Assembly (NCBI GenBank): GCA_045635725.1
Contig: JAZTWF010000026.1
Span: 1-44,408, forward strand
Reading direction: 5' to 3'
Length of the DNA stretch: 44,408 nt
Source of the DNA: Candidatus Scatosoma sp.
GTDB taxonomy: Bacteria > Bacillota > Clostridia > Christensenellales > Borkfalkiaceae
Each line of letters starts with the position of its first letter. Within the stretch, counting starts at the first letter, position 1. Position numbers and translations under genes: made by a program. Below are positions 1 through 44,408 of the stretch, one piece after another. The notes beneath the pieces were generated by a model that was not told the DNA's origin, made no database searches, and worked only from the letters and a program-made list of their open reading frames with translations.

Positions 1-92
1 GACGGGTCGATAACGATTGCCGTTTTGCCGTCTTTGGTGATTGCGTAGGTGTTGGACGCAAACATTTTCGGGGGAATGGCGAGAATTTGCAT
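1..92 (-). CDS. MBL-fold (beta-lactamase-like) metallo-hydrolase, first ~30 codons only; gene runs off the window edge
   Basis: Reverse-strand ATG at 92..90 opens MQILAIPPKMFASNTYAITKDGKTAIVIDP. This resembles the N-terminus of GloB-like MBL hydrolases that often follow relA in Firmicutes. No clear SD; fragment too short for certainty. Confidence 0.4.
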   Translation of the reverse strand, partial: MQILAIPPKMFASNTYAITKDGKTAIVIDP

Positions 93-100
93 AAGGTTTG

Positions 101-281
101 TTGCGGTAAGATTTTAAGGTTCGTACTTGGCGTACGTGAGCAAGAAAAGCACATGCCCGTCGGACGGCTCAAATACAAGTAAATCAAGGAAAACGAGTAT
201 TTGCCGCAGGGAGTTTACTAAGCGTAAATGACCAAGGCAAAGCGGAGTTTGACGACGAGTTACGCCGTATTTCAGTCGTCC
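101..281. repeat. Intergenic structured repeat, copy A (full unit 163-280 plus an upstream half-unit 122-150 and shared 12-mer 102-113)
   Basis: Aligns by eye with 10121-10280. Shared blocks: tgcggtaagatt, tcaaatacaagtaaatcaag, aaagcgga-N-tttgacg, cgccgtatttca. Closing stem 163-176/267-280. Internal hairpin 214-218/224-228. Confidence 0.65.
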
Positions 282-2414
282 TTATGTTGTGCGGTGGACG
301 GAATAAATCCGCCTATCCCCCTGCATTTTTTTAATTAACAGGTCGATTTCGGAAATGTCCGTTAAAGAGATAGACGCTTCTAAAACGGCGTCGCGGTTTT
401 TGTCTATACGTCCGTTGACGGCGGTGATAGCAAGCTTTAATTCCGACACAACAAAGGAAAGAACGGAAAGCGCCGCGCCTTGGTCGGCTGCGCGAATGGA
501 AATATTCGCGTTATAGCGTTGCTTTGTTCCTGCTTCGATACGCCACGTCGCGGAGAGCAATCTTTGCCCGTCCACGCCTGCGATATTCGGACAATCGTGA
601 CGGTGGATAACCACACCGCGGCCACGGGAAGTGTACCCTACGATACTGTCCCCGGGAACGGGCGAGCAACAGCCCGCAAAGCGGACGAGCATACCCGATT
701 GCCCGTTGACAAGCACGCCGCCCGGCGTTCTGCCGCCGACGGTTGTGTGCACTTCGGGCGCAAGGGGGGTTTCCTTGCGGTAAAAATCAATCAGCTTAAA
801 TAAAATTTGATTGACGGAGATAGAACCGTAGCCAACCGCTGCGTACATTTCTTCCACTTCCCCAAACGAAAACCGTTCGGAAATGCGGCGGAAGCTTTCT
901 TCGGTAAGCAGCGCGGTCCAAGTAAAGCCGCGTTTTTTGGCTTCTTCTTCCAGCTTTGCCTGCCCTACGCGGATATTTTCTTCTTTGAGCTCATTTTTAT
1001 AGAACTGCTTGATTTTCGCCCTTGCCGACGACGATTTGATAAACTTCAACCAGTCGCGCGAAGGGCCTTTGGAGTTGGGCGAAGTGATTATTTCTACGAC
1101 GTCCCCCACTTCCAAAGTGGTATTGAGCGGCACGATTTTGGCATTCACCCTTGCCCCTGTACAATGATTGCCTACTTCCGAGTGAATGGCATACGCAAAG
1201 TCGACGGGCGTAGCCTGCGGCGGCAACGAAATGACCTTTCCGCGTGGTGTGAACACCAACAATTCGTGACTGTACAGTTCGGTTTTGAGCGCGTTGATAA
1301 ACTCACGGGAATCCTTCAAATCCCCCTGCCATTCCATAACTTCTCTCAGCCACGTAAGGCGGTTTTCGAAGTTGGTGTCTTCACCCGTGCGCCCTTCTTT
1401 ATATTTCCAGTGCGCGGCGATACCAAATTCCGCGATACGGTGCATGTCTTCCGTACGGATTTGTATTTCAAACGGCTGACCGTACTTCGTCATAACGGTG
1501 GTATGGAGCGATTGATATTTGTTGGGCTTGGGGGTTGCGATATAATCCTTAATTCGCCCGGGGATAGGTTTCCACTTTTCATGGATTTCCCCAAGCACGG
1601 TATAGCATTCTCTAACGTCCTTTACGATAACGCGGACCGCTGTTAAATCGTAAATTTGGTCAAGAGATTTGCCCTTATTTTTCATTTTTTTATAGATAGA
1701 ATAGAAGTGCTTGGGCCGTCCGAATACTTCCCCTTCTACCCCGTCCGATTGCATGAGCGCTTTGATTTCTTCCACGATTTGCGCCACGAAATCTTTACGC
1801 TCGGAAAGCCGTTCGCGAATGTTATACACAAGATAATCGTACGCTTCGGGGTCGAGATATTTTAAGCACAAGTCTTCTAATTCGCACTTGATTTGCGAAA
1901 TACCCAGCCGTCCTGCAAGGGGCGCGTAGATATCCAGCGTTTCGCTTGCCATACGGTGCTGACGTTCGTGCGAAAGGAAGTTCAGCGAACGCATATTGTG
2001 CAATCTATCCGCAAGCTTGATAATGATAACGCGCACGTCTTTCGCCATAGCGACGAAAATTTTACGGAAGTTTTCCGCATCCGCGTCTTCTTGGGATTTG
2101 AATACGATTTTTTCAAGCTTGGTAACGCCCGAAACCAACGCAAGCACTTCGTCGCCGAATTCCCTGCGAATATCTTCTTCGGTGCTTGCCGTATCTTCAA
2201 TGACGTCGTGAAGGAGCGCCGCGGTAATCGTCGCCGCGTCTAACCCAAGCTCCATCAAAATATCCGCTACGGCGCAAGGGTGGATAAAATACGGCTCTCC
2301 GGAAGCGCGTTTTTGGTTAGCGTGCGCTTCTTTTGCGTATTCGTACGCCTTAAAAAGCTCCGCCGCGTCCTGCTTAGAGTAGTACTGTTTAATTTTTTCC
2401 AAAATGTTTTCCAT
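282..2414 (-). CDS. relA: Bifunctional (p)ppGpp synthetase/hydrolase RelA/SpoT (RSH)
   Basis: 710 aa. HD hydrolase motif (LLHDVIEDT), synthetase motif (YQSLHTTV), TGS and C-terminal ACT-like regions. ATG at 2414 with AAGGAT SD. Confidence 0.95.
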   Translation of the reverse strand: MENILEKIKQYYSKQDAAELFKAYEYAKEAHANQKRASGEPYFIHPCAVADILMELGLDAATITAALLHDVIEDTASTEEDIRREFGDEVLALVSGVTKLEKIVFKSQEDADAENFRKIFVAMAKDVRVIIIKLADRLHNMRSLNFLSHERQHRMASETLDIYAPLAGRLGISQIKCELEDLCLKYLDPEAYDYLVYNIRERLSERKDFVAQIVEEIKALMQSDGVEGEVFGRPKHFYSIYKKMKNKGKSLDQIYDLTAVRVIVKDVRECYTVLGEIHEKWKPIPGRIKDYIATPKPNKYQSLHTTVMTKYGQPFEIQIRTEDMHRIAEFGIAAHWKYKEGRTGEDTNFENRLTWLREVMEWQGDLKDSREFINALKTELYSHELLVFTPRGKVISLPPQATPVDFAYAIHSEVGNHCTGARVNAKIVPLNTTLEVGDVVEIITSPNSKGPSRDWLKFIKSSSARAKIKQFYKNELKEENIRVGQAKLEEEAKKRGFTWTALLTEESFRRISERFSFGEVEEMYAAVGYGSISVNQILFKLIDFYRKETPLAPEVHTTVGGRTPGGVLVNGQSGMLVRFAGCCSPVPGDSIVGYTSRGRGVVIHRHDCPNIAGVDGQRLLSATWRIEAGTKQRYNANISIRAADQGAALSVLSFVVSELKLAITAVNGRIDKNRDAVLEASISLTDISEIDLLIKKMQGDRRIYSVHRTT

Positions 2415-2420
2415 ACGTAT

Positions 2421-4745
2421 TTATCCTTGCTGTAAAAGACAAACTTTGCGATAGATAGACGAGTCGTTGAGTTCGGCTTTCACGCCGCGATAGACGGTGA
2501 GTCTACCGTCCCCAAACGCCACCAAGCCAAGCTCTTCAAAAACGTGAATGGCGAAAATGAAATCCCGTATTTCAAAGCCCAAACCGTTGCAAGCAAAAGC
2601 CACTTCTTCTGCCGTTGCGCCGACAAGCGAGCCGACGTCGCGACGGAGCGCGGCAAAAATATCCAAAAGGCCTTCCCGTGAAACGGGCAGGGTTGCAAAC
2701 ATTTTATAGCCGCAAATATCGCGGTTATAGTATACCGTTTTTCCCGTCAAGGCGGTTACGTTAAAGTCACACGGGGTGTCCAAGAAAATAAAGTCGCGAT
2801 AGCCCGAAAGGTCGGCGTCGGGTGCAGGCGAAACGATAAGCGTATTGGAAAGATTTCTCGACGAAAGATAAAATAAATCGCAACCGAACTCTTCCAAATC
2901 TTCGTAAAAGCGGAGCGTGCGTCTATCCGACGCGACAAGGCAAAGCCCGTACGCACATTCCGCGCGTTTTTGCGCGATAAGCGCCTTGGTTTCTTCCATA
3001 GAAAGGGGAATAGCTTGCGCAGATACGGTAGACGTACGACAACGGGATATCGCGTTAGCGAAAATGTTTTCCGCCGTATTTTTGCCCGTCTTACCGTCGT
3101 AAAGCACGTCCTTGACAAGTCCTTTGATATACTCTCTGCCCTTATAATGGGAAACGCCGATTTCGAAAACAAACTGCTTTTGCACGTCGCTTTCGATAAT
3201 TTTCAAATGTTTCAGCCCCGAAAAATAGGTAAGCTCGATATAGTTGCTTTTAATGGATAAATGGGTAGAGCCGTACTTAATGGGTCTTGCCTGACACGCG
3301 CCTGCCGTAAAGGAAAACAACGGGCGGCGGTGCCCCACCCCGTAGGGCTCTAACAGCATAAGCTCTTTGGCGAATTTTTCATGCACCGCGCCGTCAAGCT
3401 GTTCGCTCACGACAATACCTTGCTCGAAGTCTTTTTGCGTATACGTATCGCCGATTTCCTTGTCAAGCGCCCTTTCCAGTTCGTCAAATTTATCAATACG
3501 GACGTTAATCCCTGCGGCTTGTGCGTGACCGCCGAATTCTTCAATATGCTGCGAACAGTTTTTTAATGCGGTAAAGATATTTACGCTTTCGATACTGCGC
3601 GCGCTGCCTTTGAGCATATCGCCGTTATGGACGAATAAAAGCGTGGGACGGTTATATTCTTCCGCAATTCTTGCGGCGACGATACCGATAAAGCCTGCGT
3701 TCCAGCTTTCGTCCGACAACATAATCACGTTGCCGTACGCGCCCTTTTCCAGTAGTTTACGCTTTGCCGAAAGATACAGCTTATCACAATGCTGCTGCCG
3801 TTCGGTATTATACGCGCAAAGCCGAACGGACAAATCGTACACGTCGGTGGGAGAGATGGACGTAAACAAACGGAATGCCGCGTATGCGTCCCCCATTCTG
3901 CCCGCCGCGTTTACGCGGGGCGCGACGTTGAACGCCAGCGTTTGCGCCGTAATTCCGTCGTACGTTTTTCCAAGAAGCTCGGTAAAGCAAGGACGGGGAG
4001 CGTTATTAAAAAGCTTTAACCCTTCCGCTACGATATCGCGGTTTTCGCCCAAAAGGGGCACGCTATCCGCTACCGTCGCAAGGGCGGCAAAATCTAAATA
4101 TTCGTACGCCTGTTCCCCCAAAAGCGCGCAGGCAAGCTTAAAGGCTACCCCTGCGCCGCAAAGATTATCGTAGGGATAATCGTCTTGCAATTTCGGGTTG
4201 ACCACGATACAATCGGGCAACGTTTCGGGCAATTCGTGGTGGTCGGTAACGATAATATCCGAACCAAGCTCGTAAATATACTGCGCTTCCTTGGCGTTGG
4301 AAATGCCGCAGTCGACGGTGATAAACAGTTCGGGGTTACATTCGTCGAAAATACGGTCGATGGCTTCTACGGAAAGCCCGTACCCGTCCGAGCGTTCGGG
4401 AATATACACGTGCGGCTCGATACCGAATTTTTTCAAGGCATGATACATAATGGTAGACGCGCAAACGCCGTCGGCGTGGTAATCGCCAAAGACGGCTACA
4501 ATCCTGCCTTCGTCACGCGCTTGGGTAATGAGCGCAACCGCTTCCTTCATGCCGCTCATGGTAAAGGGAGAAAGGAAATTTTCTTTGGACGGGTGCAAAA
4601 ATAAACGGATTTTTTCTTCCGTATCGATACCGCGCGCATATAAAATACGCGTGATTTGCTCCGTCAGTCCCAAACGCTTCGCCAAGGCGGATATGGTATG
4701 CAATTGTTCCGCCGAAAACGAATATTCGGGTACGATTTTTTTCAT
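2421..4745 (-). CDS. recJ: Single-stranded-DNA-specific exonuclease RecJ
   Basis: 774 aa. DHH family motifs (VFGDYHADGV, VTDHHELP), DHHA1 region. AGGAGA SD before the ATG at 4745. Confidence 0.9.
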   Translation of the reverse strand: MKKIVPEYSFSAEQLHTISALAKRLGLTEQITRILYARGIDTEEKIRLFLHPSKENFLSPFTMSGMKEAVALITQARDEGRIVAVFGDYHADGVCASTIMYHALKKFGIEPHVYIPERSDGYGLSVEAIDRIFDECNPELFITVDCGISNAKEAQYIYELGSDIIVTDHHELPETLPDCIVVNPKLQDDYPYDNLCGAGVAFKLACALLGEQAYEYLDFAALATVADSVPLLGENRDIVAEGLKLFNNAPRPCFTELLGKTYDGITAQTLAFNVAPRVNAAGRMGDAYAAFRLFTSISPTDVYDLSVRLCAYNTERQQHCDKLYLSAKRKLLEKGAYGNVIMLSDESWNAGFIGIVAARIAEEYNRPTLLFVHNGDMLKGSARSIESVNIFTALKNCSQHIEEFGGHAQAAGINVRIDKFDELERALDKEIGDTYTQKDFEQGIVVSEQLDGAVHEKFAKELMLLEPYGVGHRRPLFSFTAGACQARPIKYGSTHLSIKSNYIELTYFSGLKHLKIIESDVQKQFVFEIGVSHYKGREYIKGLVKDVLYDGKTGKNTAENIFANAISRCRTSTVSAQAIPLSMEETKALIAQKRAECAYGLCLVASDRRTLRFYEDLEEFGCDLFYLSSRNLSNTLIVSPAPDADLSGYRDFIFLDTPCDFNVTALTGKTVYYNRDICGYKMFATLPVSREGLLDIFAALRRDVGSLVGATAEEVAFACNGLGFEIRDFIFAIHVFEELGLVAFGDGRLTVYRGVKAELNDSSIYRKVCLLQQG

Positions 4746-4765
4746 GCTTTCTCCTTTGCCAAATG

Positions 4766-4808
4766 TAAAAAACGGGCGGAGAGTAGGTTTTGCCTACCTT
4801 CCCCGCCC
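4766..4808 (-). terminator. Intrinsic terminator after secF, directly abutting the recJ SD
   Basis: Minus strand reads gggcggggaaggtagg-caaaa-cctactctccgccc followed by gtttttt. GC-rich imperfect stem plus U-tract. Confidence 0.6.
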
Positions 4809-4822
4809 ATTGTGTTCTTCTG

Positions 4823-5869
4823 TTATTCCGCGTCTTGTTCTACGCTTTCTTCCACGTTCTTTGTCGCCGCTTTCGCTGCGCGTTTTGCCGCAAGCTGTTT
4901 TCCATACGTTGCGTTTTCCAAAGCCTTTTTATCCGCCGCGCCTTTGAAAAGCGAGTACAGAGCAGGCACGTAGAAGAGTGCAACCGCCGTCACTGCGATA
5001 AGCGCGATAAGCGCCGCAAGAGCAAACCATCTCGTCGACCACGTTGCCACCGCGCCCACAAGCACAAGCGCAACGCCCGTTACTGCTGCAAACGACAAAA
5101 TTTCTTTGCACGCAACCGAATTTTCCGCAAGCTCTTGCGCGGATTGTTCTTCTTCCGCCTGCAAGCTTGCGCGGACCTTATTCAAGGTGAGCAAAGTAAG
5201 CACAGCCGTAACCATTGCCGCGATAGCCGCGATATACAGCGTGGAGTTGGTTACGGGGATACGGGTAAGCAAAATAACTGCCATGGAAAGCGCGCCGCCG
5301 ACAAACGTTGCAATTCCGGCAACCGCGCCGCTGATCAAGCCGTAACGGATAGCGGTATACGCAAATGCGAGTACGGCAATCACCGCAACCGCGATGCTTG
5401 CGCGGACAACGTACGAACAAGGCCAGTTGGCAAGCAACGTTTCCGATGCGGAAGTTACCGTAATGAATACGATATCGTCTTTCCAAGCGCCGTTTTCTAC
5501 GTCCGTTTTGTTTTCAAAAGTAGCTTGGAGCGCCGTTTTCGCCGCGTTTACCTTCTTTTGCGTTTCTTCCCCTGCGGAAAATACGTAGACAAGCTCTCTA
5601 TTATCGCCGATAAGGGAAGTCATATTATAGCTGTCGGAAATGCCTTGCTTGGTAAATTCCGCTTCGCAAACCGCTTTGATATCGTCTTCGTGCGTGGTAT
5701 AGAACGTTTTATTGACGGTAACCGTCAAGGTGTTCGCGTCCGAAAGGGTTGCCGCGTACGATACGCCGAATATAGCGGAAACGACTACGGACAACGCGAT
5801 AACCACCGCCAAGATAATGGACAGGAGAATGCCTTTGTTTGCCGTTTTGGAAATGAGCTTATTCATCAT
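4823..5869 (-). CDS. secF: SecF-like protein-export membrane protein (divergent)
   Basis: 348 aa. Topology is TM1, an extracytoplasmic domain, then 5 TM. Overlaps the secD stop by 11 nt. Synteny yajC...secD-secF-recJ. GAGGAGGA SD. Classic SecF sequence motifs not recognised by eye. Confidence 0.65.
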   Translation of the reverse strand: MMNKLISKTANKGILLSIILAVVIALSVVVSAIFGVSYAATLSDANTLTVTVNKTFYTTHEDDIKAVCEAEFTKQGISDSYNMTSLIGDNRELVYVFSAGEETQKKVNAAKTALQATFENKTDVENGAWKDDIVFITVTSASETLLANWPCSYVVRASIAVAVIAVLAFAYTAIRYGLISGAVAGIATFVGGALSMAVILLTRIPVTNSTLYIAAIAAMVTAVLTLLTLNKVRASLQAEEEQSAQELAENSVACKEILSFAAVTGVALVLVGAVATWSTRWFALAALIALIAVTAVALFYVPALYSLFKGAADKKALENATYGKQLAAKRAAKAATKNVEESVEQDAE

Positions 5870-7319
5870 CGTCGTCCTCCTCTCTTACAAAACGGAAGTA
5901 TTTGTATTTATTTTTGCTTGCCGAAAGGAAAGTAAAGTTGATTGCCCTTGTCCACAACAAGTTACAGAACGCCGCCATAACGATACAGATAAGCGCTTGG
6001 ATTGCCAACGCTTGCATACCTGCCGCGCCGATAAACAACGCGATTGCCGCGATAAGCGAAAGCGCGTAGATATCCACAATGCCCCACAACGTCTTTTTAT
6101 ATCCGCCCTTGACGGAAGATTCTACCGTTTTACCTAAGTTAAATTCTACCTTGATTGCGTCGTAGATTTGCACTTGCAATACGTTGATAAGCACCAAGCC
6201 TACAAGGAATACAAGCACCGAACCAAGCGTGAATTCAAACGCCGCCGAACCAAGAAGGAATGCATAGCAGGTTGCTACGACCAACAAATAGGAAAGGCTT
6301 GCGTATGCGTTGACGATACCAAAACGCCCCATCTTCACGATACCAAGCGCCACGATTGCCACGAAGATAACCGCGATAGCGATATAGAGAAGAAGCTGCG
6401 CGTTGTCGCCGTATACGGCGCTGAACGAACGGATATCGCCGTTAGCCACTACCGTACGGAAGTCTACGCCCAAATCCCCTGCGCTAAGCGCGGAGTTCAA
6501 AAGCGCCACGTACGTTTCCGCCGCCGCTTTGTTTTCTTCCGCATAGAACATTACGCGAAGTTCACCGTTGTTATAGTTATCTTGATAGATATCGGTAATG
6601 GTGTTGTCGCCGACCTTCAAGGTAAGCTTAACCGCGTCGGAAGACGATGCGCTGTCGCTGGTAGCCAGCTCGTCCTTAACGCCTTCGATTAAATCGTACC
6701 CTGCCGACGTAAGGTTGATTTTAATATACGCTACGTCGTACTGCGTGGCTACGGAGAAGCCCGACAGGAAATCCGAAGCCTTTGCCCCGTCTTCCGCGAA
6801 TTCGTCCATAAGCGTACCGCTCTTTTCCAAGGTGATTGCGCCCGTGTAGTTGAAAATGGTAAGCGTTTCGCTAACCGTCGCGTCGGAAGAAGGAACTTCC
6901 ACACGGAGTGCGTAATCGTCCACCACCGCTACGCGGTAATCGGAATACCCCTTGTTTTCAAAACGGGTTGCAATCGCCTTTGCCGCTTTTGCGAAATCCG
7001 TCTTAAACGTTTGAGAGATAGCGCCGTCTTTTACAAGACCGTACTGTTCGTCCTTGCTAAGATACAGCGAACCGTTTTGGATATAGTTCGCCTTGTCTTC
7101 TTCGTCCGCTTCCATTTCCAGCTCGGTTTTTACCCCTTCCGGATAATAGTAAGCGTAGTAACCGCCCCCAAGATCTGCGCCGAGATCGTATTGCCAAATC
7201 GTGGGATTAAAGCTTTGCGGCGTTCCGAAAATGGGGAACGGCACAAGCGTAACCACGCTGAATACGGCGATTACGATGGTAAGTAAAACCATCAATACCA
7301 CCGACTTCTTCTTGCCCAT
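5859..7319 (-). CDS. secD: SecD-like protein-export membrane protein (divergent)
   Basis: Start moved to ATG 7319 (MGKKKSVVLMVLL...), preceded by AGGAGG. The longer ORF to 7403 would cover its own promoter. LGADLGGG resembles the SecD GLDLxGG motif. N-terminal TM, large external domain, C-terminal 5-6 TM. Confidence 0.7.
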   Translation of the reverse strand: MGKKKSVVLMVLLTIVIAVFSVVTLVPFPIFGTPQSFNPTIWQYDLGADLGGGYYAYYYPEGVKTELEMEADEEDKANYIQNGSLYLSKDEQYGLVKDGAISQTFKTDFAKAAKAIATRFENKGYSDYRVAVVDDYALRVEVPSSDATVSETLTIFNYTGAITLEKSGTLMDEFAEDGAKASDFLSGFSVATQYDVAYIKINLTSAGYDLIEGVKDELATSDSASSSDAVKLTLKVGDNTITDIYQDNYNNGELRVMFYAEENKAAAETYVALLNSALSAGDLGVDFRTVVANGDIRSFSAVYGDNAQLLLYIAIAVIFVAIVALGIVKMGRFGIVNAYASLSYLLVVATCYAFLLGSAAFEFTLGSVLVFLVGLVLINVLQVQIYDAIKVEFNLGKTVESSVKGGYKKTLWGIVDIYALSLIAAIALFIGAAGMQALAIQALICIVMAAFCNLLWTRAINFTFLSASKNKYKYFRFVREEDDDDE

Positions 7320-7373
7320 TGATGCCTCCTGTGTCTCTTCGGTTTGTACCGAATTTACAATGAATACTTCTTT

Positions 7374-7403
7374 ATTATACCTTATTTCGCCACTTTCCGT
7401 CAA
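7374..7403 (-). promoter_or_regulatory. Sigma-A-type promoter for secD-secF
   Basis: Minus strand TTGACG-18 nt-TATAAT, about 50 nt upstream of the secD ATG. Small hairpin ttcgg-tacaaa-ccgaa in the leader. Confidence 0.6.
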
Positions 7404-7439
7404 GTTATATTTACGGAAAACGAAAAATTTTTACCCTTT

Positions 7440-8771
7440 TTATTGCATTTTCGCCATTTTTTTGACGGCTAAAATATGCATAGCGCACTCCACGCGTTTT
7501 TTCATCATAGCGCACGTCGTTTCGTACGGGTCGTTAATGTCGCCGTTGAAGTGATAGTTATTCGCGCTGCAACCGCCCGAACAAACGAATTTCGCAAAGC
7601 AATCTTCGCATTTTTTACGCGTGAATAAGCACGAATTTTTGAACAGTTCTCTCGTGTCTTTGCGCGTAATGCCTTCGTATACGCTGCCCATGCGGAATTT
7701 TTCGTCCCCTGCAAATTGATGGCAGGGATACAAATCGCCGTTGGGCGTAACCGAAAAATATTCGTTGCCCGCCCCGCAAGCGGATACGCGTTTGGAAAGA
7801 CAAGGTCCGCCTTCCAAATCGATATTGAAATGGAAGAAATTAAACCCTTTCCCTTCGGCATGGCGCGCAAGGTATGCTTCGCATAAGTTTTCGTATTCCT
7901 TCTCGATTTCGGGAATATGCTTGTTTGTAATTTGCAAATCGGGAATGTCCGTTACGACGGGTTCCATGGAAATGGAATCCACCCCCTGATCGGCAATAAA
8001 GAGCACGTCCTTTGCAAAGTCTAAATTTTTCGCCGTGAACGTACCGCGCACGTAGTAGCTCTTTTCCCCGCGCAGAGAAATGAATTTTTTGATTTTGTCG
8101 ATAATCAAATCGAACGTGCCTTTGCCGTTTATCGTCTTACGAATGGCGTCGTGCACTTCCTTTCTGCCGTCCAAGGATAAAACGACGTTTTCCATTTCTT
8201 CGTTGAAAAACGCTATCGTTTCGTCGTTGAGAAGAAGAGCGTTGGTCGTGGTGGTAAACAGGAATTTCTTTCCCACCTTCGCGCCGCGTTCTTTGGCGTA
8301 GTACACCGTTTGCTTCAAAACGTCCAAATTCATCAGCGGTTCGCCGCCGAAAAAGTCCATTTCCAAAACCTTGCGTTTACCGCTGTTTTCGATAAGAAAA
8401 TCTACCGCTTTTTTGGCGGTTTCCAAACTCATGCTTTCGCGCTTGGAATGGTATGCCCCTTCGTCGGCAAAGCAGTAGCGACAGCGGAAGTTGCAATCGT
8501 GACAAATGTGGATACAAAGCGCCTTGACTTCGTCCGATTTCATGGGATAGCTTTTGACTTCTTCTTTGAAAAGAAGACCTTGCTCTTTCAAGCTTTCCAC
8601 GTCGGAAAGAATTTCCTTGATTTGTTCGTCCGTGATATAGGTGATATCGACGGCTTGTCCTTCTTCCTTGGCTTTAAGATAATCCGCCGTGGGGGTGTCG
8701 CATTCGTGCAAAGAACCGCTGCCCACGTCGTAAATGTAATTGTGATCTTTATAACTGAAAACGTGTATCAA
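7440..8771 (-). CDS. scfB: SCIFF radical SAM/SPASM maturase (ranthipeptide thioether synthase)
   Basis: 443 aa. CX3CX2C (CNFRCRYC) radical SAM cluster. C-terminal SPASM cysteines (CGAGNEYFSVTPNGDLYPC, CEDCFAKFVCSGGC). Immediately downstream of a SCIFF precursor. Start codon is TTG (caa at 8769-8771) with AGGAG 7 nt upstream. Confidence 0.9.
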   Translation of the reverse strand: MIHVFSYKDHNYIYDVGSGSLHECDTPTADYLKAKEEGQAVDITYITDEQIKEILSDVESLKEQGLLFKEEVKSYPMKSDEVKALCIHICHDCNFRCRYCFADEGAYHSKRESMSLETAKKAVDFLIENSGKRKVLEMDFFGGEPLMNLDVLKQTVYYAKERGAKVGKKFLFTTTTNALLLNDETIAFFNEEMENVVLSLDGRKEVHDAIRKTINGKGTFDLIIDKIKKFISLRGEKSYYVRGTFTAKNLDFAKDVLFIADQGVDSISMEPVVTDIPDLQITNKHIPEIEKEYENLCEAYLARHAEGKGFNFFHFNIDLEGGPCLSKRVSACGAGNEYFSVTPNGDLYPCHQFAGDEKFRMGSVYEGITRKDTRELFKNSCLFTRKKCEDCFAKFVCSGGCSANNYHFNGDINDPYETTCAMMKKRVECAMHILAVKKMAKMQ

Positions 8772-8806
8772 AATACTTCTCCTACCAAGTTTTACAAAAC
8801 TCGGTT

Positions 8807-8840
8807 AAAAACGGCGTACAAACCATACGCCGTTTTTTTC
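8807..8840 (-). terminator. Hairpin with flanking T/A runs between scfA and scfB (probable partial terminator or attenuator)
   Basis: aaaaacggcgta-caaacca-tacgccgttttt: a perfect 9 bp GC core plus A/T extensions, with a U-run on either strand. Confidence 0.6.
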
Positions 8841-8865
8841 TGCGATTGTGAAAATTGCTTGTCGC

Positions 8866-9018
8866 TTATTTGCGTTCGATTTTATCTTCGCGCGTGATTC
8901 TTTCGCAGGACTGATTGCCTACCGTGCAGCTGGTTTTGCAAGCCGATTGACAGGTGCTTCTGCATTCGCCGCAAGCCGTTACTTTCTTTTCGGTGGGTTT
9001 TGCAATGGTCTTAATCAT
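8866..9018 (-). CDS. scfA: SCIFF six-cysteine ranthipeptide precursor
   Basis: 50 aa from ATG 9018 (AGGAGAA SD 8-9 nt upstream): MIKTIAKPTEKKVTACGECRSTCQSACKTSCTVGNQSCERITREDKIERK. Contains the near-invariant SCIFF core CGECxxSCQSACKTSCTVGNQSC. Confidence 0.92.
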   Translation of the reverse strand: MIKTIAKPTEKKVTACGECRSTCQSACKTSCTVGNQSCERITREDKIERK

Positions 9019-9055
9019 GACTTTCTTTTCTCCTATGAATGGATTTGTTGGTATT

Positions 9056-9084
9056 ATTATAATATACTTTTGAAGAAATTGCAA
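9056..9084 (-). promoter_or_regulatory. Sigma-A promoter for scfA(-scfB)
   Basis: Minus strand TTGCAA-17 nt-TATAAT, about 35 nt upstream of the scfA ATG. Confidence 0.65.
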
Positions 9085-9130
9085 GCAGTTTAGAAGAATT
9101 TAACGCACTTTTTTCTCTTTTCTGCCCGAT

Positions 9131-9514
9131 TTATTCGCTACGGCGCAAATTTACCGCAATCGCGCCGCATACCATACCCGAAAATACGGCAAGCGCAAGC
9201 TCGGCAAAAATCAACCACGAAAGCGAAAAATTACCCCCGATTGCCGAAAAGGAAAGATAGGAAAGCGCGGTAAACAGCGCGCCGATTATCCCCCCTTTGA
9301 TAAACCCCTTTTCTCCACGCACGAACAGCAGCGCGCCAAGCGCGGTGGAAACGACTTTTAGCGTTTGATTGACAGGATAAATCACGCCGTCGGAAAGGGG
9401 CGTCGTGCGGAGAATACTCGCCAAAATAATCACGCCTAAAAAAGAGAGTGCAAGGGCAAGCCCCGTGCCTTTGAGAATTTGAAAGATACCGTTTGTTTTC
9501 ACGTCCGTTTGCAT
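9131..9514 (-). CDS. Small integral membrane protein (YrzE/TIGR04086-like, 3-4 TM)
   Basis: 127 aa, Gly/Ala-rich TM helices. GGAGG SD. Position between yajC and the SCIFF genes matches the family I recall as TIGR04086. Family assignment is from memory only. Confidence 0.6.
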   Translation of the reverse strand: MQTDVKTNGIFQILKGTGLALALSFLGVIILASILRTTPLSDGVIYPVNQTLKVVSTALGALLFVRGEKGFIKGGIIGALFTALSYLSFSAIGGNFSLSWLIFAELALAVFSGMVCGAIAVNLRRSE

Positions 9515-9565
9515 AAAAAATACCTCCGCATTATCGTATGCGAAGGCATTTTCATTTATAACAAA

Positions 9566-9976
9566 TTATTCGTTTTCTTTGTTTTCTTCCGCTGCGGGAG
9601 CTTCTTCCACAGGCGTTTCTTCAACGGGTTTTTCTTCGACGGGTTTTTCTTCCACTACCGCGTCCGTTTGATAGATTGCCTGACGGTCGAACTTGATATA
9701 CGATTTACCGCTCTTTTCCGTGCCCGTTTCCAACACGAACGTGTTATCGTCGGGGCAAACTTCTACAACGATACCGCAAATACCGCCGATGGTTTTCACC
9801 TTGTTGCCGGGTTTGATAGCGTTAAGCATTTTGTCCGCTTCTTCCTGTCTTTTTTTCTGACTGCGACGGTTTACGAACATCATACCCACGAAAAGAGCTA
9901 CGATAACCACTATCCAAATGAGCGTCCCCCAAGGGTTAGACGAAGTGGTATCGGATACGATTGCCAACATATTCAT
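9566..9976 (-). CDS. yajC: Preprotein translocase subunit YajC with acidic repeat tail
   Basis: Start set to ATG 9976 (AGGAGAA SD). Single TM followed by NRRSQKKRQEE...LKPGNKVKTIGGICGIVVEV, typical of YajC. C-terminal PVEEK-type repeats. Confidence 0.85.
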   Translation of the reverse strand: MNMLAIVSDTTSSNPWGTLIWIVVIVALFVGMMFVNRRSQKKRQEEADKMLNAIKPGNKVKTIGGICGIVVEVCPDDNTFVLETGTEKSGKSYIKFDRQAIYQTDAVVEEKPVEEKPVEETPVEEAPAAEENKENE

Positions 9977-10024
9977 ACTTATTTTTCTCCTTGTATCGGC
10001 TAAGCCGATTTTTATTCTATTACT

Positions 10025-10053
10025 ATGATATCCCTTTTTGGAAAAATTTGCAA
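10025..10053 (-). promoter_or_regulatory. Candidate sigma-A promoter for yajC
   Basis: Minus strand TTGCAA-17 nt-TATCAT, about 45 nt upstream of the ATG. Leader hairpin atcggc-tta-gccgat. Confidence 0.45.
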
Positions 10054-10120
10054 GCGATTTTTCACGCAATTTTACTTTTTTTTGTTTTTCACCTATTTTT
10101 CAAAAAGGAATAGTGAATAA

Positions 10121-10280
10121 GTGCGGTAAGATTGAAACGTTGCCCGTTTGAAAAGGGAAAAACGGTTCAAATACAAGTAAATCAAGCAAAAGGAGTATTT
10201 TCGCCGTGAGCGTACTTGGCGTACGTAAGCAAGAAAAGCGGACTTTGACGCAGTATTGCGCCGTATTTCAACCGTTTTTT
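10121..10280. repeat. Intergenic structured repeat, copy B (unit 10158-10280 plus shared 12-mer 10122-10133)
   Basis: Closing stem 10161-10174/10264-10277, extendable by AAA/TTT to 17 bp, with one C:C mismatch. Internal hairpin 10211-10215/10221-10225. Homologous to 101-281. Confidence 0.65.
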
Positions 10281-11871
10281 ATAAGGCTTCGAATAATACC
10301 GTTCCGCGCTTATAAACCCACCCCCACAGCAGGGCGGTAACAGCTAAGAACAAACAGCTAACCAACGCCAAATACAGTTCTGCGTATAAGTATTTCCCAA
10401 AGAGAAAATGTCCGCCGATAACAAGCAAGGATACCCCCCAGCAAGCGAACATGGCAAGCACTACGGAAAAGCTTTGCTTGACCGCCACCACTTCATTCGT
10501 CCATTTTAAGTTGGGCATTTTCAAATTGATAACCAGCCCCAGCGTAGCGCAAAGCAGGGTAATGCAAATTAGCGTTACTATCGCGCAAACCGCCATAAGC
10601 ACGGGGATTTTGAGCAGCACGCAAATCAGCACGGTTACAGGCACTAACGGAATAAGCGTATACGCCACGTGAAACGCCGTTTTCGCGCCGAAGATTTCCA
10701 TAGCCGATACGGGCATAGAACGGAGCAACCATAAATTTTGCCCTTCCAACGATATCGACGACGCGGTGATGATATTCGACGCGGCGATAAAGCATAAAAT
10801 TACCGTTAGGATAATCGCCACTTCCCCTTTATAGATAGGCGCGTGCGCAATGGTAGCGCAAAGCTCGCCGTTAAACAGCGCAAACCCTGCGAACACCACG
10901 CCGATTACCGAACCGATACCACAGTTAAAAAGAATCATGGGGTTCTTCAAATAACGGTTACATTCCTTGAAAAAGATAGCCCAAACCGCACTGCGCGATT
11001 TGCTTTGCTTTTCCACGTATTTGGCTTTCGCACCGCTCTTTTTCATGGTAGCGGTTTTCAAAAACGTTACCGAAAGGAGCAAATACGTCAAAGCGAATAC
11101 GCCGACAAAAAGCAAGAAAAAGATAAGCATACCGACGATATCGCCAGCAGCGCCCAAGCCCATTTGACGAAAGACAAACAGCAACGGATTTTCAAAGCCC
11201 TGCGCAAGCGCGTCCCCGTTTGCCATAATAAAGGTAAGCACTTCGTTCATGTTGGAAACCAACACGGCATAACCGATAAAAAAGGCAATCAAAAGCACCG
11301 TGGTGATCAAATTTTTCGCAGGCAAGCGTGCCGTTAAAACGGCAATCAGCCAACCCAGCAAACAACTCACCGCCAATACGCCAAGCGGCAATAAAAGGGT
11401 AATTAATGCGCAAAAAATCAAGGGTAAAACGCTAAACGCCGTCAGCGTAAAATAGCGCACGATACACGGGATAAAAACGATAGACGTAAACAAAAACGCC
11501 ATAACGTATAAGGCAGTCATACGCACAAACAGCAAGACTTTGGGCGGTATGGGCATAGACAAAAGCAGGTCGTTATCCTTGGCTTCGTATAAAATAGACT
11601 TGGTCATAAATATACTGCCGATTAAGCCCGTACCGAACGCAAGCGTACCCATAAACGCAAAGTACACCCACGGCTTGCCTATGGCAAGCATACCTTGACA
11701 CATACTCTCGGAAAGCATCCACATTAAATACACCATAGCCCCAAGCGCGTACAGCATAAGGATACCCACCAAAATAAGCGTACCCGTTTTGCGTTGTTTC
11801 TTCTCTCCGCTACGGAAAGCAAATACCGACAAAAGCTCGGCAAACTGTTTTTTAAGTAAGGCTTTCAGCAT
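10279..11871 (-). CDS. ABC-2-type exporter permease, uncharacterised (about 12 TM)
   Basis: 530 aa polytopic membrane protein. Its start overlaps the stop of the upstream ABC ATPase by 20 nt. Confidence 0.7.
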   Translation of the reverse strand: MLKALLKKQFAELLSVFAFRSGEKKQRKTGTLILVGILMLYALGAMVYLMWMLSESMCQGMLAIGKPWVYFAFMGTLAFGTGLIGSIFMTKSILYEAKDNDLLLSMPIPPKVLLFVRMTALYVMAFLFTSIVFIPCIVRYFTLTAFSVLPLIFCALITLLLPLGVLAVSCLLGWLIAVLTARLPAKNLITTVLLIAFFIGYAVLVSNMNEVLTFIMANGDALAQGFENPLLFVFRQMGLGAAGDIVGMLIFFLLFVGVFALTYLLLSVTFLKTATMKKSGAKAKYVEKQSKSRSAVWAIFFKECNRYLKNPMILFNCGIGSVIGVVFAGFALFNGELCATIAHAPIYKGEVAIILTVILCFIAASNIITASSISLEGQNLWLLRSMPVSAMEIFGAKTAFHVAYTLIPLVPVTVLICVLLKIPVLMAVCAIVTLICITLLCATLGLVINLKMPNLKWTNEVVAVKQSFSVVLAMFACWGVSLLVIGGHFLFGKYLYAELYLALVSCLFLAVTALLWGWVYKRGTVLFEAL

Positions 11872-12577
11872 GGTCGTTCTCCAACTCTAAAAATACTTCT
11901 TCTAAGCTGTCGTCCCCTTTCACTTCATCCATGGTACCCGCTTTTATCAATTTTCCGCCCTTGATAATGGCTACCTTATCGCACAGCTTTTCCGCCACTT
12001 CCAACACGTGGGTAGAGAAAAAGATAGCTCCGCCCTGTTTGCAAAACTCACGCATAATTTCCTTGAGCGTGTGCGCCGCTTTGGGGTCTAAACCCACGAA
12101 CGGTTCATCCATTAAAATGAGCTTCGGCTCGTGGATCAGCGCGGAGATAACGGCAAGCTTTTGTTTCATACCGTGAGAATACGCCGCAATCGGCTGCGCC
12201 AAATCTTGCGTTAAGTTAAACGCGTCGGCGTAGTGACGGATTCTTTCCTGCCGCTCGTCTGCCGATACGCCGTAAATATCCGCTACGAAATGCAAGTACT
12301 GTATGCCCGTCATAAAGGTGTACAAATCGGGATTGTCGGGAATGTACGCCAACATTTTTTTGCAGGCGATAGGGTCTTTGGCAACGGATACGCCGTCAAT
12401 GCGAATTTCCCCCTTTTCAAACTGCAAAATACCGCAAACGGCTTTCAGCGTCGTCGTTTTCCCTGCGCCGTTGTGCCCGATAAACCCGAAAATTTCCCCC
12501 TTTTGAATATGCAAGGATAAATCGTCTACGGCATTCTTATTGCCGTACGTTTTGGTAAGATTTGTAATTTGTAACAT
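11852..12577 (-). CDS. ABC transporter ATP-binding protein (ABC-2/DrrA-NatA-like)
   Basis: Walker A GHNGAGKTTT, Q-loop, signature SHGMKQK, Walker B LILMDEP. Start set to the second ATG (12577), which has a GGGAGAAAAGG SD; the first ATG (12592) has none. Confidence 0.9.
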   Translation of the reverse strand: MLQITNLTKTYGNKNAVDDLSLHIQKGEIFGFIGHNGAGKTTTLKAVCGILQFEKGEIRIDGVSVAKDPIACKKMLAYIPDNPDLYTFMTGIQYLHFVADIYGVSADERQERIRHYADAFNLTQDLAQPIAAYSHGMKQKLAVISALIHEPKLILMDEPFVGLDPKAAHTLKEIMREFCKQGGAIFFSTHVLEVAEKLCDKVAIIKGGKLIKAGTMDEVKGDDSLEEVFLELENDHAESLT

Positions 12578-12613
12578 AACCTTTTCTCCCATTTTATTTC
12601 GTTTGATATTAAA

Positions 12614-12643
12614 ATGATATCATAATGTAATCACTTATGTCAA
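12614..12643 (-). promoter_or_regulatory. Sigma-A promoter for the ABC-2 pair
   Basis: Minus strand TTGACA-18 nt-TATCAT with an upstream TG (extended -10). Confidence 0.5.
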
Positions 12644-12654
12644 GTGTTTTTACG

Positions 12655-12691
12655 ATAAAAATACAAAGCGGACGAAAAAAGTTTTCGCCCG
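12655..12691 (-). terminator. Probable intrinsic terminator after tgt
   Basis: Minus strand gggcgaaaa-ctt-ttttcg(t)ccgc followed by a T-rich tract (tttgtattttt). Imperfect stem. Confidence 0.45.
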
Positions 12692-12698
12692 TTTGGTT

Positions 12699-14886
<2,188 letters not shown>

Positions 14887-14888
14887 GT

Positions 14889-15581
14889 ATGAGCAGCATA
14901 CAGACGTTTTGCGAATACTTTTTCACGTACGGGGGTTATAAGGACTATTTGTACGGGCTTTCCAACACCGCGCTTATCGCGGTATTTGGGCTTGTAATCG
15001 GTTTTGTTATCGGTTGCTTGATTGCCACGGTGAAAATTTTCCCTACGAAAAATCCCCTTATCGTCGTTTTAGAAAAGCTTGCCGACGGGTACGTTGCACT
15101 CTTCCGCGGTACGCCGATTGTCGTACAGCTTTTGCTGCTGCATTTTGGGTTATTCCCCTTAATGGGCATTGATTTGGACGCGGTTGTTGAGGCGATTATT
15201 ATCTTCGGCTTGAATTCGGGCGCGTACATGTCCGAAATTTTGCGCGGCGGCATTAACGCCGTAGACGCAGGACAAATGGAAGCGGGACGTTCGCTTGGGT
15301 TTGGGTTTGGCGAAACCATGCTCCGTATCATTTTACCGCAAGCGATTAAAAATATCCTGCCTACGCTTGGCAACGAATTTATCGCGCTCTTAAAAGAAAC
15401 GTCCGTCGTTAGCTTTATCGCCGTAATCGACGTTACCCGTTCGCTCCAAAGCATTGCCGATTCGACGTACGAATACTTCGTGCCGTATATCGTGCTTGCC
15501 ATCACCTATCTTGTCATTGTGCTTGTCATCACGTATTTTATCCGCATTATGGAAAGGAGATTGTCGAAAAATGAACGATAA
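14889..15581 (+). CDS. Polar amino-acid ABC transporter permease (His/Glu/Gln/Arg/opine family)
   Basis: 230 aa. EAA-loop region ([18 protein letters not shown]), 5 TM. Confidence 0.88.
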
Positions 15582-16449
15582 CGTAATACTTTCCGTCAAG
15601 AATTTATATAAAAAATTCGGTAAATTAGAAGTACTCAAAGGCATTGATATCGACATTAAAAAAGGCGACGTCGTTGCCGTAATCGGCCCGTCGGGTTGCG
15701 GAAAATCCACTTTCCTTCGCTGTTTGAACCGTTTGGAAACACCGACGGCAGGAGAAATTTTATTCGAAGGCAATTACATTTTCAAAAACGAACGCATTTA
15801 TTTGAAAAAACGCTTAAAAGCCTTTGTCTTACCCAAGGACGCGGACGACGCCCAAAAAACGGAATACGAAAACTTAAAAGCGGAATACGCGGCTTTGCAA
15901 AAGGAAGAAAAAGCCATTGAAAAATATTTGCAAAAGCATTTGGATTTGCACCGTCAAAAAATCGGTATGGTGTTTCAACAGTTTAATCTGTTCCCCCACC
16001 TTACCGTGCTCCAAAATATCACGCTTGCCCCTATCCGTTTGAAAAAGGTCTCGCAAGAAGACGCCGAAACGCAGGCGCAAAGGCGGGTAAAATTAGTCGG
16101 CTTGGAAGATAAGGCAAACGTGTACCCGTCCACTCTTTCGGGCGGACAAAAACAGCGTATCGCCATTGTACGCGCGTTGGCTATGAGCCCCGACGTTATG
16201 CTCTTTGACGAACCCACTTCCGCACTTGACCCCGAAATGGTCGGCGAAGTGTTAAAGGTTATCACCGACCTTGCCAAAGACGGTATGACCATGGTGGTGG
16301 TTACCCATGAAATGGGCTTTGCCAAGGAAGTGGCAAACCGCGTTATTTTCATGAGCGAAGGAGTTATTAAGGAAGAAAACGAACCCAAGGCTTTCTTCGC
16401 AAGCCCCAAAGACGAACGCTTGAAGGAATTCCTTTCCAAAGTACTCTAA
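15571..16449 (+). CDS. Polar amino-acid ABC transporter ATP-binding protein with an internal insertion of about 47 aa
   Basis: Start at ATG 15571 (GGAAAGGAGA SD), overlapping the permease end. Walker [11 protein letters not shown]-loop [20 protein letters not shown], Walker [12 protein letters not shown]. 292 aa versus about 240 for GlnQ-type proteins. Confidence 0.9.
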
Positions 16450-16460
16450 AACAAAATATA

Positions 16461-16490
16461 ATCCCTTGCCACGGCGGCAAGGGATTTTTT
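16461..16490. terminator. Bidirectional terminator between convergent ABC ATPase and GT8 genes
   Basis: atcccttgcc-acggc-ggcaagggat followed by ttttt, with an A-rich tract on the other side. Confidence 0.7.
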
Positions 16491-17310
16491 ATTTTTCGAA
16501 ATTTTCTTTTAAGGCAAGGTATTCGTTTAAGATATCGTCAAAGCAGGTATAGCGGAACAGCTTATGCACCCTGTCCACGTGCCATTGTTTGACGTTTTCG
16601 GTGTGCGGATAGGGCAGGTAAAACAGCCGTTTGGAAAAATGCCGCACCACCGTCTTTTTGTAGAGAAATTTTTGGTCGTTAAACCGTTGGGATATGATTT
16701 TCTTTTTCGTCGTCGAACGGATCAGCGCCGATTGATCGGCAAAGAGCAGTTTTTTTCTTCTAATGTGCGCCCTTGCCTTCTCAAAAATCCCCGTTTCGCG
16801 GCAAAGTTTCATGTTAAACAATAACACCCCTGCGTTGATATAATTTGGGTAGAGTAAAAACTTTCCGTAGTGATCTCTTGCGGCGGCGTATTCCACCTGC
16901 GAAACGTCGATATCGTACAACAAAGAAATATCCTTATGCAGCATAATATCCGCGTCTAAATACAACAGCTTATCGGGCAGTTCCACCAAATCGGCAAGCA
17001 AGCGCAGCAGCGTATACGGCGAACAATAGCACCCTTCGTTGGGGCTTTGCTTTAAGTGCGTTTCATATAAATCCGTTACGTCGTAAAGCAAAACCTTGGT
17101 GTCCGCATTGTGCTTTTGTAACGCATTTTCAATAAACGCCCTGTGTTTTTCCTGCATAGCCGTATACGCAGGCTTCACGCGCGTAAGCTCCATGGTAAAT
17201 ATATAAATGCGCAAAGGCTTGGGCGTTTGCATACGCATAACGATAGACAGCGCGGAAGTGAGCACGCCGTCGAACACTTTATCGTTTCCGCAATATAATA
17301 CGTTGATCAT
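16489..17310 (-). CDS. Glycosyltransferase family 8 protein
   Basis: 273 aa. N-terminal INVLYCGNDKVFDG... and DxD (YLDADIM), typical of GT8 (GspA/LgtC-like). ATGA overlap with the upstream gene. Confidence 0.8.
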   Translation of the reverse strand: MINVLYCGNDKVFDGVLTSALSIVMRMQTPKPLRIYIFTMELTRVKPAYTAMQEKHRAFIENALQKHNADTKVLLYDVTDLYETHLKQSPNEGCYCSPYTLLRLLADLVELPDKLLYLDADIMLHKDISLLYDIDVSQVEYAAARDHYGKFLLYPNYINAGVLLFNMKLCRETGIFEKARAHIRRKKLLFADQSALIRSTTKKKIISQRFNDQKFLYKKTVVRHFSKRLFYLPYPHTENVKQWHVDRVHKLFRYTCFDDILNEYLALKENFEK

Positions 17311-18098
17311 TCTTCTTGCTCCTTGGGTCGATAGGCGATATATTCGCAGCTTGACAGGGCGGCGCGGCTACGCATGGTTTCATATACTCTATCGCGCAAG
17401 CGTTGCGCCTGTTCTTTAACAGGCAAATCCCTATCGGGATAAAACGGTCCGTCCAGATAGGTAACCGCCTTGGGCTTTATCCCCCGTTTGCGTTTTTGGT
17501 AGGTAGTCGTCATGACAAAGCACGGCGCGTTATATTCGACGGGATAGCGAAAGGACTTCGCGGAAAAATTACGAATGCCGATATAGTACGGCCAAATATG
17601 CGCTTCGGGATAGATAGTGATACAATGCCCTTGGGCATAGCGCAAAGCAATCGCCGCCTTGAAGTTTTTTGCCGCTTGCAGGGTATCGGGCAGGGGCAAC
17701 GCGCCCATGTACGGGGTTATCTTGCCCATAACGGGCATGGAAACGTTGTTGGCGTGGGCGATTATTGAAACTTTTTTGGGCATACAAACAAGGGACGGGA
17801 TAAAGACGTCCGCCGTTTCCTGCGTGTGGTTGGCGAATAAAAAATATCCCCCTTTTACGGTTTTGAGTACTTTACGGTTTTCCACTTTCCATTTAAGCTT
17901 GCATTTACAATACAGCCACGCAAGCGGCGTCGCAATCAGGCGATAGCAAATAAAACGGGCAATCCGCCCGAAAAAGCCGTCGCGGATATAGCGATAGCTG
18001 CCGTCGATTTTTTTCGGGATAATAACCGCCGACGAAAATTCGTCGGCGGTTTCATTCGTGTAGTATTCCGTTTTAACGGGTAATCTTTTTTCTTGCAT
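17307..18098 (-). CDS. Lysophospholipid/glycerolipid acyltransferase (PlsC/LPLAT-like)
   Basis: About 263 aa. Acyltransferase-like NHTQETAD block and IYPEAHIW block. ATG 18098 lies 1 nt after the stop of the ABC gene; an alternative TTG at 18113 would overlap that gene. Confidence 0.6.
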   Translation of the reverse strand: MQEKRLPVKTEYYTNETADEFSSAVIIPKKIDGSYRYIRDGFFGRIARFICYRLIATPLAWLYCKCKLKWKVENRKVLKTVKGGYFLFANHTQETADVFIPSLVCMPKKVSIIAHANNVSMPVMGKITPYMGALPLPDTLQAAKNFKAAIALRYAQGHCITIYPEAHIWPYYIGIRNFSAKSFRYPVEYNAPCFVMTTTYQKRKRGIKPKAVTYLDGPFYPDRDLPVKEQAQRLRDRVYETMRSRAALSSCEYIAYRPKEQEE

Positions 18099-18099
18099 A

Positions 18100-20082
18100 T
18101 TATTCCAGCTCAAACGCGCCCGTGTACAGTTGATAGTACGTGCCCTTTTGCTCTAACAGCTGTTCGTGCGTGCCGCGTTCGATAATCTTACCGTGGTCAA
18201 GCACCATAATCGCATCCGAATTACGAACGGTGGAAAGTCGGTGCGCAATCACGAATACCGTTCTACCGTGCATGAGTTTATCCATACCGTCCTGCACAAG
18301 CGCTTCGGTGCGGGTGTCGATAGACGACGTCGCTTCGTCCAAAATCATCACGGGCGTATCCGCTACTTCCGCGCGCGCGATAGAAAGCAGCTGTCTTTGA
18401 CCCTGCGAAAGGTTAGACCCGTTGTTGGTCAAAAGCGTATCGTACCCGTCGGGCAAACGGCGGATAAAGTCGTCCGCGTTGGCAAGCTTTGCCGCCGCAA
18501 TACATTCTTCGTCCGTAGCGTCCAAACGCCCGTAACGGATATTTTCCATAACCGTACCCGTAAACAGGTTGGTATCCTGCAAAACAATACCCAAAGAACG
18601 GCGTAAATCGCTCTTTTTGATTTTATTGATATTGATACCGTCGTAACGGATTTTTCCGTCGGCGATATCGTAGAAACGGTTGATAAGGTTGGTAACCGTC
18701 GTTTTTCCTGCGCCCGTCGCGCCGACAAACGCAATTTGTTGACCGGGTTTTGCGTACAGTGAAACGTTGGTGAGTACCTGCTTTTCGGGTACGTAGCCAA
18801 AGTCTACGTTTTCCAAAACGATATCCCCTTTGAGCTGCGTATACGTCGTGGTGTTATCCGATTTATGGTAATGTTTCCAAGCCCACAATCCCGTACGCTC
18901 TTCCGTTTCGGAAAGCGTGCCGTCTTCGTTACGCTTGGCATGGACAAGAGTAACGTACCCTTCGTCCTTTTCCGATTCTTCGTCCATCAGCGTAAACGCG
19001 CGGCTTGCCCCTGCAAGGCCCATGGCAATCATGGATACCTGTTGGGACATTTGGTTGACGATTTGCGTGAAGTTTCTTGACAAACCAAGGAAAGCCACAA
19101 TCGTACCGATAGACAGCGTTTCCACACCGAAAAAGATACTCGATATCCCGATATTCTTTGCGCCTAAGGTGTACAGCATACCCCCGAATACCGCCAAAAG
19201 CACGTAATTGAAGTTACCGATATTAGCAAGGATAGGGCCTAAAATATTCCCGAATTTATGGGCGCGTTGCCCGTCGCGGAACAGCTGCTGGTTGACCGTA
19301 TCAAAATCTGCCTTCGCGCGTTCTTCGTGCGTAAAGACCTTGACGACCTTTTGCCCTTTCATCATTTCTTCGACAAAGCCTTCCAGCTTTGCGATAGAAG
19401 CTTGTTGCGCCACCATGGACTTAGCGCTGTTTCCGCCGATAATTTTCACGACAAGCGTCATTGCCACCGTACAAATCAACACGACGGCAAACAGCCAAAG
19501 GCTGTTCCACAGCATAAACCCTACGGACGCGATCAGCGTAATCGAGCTGGAAAACAGCGTAGGCAAGCTTTGCCCGATAAGCTGTCTACAAGCGTCGGTA
19601 TCGTTGGTGTACGTACTCATGATATCGCCGTGCGCGTGCGTGTCGAAATACTTAATGGGCAGGGTTTGCATTTTTGCAAACATATCCTTACGCAAATGAT
19701 ACAGCATACCCTGCGTAACGGTTGCCATAATTCTATGCCAAAAGAACCCTGCGATAATGACGGTGAGATATACCCCCGACATGGTGAGCACGATACCAAG
19801 CAGCGTACCGGCAACGGCGTCAAAACCTTTCTCTACGCCGGGCGTAATAACGTCGTCGATAAGCGATTGCACGAATACCGACGAAACCAAGCTGCCCATG
19901 GCGTTGACGATAATGCAAAGGAATACAAGTAGCATTTGCCATTTATAGTACTTAAATACCGTTTTGAGCAATCTTCCCAGCGTTCCTTTTTTAATTGCGC
20001 CTTTGGGTACGGGCATCCCCCCGCCGCCGCGCATAGGACGAATAGGACGGGGTTTTTGTTGATAGCCTTTTTCTTCGGACAT
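18100..20082 (-). CDS. Heterodimeric ABC exporter subunit, BmrD/LmrD-like (TMD-NBD, consensus catalytic site)
   Basis: 660 aa, 6 TM plus NBD. Walker A GATGAGKTT, Walker B MILDEATS (catalytic Glu present), signature degenerate (LSQGQRQ). Long linker insertion before the NBD. Confidence 0.88.
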   Translation of the reverse strand: MSEEKGYQQKPRPIRPMRGGGGMPVPKGAIKKGTLGRLLKTVFKYYKWQMLLVFLCIIVNAMGSLVSSVFVQSLIDDVITPGVEKGFDAVAGTLLGIVLTMSGVYLTVIIAGFFWHRIMATVTQGMLYHLRKDMFAKMQTLPIKYFDTHAHGDIMSTYTNDTDACRQLIGQSLPTLFSSSITLIASVGFMLWNSLWLFAVVLICTVAMTLVVKIIGGNSAKSMVAQQASIAKLEGFVEEMMKGQKVVKVFTHEERAKADFDTVNQQLFRDGQRAHKFGNILGPILANIGNFNYVLLAVFGGMLYTLGAKNIGISSIFFGVETLSIGTIVAFLGLSRNFTQIVNQMSQQVSMIAMGLAGASRAFTLMDEESEKDEGYVTLVHAKRNEDGTLSETEERTGLWAWKHYHKSDNTTTYTQLKGDIVLENVDFGYVPEKQVLTNVSLYAKPGQQIAFVGATGAGKTTVTNLINRFYDIADGKIRYDGININKIKKSDLRRSLGIVLQDTNLFTGTVMENIRYGRLDATDEECIAAAKLANADDFIRRLPDGYDTLLTNNGSNLSQGQRQLLSIARAEVADTPVMILDEATSSIDTRTEALVQDGMDKLMHGRTVFVIAHRLSTVRNSDAIMVLDHGKIIERGTHEQLLEQKGTYYQLYTGAFELE

Positions 20083-21860
20083 TACGCTTCACCCCCTTCC
20101 GTTTTCACCGCGCGGCTCTTCGTCTGCGCGTCGTAGATTTCTCTATAAATTTCGCTTGTTTGCAAAAGCTCTTCGTGGTTTCCGCAAGCCAAAATTTTAC
20201 CGCCGTCTAAAACGATAATCTTATCGGCGTGTTCCACCGACGCAATACGCTGTGCGATAATAATCTTCGTCGTATCGGGGATTTCCTGCGCAAACGCACG
20301 GCGAATCAGCGCGTCCGTCTTGGTATCTACCGCGCTGGTGCTGTCGTCCAAAATCAATACCTTGGGCTTTCTAAGCAATGCGCGCCCAATACAAAGACGT
20401 TGCTTTTGTCCGCCCGAAACGTTTGTACCGCCCTGTTCGATATACGTATCGTAGCCGTCGGGGAATGCCCGCACAAATTCGTCGGCTTGCCCCAACTGGC
20501 ACACGCGCACAAGCTCTCCGTCCGTGGCGTTTTCGTCGCCCCAACGCAGGTTTTCCTTAATCGTACCCGAAAAGAGTACGTTCTTTTGCAAGACGATAGA
20601 AACTTCTTTTCTAAGCGCGTTCAAATCGTAATCCTTTACGTTGACGCCGCCCACGTACACGTTCCCTTCCGTCGTGTCGTACAAACGGGGAATGAGTTGG
20701 ATAAGCGTGGTTTTCGACGAACCCGTTGCACCTAAAACCCCCACCGTTTCCCCTGCGTTTATCGTCAAATGGATATCCGAAAGCGCGTATTTTTCCGCTT
20801 TTTCGGAATACTTAAAGCAAACGTTTTCAAAATGGATTGAACCGTCCTTGACCTCCGTAACGCCGTTTTCGGGACTGACGATATCCGACTCTTTGGTCAA
20901 CACTTCGCTGATACGGCGCGCCGATTCAAACGACATGGTAATCATAACGAATACCATAGAGAACATCATACAGCAAGAGAGCACTTGTATGCCGTAAGTA
21001 ATGAGTGCGGATAATTCGGTGGGCGTAAAGTCGCCGCTGAGCGTGCCCGATTGAATAATTACCGTTGCGCCAAGATAGGAAATCAGCACCGCCGCCGCAT
21101 TGATAAAGAAGGTCATAATGGGGTTGTTGAGCGCAAGAATTTTTTCCGCCCTTGTGAAATCGTTTCGCACTTCGCTTGCCGCTTTATCGAATTTTTCCGT
21201 TTCGTATTGTTCACGGACGAACGATTTGACAACGCGAATACCCCCTACGTTTTCCTGTACGGAATTGTTCAACGCGTCGTACTTTTTGAAAATACGCTTG
21301 AAAAAGGGCATCACCACGCGCATAATGGCAATTAAGCAAAGTGCCAAAAGGGGCATAATCAAGACGAAAATCCATGCAAGACTTGCATTGATTGTAAAGC
21401 TCATGATAATGGCGAAAATAAACTGCAACGGTACGCGGATTGCGATACGCAAGCACATTTGATAGGACTGTCGCACGTTAGCGACGTCGGTGGTTAAACG
21501 GGTAACCAAAGACGACGCGGAAAATTCGTCTACGTTGGCAAACGAAAATTTTTGCACCTTATAAAAAAGGTCGTGGCGTAAATTGCTGGCAAAACCGCAG
21601 CTTGCCGTTGCGGCAAACTGTCCTGCCAAAACACCGCTCATAATCGAAAAACAGGCAAGCAAAAGTAAAATACCGCCGTACGTTAAAACGTGCGTCATTG
21701 CGCCCTCTTGCGCCAACACTTCCTGATTGATCATCTGCGCCATGAAAAAGGGAATCAGACATTCGCACAGGGCTTCCAGCGCCATAAAAAGGGGCGTAAT
21801 GATAGACGGTTTTTTATATTGCCTTACGCTTTTGAGTAAAGGTTTAATCGTCTTTACCAT
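20082..21860 (-). CDS. Heterodimeric ABC exporter subunit, BmrC/LmrC-like (TMD-NBD, degenerate Walker B)
   Basis: 592 aa. Walker A GATGSSKTT, signature VSGGQKQR, Walker B LILDDSTS (Asp replaces the catalytic Glu). TAATG overlap with the partner gene. Confidence 0.88.
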   Translation of the reverse strand: MVKTIKPLLKSVRQYKKPSIITPLFMALEALCECLIPFFMAQMINQEVLAQEGAMTHVLTYGGILLLLACFSIMSGVLAGQFAATASCGFASNLRHDLFYKVQKFSFANVDEFSASSLVTRLTTDVANVRQSYQMCLRIAIRVPLQFIFAIIMSFTINASLAWIFVLIMPLLALCLIAIMRVVMPFFKRIFKKYDALNNSVQENVGGIRVVKSFVREQYETEKFDKAASEVRNDFTRAEKILALNNPIMTFFINAAAVLISYLGATVIIQSGTLSGDFTPTELSALITYGIQVLSCCMMFSMVFVMITMSFESARRISEVLTKESDIVSPENGVTEVKDGSIHFENVCFKYSEKAEKYALSDIHLTINAGETVGVLGATGSSKTTLIQLIPRLYDTTEGNVYVGGVNVKDYDLNALRKEVSIVLQKNVLFSGTIKENLRWGDENATDGELVRVCQLGQADEFVRAFPDGYDTYIEQGGTNVSGGQKQRLCIGRALLRKPKVLILDDSTSAVDTKTDALIRRAFAQEIPDTTKIIIAQRIASVEHADKIIVLDGGKILACGNHEELLQTSEIYREIYDAQTKSRAVKTEGGEA

Positions 21861-21897
21861 CGGTTGATTTCAAACTCCTTAGATTAAGTATATTGTC

Positions 21898-21926
21898 ATT
21901 ATAATACTTTGAAAAAATAATGTCAA
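21898..21926 (-). promoter_or_regulatory. Consensus sigma-A promoter for the ABC-ABC-acyltransferase-GT8 unit
   Basis: Minus strand TTGACA-17 nt-TATAAT. AAGGAG SD at 21875-21880. Confidence 0.75.
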
Positions 21927-21939
21927 ACGCTCAAACGCA

Positions 21940-21988
21940 AAAATGCGGACTTTCACCGCATTTTCATTTTACAGCCCCTTTGGGGCTG
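21940..21988 (-). terminator. Tandem hairpins terminating the SbcE-like gene
   Basis: cagcccc-ttt-ggggctg (21972-21988) directly after the stop, then aaaatgcgg-actttca-ccgcatttt (21940-21964) with a U-run on the minus strand. Confidence 0.7.
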
Positions 21989-21990
21989 GG

Positions 21991-24225
21991 TTAGAGCATT
22001 CGCTCTTGCTTGCAAGTGCAATAGACGATTTGTCTATCCTTAGAAAGCGTTTTTAACAGCTTTTTGCCAAGCTCCGTCTTCCGATCGTCCAAATCGGTAA
22101 ACGGATCGTCAAGCACAAGCAAAGGTTTTTCGCCCGTGAACATACAATCCGCCAAGGCAAGCCGAATACAAAAATCCCAAAGTCCGCGCAAGCCCTTGCT
22201 GTAATAGTCCGTTTCCTTGAGAATACCCCGTTCTTCGGCGTACGGCATTCCGTCGGCGGAAAAACGCACGCTTTTGTCTATCCCCATTGCCAAAACGTAC
22301 CGTTTACACCCTTCTTCCACGGGCGTGAGATAGCGCGCCGCCAAGTTATGTCTTGCACGAATAATCAATTCTTTTGCCGTTTGAACGGCAAACAAACGTT
22401 TTTCCAGCCGCGCCTTTTCCGCCGTGCATTCCGCTTCTTCGGCGCAATACGCCCCGTCCTTTGCCGCTTGCAGCTGTGCTTCTTCGCGCTTTGCCGCATA
22501 GTACGCTTTGCTTTCCGACGCCGCCCGTTTGTCGCTGTCCAGCGTAGCTTTTTTGCGCCTGAGCGCAAGATATTCGTCTTCGCTAACGCTTTCCGATTGC
22601 GTAGGTTCTTCGCCAAACGCCGCAAGCTGCGTTTTCGCCGAAACAACTTCTTTTGTCAGCGCGGCGTGGTTTTCCACGTTTTCTTGCAGAGTGCAAAGCG
22701 CGGAGCGGTAGTCGTACGTTTGCGCAAAAGCAAAGTTTTGCAAAAAGGCTTGTATCGCCTTATTTAGCGCCTGCAAACGCTCCGTTTGCCCCGTACGTTC
22801 GTCTTTTAACGGTGTAAATTCCTTTTCTCTTTCGCAAAGGCGTTGGTATTTTTCCTGCGCCGCCGCATGTTCGGCTTTTGCACGTTCGTATTCTTCGTTT
22901 AACGTCTTATCGGCAAACGCGTTAGTAGTTTTCGGCGTATGCGAAAAGGCGTTTTTCCAAAAGCAGCGCATACTGATAAGCGCGCCCAAGCCGCCGACGC
23001 CCGTAAAGCCCCAACCAAGGGCAGGGTCTACGTTTAATTGCGATATCCCGATAAGGAGCGCGCCCAAAAACAAACAAATGGCAATGAGTGCATACCCCAT
23101 GCGTTTGCCCTTACGTTTTTTTCCTTCTTTTTTCTCACGGGCGTCCTCCCCTTTTGCTTTGCGCTGCTGCGCCTGTGAAAGCATACGGAAGGTATCTATC
23201 GTCTTTTCGCAAGCGGCAAGTTCGCTAAGCGCACGTTCCTTTTCCGCGGTCAGCGTTTGCAGCTCCGTCCAACGGCTTTGCAGCCGTTCTTCTTCCGCCT
23301 TAAGGGTATAATATTCGTCTACCGCCGTGCGAATACCTGCCAAATTGACCGTTTCGGGCGTGGTTTGTCCGAAAAACGTATTCAACGCCGCTAAGCGGCT
23401 TTCCGATTGCGTAACGCGGTTTTGCAACTGTTCGTACGCAAGCCTGTTTGCCGCGCGTTCTTTGCGGCGTTCGTATTCGGAAAGCGCCTTTTCCGTTTGC
23501 GCATACCCTTCTTCTGCGGAAAGCAAATCGGCAACCGCTTGCTTTTCCTTTTGCGCATAGCTTGCGGAAAGCTCCGCCGCGCGAGCGGCTTCGGCGCGCA
23601 GGGTGGTCAGCTGAGATAATCTTGCGTCTATCTCATCCAGCTTGCCCTTATACGGCGCGCGTTTAGAGCGCAGCTCCCTTTCCGCCTTTTCCAAAATAGC
23701 AACGGCGTCCGTTTCCCCGTCCGTTTGCCTATTGGACGTAAGCAAAGCGGTCAGTTTGCCCTTGATATCGTCGGTAAACGCGCCCGCGGGGATTTCCCCT
23801 TGCGGAAGATATACGCTACGGCGATAGCTTTCTCTATCCACCCCAAACAGCGTTTCGCCCAAACGCTCTGCCCGTTCGCCGAACAGGGCGGTGGGGAAGT
23901 TGTTCGTATCGTATACCTTGGACATATCCTGCGACGGTTTTTCGCCGAATACCCGTTCCACGCGGTAGGTGGTATTTTGATAGAGAAAGGTGAGCGTTCC
24001 GCCGAACACACCCCCTTGGAAGGGGCGGTATTTCACGCGGAAATTTTCTTCTACCGCGCGTTTACGGCTTTCGTCCATGCCGTAAAACATACACTCTAAA
24101 AAGTCAACGAAGGTGGTTTTTCCCCAACCGTTGTCCTGCTTGATTTGCACGATATCCTGCGAAAGATCAAATTTTTTATCGTAAAAACAGCCAAAGCCCG
24201 AAATATGCGCGGAAAGTATTCTCAT
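21991..24225 (-). CDS. SMC/SbcC-like AAA ATPase (SbcE/YhaN-like) with a central transmembrane hairpin
   Basis: 744 aa. N-terminal Walker A (DNGWGKTTF), long Ala/Glu/Lys/Arg-rich coiled-coil-like segments, C-terminal Walker B (LLVLDDPFTDLD). Two hydrophobic helices at aa 376-423. ATGA overlap with the upstream nuclease gene. Confidence 0.75.
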   Translation of the reverse strand: MRILSAHISGFGCFYDKKFDLSQDIVQIKQDNGWGKTTFVDFLECMFYGMDESRKRAVEENFRVKYRPFQGGVFGGTLTFLYQNTTYRVERVFGEKPSQDMSKVYDTNNFPTALFGERAERLGETLFGVDRESYRRSVYLPQGEIPAGAFTDDIKGKLTALLTSNRQTDGETDAVAILEKAERELRSKRAPYKGKLDEIDARLSQLTTLRAEAARAAELSASYAQKEKQAVADLLSAEEGYAQTEKALSEYERRKERAANRLAYEQLQNRVTQSESRLAALNTFFGQTTPETVNLAGIRTAVDEYYTLKAEEERLQSRWTELQTLTAEKERALSELAACEKTIDTFRMLSQAQQRKAKGEDAREKKEGKKRKGKRMGYALIAICLFLGALLIGISQLNVDPALGWGFTGVGGLGALISMRCFWKNAFSHTPKTTNAFADKTLNEEYERAKAEHAAAQEKYQRLCEREKEFTPLKDERTGQTERLQALNKAIQAFLQNFAFAQTYDYRSALCTLQENVENHAALTKEVVSAKTQLAAFGEEPTQSESVSEDEYLALRRKKATLDSDKRAASESKAYYAAKREEAQLQAAKDGAYCAEEAECTAEKARLEKRLFAVQTAKELIIRARHNLAARYLTPVEEGCKRYVLAMGIDKSVRFSADGMPYAEERGILKETDYYSKGLRGLWDFCIRLALADCMFTGEKPLLVLDDPFTDLDDRKTELGKKLLKTLSKDRQIVYCTCKQERML

Positions 24226-25313
24226 AAGTCAATCGCCTCCCCCGCAAGCGCTTTTAAGCCCACTTCTAATATCTCACTTCTTTGTTCTTCGCTCATAGGA
24301 TAGGCGTACGCTTCGCGGACAAACTCTCCGCGCGGAGAAATATCGTTTGCAAAATCCGTGGGGGTAATTGCCAAACGGCTTTCGTCCTTGATACGCAAAT
24401 GGAAAAACCGTTCCTGCAAGCGCGCAAAAAGCAAGGGCAAGTCCTTTTTAAGCCCCGAACGGTAACCCCCGCAAAGCACGATTTTCACAGCGTCCTTTTG
24501 CGGAATATCCTTGGTTTGAGTAAGTATAGCGTTTTCTACGTCAAAATACGTTTGACATTGAGAAATATCCACGCGCGCCAAACGGCTTTCACGCGTAGCA
24601 ACCGAATAGAATTTTTCCCCTTGCAAGCGTTTGTTTTGGATATCCAAAAGGAAAAATCCCCTGCCGCCGCATTCGGCGATTTCGTCAAAGCCCCTGCCTT
24701 CTAAACAGCCGCAATAGCGCATAACGCCGCGCACGCCGACGGGCAACGCCTGTAAGTCGGGTTGGTGATAATGCCCAAGCGCAAGATAATCGATAGGTTG
24801 ATTTTTCAAAATCCCCAAAGGGATAGCGTAAAGAGAGCTTGCATTTGCCGAATCGGTGCGTTCGCCGTGCAACAGCAAAATATTGTATTTGTCGGGATTT
24901 AAGCGAAGGGCAGTGAAGTTTTCCATGCCAAATTGACGGGTATCCATACCCGTTATAAGGATATTTTCCCCGATATCATAGCTTTTCCAACCGCCCGTAA
25001 ACGTATAGAAATTTTCAGGTAAATCGTCATAGCCTTCAAACCCTTCGTCGTGATTGCCCGACACGTAGAAAAACGCAACGGGCGCGGCGGCGCGAATGAA
25101 GGATAACGTTTGTTCGATAAGCGATTTTACGACGTGTTTTTCGTCGAATAAGTCCCCGACAAGCAGTACGGCGGCTACGCCGTTTTCCTTGGCAAACACG
25201 CATAAACGACGAAACCCGTCCAAAAGTTCCGTTTGCCGTATTTGCGCTTTTTGTGGGGATAAGCCTTGAAAAGCCGAACCAAGGTGCATATCCGCCGTGT
25301 GAATGATTTTCAT
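24222..25313 (-). CDS. Mre11/SbcD-like metallophosphoesterase (SbcF/YhaO-like DNA repair exonuclease)
   Basis: 363 aa. Calcineurin-like motifs (HTADMHLG, GDLFD, GNHD, LLHG, GHYH). GGAGA SD. Confidence 0.8.
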   Translation of the reverse strand: MKIIHTADMHLGSAFQGLSPQKAQIRQTELLDGFRRLCVFAKENGVAAVLLVGDLFDEKHVVKSLIEQTLSFIRAAAPVAFFYVSGNHDEGFEGYDDLPENFYTFTGGWKSYDIGENILITGMDTRQFGMENFTALRLNPDKYNILLLHGERTDSANASSLYAIPLGILKNQPIDYLALGHYHQPDLQALPVGVRGVMRYCGCLEGRGFDEIAECGGRGFFLLDIQNKRLQGEKFYSVATRESRLARVDISQCQTYFDVENAILTQTKDIPQKDAVKIVLCGGYRSGLKKDLPLLFARLQERFFHLRIKDESRLAITPTDFANDISPRGEFVREAYAYPMSEEQRSEILEVGLKALAGEAIDL

Positions 25314-25334
25314 ATTTTTTCTCCGTATACGTTT

Positions 25335-25363
25335 ATTATATCATACGGCAAAAAAAAATGCAA
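25335..25363 (-). promoter_or_regulatory. Sigma-A promoter (extended -10) for the SbcF/SbcE-like pair
   Basis: Minus strand TTGCAT-17 nt-TATAAT, with TG one base upstream of the -10. The spacer is the U-tract of the preceding terminator. Confidence 0.6.
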
Positions 25364-25375
25364 GCGTAGCTTGCC
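25350..25375 (-). terminator. Second clpB terminator hairpin
   Basis: Minus strand ggcaagc-tac-gcttgc followed by a T9 run. Confidence 0.55.
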
Positions 25376-25380
25376 ATAAG

Positions 25381-25428
25381 GAAAAAAGAAAACCCCGACG
25401 CTTGGCTAATGCAACCAACGGAGTTTTC
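25381..25428 (-). terminator. Primary clpB intrinsic terminator
   Basis: Minus strand gaaaactccg...cggggttttc (10 bp including one G:U, with an inner ttgg/ccaa helix) followed by tttttt. Confidence 0.6.
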
Positions 25429-25435
25429 TTTTGTT

Positions 25436-28036
25436 TTACATTTTTTCAATGACAAGCGCGCCGTCTTTTTCGTCCACCTTTAAGGTATCGCCTGCGGAAA
25501 GTCCGCCCGATAAAATACGCTTGGCAATCGCCGTTTCCAAGGCGTGCTGCATATACCGTTTGAGCGGTCTTGCCCCAAACACGGGGTCGTAGCCGTTATG
25601 GACGATATGCTCCACCGCTTTGTCGGTGATTTGCAGGGCAAGCTGTTTTTCCTGTAAACGCGCCGCAAGCTCTTTCGAAAGCAGCCGCACGATATTGGCA
25701 ATTTGTTCTTTCGTCAGCGGTTTGAAAAAGACAATTTCGTCTAAACGGTTCAAAAATTCCGGTCTAAACGACGCCTTTAACAAACGCTCTACTTCCGCTT
25801 TTGCCGCTTGGGATAAATCGCCTGCGTAGTCAATCCCTTCCAAAATGGCGGCAGAGCCTAAATTAGACGTCAAAATAACCACGGTGTTTTTGAAATCTAC
25901 CGTCCTGCCCTGCCCGTCGGTGATACGCCCGTCGTCAAGCACCTGCAACAGCACGTTAAACACGTCGGGGTGCGCTTTTTCCACTTCGTCAAACAAAATG
26001 ACGCTGTACGGACGGCGGCGCACCGATTCGGTGAGCTGACCGCCTTCGTCGTAGCCTACGTAACCCGGGGGCGCGCCGATTAAACGCGATACCGAATATT
26101 TCTCCATATATTCGCTCATGTCGATACGCACCATGTTTTTCTCATCGTCAAACAGGGCTTTGGCAAGCGTTTTGGCAAGCTCCGTTTTCCCCACGCCCGT
26201 AGGCCCTAAAAACAGGAACGAACCGATAGGCCGTTTGGGGTCGGCTATCCCTGCGCGAGAGCGCAAAATGGCGTCGGCTACCGCGCGCACCGCTTCGTCT
26301 TGACCGATTACCCGTTCGTGCAGAGTTTCGTCTAAGCGGAGCAGCTTTTCCCGTTCGCCTTCCATAAGCTTTGCCACGGGTATACCCGTCCAACGGGCAA
26401 TGATACGGGCAATTTCTTCTTCGCTAACGCGGTCACGGAGCAAGGAATTTTCGTTTGAACGCATACCTACCCCGTCCGTTTTGGTTTTTTCGCTGTCTTC
26501 CAAGCGTTTTTTGAGTTCGGGGATTTTGCCGTATTGCAATTTAGACGCCGTTTCCAAATCGTACTCTCTTTGCGCTTTTTCTAGCTGTGCGTTTGCCTTT
26601 TCCAGCTCTTCGCGCAATTTTTGTACGTCGGCAATGGAGTTCTTTTCGTTCTCCCATTTCGCCTTCATTTCGTTATAGCGCGCACGGTAATTGGCAAGCT
26701 CTTTGCCGATTTCGTCCAAGTGCGATTTGCTCAGCGCGTCCGTTTCTTTCTTCAACGCGTTTTCTTCAATTTCCAGCTGCATAATCTTACGCGCGATTTC
26801 GTCCATTTCGGACGGCATAGACTGCATTTCCGTCTTAATCATAGCGCAAGCTTCGTCCACAAGGTCAATCGCCTTATCGGGCAGGAAACGATCGGTGATA
26901 TACCGATTCGACAGCGTAGCCGCGGCGATAAGCGCATTGTCTTGAATTTTTACGCCGTGATAAACTTCGTAGCGTTCTTTCAAGCCACGCAAAATGGAAA
27001 TGGTGTCTTCCACCGTCGGTTCGCCCACCAAAACGGGTTGGAAACGCCGCTCTAAGGCAGGGTCTTTTTCGATATATTTACGGTATTCGTCCAACGTCGT
27101 CGCGCCGATACAATGCAGCTCCCCACGGGCAAGCATGGGTTTAAGCAGGTTGCCTGCGTCCATAGCCCCGTCCGTCGTGCCAGCGCCGACAATGGTGTGC
27201 AGCTCGTCGATAAATAGGATAATCCCGCCGTCGCTTTTCTTGACTTCGGAAAGAACCGCCTTTAAGCGTTCTTCAAACTCACCGCGGAACTTCGCGCCTG
27301 CAATCAGCGCGCCGATATCCAAGGGAAATACCTTGCGGTTTTTTAAGGAATCGGGTACGTCCCCTTTCATGATACGAATGGCAAGCCCTTCGGCAATCGC
27401 CGTTTTGCCCACGCCCGCTTCCCCGATGAGTACGGGGTTATTCTTCGTCTTTCTCGACAAAATGCGGATAACGTTGCGAATTTCTTCATCCCTGCCGATA
27501 ACGGGGTCGATTTTTTGCGCACGCGCTTTTTCCACCAAATCCGTGCCGTACTTGTTGAGTACGTCGTACGTTTCTTCGGGGTTTTCGCCCGTTACGCGCG
27601 TGTTGCCGCGTACCTTGGCAAGCTGCGTCATAAACGCGTTTTCGTCGATGGAAAAGCTTTCCAAAATAGCTTTCACCGTCTTATCCGCTTTTTCCATTAA
27701 GCCATAAAACAGGTGCTCTACCGAAAGATATTCGTCCCCCATTTCCTTGGCTTTGTTTTGCGCCGTTTCTATCGCTTGCGCCAAGCTTTGCCCCACGTAT
27801 TGCTGTCCACCGCTTACCTTGGGCAATTTTTGTATTTTGTCCATTACCGCCTGCGCGATTGCCGCAGGGGATTTTTCCATACGCGAAAGCAACTGATAAA
27901 TAAGTCCGTCTTCCGCCGATACGAGCGCGTACAAAAGATGTATTTGCCCGATTTCTTGATTGCCGTATTCCCGCGCAAGCGATTGCGCCGATTGCAACGC
28001 CAACGCAGATTTTTCCGTAAAATTACGCATATCCAT
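25436..28036 (-). CDS. clpB: ATP-dependent chaperone/disaggregase ClpB
   Basis: 866 aa. Clp N-domain, two AAA+ modules ([10 protein letters not shown]; [12 protein letters not shown]) separated by the long coiled-coil middle domain typical of ClpB. AAGGAG SD. Confidence 0.95.
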
Positions 28037-28135
28037 ATTCGTACACTCCTTATTTTTTCGTTCGTTATATTTGTAAACGCTTTGCGGAAAAATTAAACGT
28101 TTGTTTGCAACTTTTCGTAAAATCTTATTTTTTGG

Positions 28136-28166
28136 CGCAAAAAAACGCTCCGTTTTAGGAGCGTTT
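28136..28166 (-). terminator. Intrinsic terminator after the zinc-ribbon gene (end of the cls unit)
   Basis: aaacgctcc-gtttta-ggagcgttt with a U-run on the minus strand. Confidence 0.75.
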
Positions 28167-28169
28167 CGT

Positions 28170-28367
28170 TTAAGATATTTGATTAACGACCAAAATTACG
28201 ACGAACACGACAAGCAAAATACCGCCTAATATCCAACGGATTTTACGCAAGGTCTTTTCGTCCATAGGAACGTATTCGCTATAATTACAAGCGGTGCATT
28301 TGCCGTTGTCCTGCATGGGTGATTTGCAACGGGGACAAATTTTTCTTTGGTTTTGTTGATTAGACAT
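28170..28367 (-). CDS. Zinc-ribbon membrane microprotein (hypothetical)
   Basis: 65 aa. CPRC...CTAC four-Cys ribbon then one C-terminal TM (WILGGILLVVFVVILVV). AAGGAGA SD. 14 nt downstream of cls. Confidence 0.6.
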   Translation of the reverse strand: MSNQQNQRKICPRCKSPMQDNGKCTACNYSEYVPMDEKTLRKIRWILGGILLVVFVVILVVNQIS

Positions 28368-28381
28368 AGATTTTCTCCTTA

Positions 28382-29986
28382 TTAAAATAAGTTTTCAAAC
28401 ACACGCAGCACGGCGTCGAATAATCCACCCAAAAATCCGCGTTTGCTGGTTTCTTCGTTGCAGGCTTTGGAAACGGCAAACGTTTCTTCGCAGTCACGCT
28501 TTAAGTCGGCAACCGCTTGACAGCCCGAAAAATACACGGCGTTTTCAAAGTGCAAATATAGGCTTCGATAATCGAAATTCATTGTTCCCACTACCGCATA
28601 TTCGTCGTCGCAAACTATGCTCTTAGAATGGATAAATCCAGGTGTGTATTCGTAAATTTTCACCCCAGCTTTCATGAGTACGGCATAGTTGGCGCGCGTT
28701 AAACGGTAAACCGCCTTTTTATCGGGTATCCCCGGCGTAACGATCCGCACGTCCACACCGCGGAATGCGGCGCGGCACAGCGAAGCGCGTAGCATATCGT
28801 CCAACACCAAATACGGCGTAAAGATATACACGTAATTCACCGCACGGTTGATAATGTCGACGTAAACCGTTTCCCCTGCGCTAATGGTATCCAAAGGCGA
28901 ATCGGCGTACGGCTGTAATCGGAAAGAAGTATTTTCTTCGGTATATTTTTCGGGAGTTTGGGGAATAAGATAATCGCGAATATCTTCTTTGTCTTTGCGG
29001 CAAGCGTTCCACATATAGAAAAACATGTGGATAAAGGACGCTACGGCGTTGCCCTTAATTCGCACGCCGCTATCCTTCCAGTAACCAAAGCGCACCTTTT
29101 CCCCGATATATTCGTCGGCAAGATTGATCCCACCCGTGAACGCTACTTTTCCGTCGATAACCAAAATTTTTCTATGATCGCGATTGTTCATGCGGACGGC
29201 GAACAGCGGCACGACGTTATTAAACGTCATACACTTGATATTTTCATGCAGGCTTTCCAAATACCGTTCGTAGTTGGGCGGCAGGGTCATCATACACCCG
29301 AAATCGTCGTAGATAATGCGGATTTGCACACCCTTTTCGGCTTTTTCACGCAGGATATCCAAAATGGAATACCACATTTTTCCGGGGGCGATAATAAAAT
29401 AATCCAGCAGGATAAACTTCTTTGCTTTTTGAAGCTCTTCTATCATAACGGGGAACATTTCTTCACCGCATTTATAATAGTCGATTTCCCCGTCGTAGAA
29501 TACGGGATAGTTACAATGCTCCGCCAAATACCGCGTAACGCCGTCGTGGCGGTCGTTTACCGTCGGCAACGGACGCGGACCGTAGTAGCTGTCCAGCTTT
29601 TCCAAATTGTCCCGTTTCGCCGCCGCGATTTGATAATTCATTTTCCGCGTAGGTCGGCCGTCGCCGTTGAATAAATACATGGCTACGCCGAATACAGGGA
29701 AAATCAAAATGAAAATAATCCAGCTCATTTTTGATGAAGGTCTATCGTTGCGGTTGATTAAATGCAAGACGAACACAAGTGCCAACGCCATAGACACCAC
29801 CTGCGCAATCGTCGCATACGGAGAGCCGTATGCAAACCACGTTAAAAATACCGCGTAAAAGCAAAGCTGCAAAAACACGGAAATCAGACAGGTAAAAAAA
29901 CGGCTATAAACGATTGCCTTATAGCTACGCTTATTTTCCATCGTCCGTTCTATTTTCTTTTTCTCACGGTTGCTAAGCGGTTTCAT
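28382..29986 (-). CDS. cls: Cardiolipin synthase (PLD superfamily)
   Basis: 534 aa. N-terminal TM helices and two HKD motifs (HRKILVIDG; HSKSIVCDDEYAVVGTMNFD). Confidence 0.9.
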   Translation of the reverse strand: MKPLSNREKKKIERTMENKRSYKAIVYSRFFTCLISVFLQLCFYAVFLTWFAYGSPYATIAQVVSMALALVFVLHLINRNDRPSSKMSWIIFILIFPVFGVAMYLFNGDGRPTRKMNYQIAAAKRDNLEKLDSYYGPRPLPTVNDRHDGVTRYLAEHCNYPVFYDGEIDYYKCGEEMFPVMIEELQKAKKFILLDYFIIAPGKMWYSILDILREKAEKGVQIRIIYDDFGCMMTLPPNYERYLESLHENIKCMTFNNVVPLFAVRMNNRDHRKILVIDGKVAFTGGINLADEYIGEKVRFGYWKDSGVRIKGNAVASFIHMFFYMWNACRKDKEDIRDYLIPQTPEKYTEENTSFRLQPYADSPLDTISAGETVYVDIINRAVNYVYIFTPYLVLDDMLRASLCRAAFRGVDVRIVTPGIPDKKAVYRLTRANYAVLMKAGVKIYEYTPGFIHSKSIVCDDEYAVVGTMNFDYRSLYLHFENAVYFSGCQAVADLKRDCEETFAVSKACNEETSKRGFLGGLFDAVLRVFENLF

Positions 29987-30006
29987 TTTCCTTTCCTTTA
30001 TTATAT

Positions 30007-30035
30007 ATTATAAGTATTTTTTGCGTTCTTGTCAA
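30007..30035 (-). promoter_or_regulatory. Consensus sigma-A promoter for cls
   Basis: Minus strand TTGACA-17 nt-TATAAT, about 20 nt upstream of the ATG. Confidence 0.7.
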
Positions 30036-30211
30036 CCCACGTTAAAAAGCGGGATAGGAAATTTTTGGCATTTTTTGTATTTTACTTGACTATTATATCC
30101 CTTTCTTGTTTGTAAATCATGTGTAAATTGTTAAAACTAAGTAAAAAATCTCCCTGTAAAACCAACTTTTTTCCAAAAGAAAAATTTTTTTGAAATTTTT
30201 GCAAAAAACTA

Positions 30212-30240
30212 TTGACAAACGGTAAATTTTGTATTATACT
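30212..30240 (+). promoter_or_regulatory. Sigma-A promoter for rubrerythrin
   Basis: TTGACA-17 nt-TATACT. AAGGAG SD at 30283-30288. Confidence 0.7.
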
Positions 30241-30247
30241 AATATCA

Positions 30248-30272
30248 GTTAATAAAACTAAATCCTATTAAC
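30248..30272 (+). promoter_or_regulatory. Inverted repeat in the rubrerythrin leader (candidate operator or leader hairpin)
   Basis: GTTAATA-11 nt-TATTAAC just downstream of the -10. A TATTA-TAC-TAATA palindrome overlaps the -10. Confidence 0.3.
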
Positions 30273-30295
30273 AGCAAAAATTAAGGAGTAAAATT

Positions 30296-30937
30296 ATGAA
30301 GAAATTTGAATGTAAAGTATGCCACTACGTACACGAAGGCGAAGGCGCACCCGAAGTTTGCCCCGTTTGCAAGCAAAGCGGTAAGTTTGAAGAAAGACCT
30401 GCGTTGAAGGGTTCGAAAACCGAACAAAACTTGATGCAAGCGTTCTCGGGCGAATCGCAAGCAAGAAACAAGTACACCTATTTTGCAAGCAAGGCAAGAA
30501 AGGAAGGCTTCGTACAAATCGCTGCGCTTTTCGAAGAAACGGCGAAGAACGAACAAGAACACGCAAAAATTTGGTTTAAGCTGCTCAACGGCGGTGAAAT
30601 CGGTACGACGGCGGAAAACCTTTTGGCTGCTGCGGAAGGCGAAAACTACGAATGGACGGATATGTACGCGGAATTTGCGAAGGTTGCTCGTGAAGAAGGC
30701 TTCAACGATATCGCTACCCTGTTCGACGGCGTTGCGGCGATTGAAAAGGAACACGAAGAAAGATACAGAAAGTTGCTTGCAAACGTAAAAGGCGACTTGG
30801 TATTCTCCAAGGAAGGCGAAGCCGTATGGCAATGCTCTAACTGCGGTCATATCGTGGTTGGCAAGAAAGCGCCCGAAGTTTGCCCCGTATGCGCGCATCC
30901 CCAAGCATACTTCCAAGTACGTGCGGAAAACTATTGA
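30296..30937 (+). CDS. rbr: Rubrerythrin with rubredoxin-like CxxC...CxxC domains at both termini
   Basis: 213 aa. N-terminal CKVC...CPVC. Ferritin-like four-helix core with di-iron ligand motifs ([33 protein letters not shown]). C-terminal CSNC...CPVC. Confidence 0.9.
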
Positions 30938-30964
30938 TTTTTCGGTAGACAATATAATTAAAAA

Positions 30965-30997
30965 ACACCCGACGCCCTTTCGTCGGGTGTTTTGCTT
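30965..30997 (+). terminator. Intrinsic terminator after rbr
   Basis: acacccgacg-cccttt-cgtcgggtgt followed by tttgctt. Confidence 0.75.
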
Positions 30998-31000
30998 ATG

Positions 31001-31030
31001 TATAAAAATACCCGACTGTTCGTCGGGTAT
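31001..31030 (-). terminator. Intrinsic terminator after trxA (usable on both strands)
   Basis: atacccgac-tgttc-gtcgggtat flanked by A/T runs on both sides. Confidence 0.7.
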
Positions 31031-31036
31031 CCTTTT

Positions 31037-31354
31037 TTATAAATTGTTTTCGACAAAGGCTTGCAGCGCTTCGGCAGGGACAAAGCCCAAATTATTCGCC
31101 GCCACTTTTCCGTCCTTAAAAATAAGCACGTTGGGAATGGACGAAATGCCGTACTGGATTGCCGCCGCTTCTTCTTCGTCGACGTTGACCTTGACAAATC
31201 TCGCCTTATCCCCTATCTTTTGGGCTACCGCTTCAAACGCAGGTGCAAGCATTCTACAAGGTCCGCACCAGCTTGCCCAAAAATCGCATACCACGGGTAC
31301 GGGAGACTCGGCAATAAGCTGTTCTAACTGTTGACTTGTTACGTGTTGTACCAT
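31037..31354 (-). CDS. trxA: Thioredoxin
   Basis: 105 aa from ATG 31354 (AAGGAGA SD). WCGPC active site. Confidence 0.92.
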   Translation of the reverse strand: MVQHVTSQQLEQLIAESPVPVVCDFWASWCGPCRMLAPAFEAVAQKIGDKARFVKVNVDEEEAAAIQYGISSIPNVLIFKDGKVAANNLGFVPAEALQAFVENNL

Positions 31355-31384
31355 AGTGTTTCTCCTTATCACAAATATTTTGGA

Positions 31385-32635
31385 TTACTTATCCGAAAAA
31401 TATGTTACTAGGTCAGCAAAAGCCACCTTTTCGCTTTCCCCGTTAGACATATTTTTCACGTTGACTGCGCCTTCGGCAAGCTCGTTACCGCCAAGCACCG
31501 CCACGTATTTTGCGCCGATTTTGTCGGCGTATTTGAACTGCGCTTTAATCGAACGCTCCATATGGTCGATTTCCGTTTTCACCCCTGCGCTACGCAAAGC
31601 CGCCGCCAAGCCAAACGCTTTTTTACGGCAATCGGTATCCATACCTGCAAGGTACACCGTCGGCGTTTCGGGTTCGGGGAAGTGCGCGCCCGTTTGTTGC
31701 ATGACCATAAGCAAACGCTCAATCCCTGCGGCAAACCCAACGGCAGGCGTAGGCGCGCCGCCAAGGCTTTGGATAAGCCCGTCGTATCTACCGCCGCCGC
31801 ATACCGTACCCTGCGCGCCGATATCGGTGGATACAAATTCAAACACCGTACGGGTGTAATAGTCAAGCCCACGTACGATACGGTTATTGATTTCGTACGC
31901 AATACCTGCTTGGGTTAAACATTCCTTGACGTCCTCAAAGTGCTTAGAACAATCTTCGCAAAGATAGTCCAGCATGCTCGGCGCGACGGCGTTGATTTTC
32001 TTACATTCTTCTTCCTTGCAATCCAAAAGGCGCAGGGGATTTTTTTCGTAACGCGTTTTGCAATCATAACACAGTTTGTCCAAATTAGGCGCAAAAAATT
32101 CCTTCAAAGCGCGATTGTAGTTAGCTCTGCAAGTGGGACAGCCGATAGAGTTGATATACAGCTTGACCTGTATACCCAGCTTTTTCAATAAAGTATCCGC
32201 CACTAAAATGGCTTCCGCGTCCGTTTGCGCGTCCTTCGCGCCGAAAATTTCCACGCCGAATTGATGAAATTCACGCAAGCGCCCTGCTTGGGGACGTTCG
32301 TAACGGAACGCAGGGATAATGTAATACATTTTTGCAGGCAACACGCCGCCGCTCATACCGTTTTCGATAAACGAACGCACGACTCCTGCCGTGCCTTCGG
32401 GCTTGAGCGTGATACTTCTATCCCCCTTGTCCTTGAACGTGTACATTTCCTTAGTAACGACGTCAGTGGTGTCGCCGACGCCGCGTTGGAACAGCTCCGT
32501 GTGTTCAAACACGGGGGTGCGGATTTCGTTGATATGGAAAAGCTTCGCCGTTTCTCTTGCTACGCTTTCCACGTATTGCCATTTATACGATTCGTTGGGC
32601 AAAACGTCTTTTGTGCCCTTGGGTACGTTGATCAT
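31385..32635 (-). CDS. hisS: Histidine--tRNA ligase
   Basis: 416 aa. Class II motifs (FRYERPQAGRLREFHQ, GGGRYDGL). N-terminus MINVPKGTKDVLP is typical of HisS. Confidence 0.95.
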   Translation of the reverse strand: MINVPKGTKDVLPNESYKWQYVESVARETAKLFHINEIRTPVFEHTELFQRGVGDTTDVVTKEMYTFKDKGDRSITLKPEGTAGVVRSFIENGMSGGVLPAKMYYIIPAFRYERPQAGRLREFHQFGVEIFGAKDAQTDAEAILVADTLLKKLGIQVKLYINSIGCPTCRANYNRALKEFFAPNLDKLCYDCKTRYEKNPLRLLDCKEEECKKINAVAPSMLDYLCEDCSKHFEDVKECLTQAGIAYEINNRIVRGLDYYTRTVFEFVSTDIGAQGTVCGGGRYDGLIQSLGGAPTPAVGFAAGIERLLMVMQQTGAHFPEPETPTVYLAGMDTDCRKKAFGLAAALRSAGVKTEIDHMERSIKAQFKYADKIGAKYVAVLGGNELAEGAVNVKNMSNGESEKVAFADLVTYFSDK

Positions 32636-32655
32636 AGGTATTCTCTCTCTTTATT

Positions 32656-33963
32656 TTATAAAACGTATTTGCGCAGGTTTCTATCGCCCGTGAGCTTTTG
32701 CAAATGCTCGTCGACGTATTTCCTGTCGATTTTTAAGGTGAACGTGGGATAATCGCCCCCTGCGTTGAAGGAAATATCTTCCAAAAGGTATTCCATAACG
32801 GTGTGCAATCTTCTTGCGCCGATATCTTCGGACGTGGCGTTGAGCTCTACCGACACTTCGGCAATCCGTTCGATTGCGCCTGCGTCAAATTGCAAATCAA
32901 TATGGTCCACGCTTAAAAGCTGTGCGTATTGGAAGGTAAGCGAATTTTCCGTTTCCGTCAAAATGCGCACGAAGTCTTCCTTCGTCAAGCTGTTTAATTC
33001 CACCGAAACGGGGAATCTACCCTGCAATTCGGGAATTAAATCTTCAATGGACGAAACGTGGAACGCCCCTGCCGCGATAAACAAAATGAAGTCCGTTTTC
33101 ACAGGTCCGTACTTGGTTACGACGGTACTGCCTTCTACGATAGGCAGGATATCGCGCTGTACCCCTTCACGGGAAACGTCCGCGCCGCTTTGGTTGCCCT
33201 TGCCCGCGATTTTATCAATTTCGTCGATAAACACGATACCGTCGTTTTCCGCGCGGTAGAGCGCTTCGCTCTTGATCGCGTCTTCGTCGACAAGCTTGGA
33301 AGATTCTTCTTCTAAGACGATTTGGAAGGCTTCTTTTACGGGGAATTTGCGTTTTTTCTTCTTTTGTTGGAACATATCCCCAAAGATACTGCCGATAGAG
33401 ATTGCCGCGCCGCCGGGGACTAATTCCATAGGTTGGGGATTGTCCATAACTTCCATTTCGATAACGAAGTTATCGTACAAGCCTTTGCGCAAGCCGTCTA
33501 AAAGATTGCTTTCAAAGACGTCTTTGGCAAGCTCGCCCTTTTCGTCCTTCTTGGCTTCGGCAAGCGCGCGGACAATGCGTTTTTCGGTTGCAAGAGTCGC
33601 TTTGGCTTTGACTTGCTCTTCCTTTTCGGCTTTGACAAGGCGGTACGCACATTCCGCTAAATCGCGAATCATACCTTCTACGTCCTTGCCTACGTACCCC
33701 ACTTCGGTGTACTTGGTGGCTTCTACCTTGACGAACGGGGCTTTGACAAGCTTGGCAAGACGGCGTGCAATTTCCGTTTTCCCGACCCCCGTAGGCCCTT
33801 TCATGATAATGTTTTTCGGCGTGATTTCTTCACGGATTTCCACAGGCAGCTGCGCGCGGCGGTAGCGGTTGCGAAGCGCAATTGCCACAGCCTTTTTCGC
33901 GTCGTCCTGTCCGATAATATATTTGTCTAATTTATAAACGATTTGCTTAGGGGATAAATCCAT
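32656..33963 (-). CDS. hslU: ATP-dependent protease ATPase subunit HslU
   Basis: 435 aa. LDKYIIGQDDAKKAVAIALRNRYRR, Walker [18 protein letters not shown]-domain, FIDEIDKI. Confidence 0.95.
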   Translation of the reverse strand: MDLSPKQIVYKLDKYIIGQDDAKKAVAIALRNRYRRAQLPVEIREEITPKNIIMKGPTGVGKTEIARRLAKLVKAPFVKVEATKYTEVGYVGKDVEGMIRDLAECAYRLVKAEKEEQVKAKATLATEKRIVRALAEAKKDEKGELAKDVFESNLLDGLRKGLYDNFVIEMEVMDNPQPMELVPGGAAISIGSIFGDMFQQKKKKRKFPVKEAFQIVLEEESSKLVDEDAIKSEALYRAENDGIVFIDEIDKIAGKGNQSGADVSREGVQRDILPIVEGSTVVTKYGPVKTDFILFIAAGAFHVSSIEDLIPELQGRFPVSVELNSLTKEDFVRILTETENSLTFQYAQLLSVDHIDLQFDAGAIERIAEVSVELNATSEDIGARRLHTVMEYLLEDISFNAGGDYPTFTLKIDRKYVDEHLQKLTGDRNLRKYVL

Positions 33964-34553
33964 TATACGTTGTCCCCCTTACTTTTTTTCGTCTTTTTCT
34001 TGGGCGTTTCTTGCGCTTGACCTACCGTTTCCATACGGATATTGTCGTTGGTGAACACGCAAATTTGCGACGCAATTTTTAACGCCTTTTGCGCAATCGT
34101 CGGCGCGTCGTAGTCCGTTTCCTGATACAAAGCGCGCGCCGCCGCCAACGCATAGTTGCCGCCGCTGCCGATAGCGCACACCCCTTCGTCGGGCTCAATC
34201 ACTTCGCCCGTACCCGATAAAATGAGCAGGGTGTTTTCGTCCGCCGTAATCATCATAGCGTCTAACTTTCTGCCAAGCTTGTCGCTTCTCCAAAGCTCCG
34301 CAAGCTCTACTGCCGAGCGCATGAGATTGCCCGAAAATTTATTTAACATACCTTCAAAGCGTTCGGTAAGCGCAAACGCGTCGGTAACGGAGCCCGCAAA
34401 GCCCAAAATGACTTTACCGCCGAAAATGCGGCGTACCTTTATCGCCGTGTTCTTAAAAATAACCGATTCCCCCATGGTAACCTGTCCGTCGCCGGCAATC
34501 GCCGTCACGCCGTTTTTCTTGACGGCGCAAATGGTCGTACCTCTAAATTCCAT
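33963..34553 (-). CDS. hslV: ATP-dependent protease subunit HslV (CodW-like), with a Lys-rich C-terminal tail
   Basis: 196 aa. [11 protein letters not shown]...AGDGQVT Ntn-hydrolase N-terminus. TAATG overlap with hslU. Confidence 0.92.
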
Positions 34554-34571
34554 AACTGTATTCTCCTGTCT

Positions 34572-35891
34572 TTACTCTTTGGAAAGCTCTTCTATCTTTT
34601 CCAACGCGCGCATCGCCATGGCTTTGTAGCGTTCCTTTTTATCCCGTATGCGCACGGGCATAGGCGTTAAAATACCGAAGTTGGCGTTCATGGGTTGGAA
34701 GTCCTTGGTCGGGGTAGAGATATGCGTTTGCAACGCGCCGCAAATTGTAGTATCGTCGAAACGTCTTGTCGGTTTTCCCTGTATTTCGTCTACGATAGCA
34801 ATTGCCGCAAGCAATCCGCTTGCCGCGCTTTCTACGTACCCTTCCACGCCCGTGATTTGCCCTGCGAAGAAAAGCTTTCTATTATTCTTAAACGCAAATT
34901 GCCTTGTTAAAACGTTTGGCGAATGAATAAACGTATTTCTATGCATAACGCCATAGCGTAAAAATTCCGCGTTTTTGAGTGCAGGTATCATGGAAAATAC
35001 CCGTTTTTGTTCGGGGAATTTCAAGTTGGTTTGAAACCCGACAAGGTTATACGCCGTACCCTGTTCGTTTTCCTTTCTAAGCTGTAACACAGCGTACGGG
35101 CGCGTACCGTCTTCATAGCAAAGCCCTACGGGCTTTAACGTGCCGAAACGCAGGGTATCCCTGCCACGGCTTGCCATGACTTCGACAGGCATACACCCTT
35201 CGAAAATTTCCCCTTTCTCAAATTCGTGCAAGTGCGCTTTTTCCGCTAAAAGGAGCGCGTCGACAAAGGCGTAGTATTCGTCCTTAGTCATGGGGCAGTT
35301 GATATAATCCCCCGTACCCTTGCCATATCTATCCCCCGTAAACGCTTGGGATAAATCGATACTCTCCGCCGAAACGATAGGCGCGGACGCGTCGAAAAAG
35401 TGCAATTCGCCGCCCGTTTTTTGCTTGATATCGTCAAATAAGCTATCGCTTGTCAACGGTCCTGTCGCTACGACGATATACGTATCCCCGTCTTCGTCTA
35501 CTTCGGGTAGAGCCGTTACTTCTTCCGCGCACACCGTCAAATTTTCACACGAACGTAATTTTTCCGTGACGTATGCGGAAAATTTGTCCCTATCCACGGC
35601 AAGCGCCGCACCTGCGGGTACACGCGTAGCGTCCGCCGCTTGCATGAGCATAGAGCCTAATCGGCGCATTTCTTCTTTCAAAAGTCCGCAAGCGTTGGCG
35701 TAAATATCGTTGTTTTTTAAGGAGTTGGAGCAAACAAGCTCTCCAAAATTTTCACTTTCATGCGCAGGGGTGAATTTCACGGGTTTCATATCGACAAGCG
35801 TCGTTTTAACCCCGTGCGTAGCCAAATAATACGCCGCTTCGCTGCCTGCAAGTCCGCCGCCGATTACGACGGCTTTATATACCTTTTCCAT
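34572..35891 (-). CDS. trmFO: Methylenetetrahydrofolate--tRNA-(uracil54-C5)-methyltransferase TrmFO (Gid)
   Basis: 439 aa. VIGGGLAGSEAA FAD motif, ELVCSNSLK, GQITGVEGYVESAASG. Confidence 0.92.
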   Translation of the reverse strand: MEKVYKAVVIGGGLAGSEAAYYLATHGVKTTLVDMKPVKFTPAHESENFGELVCSNSLKNNDIYANACGLLKEEMRRLGSMLMQAADATRVPAGAALAVDRDKFSAYVTEKLRSCENLTVCAEEVTALPEVDEDGDTYIVVATGPLTSDSLFDDIKQKTGGELHFFDASAPIVSAESIDLSQAFTGDRYGKGTGDYINCPMTKDEYYAFVDALLLAEKAHLHEFEKGEIFEGCMPVEVMASRGRDTLRFGTLKPVGLCYEDGTRPYAVLQLRKENEQGTAYNLVGFQTNLKFPEQKRVFSMIPALKNAEFLRYGVMHRNTFIHSPNVLTRQFAFKNNRKLFFAGQITGVEGYVESAASGLLAAIAIVDEIQGKPTRRFDDTTICGALQTHISTPTKDFQPMNANFGILTPMPVRIRDKKERYKAMAMRALEKIEELSKE

Positions 35892-38221
35892 TATTCGTAG
35901 TCGTTAAAATTATCAAAATCCTGCAAGTCCTGATCGCTCATGGGCGGCGCTTCAAAGGAGCTAACAAAGGTGGGTGCGAAAGTTTCCATTTCTTCCTTCG
36001 CCGTTTGTCCCTTTACGCGATAGGTGCAATCTTTATTACTGCAACGCTTAGACCCACGCGCGGATTTCACCATGGCGCTGCCGCAGGTGGGGCATTTATC
36101 CCCCGTGGGAATGTCCCAGCTCATAAACTTACAGTCGGGATAGCCTAAACAGCTGTAATATACTTTACCTTTTTTGGATTTTCTCACCGTCATGGGCGAA
36201 CCGCATTCGGGGCATTTCCCTGCAAGCTTAGGTTCTTCGTCGGACGGCATAGGCGCGGTGGATTTACAGTCGGGATAGTTGGGACAAGCCAAAAATCTAC
36301 CGAATTTCCCACTCTTTACCACCATGTTTTGTCCGCACTTAGGACAGCGTACGGAAGAAAGCTCTTCCTTGTTTTCGCTGACGATATTGCGGCATTCGGG
36401 ATAGTTAGAGCAAGCCAAGTATTTCCCGAATTTGCCCATTCTTCTCAACATAAAATGTCCGCATTTATTACAAGTAACGTCGGTGAGCTCGTCGCCGTAG
36501 GTAGACGCTTTGAGCAGGTTTTTCTCAAACCCCGGATAGAAATCCCCGATAACGTCGCGCCATTCTACGCCGCCGTCTTCGATATCGTCTAATTTATTTT
36601 CCATACCTGCCGTAAAGCCTACGTCCATAACGTCGACAAAGCACTTCACCAGCATATCCACTACGTCGTACGCAATGGGCGTGGGGAACATATATTTCCC
36701 GTCCTTTTTCACGTACTTTTGCATGAGCTTGGAAATAATGGTTGCGTACGTGGACGGTCTGCCGATTCCCTTTTCTTCCATGGTCTTAACCAAGGACGCG
36801 TCGGTGTAACGCTGGGGCGGTTTGGTGAATTTTTGTTCCTTTTGCATTTTGGTTACGTCTAGCGTATCCCCTTCGGCAAGCTTAGGAAGGAGCTTAGACG
36901 TATCTACGCCGTCCTCGTCGTCCTTCTTTGCCGAAACGTCTTGATACACGGCGGTGAACCCTGCAAAGAGCAATACCTTACCGCTTGCCTTGAAAATATA
37001 ACCGCTGTTGTCAATTTCCATTTGCGCGCTATTGTACTGCGCTTCGGACATTTGGGAAGCTAAGAAACGTTCGTACACAAGCTTATACAAAAGATAGTGT
37101 TTCTTATCCAAAAGCCCCTTCGCCTTGTCGGGAGTCATATCCATATCGATAGGACGAATGGCTTCGTGGGCGTCCTGCGCGCCCTTTTTGGACGCGTAAT
37201 AGTTGGGCTTTTCGGGCGCGTATTTATCCCCGTAAATACGGCGGATTCTATCCAGCGCCTTTTCCTGCGCTTCCTTAGAAACGCGAACGGAGTCGGTACG
37301 CATATACGTGATAAACGCAATATGATCGCCGTTTTCCGTTTCCACACCTTCATATAAGTGTTGGGCAAGCGTCATGGTTTCGGGCGCGGTAAAGCCAAGC
37401 TTGGTCGAAGAATCCTGTTGCAGCGACGACGTCGTAAACGGCGCGGGCGCATGCGATTTGGTAACGGCGTTTTTCACCTTAACAACGGTGAATTTGCCTT
37501 TGGCAATTTCGTCTAAAACCTTTGCCGTTTCTTCGGCGGAAGAAGGCTTATACTTCTTTGTGCCGCGCTTTTCCAGCATAGCCTTAAAAGGCGCGTGCGC
37601 CTTGGGGATATCCTGTAATTCCGCCGTCAAGTTCCAGTATTCTTCGGGCTTAAACGACGTAATTTCCCGTTCTCTTTCGACAATCAAGCGCAGGGCAACC
37701 GATTGCACTCTGCCCCCCGAAAGGGTGCGTTTGCCGCTGCCGTTTTTGTCTTCGATTTTATGATTAAGCAGCGTAGAGAGCTTATACCCCACCAAGCGGT
37801 CTAACACACGGCGCGCTTGCTGTGCGTCTACCAAGTTATAGTTGATAGGACGGGGCGAAAGGAGCGCCGCTTCAATGGCGCGGGGGGATACTTCGTTAAA
37901 TTCGATACGGTTATCCCCGTGTTCGTCCAAGCCCAAAACCGTTTGCAAATGCCATGCGATCGCTTCCCCTTCTCTATCAGGGTCGGTTGCAAGATAGACT
38001 CTGTCCGCGCGGCGGGTAGCGTCTACCAAACGACGAATAACGTCTTCCTTTCCTTCGGAGTTCACGTAGCGCGGTTCGAAACGGTTTTCGATATCCACGC
38101 CAAGCGTGTGCACGGGCAAATCGCGAATGTGTCCCGCCGAAGCGTCTACGCGGTATTTGCCTTTAAGATACTTGGAAATGGTTTTCGCCTTGGAAGGCGA
38201 CTCTACGATAATTAAATCCAT
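35891..38221 (-). CDS. topA: DNA topoisomerase I
   Basis: 776 aa. Toprim N-terminus (LIIVESPSKAKTI), active-site region ITYMRTDS, four C-terminal Zn-ribbon repeats, acidic tail. Confidence 0.95.
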   Translation of the reverse strand: MDLIIVESPSKAKTISKYLKGKYRVDASAGHIRDLPVHTLGVDIENRFEPRYVNSEGKEDVIRRLVDATRRADRVYLATDPDREGEAIAWHLQTVLGLDEHGDNRIEFNEVSPRAIEAALLSPRPINYNLVDAQQARRVLDRLVGYKLSTLLNHKIEDKNGSGKRTLSGGRVQSVALRLIVEREREITSFKPEEYWNLTAELQDIPKAHAPFKAMLEKRGTKKYKPSSAEETAKVLDEIAKGKFTVVKVKNAVTKSHAPAPFTTSSLQQDSSTKLGFTAPETMTLAQHLYEGVETENGDHIAFITYMRTDSVRVSKEAQEKALDRIRRIYGDKYAPEKPNYYASKKGAQDAHEAIRPIDMDMTPDKAKGLLDKKHYLLYKLVYERFLASQMSEAQYNSAQMEIDNSGYIFKASGKVLLFAGFTAVYQDVSAKKDDEDGVDTSKLLPKLAEGDTLDVTKMQKEQKFTKPPQRYTDASLVKTMEEKGIGRPSTYATIISKLMQKYVKKDGKYMFPTPIAYDVVDMLVKCFVDVMDVGFTAGMENKLDDIEDGGVEWRDVIGDFYPGFEKNLLKASTYGDELTDVTCNKCGHFMLRRMGKFGKYLACSNYPECRNIVSENKEELSSVRCPKCGQNMVVKSGKFGRFLACPNYPDCKSTAPMPSDEEPKLAGKCPECGSPMTVRKSKKGKVYYSCLGYPDCKFMSWDIPTGDKCPTCGSAMVKSARGSKRCSNKDCTYRVKGQTAKEEMETFAPTFVSSFEAPPMSDQDLQDFDNFNDYE

Positions 38222-38260
38222 GCTGTGTTCCTTTATGATATACTTAAATTTTTTTCTTGA

Positions 38261-39106
38261 TTATACGGGTGCGTAGCGGTTGCCGCCAAGCGCAACGGCA
38301 AGCCCCTTGACTTCCAACGACGAAAGCACCGTCCTTGCCTTGAATACGGGTACGCCCGATTTTTGGGCTAACGCCGTGATATGTTCTTCCGCGGCGTCCT
38401 TTAAGGCGGTAAGCATTTTTTCTTCGTCCGCCGTTAAGCTGATTTTTTGCGCTTTTTCCTGTAACGATATCCCCATCTTTTTTGCGACGTCTTCCGCCGT
38501 TTCGGTGAGATACGCGCCCGCTTTGATAAGGGCGTTACAGCCTGCTCCGCAGGCAGAGCCTACCGTGTACGGGAGCGCAAATACAGGCTTTTCGAATTGT
38601 TTTGCATACCTTGCGGTAATCAGCGCGCCGCTCTTTTCCGCTGCCCCGACAACCAGCGTGCCTTCGCCAAGCGCCGCCAACAGCTTGTTGCGGTATTCGT
38701 AAGAAAAGGTACGCGTGGGCGTATCGGGCGGATAGGGCGAAAGGAGCAAGCCGTTTTGCATAATTTGTTGCATCATGCGGTAATTGCTTTGGGGCATAGC
38801 GGACATACCGCCTGCCAAAATACAAATCACCTTCCCCTTCGCGCTGAGCGCGCCTTCCACCGCCGCGGTATCTCCGCCGTCCGCTGCACCCGATACAATC
38901 GTATAAACGGTGGATAAGTCTTTGGCGATTTCCCCTGCCGTTTTCAATGCCGCAACGGGCGTTCTGCGCGAACCGACGATAGTAAACTTTTTCGTATTTA
39001 ACAAGGAAATATCCCCTACGTACCAAAGCGTTTGCGGCGCGTCGGGCAGGGAAAGCCATTCCTTGGGATATATGGGTGAGTAAACGTCCAAAAGGTTGAT
39101 TTGCAT
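38261..39106 (-). CDS. dprA: DNA-processing protein DprA (Smf)
   Basis: 281 aa. Rossmann-like DprA core (IVGSRRTP..., VSGAADGGDTAA, GALITA). Conserved comM-dprA-topA synteny. Confidence 0.8.
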   Translation of the reverse strand: MQINLLDVYSPIYPKEWLSLPDAPQTLWYVGDISLLNTKKFTIVGSRRTPVAALKTAGEIAKDLSTVYTIVSGAADGGDTAAVEGALSAKGKVICILAGGMSAMPQSNYRMMQQIMQNGLLLSPYPPDTPTRTFSYEYRNKLLAALGEGTLVVGAAEKSGALITARYAKQFEKPVFALPYTVGSACGAGCNALIKAGAYLTETAEDVAKKMGISLQEKAQKISLTADEEKMLTALKDAAEEHITALAQKSGVPVFKARTVLSSLEVKGLAVALGGNRYAPV

Positions 39107-39112
39107 AAATTG

Positions 39113-40648
39113 TTAATCCAACTCGTTTAATGTAGTGCCGTAGGTACGATAGGATATCGCTTCGTATAAATGCTCGGCGGTGATATGTTCGGAATAATCC
39201 AAATCGGCAATCGTACGCGCTACTTTTAATATACGCGAACGCGCACGGGCGGATAAGCGCAAGCTTTCAAACGCTTCTTTTAAGACGGCTTCACATTCCG
39301 CGCTAAGCCCACAAAATTGCCGCGTTTCCTTTTCACTCATTTCGGCGTTGGACTTTACGTTGCTCCCTTCGAAACGGGCGCGCTGTATCTTTCTTGCCAC
39401 TTCGGCGCGCGCTTTTACCGCCGCGCTGCTTTCTTCTTCCGTTTGAGAAATCAAATCGTCGTATTCCACGCCGTCCACTTCCACTTGAATATCAATTCTG
39501 TCAAGTAGCGGCCCTGAAACGCGAGCGCGGTATTTACGAATATCGTTGGGCGTACAGGTACAACGGCGTTTGCCGCTGCCGTAGTTGCCGCAGGGGCAAG
39601 GATTCATGCTTGCGCAAAGCATAAACGACGCGGGATAGGTAACCGTACCCATAGAACGGGAAATGGTAATCACCCCGTCTTCTAACGGCTGACGGAGCGA
39701 TTCTAACGACGAACGCTTATATTCGGGCAATTCGTCCAAAAACAGCACTCCTCCGTGCGCAAGGCTAATCTCCCCGGGGCGTACCGCCTTCGAACCGCCG
39801 CCGCACAAGGAAACGGTGCTTGCCGTGTGGTGGGGTGTTCTAAACGGTCTTTTGGCGACGATACCGCTTTCCCCAAGCGTACCTGCTACCGAATGGATTT
39901 TGGTAATTTCCAACGCTTCGTCAAAGGTCATATCGGGGAGCACGGTCGGGATGGCCCTTGCCAGCATAGTTTTTCCGCTGCCAGGAGGCCCGACGAACAG
40001 GATATTGTGTCCGCCTGCACCCGCCACTTCCAACGCGCGCTTTGCAATCGGTTGACCTTTGACAAACGCCAAATCGTGCGAAGAACGCTCTGTGGATAGA
40101 CTTGCCGAAAAGACAGCCGTTTCTACGGGCGATAAGGGTTTATCCCCCGAAAGGTGATCGATAACTTCGCGCAAGGACTTTGCGGCGTACACCGTTACGC
40201 CCTGTACAAAGCCCGCTTCTTTGCGGTTGTCGTACGGGACGATAAAGGTAGTAATCCCCTTATCCCTTGCGGAGATAATGGACGGAAGTATGCCCGTTAC
40301 GGGGCGGAGCTCTCCGCTTAACGCAAGCTCGCCTAAAAAGACAATGCCCGATACGTCGGCGACAAGCTCTCCGTAGGCAAGCATTAAGCTCACCGCTACG
40401 GGCAAATCGAAGGACGAGCCTTCTTTTTTGACGTATGCGGGCGCAAGATTGACCGTAATTTTATGTGCAGGAAATTCCAACGCGCTATTCTTTACGGCGG
40501 ATTTTACACGCTCTTTGGATTCTTTTACGGCGGCATCGGGCAATCCTACCATTTCGTAGGACGGTATTCCGCGCGAAACGTCCGTTTCGACGGTTACGCA
40601 AACGCCTTCCAAACCCGAAAGCGCATAGCTTTGCACCTTTGCAATCAT
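39113..40648 (-). CDS. comM: YifB/ComM family Mg-chelatase-like AAA+ ATPase
   Basis: 511 aa. Lon-like N-domain, Walker A GPPGSGKTM, Walker B VLFLDELPE, Cys cluster CPCGNYGSGKRRCTC. Confidence 0.9.
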   Translation of the reverse strand: MIAKVQSYALSGLEGVCVTVETDVSRGIPSYEMVGLPDAAVKESKERVKSAVKNSALEFPAHKITVNLAPAYVKKEGSSFDLPVAVSLMLAYGELVADVSGIVFLGELALSGELRPVTGILPSIISARDKGITTFIVPYDNRKEAGFVQGVTVYAAKSLREVIDHLSGDKPLSPVETAVFSASLSTERSSHDLAFVKGQPIAKRALEVAGAGGHNILFVGPPGSGKTMLARAIPTVLPDMTFDEALEITKIHSVAGTLGESGIVAKRPFRTPHHTASTVSLCGGGSKAVRPGEISLAHGGVLFLDELPEYKRSSLESLRQPLEDGVITISRSMGTVTYPASFMLCASMNPCPCGNYGSGKRRCTCTPNDIRKYRARVSGPLLDRIDIQVEVDGVEYDDLISQTEEESSAAVKARAEVARKIQRARFEGSNVKSNAEMSEKETRQFCGLSAECEAVLKEAFESLRLSARARSRILKVARTIADLDYSEHITAEHLYEAISYRTYGTTLNELD

Positions 40649-40683
40649 GCGGTTTTTACTTCCTTATATATACTCTGCCTATT

Positions 40684-40712
40684 ATTTTACCCTAAACGCA
40701 AAAAAAAGTAAA
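40684..40712 (-). promoter_or_regulatory. Candidate promoter for the comM...trxA array
   Basis: Minus strand TTTACT-17 nt-TAAAAT, about 35 nt upstream of the comM ATG. Weak match. Confidence 0.35.
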
Positions 40713-40730
40713 CAATTTCAAGGCGATTTT

Positions 40731-40771
40731 TCAAAATAAAATATCCGCCCGATACAATTCAAGCGGATATT
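40731..40771 (-). terminator. Hairpin terminator after the truncated FAD-oxidoreductase ORF
   Basis: aatatccgc-14 nt-gcggatatt flanked by T-rich runs on both strands. Confidence 0.5.
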
Positions 40772-40789
40772 TTTTATTTTTCGTCATGA

Positions 40790-40948
40790 TTAGTATAATT
40801 CAAAAGCGTTGCCGCCGTACATGGGCCGTTCGTGCACAAGCACGACCTTCACCCCTGCGCGCGCCGCTGTAATCGCCACGCTAATGCCTGCCATACCGCC
40901 GCCTATTACGCATAAATCGGCGGTGAGAATTTGTCTATCTAATGCCAT
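40790..40948 (-). pseudogene. N-terminal remnant (52 codons) of an FAD-dependent oxidoreductase
   Basis: [48 protein letters not shown] is a complete beta-alpha-beta GxGxxG dinucleotide fold followed by the GGNA motif, then FELY-stop. Only about 140 nt remain before comM, so the rest of the gene is absent. AAGGAGA SD at 40957-40963. Confidence 0.6.
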
Positions 40949-40972
40949 ATCGATTTTCTCCTTATAATAAGG

Positions 40973-41001
40973 ATTATACCACACAATTTTATAGAAATAA
41001 A
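40973..41001 (-). promoter_or_regulatory. Extended -10 promoter upstream of the remnant ORF
   Basis: Minus strand TGG-TATAAT (TGnTATAAT) with a weak -35 TTTATT at 17 nt. Confidence 0.4.
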
Positions 41002-41068
41002 GCGGTTTTTGTGCTTAATATCTATAATTTTGTGCTTTTTTATAAAAAACCGTTACGGTTGATTCGTA

Positions 41069-41106
41069 TAAAAAAACAAGTCCGCCTTTGACTTTGGGCG
41101 GACTTG
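41069..41106 (-). terminator. Intrinsic terminator after rplS
   Basis: caagtccgcc-10 nt-ggcggacttg with a T7 run on the minus strand. Confidence 0.75.
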
Positions 41107-41133
41107 CCTTTTGGGAATATCCCGTTTTGTTTT

Positions 41134-41478
41134 TTAGATCTTTTCTTTGACTTTGGCAGCTTTGCCCGTCAAACCACGCAGATAATAGAGTTTCGCTCTT
41201 CTAACCTTACCTTTTCTTACGACCGTAATGGACGCAATTTTCGGCGAGTGAAGGGGATACGTCTTTTCTACGCCTACGCCGTAGGAAATGTGGCGAACGG
41301 TAAACGTTTCGGAAATACCGCCGTTCTTCTTCGCAATTACGACGCCTTCGAAGTTTTGCACACGTTCTTTGCCGCCTTCGATGATCTTATAGCCGACCTT
41401 AACGGTGTCGCCTACGTTGAATGCGGGAACTTCCGCTTTCATGTTTTCTGCGTTGATAGCTTCGATCAATCCTTTCAT
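41134..41478 (-). CDS. rplS: 50S ribosomal protein L19
   Basis: 114 aa. [37 protein letters not shown]...RRAKLYYLR is canonical L19. Confidence 0.97.
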
Positions 41479-41580
41479 GACTTTACTTTACCTCCGTTAT
41501 TTACGAAACGTTCATAACCCGCTGCGTGATTTCTCACCACGCCCAAAAAAAAGGCAGCGGAACGCTCGAAGTCAACGATA
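41479..41580 (-). ncRNA. Structured rplS 5' leader (possible L19 autoregulatory leader)
   Basis: About 100 nt between the -10 and the ATG. Nested helices ccgctgc/gcagcgg (41519-41560) and cgtg/cacg. Firmicutes commonly carry an L19 leader here; match to that family not verified. Confidence 0.35.
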
Positions 41581-41609
41581 ATTATATATGATTTTGAGCG
41601 GTTTGGCAA
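41581..41609 (-). promoter_or_regulatory. Sigma-A promoter for rplS
   Basis: Minus strand TTGCCA-17 nt-TATAAT. Confidence 0.65.
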
Positions 41610-41678
41610 GCGTTTTTGCATAGCTTTTGCAAATTTTTTAACTTTTTTATTTAATTGTTTTTTCTTTCTTTTATTTGG

Positions 41679-41707
41679 TTGACTTCTTTTTGGCTTTGTT
41701 TTATAAT
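41679..41707 (+). promoter_or_regulatory. Sigma-A promoter for the oadB-like operon
   Basis: TTGACT-17 nt-TATAAT. Confidence 0.7.
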
Positions 41708-41711
41708 GTTT

Positions 41712-41732
41712 ATTGTAATCTTACATTACAAT
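41712..41732 (+). promoter_or_regulatory. Perfect 8-5-8 inverted repeat at the transcription start region
   Basis: ATTGTAAT-CTTAC-ATTACAAT starting 5 nt after the -10 hexamer and covering the first in-frame ATG (41731). Confidence 0.4.
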
Positions 41733-41742
41733 GGAGAAATTT

Positions 41743-42855
41743 ATGGAATTTTTATTAGAAGGCTTCCAAAATCTTTCTTGGCAACAAGTCGTCATGTGGG
41801 CTATCGGCGGACTGTTGATTTATCTTGCCATTTGTAAAGATATGGAACCCGCGCTTTTGCTCCCTATGGGTTTTGGCGCCATTTTAGTCAACCTGCCCTT
41901 ATCCCCCGTAATCAGGGAAGACGGCATTATCAACTCTTTGTTCCAAGTCGGTATCGCGGCAAGCGAAGCTATGCCCCTTTTGCTGTTTATCGGTATCGGG
42001 TGTATGATTGACTTCGGGCCTTTGCTTACTAACCCCAAATTGTTTATTTTGGGCGGTGCGGCGCAGCTTGGTATCTTCGTTACCATTATCTTAGCCGCAA
42101 TGATCGGTTTCCCCTTGAACGACGCGGCGGCTATCGGTATTATCGGTGCGGCGGACGGTCCTACCGCTATTCTTGTAGCCATGAAGCTCGTTTCCAACTA
42201 CATGGGCCCTATCATGGTCGTTGCCTATTCGTACATGGCGCTTGTACCTATCGTACAGCCCGTTGTTATGAAGCTTTGCACGACGAAGAAAGAACGCCTT
42301 ATCAAAATGAAGTACAGCGCAAAGCAAGTACCTCAGCTTATGCGTATCCTGTTCCCGATTATCGTTACCGTTGTTTCGGGGTTGATTGCGCCCGATTCGT
42401 TGTCCCTTGTCGGTATGTTAATGTTCGGTAATCTTTTGAGAGAATGCGGCGTTTTGAAGTCCCTTTCGGAAACGGCGCAAACGGCATTTTCGAATATCAT
42501 AACCTTGCTTTTAGGTATCACCATTTCCTTCCAAATGCAAGCGGCGGCATTCCTGTCCTTGGAAACGTTGATTATCATGTTGCTTGGTTTGTTCGCATTC
42601 GTATTCGACACAATCGGCGGCGTTATGTGCGCAAAGATTATGAACTTGTTCAGCAAGGAAAAAATCAATCCCCTTATCGGTGCGGCAGGTATCTCCGCAT
42701 TCCCTATGGCGGCGCGCGTTGTAGAAAAAGTAGGTATCAAGGAAGACTCTTCCAACCACTTGCTTATGCACGCAGTAGGCGCAAACGTATCGGGGCAAAT
42801 TGCGTCGGCTATCGTCGGCGGCTTGATTGTCGGTATCATTTTACCGCTTATTTAA
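41743..42855 (+). CDS. Na+-translocating decarboxylase beta subunit (OadB/MmdB/GcdB family)
   Basis: About 370 aa from ATG 41743 (GGAGA SD). Conserved IIGAADGPTAI (Na+-site Asp), FGNLLRECGV, GAAGISAFPMAARV. About 9-10 TM. Confidence 0.9.
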   Translation: MEFLLEGFQNLSWQQVVMWAIGGLLIYLAICKDMEPALLLPMGFGAILVNLPLSPVIREDGIINSLFQVGIAASEAMPLLLFIGIGCMIDFGPLLTNPKLFILGGAAQLGIFVTIILAAMIGFPLNDAAAIGIIGAADGPTAILVAMKLVSNYMGPIMVVAYSYMALVPIVQPVVMKLCTTKKERLIKMKYSAKQVPQLMRILFPIIVTVVSGLIAPDSLSLVGMLMFGNLLRECGVLKSLSETAQTAFSNIITLLLGITISFQMQAAAFLSLETLIIMLLGLFAFVFDTIGGVMCAKIMNLFSKEKINPLIGAAGISAFPMAARVVEKVGIKEDSSNHLLMHAVGANVSGQIASAIVGGLIVGIILPLI

Positions 42856-42868
42856 GGAGGTGTTTCGT

Positions 42869-43093
42869 ATGTTAAATATTATCGGATTATTAGCTGCATT
42901 TGAAAATCTCACCCCTATGAACTGGGACGTTATCCTGCCTGCGCTCAACTTCCTTTGGCAAGGCATGCTTGCTATCTTCGTCGTTATCGGCTTGATTATT
43001 CTCGTCGTGAAAATTACGGGCTTTACCATTAACAAGGTGGGCGAAGTAAAAGCAAAACGCAAAGCAAGCAAGAACGAACAACAAAATTCATAA
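42869..43093 (+). CDS. OadG-like decarboxylase gamma subunit (single TM)
   Basis: 74 aa from ATG 42869 (AAGGAGG SD). WQGMLAIFVVIGLIILVV TM followed by a Lys-rich tail. Adjacent to the beta subunit. Confidence 0.6.
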   Translation: MLNIIGLLAAFENLTPMNWDVILPALNFLWQGMLAIFVVIGLIILVVKITGFTINKVGEVKAKRKASKNEQQNS

Positions 43094-43101
43094 CCAAGGA
43101 T

Positions 43102-43128
43102 AAGACCGACGAAACGTTCGTCGGTCTT
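43102..43128 (+). other. Perfect 12 bp hairpin without a U-tract between the oadG-like and CDF genes
   Basis: aagaccgacgaa-acg-ttcgtcggtctt. Followed by gttaatAGGAGctgtATG, the SD and start of the CDF gene. Confidence 0.6.
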
Positions 43129-43143
43129 GTTAATAGGAGCTGT

Positions 43144-44310
43144 ATGACTAATTTTTTAACCCGTATATTTATCGGCAAAAACGCCGATTCCACCGACGAA
43201 AAGGTACGCGGTAAATTTGCATCTTTGGCAGGCTTTACGGGCATTATCGCCAACGTATTGCTGTTTATCGGCAAGCTTGTTTTGGGTTTGATTTCCGCGT
43301 CGGTGGCGATTATCGCAGACGCGTTTAATAACATTTCCGACGCAGGCTCTGCCATTGTTACGCTGATCGGTTTCCGTTTGGCAAGCAAGCCCGTAGACAA
43401 AGAACACCCCTTAGGCCACGGCAGGTTGGAATACGTGTCGGGGTTTATCGTGGATATGTTGATTATTCTCGTCGGGTTTGAACTGTTCAAATCGTCCATC
43501 GACAAAATTATCAACCCCACCCTTCCTATCGTCGGTATCGCCACGTTTATCCTGCTTGGCGTTGCTATTTTGGTGAAGCTTTGGCTGTTTTTCTTCTATA
43601 AAAAGATTGCCAAAACCATTCGTTCTAACGCCCTTTCCGCGGCGGCGACGGACAGTTTAACCGATTGCTTTGCCACCGCGCTTGTCTTGATTTCAGCGGT
43701 GGTAGCCAAGCTTTTTGCCGTGCCTATCGACGGTTTTGCAGGGATTTTGGTGGCGGCGTTCATTCTCTATTCGGGCGTAAAAGCGGCGAAAGAAACGATT
43801 GATTTGCTCCTTGGCAGTCCGCCCGACCCTGCGTTTATCGCGGAAATTTACGAATTTTGCAAGGCGTATCCGCGTATCGTGGGTATACACGACGTTATGG
43901 TGCACGACTACGGCCCGGGCAGGCAAATCGTATCCTTCCACGCCGAAGTGCCGTCCGATTCGGACATCAATATCGCGCATGAAGACGTGGATAGATTAGA
44001 ACGGGATATGCAAAAAAAATACGGCTGTATCGTTACCGTACATTTAGACCCGATTGTCGTTGGCGACGAAACGGTGAACGAGCTGCGCGCTTTGGCGGAA
44101 AACGCCGCTAAGGCGGTGCATTGTGAGTTTACCATTCACGATTTCCGCATGACCATGGGCGAGCAATCGTTTAATATGATTTTCGACCTTGTTATTCCTA
44201 GCGATTGCGCCATGACTTCCGCCGAAGCGGAAAAGGCGGTTATTCAAAAAATTACAGAGCAAAAGCCCAATTGCTTTTGCGTGATTAAAGTAGAACACCC
44301 TTTCGTGTAA
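43144..44310 (+). CDS. Cation diffusion facilitator (CDF) family metal efflux transporter
   Basis: 388 aa. 6 TM with IADAFNNISD and HPLGHGRLEY motifs. C-terminal cytoplasmic ZT-dimer-like domain. Confidence 0.85.
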   Translation: MTNFLTRIFIGKNADSTDEKVRGKFASLAGFTGIIANVLLFIGKLVLGLISASVAIIADAFNNISDAGSAIVTLIGFRLASKPVDKEHPLGHGRLEYVSGFIVDMLIILVGFELFKSSIDKIINPTLPIVGIATFILLGVAILVKLWLFFFYKKIAKTIRSNALSAAATDSLTDCFATALVLISAVVAKLFAVPIDGFAGILVAAFILYSGVKAAKETIDLLLGSPPDPAFIAEIYEFCKAYPRIVGIHDVMVHDYGPGRQIVSFHAEVPSDSDINIAHEDVDRLERDMQKKYGCIVTVHLDPIVVGDETVNELRALAENAAKAVHCEFTIHDFRMTMGEQSFNMIFDLVIPSDCAMTSAEAEKAVIQKITEQKPNCFCVIKVEHPFV

Positions 44311-44312
44311 TT

Positions 44313-44350
44313 AAAAAAGAAGCGTTGCGAGTAGCAACGCTTCTTTTTTA
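44313..44350. terminator. Bidirectional intrinsic terminator
   Basis: aaaaa-agaagcgttgc-gagta-gcaacgcttct-ttttt. Confidence 0.8.
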
Positions 44351-44408
44351 TTTTTTAATAAAGTTGGTACGAAGCTTAGGTTCGGTTTCGGGTTGAATAC
44401 CCTGCTCC

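Follow-up and report, generated by a model that had tools for sequence, protein, structure and literature searches.

The hairpin lying directly behind relA in the window (the whole stretch of 44,408 nucleotides that was analysed) belongs to a multi-copy family of covarying structured units, and this unit, designated copy A, is probably (about 0.6) a member of an undescribed family of non-autonomous structured interspersed repeats of the REPIN/BOX/MITE kind. The hairpin behaves like a small mobile repeat and not like a relA regulator, and a locus-specific regulatory role was not supported. The family is undescribed in Rfam and the searchable literature; the type of element is already known.

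The genes of the window are all of the housekeeping type, and no transposase, recombinase, reverse transcriptase or integrase was found within its 44 kb. A radical-SAM/SPASM maturase is encoded at 7440-8771 (- strand; region 7440-9131), with a gene for a 50-aa SCIFF peptide adjoining it in the syntenic loci, the two forming the known six-cysteine peptide pair.

Structure of the copies and of the family

The features referred to below are as follows (coordinates in the window, strand, description):

90-92, - strand: start codon of the metallo-beta-lactamase-fold (MBL) gene after relA
102-113, + strand: 12-mer tgcggtaagatt, at the left edge of the copy A repeat region
122-153, + strand: fragment of a second unit, 32 bases, with the tip hairpin cgtac-ttggc-gtacg plus GTGAGCAAGAAAAGC
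162-281, + strand: copy A, full unit, defined by the MFE fold, covariance-model hits of 140.8 and 122.1 bits, and covariation
162-176/267-281, + strand: P1 of copy A, with a C:C mismatch at 170/273
179-182/259-262, + strand: P2 of copy A
191-194/247-250, + strand: P3 of copy A
200-205/236-241, + strand: P4 of copy A
209-210/232-233, + strand: P5 of copy A
213-218/224-229, + strand: tip hairpin of copy A
282-284, - strand: relA/spoT stop codon TAA, flush against P1 of copy A
282-2414, - strand: relA/spoT ORF, with the domains HD_4, RelA_SpoT, TGS and ACT
10025-10053, - strand: promoter-like site of yajC (TTGCAA-17-TATCAT), reached after copy B when read in the direction of the genes
10122-10133, + strand: second copy of the 12-mer tgcggtaagatt, 24 nt upstream of copy B
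10158-10279, + strand: copy B, full unit, with P1 formed by AAAAACGGTTCAAATAC / GTATTTCAACCGTTTTT

Copy B shares its final base with the stop (10279-10281) that ends the 12TM_1 membrane-protein gene (10279-11871, - strand), and the promoter-like site of yajC is outside the element and sets the limit of the permissive spacer there. Copies A and B are long imperfect hairpins, about 80% identical to each other, which have exact 20-mers and 28-mers in common, with 0 matches expected by chance from shuffles. The + strand fold of copy A reaches -44 kcal/mol (z = -5.1), and copy B folds at -38.2 kcal/mol (z = -5.2) on the - strand versus -31.8 kcal/mol on the + strand. The closing stem of copy A that had been proposed from the letters alone, 163-176 (gacggctcaaatac) with 267-280 (gtatttcagtcgtc), was verified as 14 bp, with an extra pair possible at 162:281; the same is true of its differences from the stem of copy B (aacggttcaaatac / gtatttcaaccgtt), namely A:T to G:C at pair 1, T:A to C:G at pair 6 and G:C to G:T at pair 5, of the C:C mismatch at the identical stem position in both copies, and of the two swapped pairs in the tip hairpin (tttac-taagc-gtaaa at 214-228 in A, cgtac-ttggc-gtacg in B). 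A mutually exclusive fold had been suggested as well: gacgac at 251-256 is indeed complementary to gtcgtc at 275-280, but this is a property of copy A only and not a conserved alternative, the corresponding sites being gacgca/aaccgt in B and gacaca/gtcgtc in L1. A small ORF was also considered and rejected, the GTG-initiated frame of B being lost in A and all frames being disrupted by indels.

The reading of the copy A region as a full unit with part of another unit fused to it was upheld. Positions 122-150 match 10211-10239 at 28/29 bases (blastn, 96.6% over 29), and 122-153 match the centre of the relA-abutting unit in the sister strain L012 still better, at 31/32. A collapsed-repeat artefact, named beforehand as the outcome that would undo this claim, is ruled out by an independent metatranscriptome contig (X25 record 1) that covers 122-198 and with it the half-copy/full-copy junction; comparable fused and tandem units are found in the independent assemblies L010, L012, L014 and L040. 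The 12-mer tgcggtaagatt is exact at both of its sites, as had been noticed, and at no other place in the window. This box is restricted to the window's species, was not found in other genomes, and has degenerate versions at both L012 loci. Its candidacy as a promoter was rejected, there being no -35 partner or promoter call at either locus, in addition to its mutation in L012 and its absence elsewhere.

Altogether, 19 copies at 13 independent loci were gathered from MAGs and metagenomes, the hosts being uncultured Clostridia from ruminant and other guts. A scan of one genome per species with the degenerate pattern AAGTAAATCAAG..GAGTATTT returned one true and 10 chance loci, the family being absent from the latter; the true relative is L010, a Clostridia MAG obtained from the caecum of water deer, in which two full units in tandem are accompanied by fragments. 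Further units came from loci obtained via RelA homologues, the window's own RelA having no exact match on record, and then from a second metagenome pattern. The pattern AGTAARWCAAGSAAAASGARYATTT had no match in JGI metagenomes or viral contigs, no match to the family was found in plasmids, phages and viral contigs, and a second covariance model run over 360 kb of the collected loci gave no more divergent copies. Rfam 15 produced 0 hits at gathering scores over the whole window on both strands and, at E<=10, no match over copy A, the matches overlapping the left edge of copy B being noise; the literature searched by sequence words yielded unrelated primers only. The family is now defined by a usable covariance model.

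The family unit is a single long irregular hairpin of about 120-125 nt, non-coding. The covariance model, built from 17 full-length units and represented by a model alignment of 20 rows, comprises 6 helices with 38 pairs, and in this alignment 93.4% of the cells are paired and double (compensatory) changes occur in 26/38 pairs and 138 cells. None of 500 shuffles equalled any covariation measure, and the structures slid by 1-3 columns as controls had 30-42% of cells paired. Compensatory support rises as sequences are added, from 11 of the 39 predicted pairs with 4 sequences to 17 of 32 with 7 and to the above value with 20. Selection on the structure of the helices, as had been claimed from two copies, is accordingly supported by pairs changed on both sides among 17-20 sequences, to which no shuffled or slid control comes near.

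Within the unit, the outer half of P1 varies among the copies, its outer 8 bp being different yet covarying, and inner P1 is conserved as AGAT(A/G)C / G(Y)ATAT with a conserved G.A mismatch. P2 is GYAA/UURC, P3 is AAAC/GUUU alternating with AAAG/CUUU, P4 is variable, P5 consists of 2 bp, and the tip hairpin is GTAC-based with a variable loop; the purine-rich bulges between the helices (GCAAGACAAGGA, AGGGAG, GAGCAAG and TTGACGMAGTATTGCG) are conserved. Several blocks that had been taken for conserved and unpaired are actually paired, in P2 and in both versions of P3.

The better-folding strand appears to be the + strand of the window. It is favoured by 27 cells of the G:U type versus 11 of the A:C type in the model alignment, with one pair being G:C in 10 copies and G:U in 9, by a lower MFE in 13/19 copies, by a consensus structure that is more stable on this strand in 17/17 copies (mean difference of 10.6 kcal/mol), and by RNAalifold (-39.9 versus -26.8 for the - strand), and since the alignment had been fitted to the + strand model, this preference is moderately strong and not decisive.

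Placement behind stop codons and turnover at relA

It had been proposed to check whether the elements always sit just after the stop codons of co-directional genes. The position was confirmed: the 3' end of the element reaches the upstream stop codon, overlaps it or lies 0-14 nt away from it, except at L039, where a classical terminator hairpin intervenes between the two, and at L010 the serS stop codon is inside the P1 arm of the element. However, the better-folding strand is antisense to those genes, being so with respect to both flanking genes at 13/13 loci. The upstream genes (relA, the 12TM_1 protein, serS, a malK-like ATPase, pcrA, yicC, infB, rbfA, rplA and an M18 peptidase) have no common function, and the downstream genes (MBL hydrolase, yajC, RNase T-like exonuclease, rbfA and others) are unrelated, which does not agree with a riboswitch or leader. 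Several insertion sites lie within conserved operons, such as infB-rbfA and relA-MBL. Unrelated repeat families of the same genomes are likewise situated directly behind stop codons, and for this reason a part of the stop-codon rule may reflect insertion tolerance, not active targeting.

Some of these other repeats deserve description in their own right. Arrays of short variable hairpins, each with GTGAATT in front, occupy L023 12160-12379 and L024 2798-3040, directly after the stop codons of relA (with the flanking direct repeat ACTTTATTCCTT) and of a DUF3792 gene, respectively; each array is present in one genome and missing from others encoding identical RelA. A second repeat family, with the ends GTCATTCTGA...TCAGAATGAC and internal GAATCTC, was seen in L012 (~2085-2190 and ~12330-12385) and L041 (~2010-2060), and in L012 it is nested within the decayed homologue of copy B. 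REP-like repeats TTGCC(A/G)CG...CTCGCAATGAC occur at L041 1940-2010 and L047 3655-3705 and fill the L047 relA-MBL spacer.

The relA-MBL spacers compared are the following:

189 nt, window: this repeat family
5 nt, L041/L042 (RelA 89% identical): empty
10 nt, L044-46: empty
11 nt, L024-L031: empty
40 nt, L043: empty
about 230 nt, L023: different repeat
97 nt, L047: different repeat

The orthologous site is polymorphic for presence and absence: four sister lineages have no insert at the junction, which is occupied in the window's species. The notion of the element as a feature linked to relA did not survive this comparison, the junction lacking any repeat in the sister lineages and holding, in close relatives, other repeat families or a unit of another subfamily. 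L012/L013 belong to the same species, with RelA and the flanks both 98% identical, yet have a unit of a different subfamily at relA; locus B of L012 holds a decayed, diverged unit broken by an unrelated inverted-repeat element. L014 and L015 encode identical RelA (P0047) and carry different units or arrangements; L033:3081 is chimeric, its 5' arm coming from one neighbouring L033 copy and its 3' arm from a different one. Gut metagenomes, bovine and others, cover the element 5-20 times as deeply as its flanks; the DNA depth is 31-102 on the element versus about 9 on the flanks, and the contigs break at the element. The same is seen at copy B, where 'goes back 119' joints reveal units arrayed head to tail and linked by 2-3 nt. 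Units are often tandem, truncated or chimeric, and 2-20 nt separate those in tandem.

No consistent direct repeat was found as a target-site duplication in the flanks of 17 copies, a 'TA' duplication fitting only where A/T runs blur the ends of the element. A clean filled/empty pair in near-identical genomes was not obtained for this family, so the ends of the element given here are provisional. A search for empty sites with RbfA of L036 matched this protein alone. At L014 12139-12200 there is a 20-nt direct duplication, GTATATAAGCCGTTTCTTAG, composed of the unit 3' arm and the relA stop, with its copies 9 nt apart, which may be a trace of a new unit added beside the stop codon.

Another observation concerns the MBL gene of L012 (12365-12420), whose called length exceeds that of its relatives by 16 codons, owing to an open frame that extends into a repeat; by homology to the window, the true start is near 12416. 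GC skew and gene orientation indicate the - strand as leading, a result confounded by coding-strand bias; for this reason, and with dnaA about 10 kb away on the other strand, the leading/lagging call was not relied on. The genes mnmG and dnaA are 8-10 kb past relA on the opposite strand (L012 20077-22133; L023 18149-21419), and more than 40 kb of window-side genes point toward them; from this orientation, the origin may not adjoin dnaA, or the block may be head-on.

Transcripts, mechanism and rival explanations

The family is present in three bovine metatranscriptomes, where the element shares contigs, undirected and possibly including DNA, with relA (229-833) and with the MBL gene (1-95 plus 122-198); a search with only the element as query matched no run. 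The ratio of depth on the element to that on the flanks is about 7-19 times in RNA and about 5-12 times in DNA and, these ratios being similar, nothing points to a separate transcript of high abundance.

According to the preferred reading, the units act as non-autonomous mobile or recombinogenic DNA. They are multi-copy and insert into the short gap separating a stop codon from the signals of the following gene, also inside conserved operons. They form head-to-tail arrays, fragments and chimeras, and strains of one species differ through the gain, replacement and decay of units. The hairpin may be retained since a putative trans-acting enzyme must recognise one folded strand, as ssDNA or RNA, for the spread of the element, by a recognition logic that would be analogous to that of REP/REPIN with RAYT, or of attC with the integrase. 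Read-through would make the element a part of host mRNAs, and any effects on relA or the MBL gene would probably be a by-product of the read-through across a structured spacer of about 190 nt. Several facts argue against a mobile repeat: no transposase, recombinase or reverse transcriptase is located beside any copy; the outer P1 arms vary among the copies, which is unusual for terminal repeats bound by a transposase; and the strand that folds better lies opposite the sense strand of co-directional housekeeping genes, the reverse of the bias known for single-strand transposition of the IS200/IS605 type. The lack of a consistent target-site duplication counts against it as well. The strong purifying selection on the structure across distant genomes could equally mean a host function.

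One such function would be that of a cis-acting RNA in the mRNA of the upstream gene (window - strand), i.e., a 3' stabiliser, processing site, attenuator or terminator, and cis-acting 3' roles are reported for some REP, ERIC and Correia copies. This is judged unlikely, in spite of the constant position directly behind the stop codon with an orientation fixed relative to transcription, the RNA contigs linking the element with relA and the MBL gene, the better fold of copy B on the - strand, and the A-runs and T-runs around P1 in many copies, which give a terminator-like stem with a U tract in both directions. The stability of the consensus structure, the RNAalifold energies and the excess of G:U-type cells all point to the strand opposite to the gene-sense one; the element is missing in sister lineages, and its copies occur within the operons infB-rbfA and relA-MBL, where termination would be harmful. 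Intrinsic terminators are short G+C-rich stem-loops followed by a U tract, from which the family differs: the terminator scan found none at copy A or B, P1 encloses about 90 nt, and the U/A runs flank only some copies, symmetrically.

Better folding of the + strand, the conserved internal loops, the occurrence of the family in metatranscriptome contigs, and, in several copies, a P1 with a U run behind it that resembles an sRNA terminator, would be expected of small RNA genes expressed from the + strand, antisense to their neighbours, with tandem units processed from one precursor and purine-rich bulges (AAGGA, AGGGAG) as presumed binding sites for a protein or for convergent mRNA 3' ends. Such genes are nevertheless very unlikely here, as the scan of both copies found no + strand promoter-like site upstream of A or B and the upstream flanks are not conserved between the copies, the start codon of the next gene is only about 22-27 nt from the element in L034 and L035, and tandem units standing 2-20 nt apart leave no space for separate promoters. 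Besides, the RNA depth ratio is not above the DNA one, and the presence or absence of units at the strain level contradicts a needed sRNA gene. As for chance similarity, or an assembly artefact of collapsed or chimeric repeats, metagenome assemblers do break at this repeat; however, the exact words common to A and B, the same family geometry in independent assemblies from different studies, and the RNA contig crossing the half-copy/full-copy junction make this explanation hardly credible.

The mobile-repeat reading has practical consequences for annotation. A covarying hairpin by relA resembles a stringent-response riboregulator and is actually a repeat missing in close relatives, so a mis-annotation is avoided. 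The family also fragments the assemblies of abundant ruminant-gut Clostridia and creates spurious ORF extensions, as with the L012 MBL start inside the repeat and the L010 serS stop inside the element.

Comparison with known systems

MITEs are non-coding elements of <300 bp, multi-copy, with conserved terminal inverted repeats matching those of a parent IS and with a target-site duplication. Like the MITEs Correia/NEMIS and ERIC, which are 100-150 bp long, have no ORF and inverted-repeat ends, and reside in intergenic regions and operons where they are read through into mRNA hairpins, the present family is short, non-coding and multi-copy (120-125 nt, depth of 5-20 times the flanks) and occurs in intergenic sites, some of them within operons; its ends, formed by P1, are inverted repeats with an outer part that differs between copies. 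Unlike MITEs, it has no consistent target-site duplication, and its terminal arms vary while the interior is conserved; neither in the window nor in the collected loci was there an IS with such ends that could be its parent.

REP/REPIN elements are extragenic and multi-copy, lying for the most part 3' of coding regions, in gaps flanked by co-directional or convergent genes, and form hairpins in clusters or arrays, with strain-dependent abundance and with the hairpin kept by compensatory change (PMC3733652, PMC3116915). A REP is a palindrome of 20-40 bp tagged by GTAG or CGTC, and a REPIN consists of two inverted REPs (PMC3733652). The family is similar in being extragenic, multi-copy, hairpin-forming, arrayed and strain-variable, with compensatory changes, but its unit is an irregular 120-nt hairpin with 5-6 helices and conserved bulges, GTAG precedes AT(A/G)C in only 4/17 copies (otherwise CTAG, TTAG, GGAG/AGAG, CAAG or TCAA), no RAYT gene is found in the 44-kb window, and the orientation is uniform, not alternating. 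REP/REPIN with RAYT are systems of Proteobacteria, whereas the hosts of the family are Clostridia.

Among Firmicutes, BOX of S. pneumoniae, together with RUP and SPRITE, are modular repeats with complementary ends, co-transcribed with their neighbours and judged parasitic, not regulatory, with a strand bias of only about 61-63% (PMC3049150). The family resembles BOX as a small, interspersed, modular element with variable tandem modules, folded as a whole by complementary ends; there is no sequence similarity, its orientation is uniform (13/13), and, unlike the family, BOX, RUP and SPRITE are not reported flush against stop codons. It also differs, by the better-folding strand being antisense at all loci and by ends that are inverted repeats, from the PATE elements derived from IS200/IS605. 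In these, the folded top strand has the polarity of co-directional genes (lagging-strand template), and there are no terminal inverted repeats.

The integron attC site, placed just behind the stop codon or overlapping it, is an imperfect hairpin of 60-140 nt, with the folding strand complementary to the coding strand and with a structure, including conserved bulges, that outweighs the stem sequence. The family is similar to attC in the hairpin behind the stop and in the better-folding strand being the template strand of the host genes, an arrangement that, to our knowledge, has no other known example than integron attC sites. The family differs in having no R''/R' core sites (RYYYAAC / GTTRRRY) at its ends, a conserved interior sequence, essential housekeeping genes in conserved operons and not cassettes as neighbours, and no integrase in the window. 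It is conceivable, and rather unlikely, that the family is a strand-specific, structure-defined substrate of recombination or copying placed precisely 3' of stops, with the folding strand on the template strand, or alternatively an antisense RNA family made from modules; if true, the former would imply an unrecognised single-strand-specific enzyme of gut Clostridia that places hairpin modules behind housekeeping genes. We know of no RAYT-like system established in Firmicutes. The uniform antisense orientation and the flush position at the stop codon are unusually strict for bacterial interspersed repeats, and this strict geometry provides a handle on how such elements get copied in Firmicutes.

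Follow-up and report, generated by a model that had tools for sequence, protein, structure and literature searches.

The locus between the gene for an ABC permease and yajC raises the question of what kind of element a long hairpin placed directly beyond a stop codon might be. The window, by which we mean the whole 44,408-nt stretch of DNA analyzed, is a complete contig from a metagenome-assembled genome, and its housekeeping genes lie nearly all on the - strand, in the order tgt, ABC ATPase, 530-aa permease, copy B of the element, yajC, DUF3792, SCIFF, radical-SAM maturase, two unknown genes, recJ, relA and copy A of the element. This 44-kb contig was read together with loci of about 20 kb each from relatives, whose syntenic regions were reached via RelA homologues, the exact SCIFF peptide and SerS homologues; an exact-protein look-up returned no record for either the RelA or the permease of the window. 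Units of the element were located by a profile and later by a covariance model (R1), and the related DNA searched amounted to ~480 kb. The SCIFF peptide itself (50 aa, six cysteines; 8866-9018, - strand) adjoins the radical-SAM/SPASM maturase (7440-8771, - strand), and an identical peptide is encoded in at least 24 contigs from related strains and species.

Copy B, the ends of which were set by the covariance-model match, comprises the following features together with its immediate surroundings:

10153-10284, + strand (the folded strand, antisense to the flanking genes): copy B, one full rod-repeat unit (R1 126.6 bits, E 3e-26)
10158-10174, + strand: 5' arm of the closing helix P1, AAAAACGGTTCAAATAC, with a conserved pyrimidine mismatch at C10168
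10263-10279, + strand: 3' arm of P1, GTATTTCAACCGTTTTT, with the mismatch at C10269
10177-10192, + strand: GTA, TC, G and AAAG as 5' sides of the interior helices, plus the CAAG(G/C)A box, with partners at 10243-10259
10243-10259, + strand: 3' sides of the interior helices (CTTT, GA, C, GT, TGC)
10210-10226, + strand: apical hairpin (G)CGTAC-TTGGC-GTACG(T), of which two basal pairs covary (CG/UA and GC/UA/AU)
10122-10152, + strand: flank common to other loci
10279-10281, - strand: stop codon TAA of the 530-aa ABC-type permease; the copy B unit starts 0 nt beyond it
10025-10053, - strand: sigma-70-like yajC promoter (TTGCAA-17-TATCAT), conserved in relatives without the repeat
9976: ATG of yajC

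An earlier note on this DNA had placed the element at 10121-10280, an interval that covers it but includes ~30 nt of extra flank on one side and falls 4 nt short on the other. The closing stem described there is present as claimed, a 17-nt stem (10158-10174/10263-10279) that is 94% complementary with one C:C mismatch (10168/10269); the coordinates given for its 3' arm (10264-10277) were one base off, gtatttcaaccgtt occupying 10263-10276. The T-run of the 3' arm overlaps the complement of the permease stop codon, and the outer 8 P1 pairs covary across units. The hairpin cgtac-ttggc-gtacg lies at 10211-10225 as described, and a second interior hairpin, put at 4-6 bp, does exist in copy B but is only 4 bp long (cgca-gtat-tgcg, about 10249-10260). 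As a conserved part of the architecture the second hairpin had to be given up: it is specific to copy B and not kept in the other copies, and its bases pair across the rod in the family consensus. Within the flank, TGCGGTAAGATT recurs at 102-113 and thus stands beside both copies, GCCCGTTTGAAAAGGG also adjoins the unit of locus L085, and the flank can pair with the 5' arm of P1 (CCGTTT/AAACGG).

The second copy, claimed ~10 kb away at 101-281, was borne out as a full unit at the relA end of the window, where three features adjoin:

155-288, + strand: copy A, one full unit immediately beyond the stop codon of relA (R1 129.9 bits)
118-153, + strand: partial unit beside copy A, consisting of the apical hairpin and GAGCAAGAAAAGC
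282-284, - strand: relA stop codon, with copy A directly beyond

The closing stem of copy A is formed by 162-176/267-281, and the fold of this copy reached -44.0 kcal/mol on the + strand versus -34.7 kcal/mol on the - strand. Copies A and B are 71% identical, with a unit length of ~125-135 nt, while the neighboring fragment at 118-153 matches the center of copy B over 29 nt, save one R position. Two words common to both loci, a 19-mer and a 29-mer, are each present exactly two times in the window (0.01 and 0.00, respectively, expected by chance), and the second occurrence of the 29-mer, at 122-150, falls inside the partial unit.

Comparison of the units replaced the picture of a closing stem around two independent hairpins with one continuous structure, and the whole unit is predicted to be a single imperfect rod of about eight short helices. 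P1 consists of 8 + 4-6 bp around the conserved pyrimidine·pyrimidine mismatch; four short interior helices follow, parted by conserved internal loops (CAAGGA / TTTGACG), and the rod is capped by the apical hairpin of 5-6 bp. Nine of 11 units have a tandem 5'-GA/5'-GA, for which copy B has C·A/A·G. The ends of every full unit are complementary over 14-17 nt, with the pairing kept and the sequence not; the outer arms vary and covary, and the interior boxes CAAGGA, TTTGAC and GTAC are conserved. Across the alignment 96.3% of cells pair, both sides have changed in 18 of 30 pairs (11-13 units), and the covariation score of 0.47 compares with 0.21 in shuffles, none of 500 reaching the observed value. 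Controls in which one side was slid by 1-3 columns gave 24-46% pairing, and the single-sequence folds beat those of shuffled sequences (z = -2.8 to -6.5). The compensatory substitutions reported between copies A and B were thus confirmed, and they are strong over the 13 units, so that the helices are preserved in the alignment of further copies.

Further copies were indeed found when they were counted in related genomes, bringing the total to 13 units, spread over about six lineages of related uncultured Clostridia. All 13 lie 0-5 nt past the stop codon of relA, serS or (in the window only) the ABC permease gene, and all are antisense to the flanking genes, an orientation that spans only three independent gene contexts and is not significant by itself. 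Units follow relA in the species of the window (L085, L086 and L088), in a species whose RelA is 89% identical (L089, L090 with two units, L092 and L093) and in a species in which hisS follows relA (L098-L102), and they follow serS in L108-L111; no unit was present after relA in L087 or L103-L107, nor after serS in L112-L119. Matches to R1 were confined to the relA, serS and permease 3' ends within the ~480 kb of related DNA, and the serS units of L108 and L110, left out of model building, nevertheless scored 96 bits. An exact 19-mer scan of one genome per species returned one true locus among 17, namely L013, a Clostridia metagenome-assembled genome from deer cecum with two tandem units and a remnant after serS. 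Phage and plasmid collections and viral contigs yielded no match, and in an exact-pattern scan of metagenomes 67 of 67 matches were due to chance, the divergence among units being too great for such a pattern to catch them.

The units turn over at these gene ends. Their number per site ranged from 1 to 2.5, with tandem, partial and chimeric forms, and similarity of the host strains did not carry over to the units: in L098 versus L099 relA DNA is 99.0% identical and the units 63%, and in the window versus L085 the corresponding values are 91.7% and 68%, the units belonging to different subtypes. In L098 and L099 the new or duplicated material adjoins the stop codon. Where the relA site is empty (L087, L104-L107), the gap to the next gene is 41 or 12 nt. 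The same-site, presumably orthologous units of L089 and L090 are 85% identical versus 67% for relA third codon positions, a degree of conservation that reflects either purifying selection or homogenization between copies. No direct repeat indicative of a target-site duplication flanks copies A and B or the units of L013, L089, L098 and L108, and no clean filled/empty pair was found for the rod-repeat family. Copies were seen at low density (two in the 44 kb of the window; one site in each locus of roughly 20 kb), and neither this density nor the 71% identity within the genome resembles a recent MITE burst. Copy B is itself an atypical member: it is chimeric, with ends from one subtype and a center from another, it is the sole full-length unit that folds better on the other strand, and it is absent from a same-species strain whose relA DNA is 92% identical. 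It was absent from both L085 and L097, which have another palindromic repeat at that site, and copy B was thereby shown to be a strain-specific extra copy at the junction of the ABC permease gene and yajC.

Several unrelated repeats were observed at or near the same junctions. In other strains of the species of the window, the gap between the permease gene and yajC is filled by a palindromic repeat, GTCATTCTGACGCGTAAGCGGAAGAATCC ... GATTCTTC..TCAGAATGAC, as one unit in L085 (2050-2250) and two tandem units in L097 (950-1350); L085 has a further piece of it downstream of its relA unit (12320-12365), and the GTCATTCTGACGCGTAAGCGGAAGAATCC repeat does not occur in the window. A ~215-nt repeat of GTGAATTG-hairpin modules stands between relA and a lactamase_B gene in L103 (12155-12368), flanked by the direct repeat AAGGAATAAAGT, a clear duplication unrelated to the rod repeat. 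Loci L104-L107, whose RelA protein is identical to that of L103, have an empty 12-nt junction where L103 has the GTGAATTG repeat and carry this repeat inverted between DUF3792 and SCIFF (L104 2790-3040). Part of the GTGAATTG repeat gave a sub-threshold match to the Rfam family Gut-1 (RF01706; 33.5 bits versus a gathering score of 50, E 0.005). Finally, a third tandem module of ~75 nt (...GATAGAYAAGACTRGMTGCAACGGNACGTTGC), which had no Rfam match, follows serS in L112-L119 (about 5295-5470), species without the rod repeat, and was also found between the rod repeat and hisS in L098 (12300-12470) and L099 (12250-12450).

The two strands of the unit are not equivalent. In the orientation of the window, 21 G-T cells at 8 positions were counted versus 2 A-C cells, both of the latter in the truncated unit L090b. 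The consensus energy was -37.6 kcal/mol for the + strand versus -16.9 kcal/mol for the gene-sense strand, and the + strand was the more stable by 5-14 kcal/mol in seven of the eight full units, copy B being the exception. Folds computed with RNA parameters ranged from -35 to -62 kcal/mol versus -14 to -24 kcal/mol with DNA parameters, and these weak DNA-parameter folds barely differed between strands. Thus the G-T excess, the conserved tandem G·A and the better consensus and single-unit energies point to the + strand of the window, antisense to the flanking genes (the ABC permease gene and yajC at copy B), as the constrained strand. The predicted pairing pattern also looks more like that of RNA than of DNA, in which interior helices this short, containing G·U and tandem G·A, are far less stable. 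Judging by the skew at four-fold sites, the - strand, on which the genes are also encoded, is probably the leading strand. We considered a mutational origin of the G-T excess and rejected it, since deamination on the - strand would be expected to yield A-C on the + strand, not G-T. However, the position of dnaA, ~10 kb beyond window position 1, conflicts with the four-fold-site skew on the direction of replication. In L085 (about 17200-22133) and L087 (17990-21472), in the region 10-20 kb past the first position of the window, mnmG and dnaA are encoded on the opposite strand, convergent with the long gene run on the relA side and divergent from a recF-like gene, an arrangement that is unusual near a presumed origin.

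The GTG ORF of copy B is not conserved, as had been reported, and in several units one strand is closed by stops in each of its three frames; a protein-coding small ORF was rejected, given that the L098 unit has stops in six of six frames and that indels are not multiples of three. The earlier failure to match the element to a known family held up against Rfam, to which the window gave 0 matches at the gathering score, and E-value scans against Rfam 15 with both copies, and with the units of L013 and L098, returned nothing relevant. An attC site, 6S RNA, T-box and riboswitch were likewise rejected, with no core sites or model matches, a variable copy number and the wrong strand. Neither the window nor the loci fetched from relatives encode a transposase or integrase. 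Elsewhere in the window (30975-31045 and 28130-28165, - strand), short GC-rich terminator hairpins of the canonical type start at, or a few bases from, the stop codons of a thioredoxin-like gene (two in tandem) and a small zinc-ribbon gene, each stem being preceded by an A-run and followed by a T-run. Ordinary terminators here therefore also start at or near the stop codon, and the position of the unit is typical of gene-end hairpins in this contig.

We put at about even the chance that the units form a previously uncatalogued family of non-coding, rod-folding repeats of uncultured gut Clostridia, of the BOX/RUP/SPRITE/ERIC/Correia/REPIN kind; the repeats are probably non-autonomous. Among the options that the earlier note had left open (a small RNA, a cis-regulatory or processing element, a miniature mobile element), a mobile or interspersed repeat fits best, because of the swapping between near-identical strains, the tandem and partial units and the presence of other repeats at the same sites, and the small-RNA option is retained. 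Units would be copied or exchanged among a few gene-end hot spots, whether by a trans-acting enzyme or by recombination between copies, and the + strand hairpin may be what selection or the copying machinery sees. In place, a unit would be co-transcribed in reverse orientation within a 3' UTR or intercistronic RNA, where the weaker hairpin of that orientation, with its A/U runs, could attenuate read-through or stabilize the upstream mRNA as a side effect. For a mobile repeat, it is odd that the copies are few, diverged yet covarying, variable at their ends, without a duplication and structured on the non-mRNA strand. Variable terminal sequence with kept pairing is unusual for transposase-bound inverted repeats, and the conservation above the synonymous rate could mean a host function rather than selfish spread.

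It is rather unlikely that the units instead constitute a family of small-RNA or cis-antisense RNA genes, in which a ~130-nt rod RNA would be made from the + strand of the window, per unit or per array, would end at the closing helix and U-run at the complement of the neighbor's stop codon and would act either in trans or upon the convergent mRNA at its 3' end. Such RNA would agree with three features of the + strand (more G·U than A·C, a tandem sheared G·A, and internal-loop bases that are conserved), with the far stronger folds under RNA than under DNA parameters, and with the one same-site pair of units conserved above synonymous sites. The stem encloses ~90 nt. Among the 12 complete units, six carry five or six U right behind the closing helix when read on the + strand, and the number with at least five U is four to six according to which strand is read; copy A, L085 and L013b have no such run. 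Furthermore, no sigma-70-like + strand promoter and no upstream motif conserved across loci was found, the arrays of L089 and L108 are only ~30-45 nt away from the start codon of the next gene, tandem units are too close together for promoters of their own, and replacement or absence between near-identical strains is unlike a housekeeping small RNA. A host gene-end module, that is, an oversized bidirectional terminator-like hairpin or insulator that terminates or attenuates transcription, or protects the 3' end of the upstream mRNA, and blocks antisense transcription into the gene, seems quite improbable to us. The placement 0-5 nt past the stop codon in all three gene contexts, the A-run and T-run that flank the closing helix in many units, the layout shared with the ordinary terminators of the window (stop, A-run, hairpin, T-run) and the precedent of the pneumococcal SPRITE repeat (PMC3049150) all suit that module, whereas the wobble and mismatch pattern favors the strand opposite the mRNA. 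The gap between relA and the next gene is 12-41 nt without a unit and the next gene in L089 has no room for a promoter of its own, so that efficient termination would be harmful; at the serS loci, moreover, canonical small terminators already follow the units. The judgment that the element is not a simple terminator probably holds; the simple terminator scan found none in the units, several of which lack a U-run.

We regard as very improbable a single-stranded-DNA recombination or transposition site resembling attC, IS200/IS605 or REP hairpins, even though recognition by a strand-specific recombinase or HUH enzyme would explain insertion beside stop codons. The fold is specific to one strand, the complement of the coding strand, the closing-helix mismatch is conserved, units of ~125 nt form arrays and conserve structure while the sequence varies, and the new or duplicated material in L098 and L099 sits beside the stop codon, all as such a site would have it. 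The RYYYAAC/GTTRRRY cores of attC are, however, absent from the ends, which read AAAAACGG.../...CCGTTTTT or GGACGRC.../...GYCGTCC; the flanks are syntenic housekeeping genes (tgt, yajC, recJ, relA and serS are core genes) rather than cassettes; no locus holds an integrase or Y1 transposase; with DNA parameters the fold is weak and nearly the same for both strands; and, judging by the skew, the folded + strand would be the template of the leading strand rather than the exposed template of the lagging strand. A broader proposition, that the rods are no passive repeats but a strand-specific structured RNA or single-stranded-DNA substrate, antisense to housekeeping genes such as relA and serS and abutting their stop codons, with units inserted and swapped at fixed gene ends by some enzyme, we hold to be decidedly unlikely; if true, Firmicutes would possess an antisense RNA system, or a mobile element that targets gene ends, with an attC- or REPIN-like geometry but unrelated to either.

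The reading as a family of non-coding, rod-folding repeats places the units beside known systems. Hairpin repeats with compensatory changes, tandem clusters and enrichment at gene 3' ends have been described (PMC3116915; PMC3049150). The BOX, RUP and SPRITE repeats of Streptococcus pneumoniae are non-coding, modular and roughly 100-200 nt long, with a tight fold and paired ends; they are enriched just downstream of coding sequences in an orientation that follows coding bias and are thought to act via RNA structure when co-transcribed (PMC3049150). The rod repeat is likewise non-coding and modular, with paired ends and a variable unit content, and is found in Firmicutes at gene 3' ends; unlike those repeats, with which it shares no sequence similarity, it occupies very few sites, its copies are 63-85% identical yet covarying, it folds better antisense to the genes, and no matching IS element is known. 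REPINs are REP doublets that form hairpins and are mobilized by RAYT transposases (PMC3116915). The rod repeat resembles them as a long imperfect extragenic hairpin (~70-110+ nt) with compensatory changes, tandem clusters that include flank, and long persistence at fixed sites, but a REPIN has conserved REP ends and a variable spacer whereas the rod repeat has variable ends and conserved interior boxes. REPINs, furthermore, number hundreds per genome, mainly in Proteobacteria, together with a RAYT gene. The ERIC sequences of enterobacteria are imperfect palindromes of ~127 bp, and these and the Correia elements of Neisseria have orientation-dependent effects on neighboring mRNAs via RNase E or RNase III. 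They share with the rod repeat a similar size, an imperfect palindrome and an intergenic, usually transcribed location; they belong to another phylum, differ in sequence and insert in both orientations with a TA duplication, whereas the rod repeat was seen in one orientation and without a duplication. Integron attC sites, for example the ~125-nt VCR repeats, also lie directly after stop codons, fold on the strand complementary to the coding strand, and conserve structure more than sequence as well as the imperfections of the helix; in the rod repeat, by contrast, there are no R/L cores and no integrase, the neighbors are core syntenic genes, and a chain of short helices takes the place of a near-continuous stem. 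With classical MITEs the rod repeat has complementary ends and presence/absence polymorphism in common, but not the target-site duplication.

The element is real, structured, non-coding and outside the known families, and it is most likely a new family within a familiar class of repeats. With its covariance model, this family adds annotation for abundant and poorly studied ruminant-gut Clostridia, in which gaps of 130-400 nt such as these are otherwise left blank or given spurious ORFs by annotators, and it is useful as a strain marker. The junctions after relA and serS and upstream of yajC emerge as recurrent landing sites for at least four unrelated palindromic repeats. The family also raises the question of what selects the hairpins of interspersed repeats, since the covariation here is unusually clean, strand-specific and on the strand that is not the mRNA.
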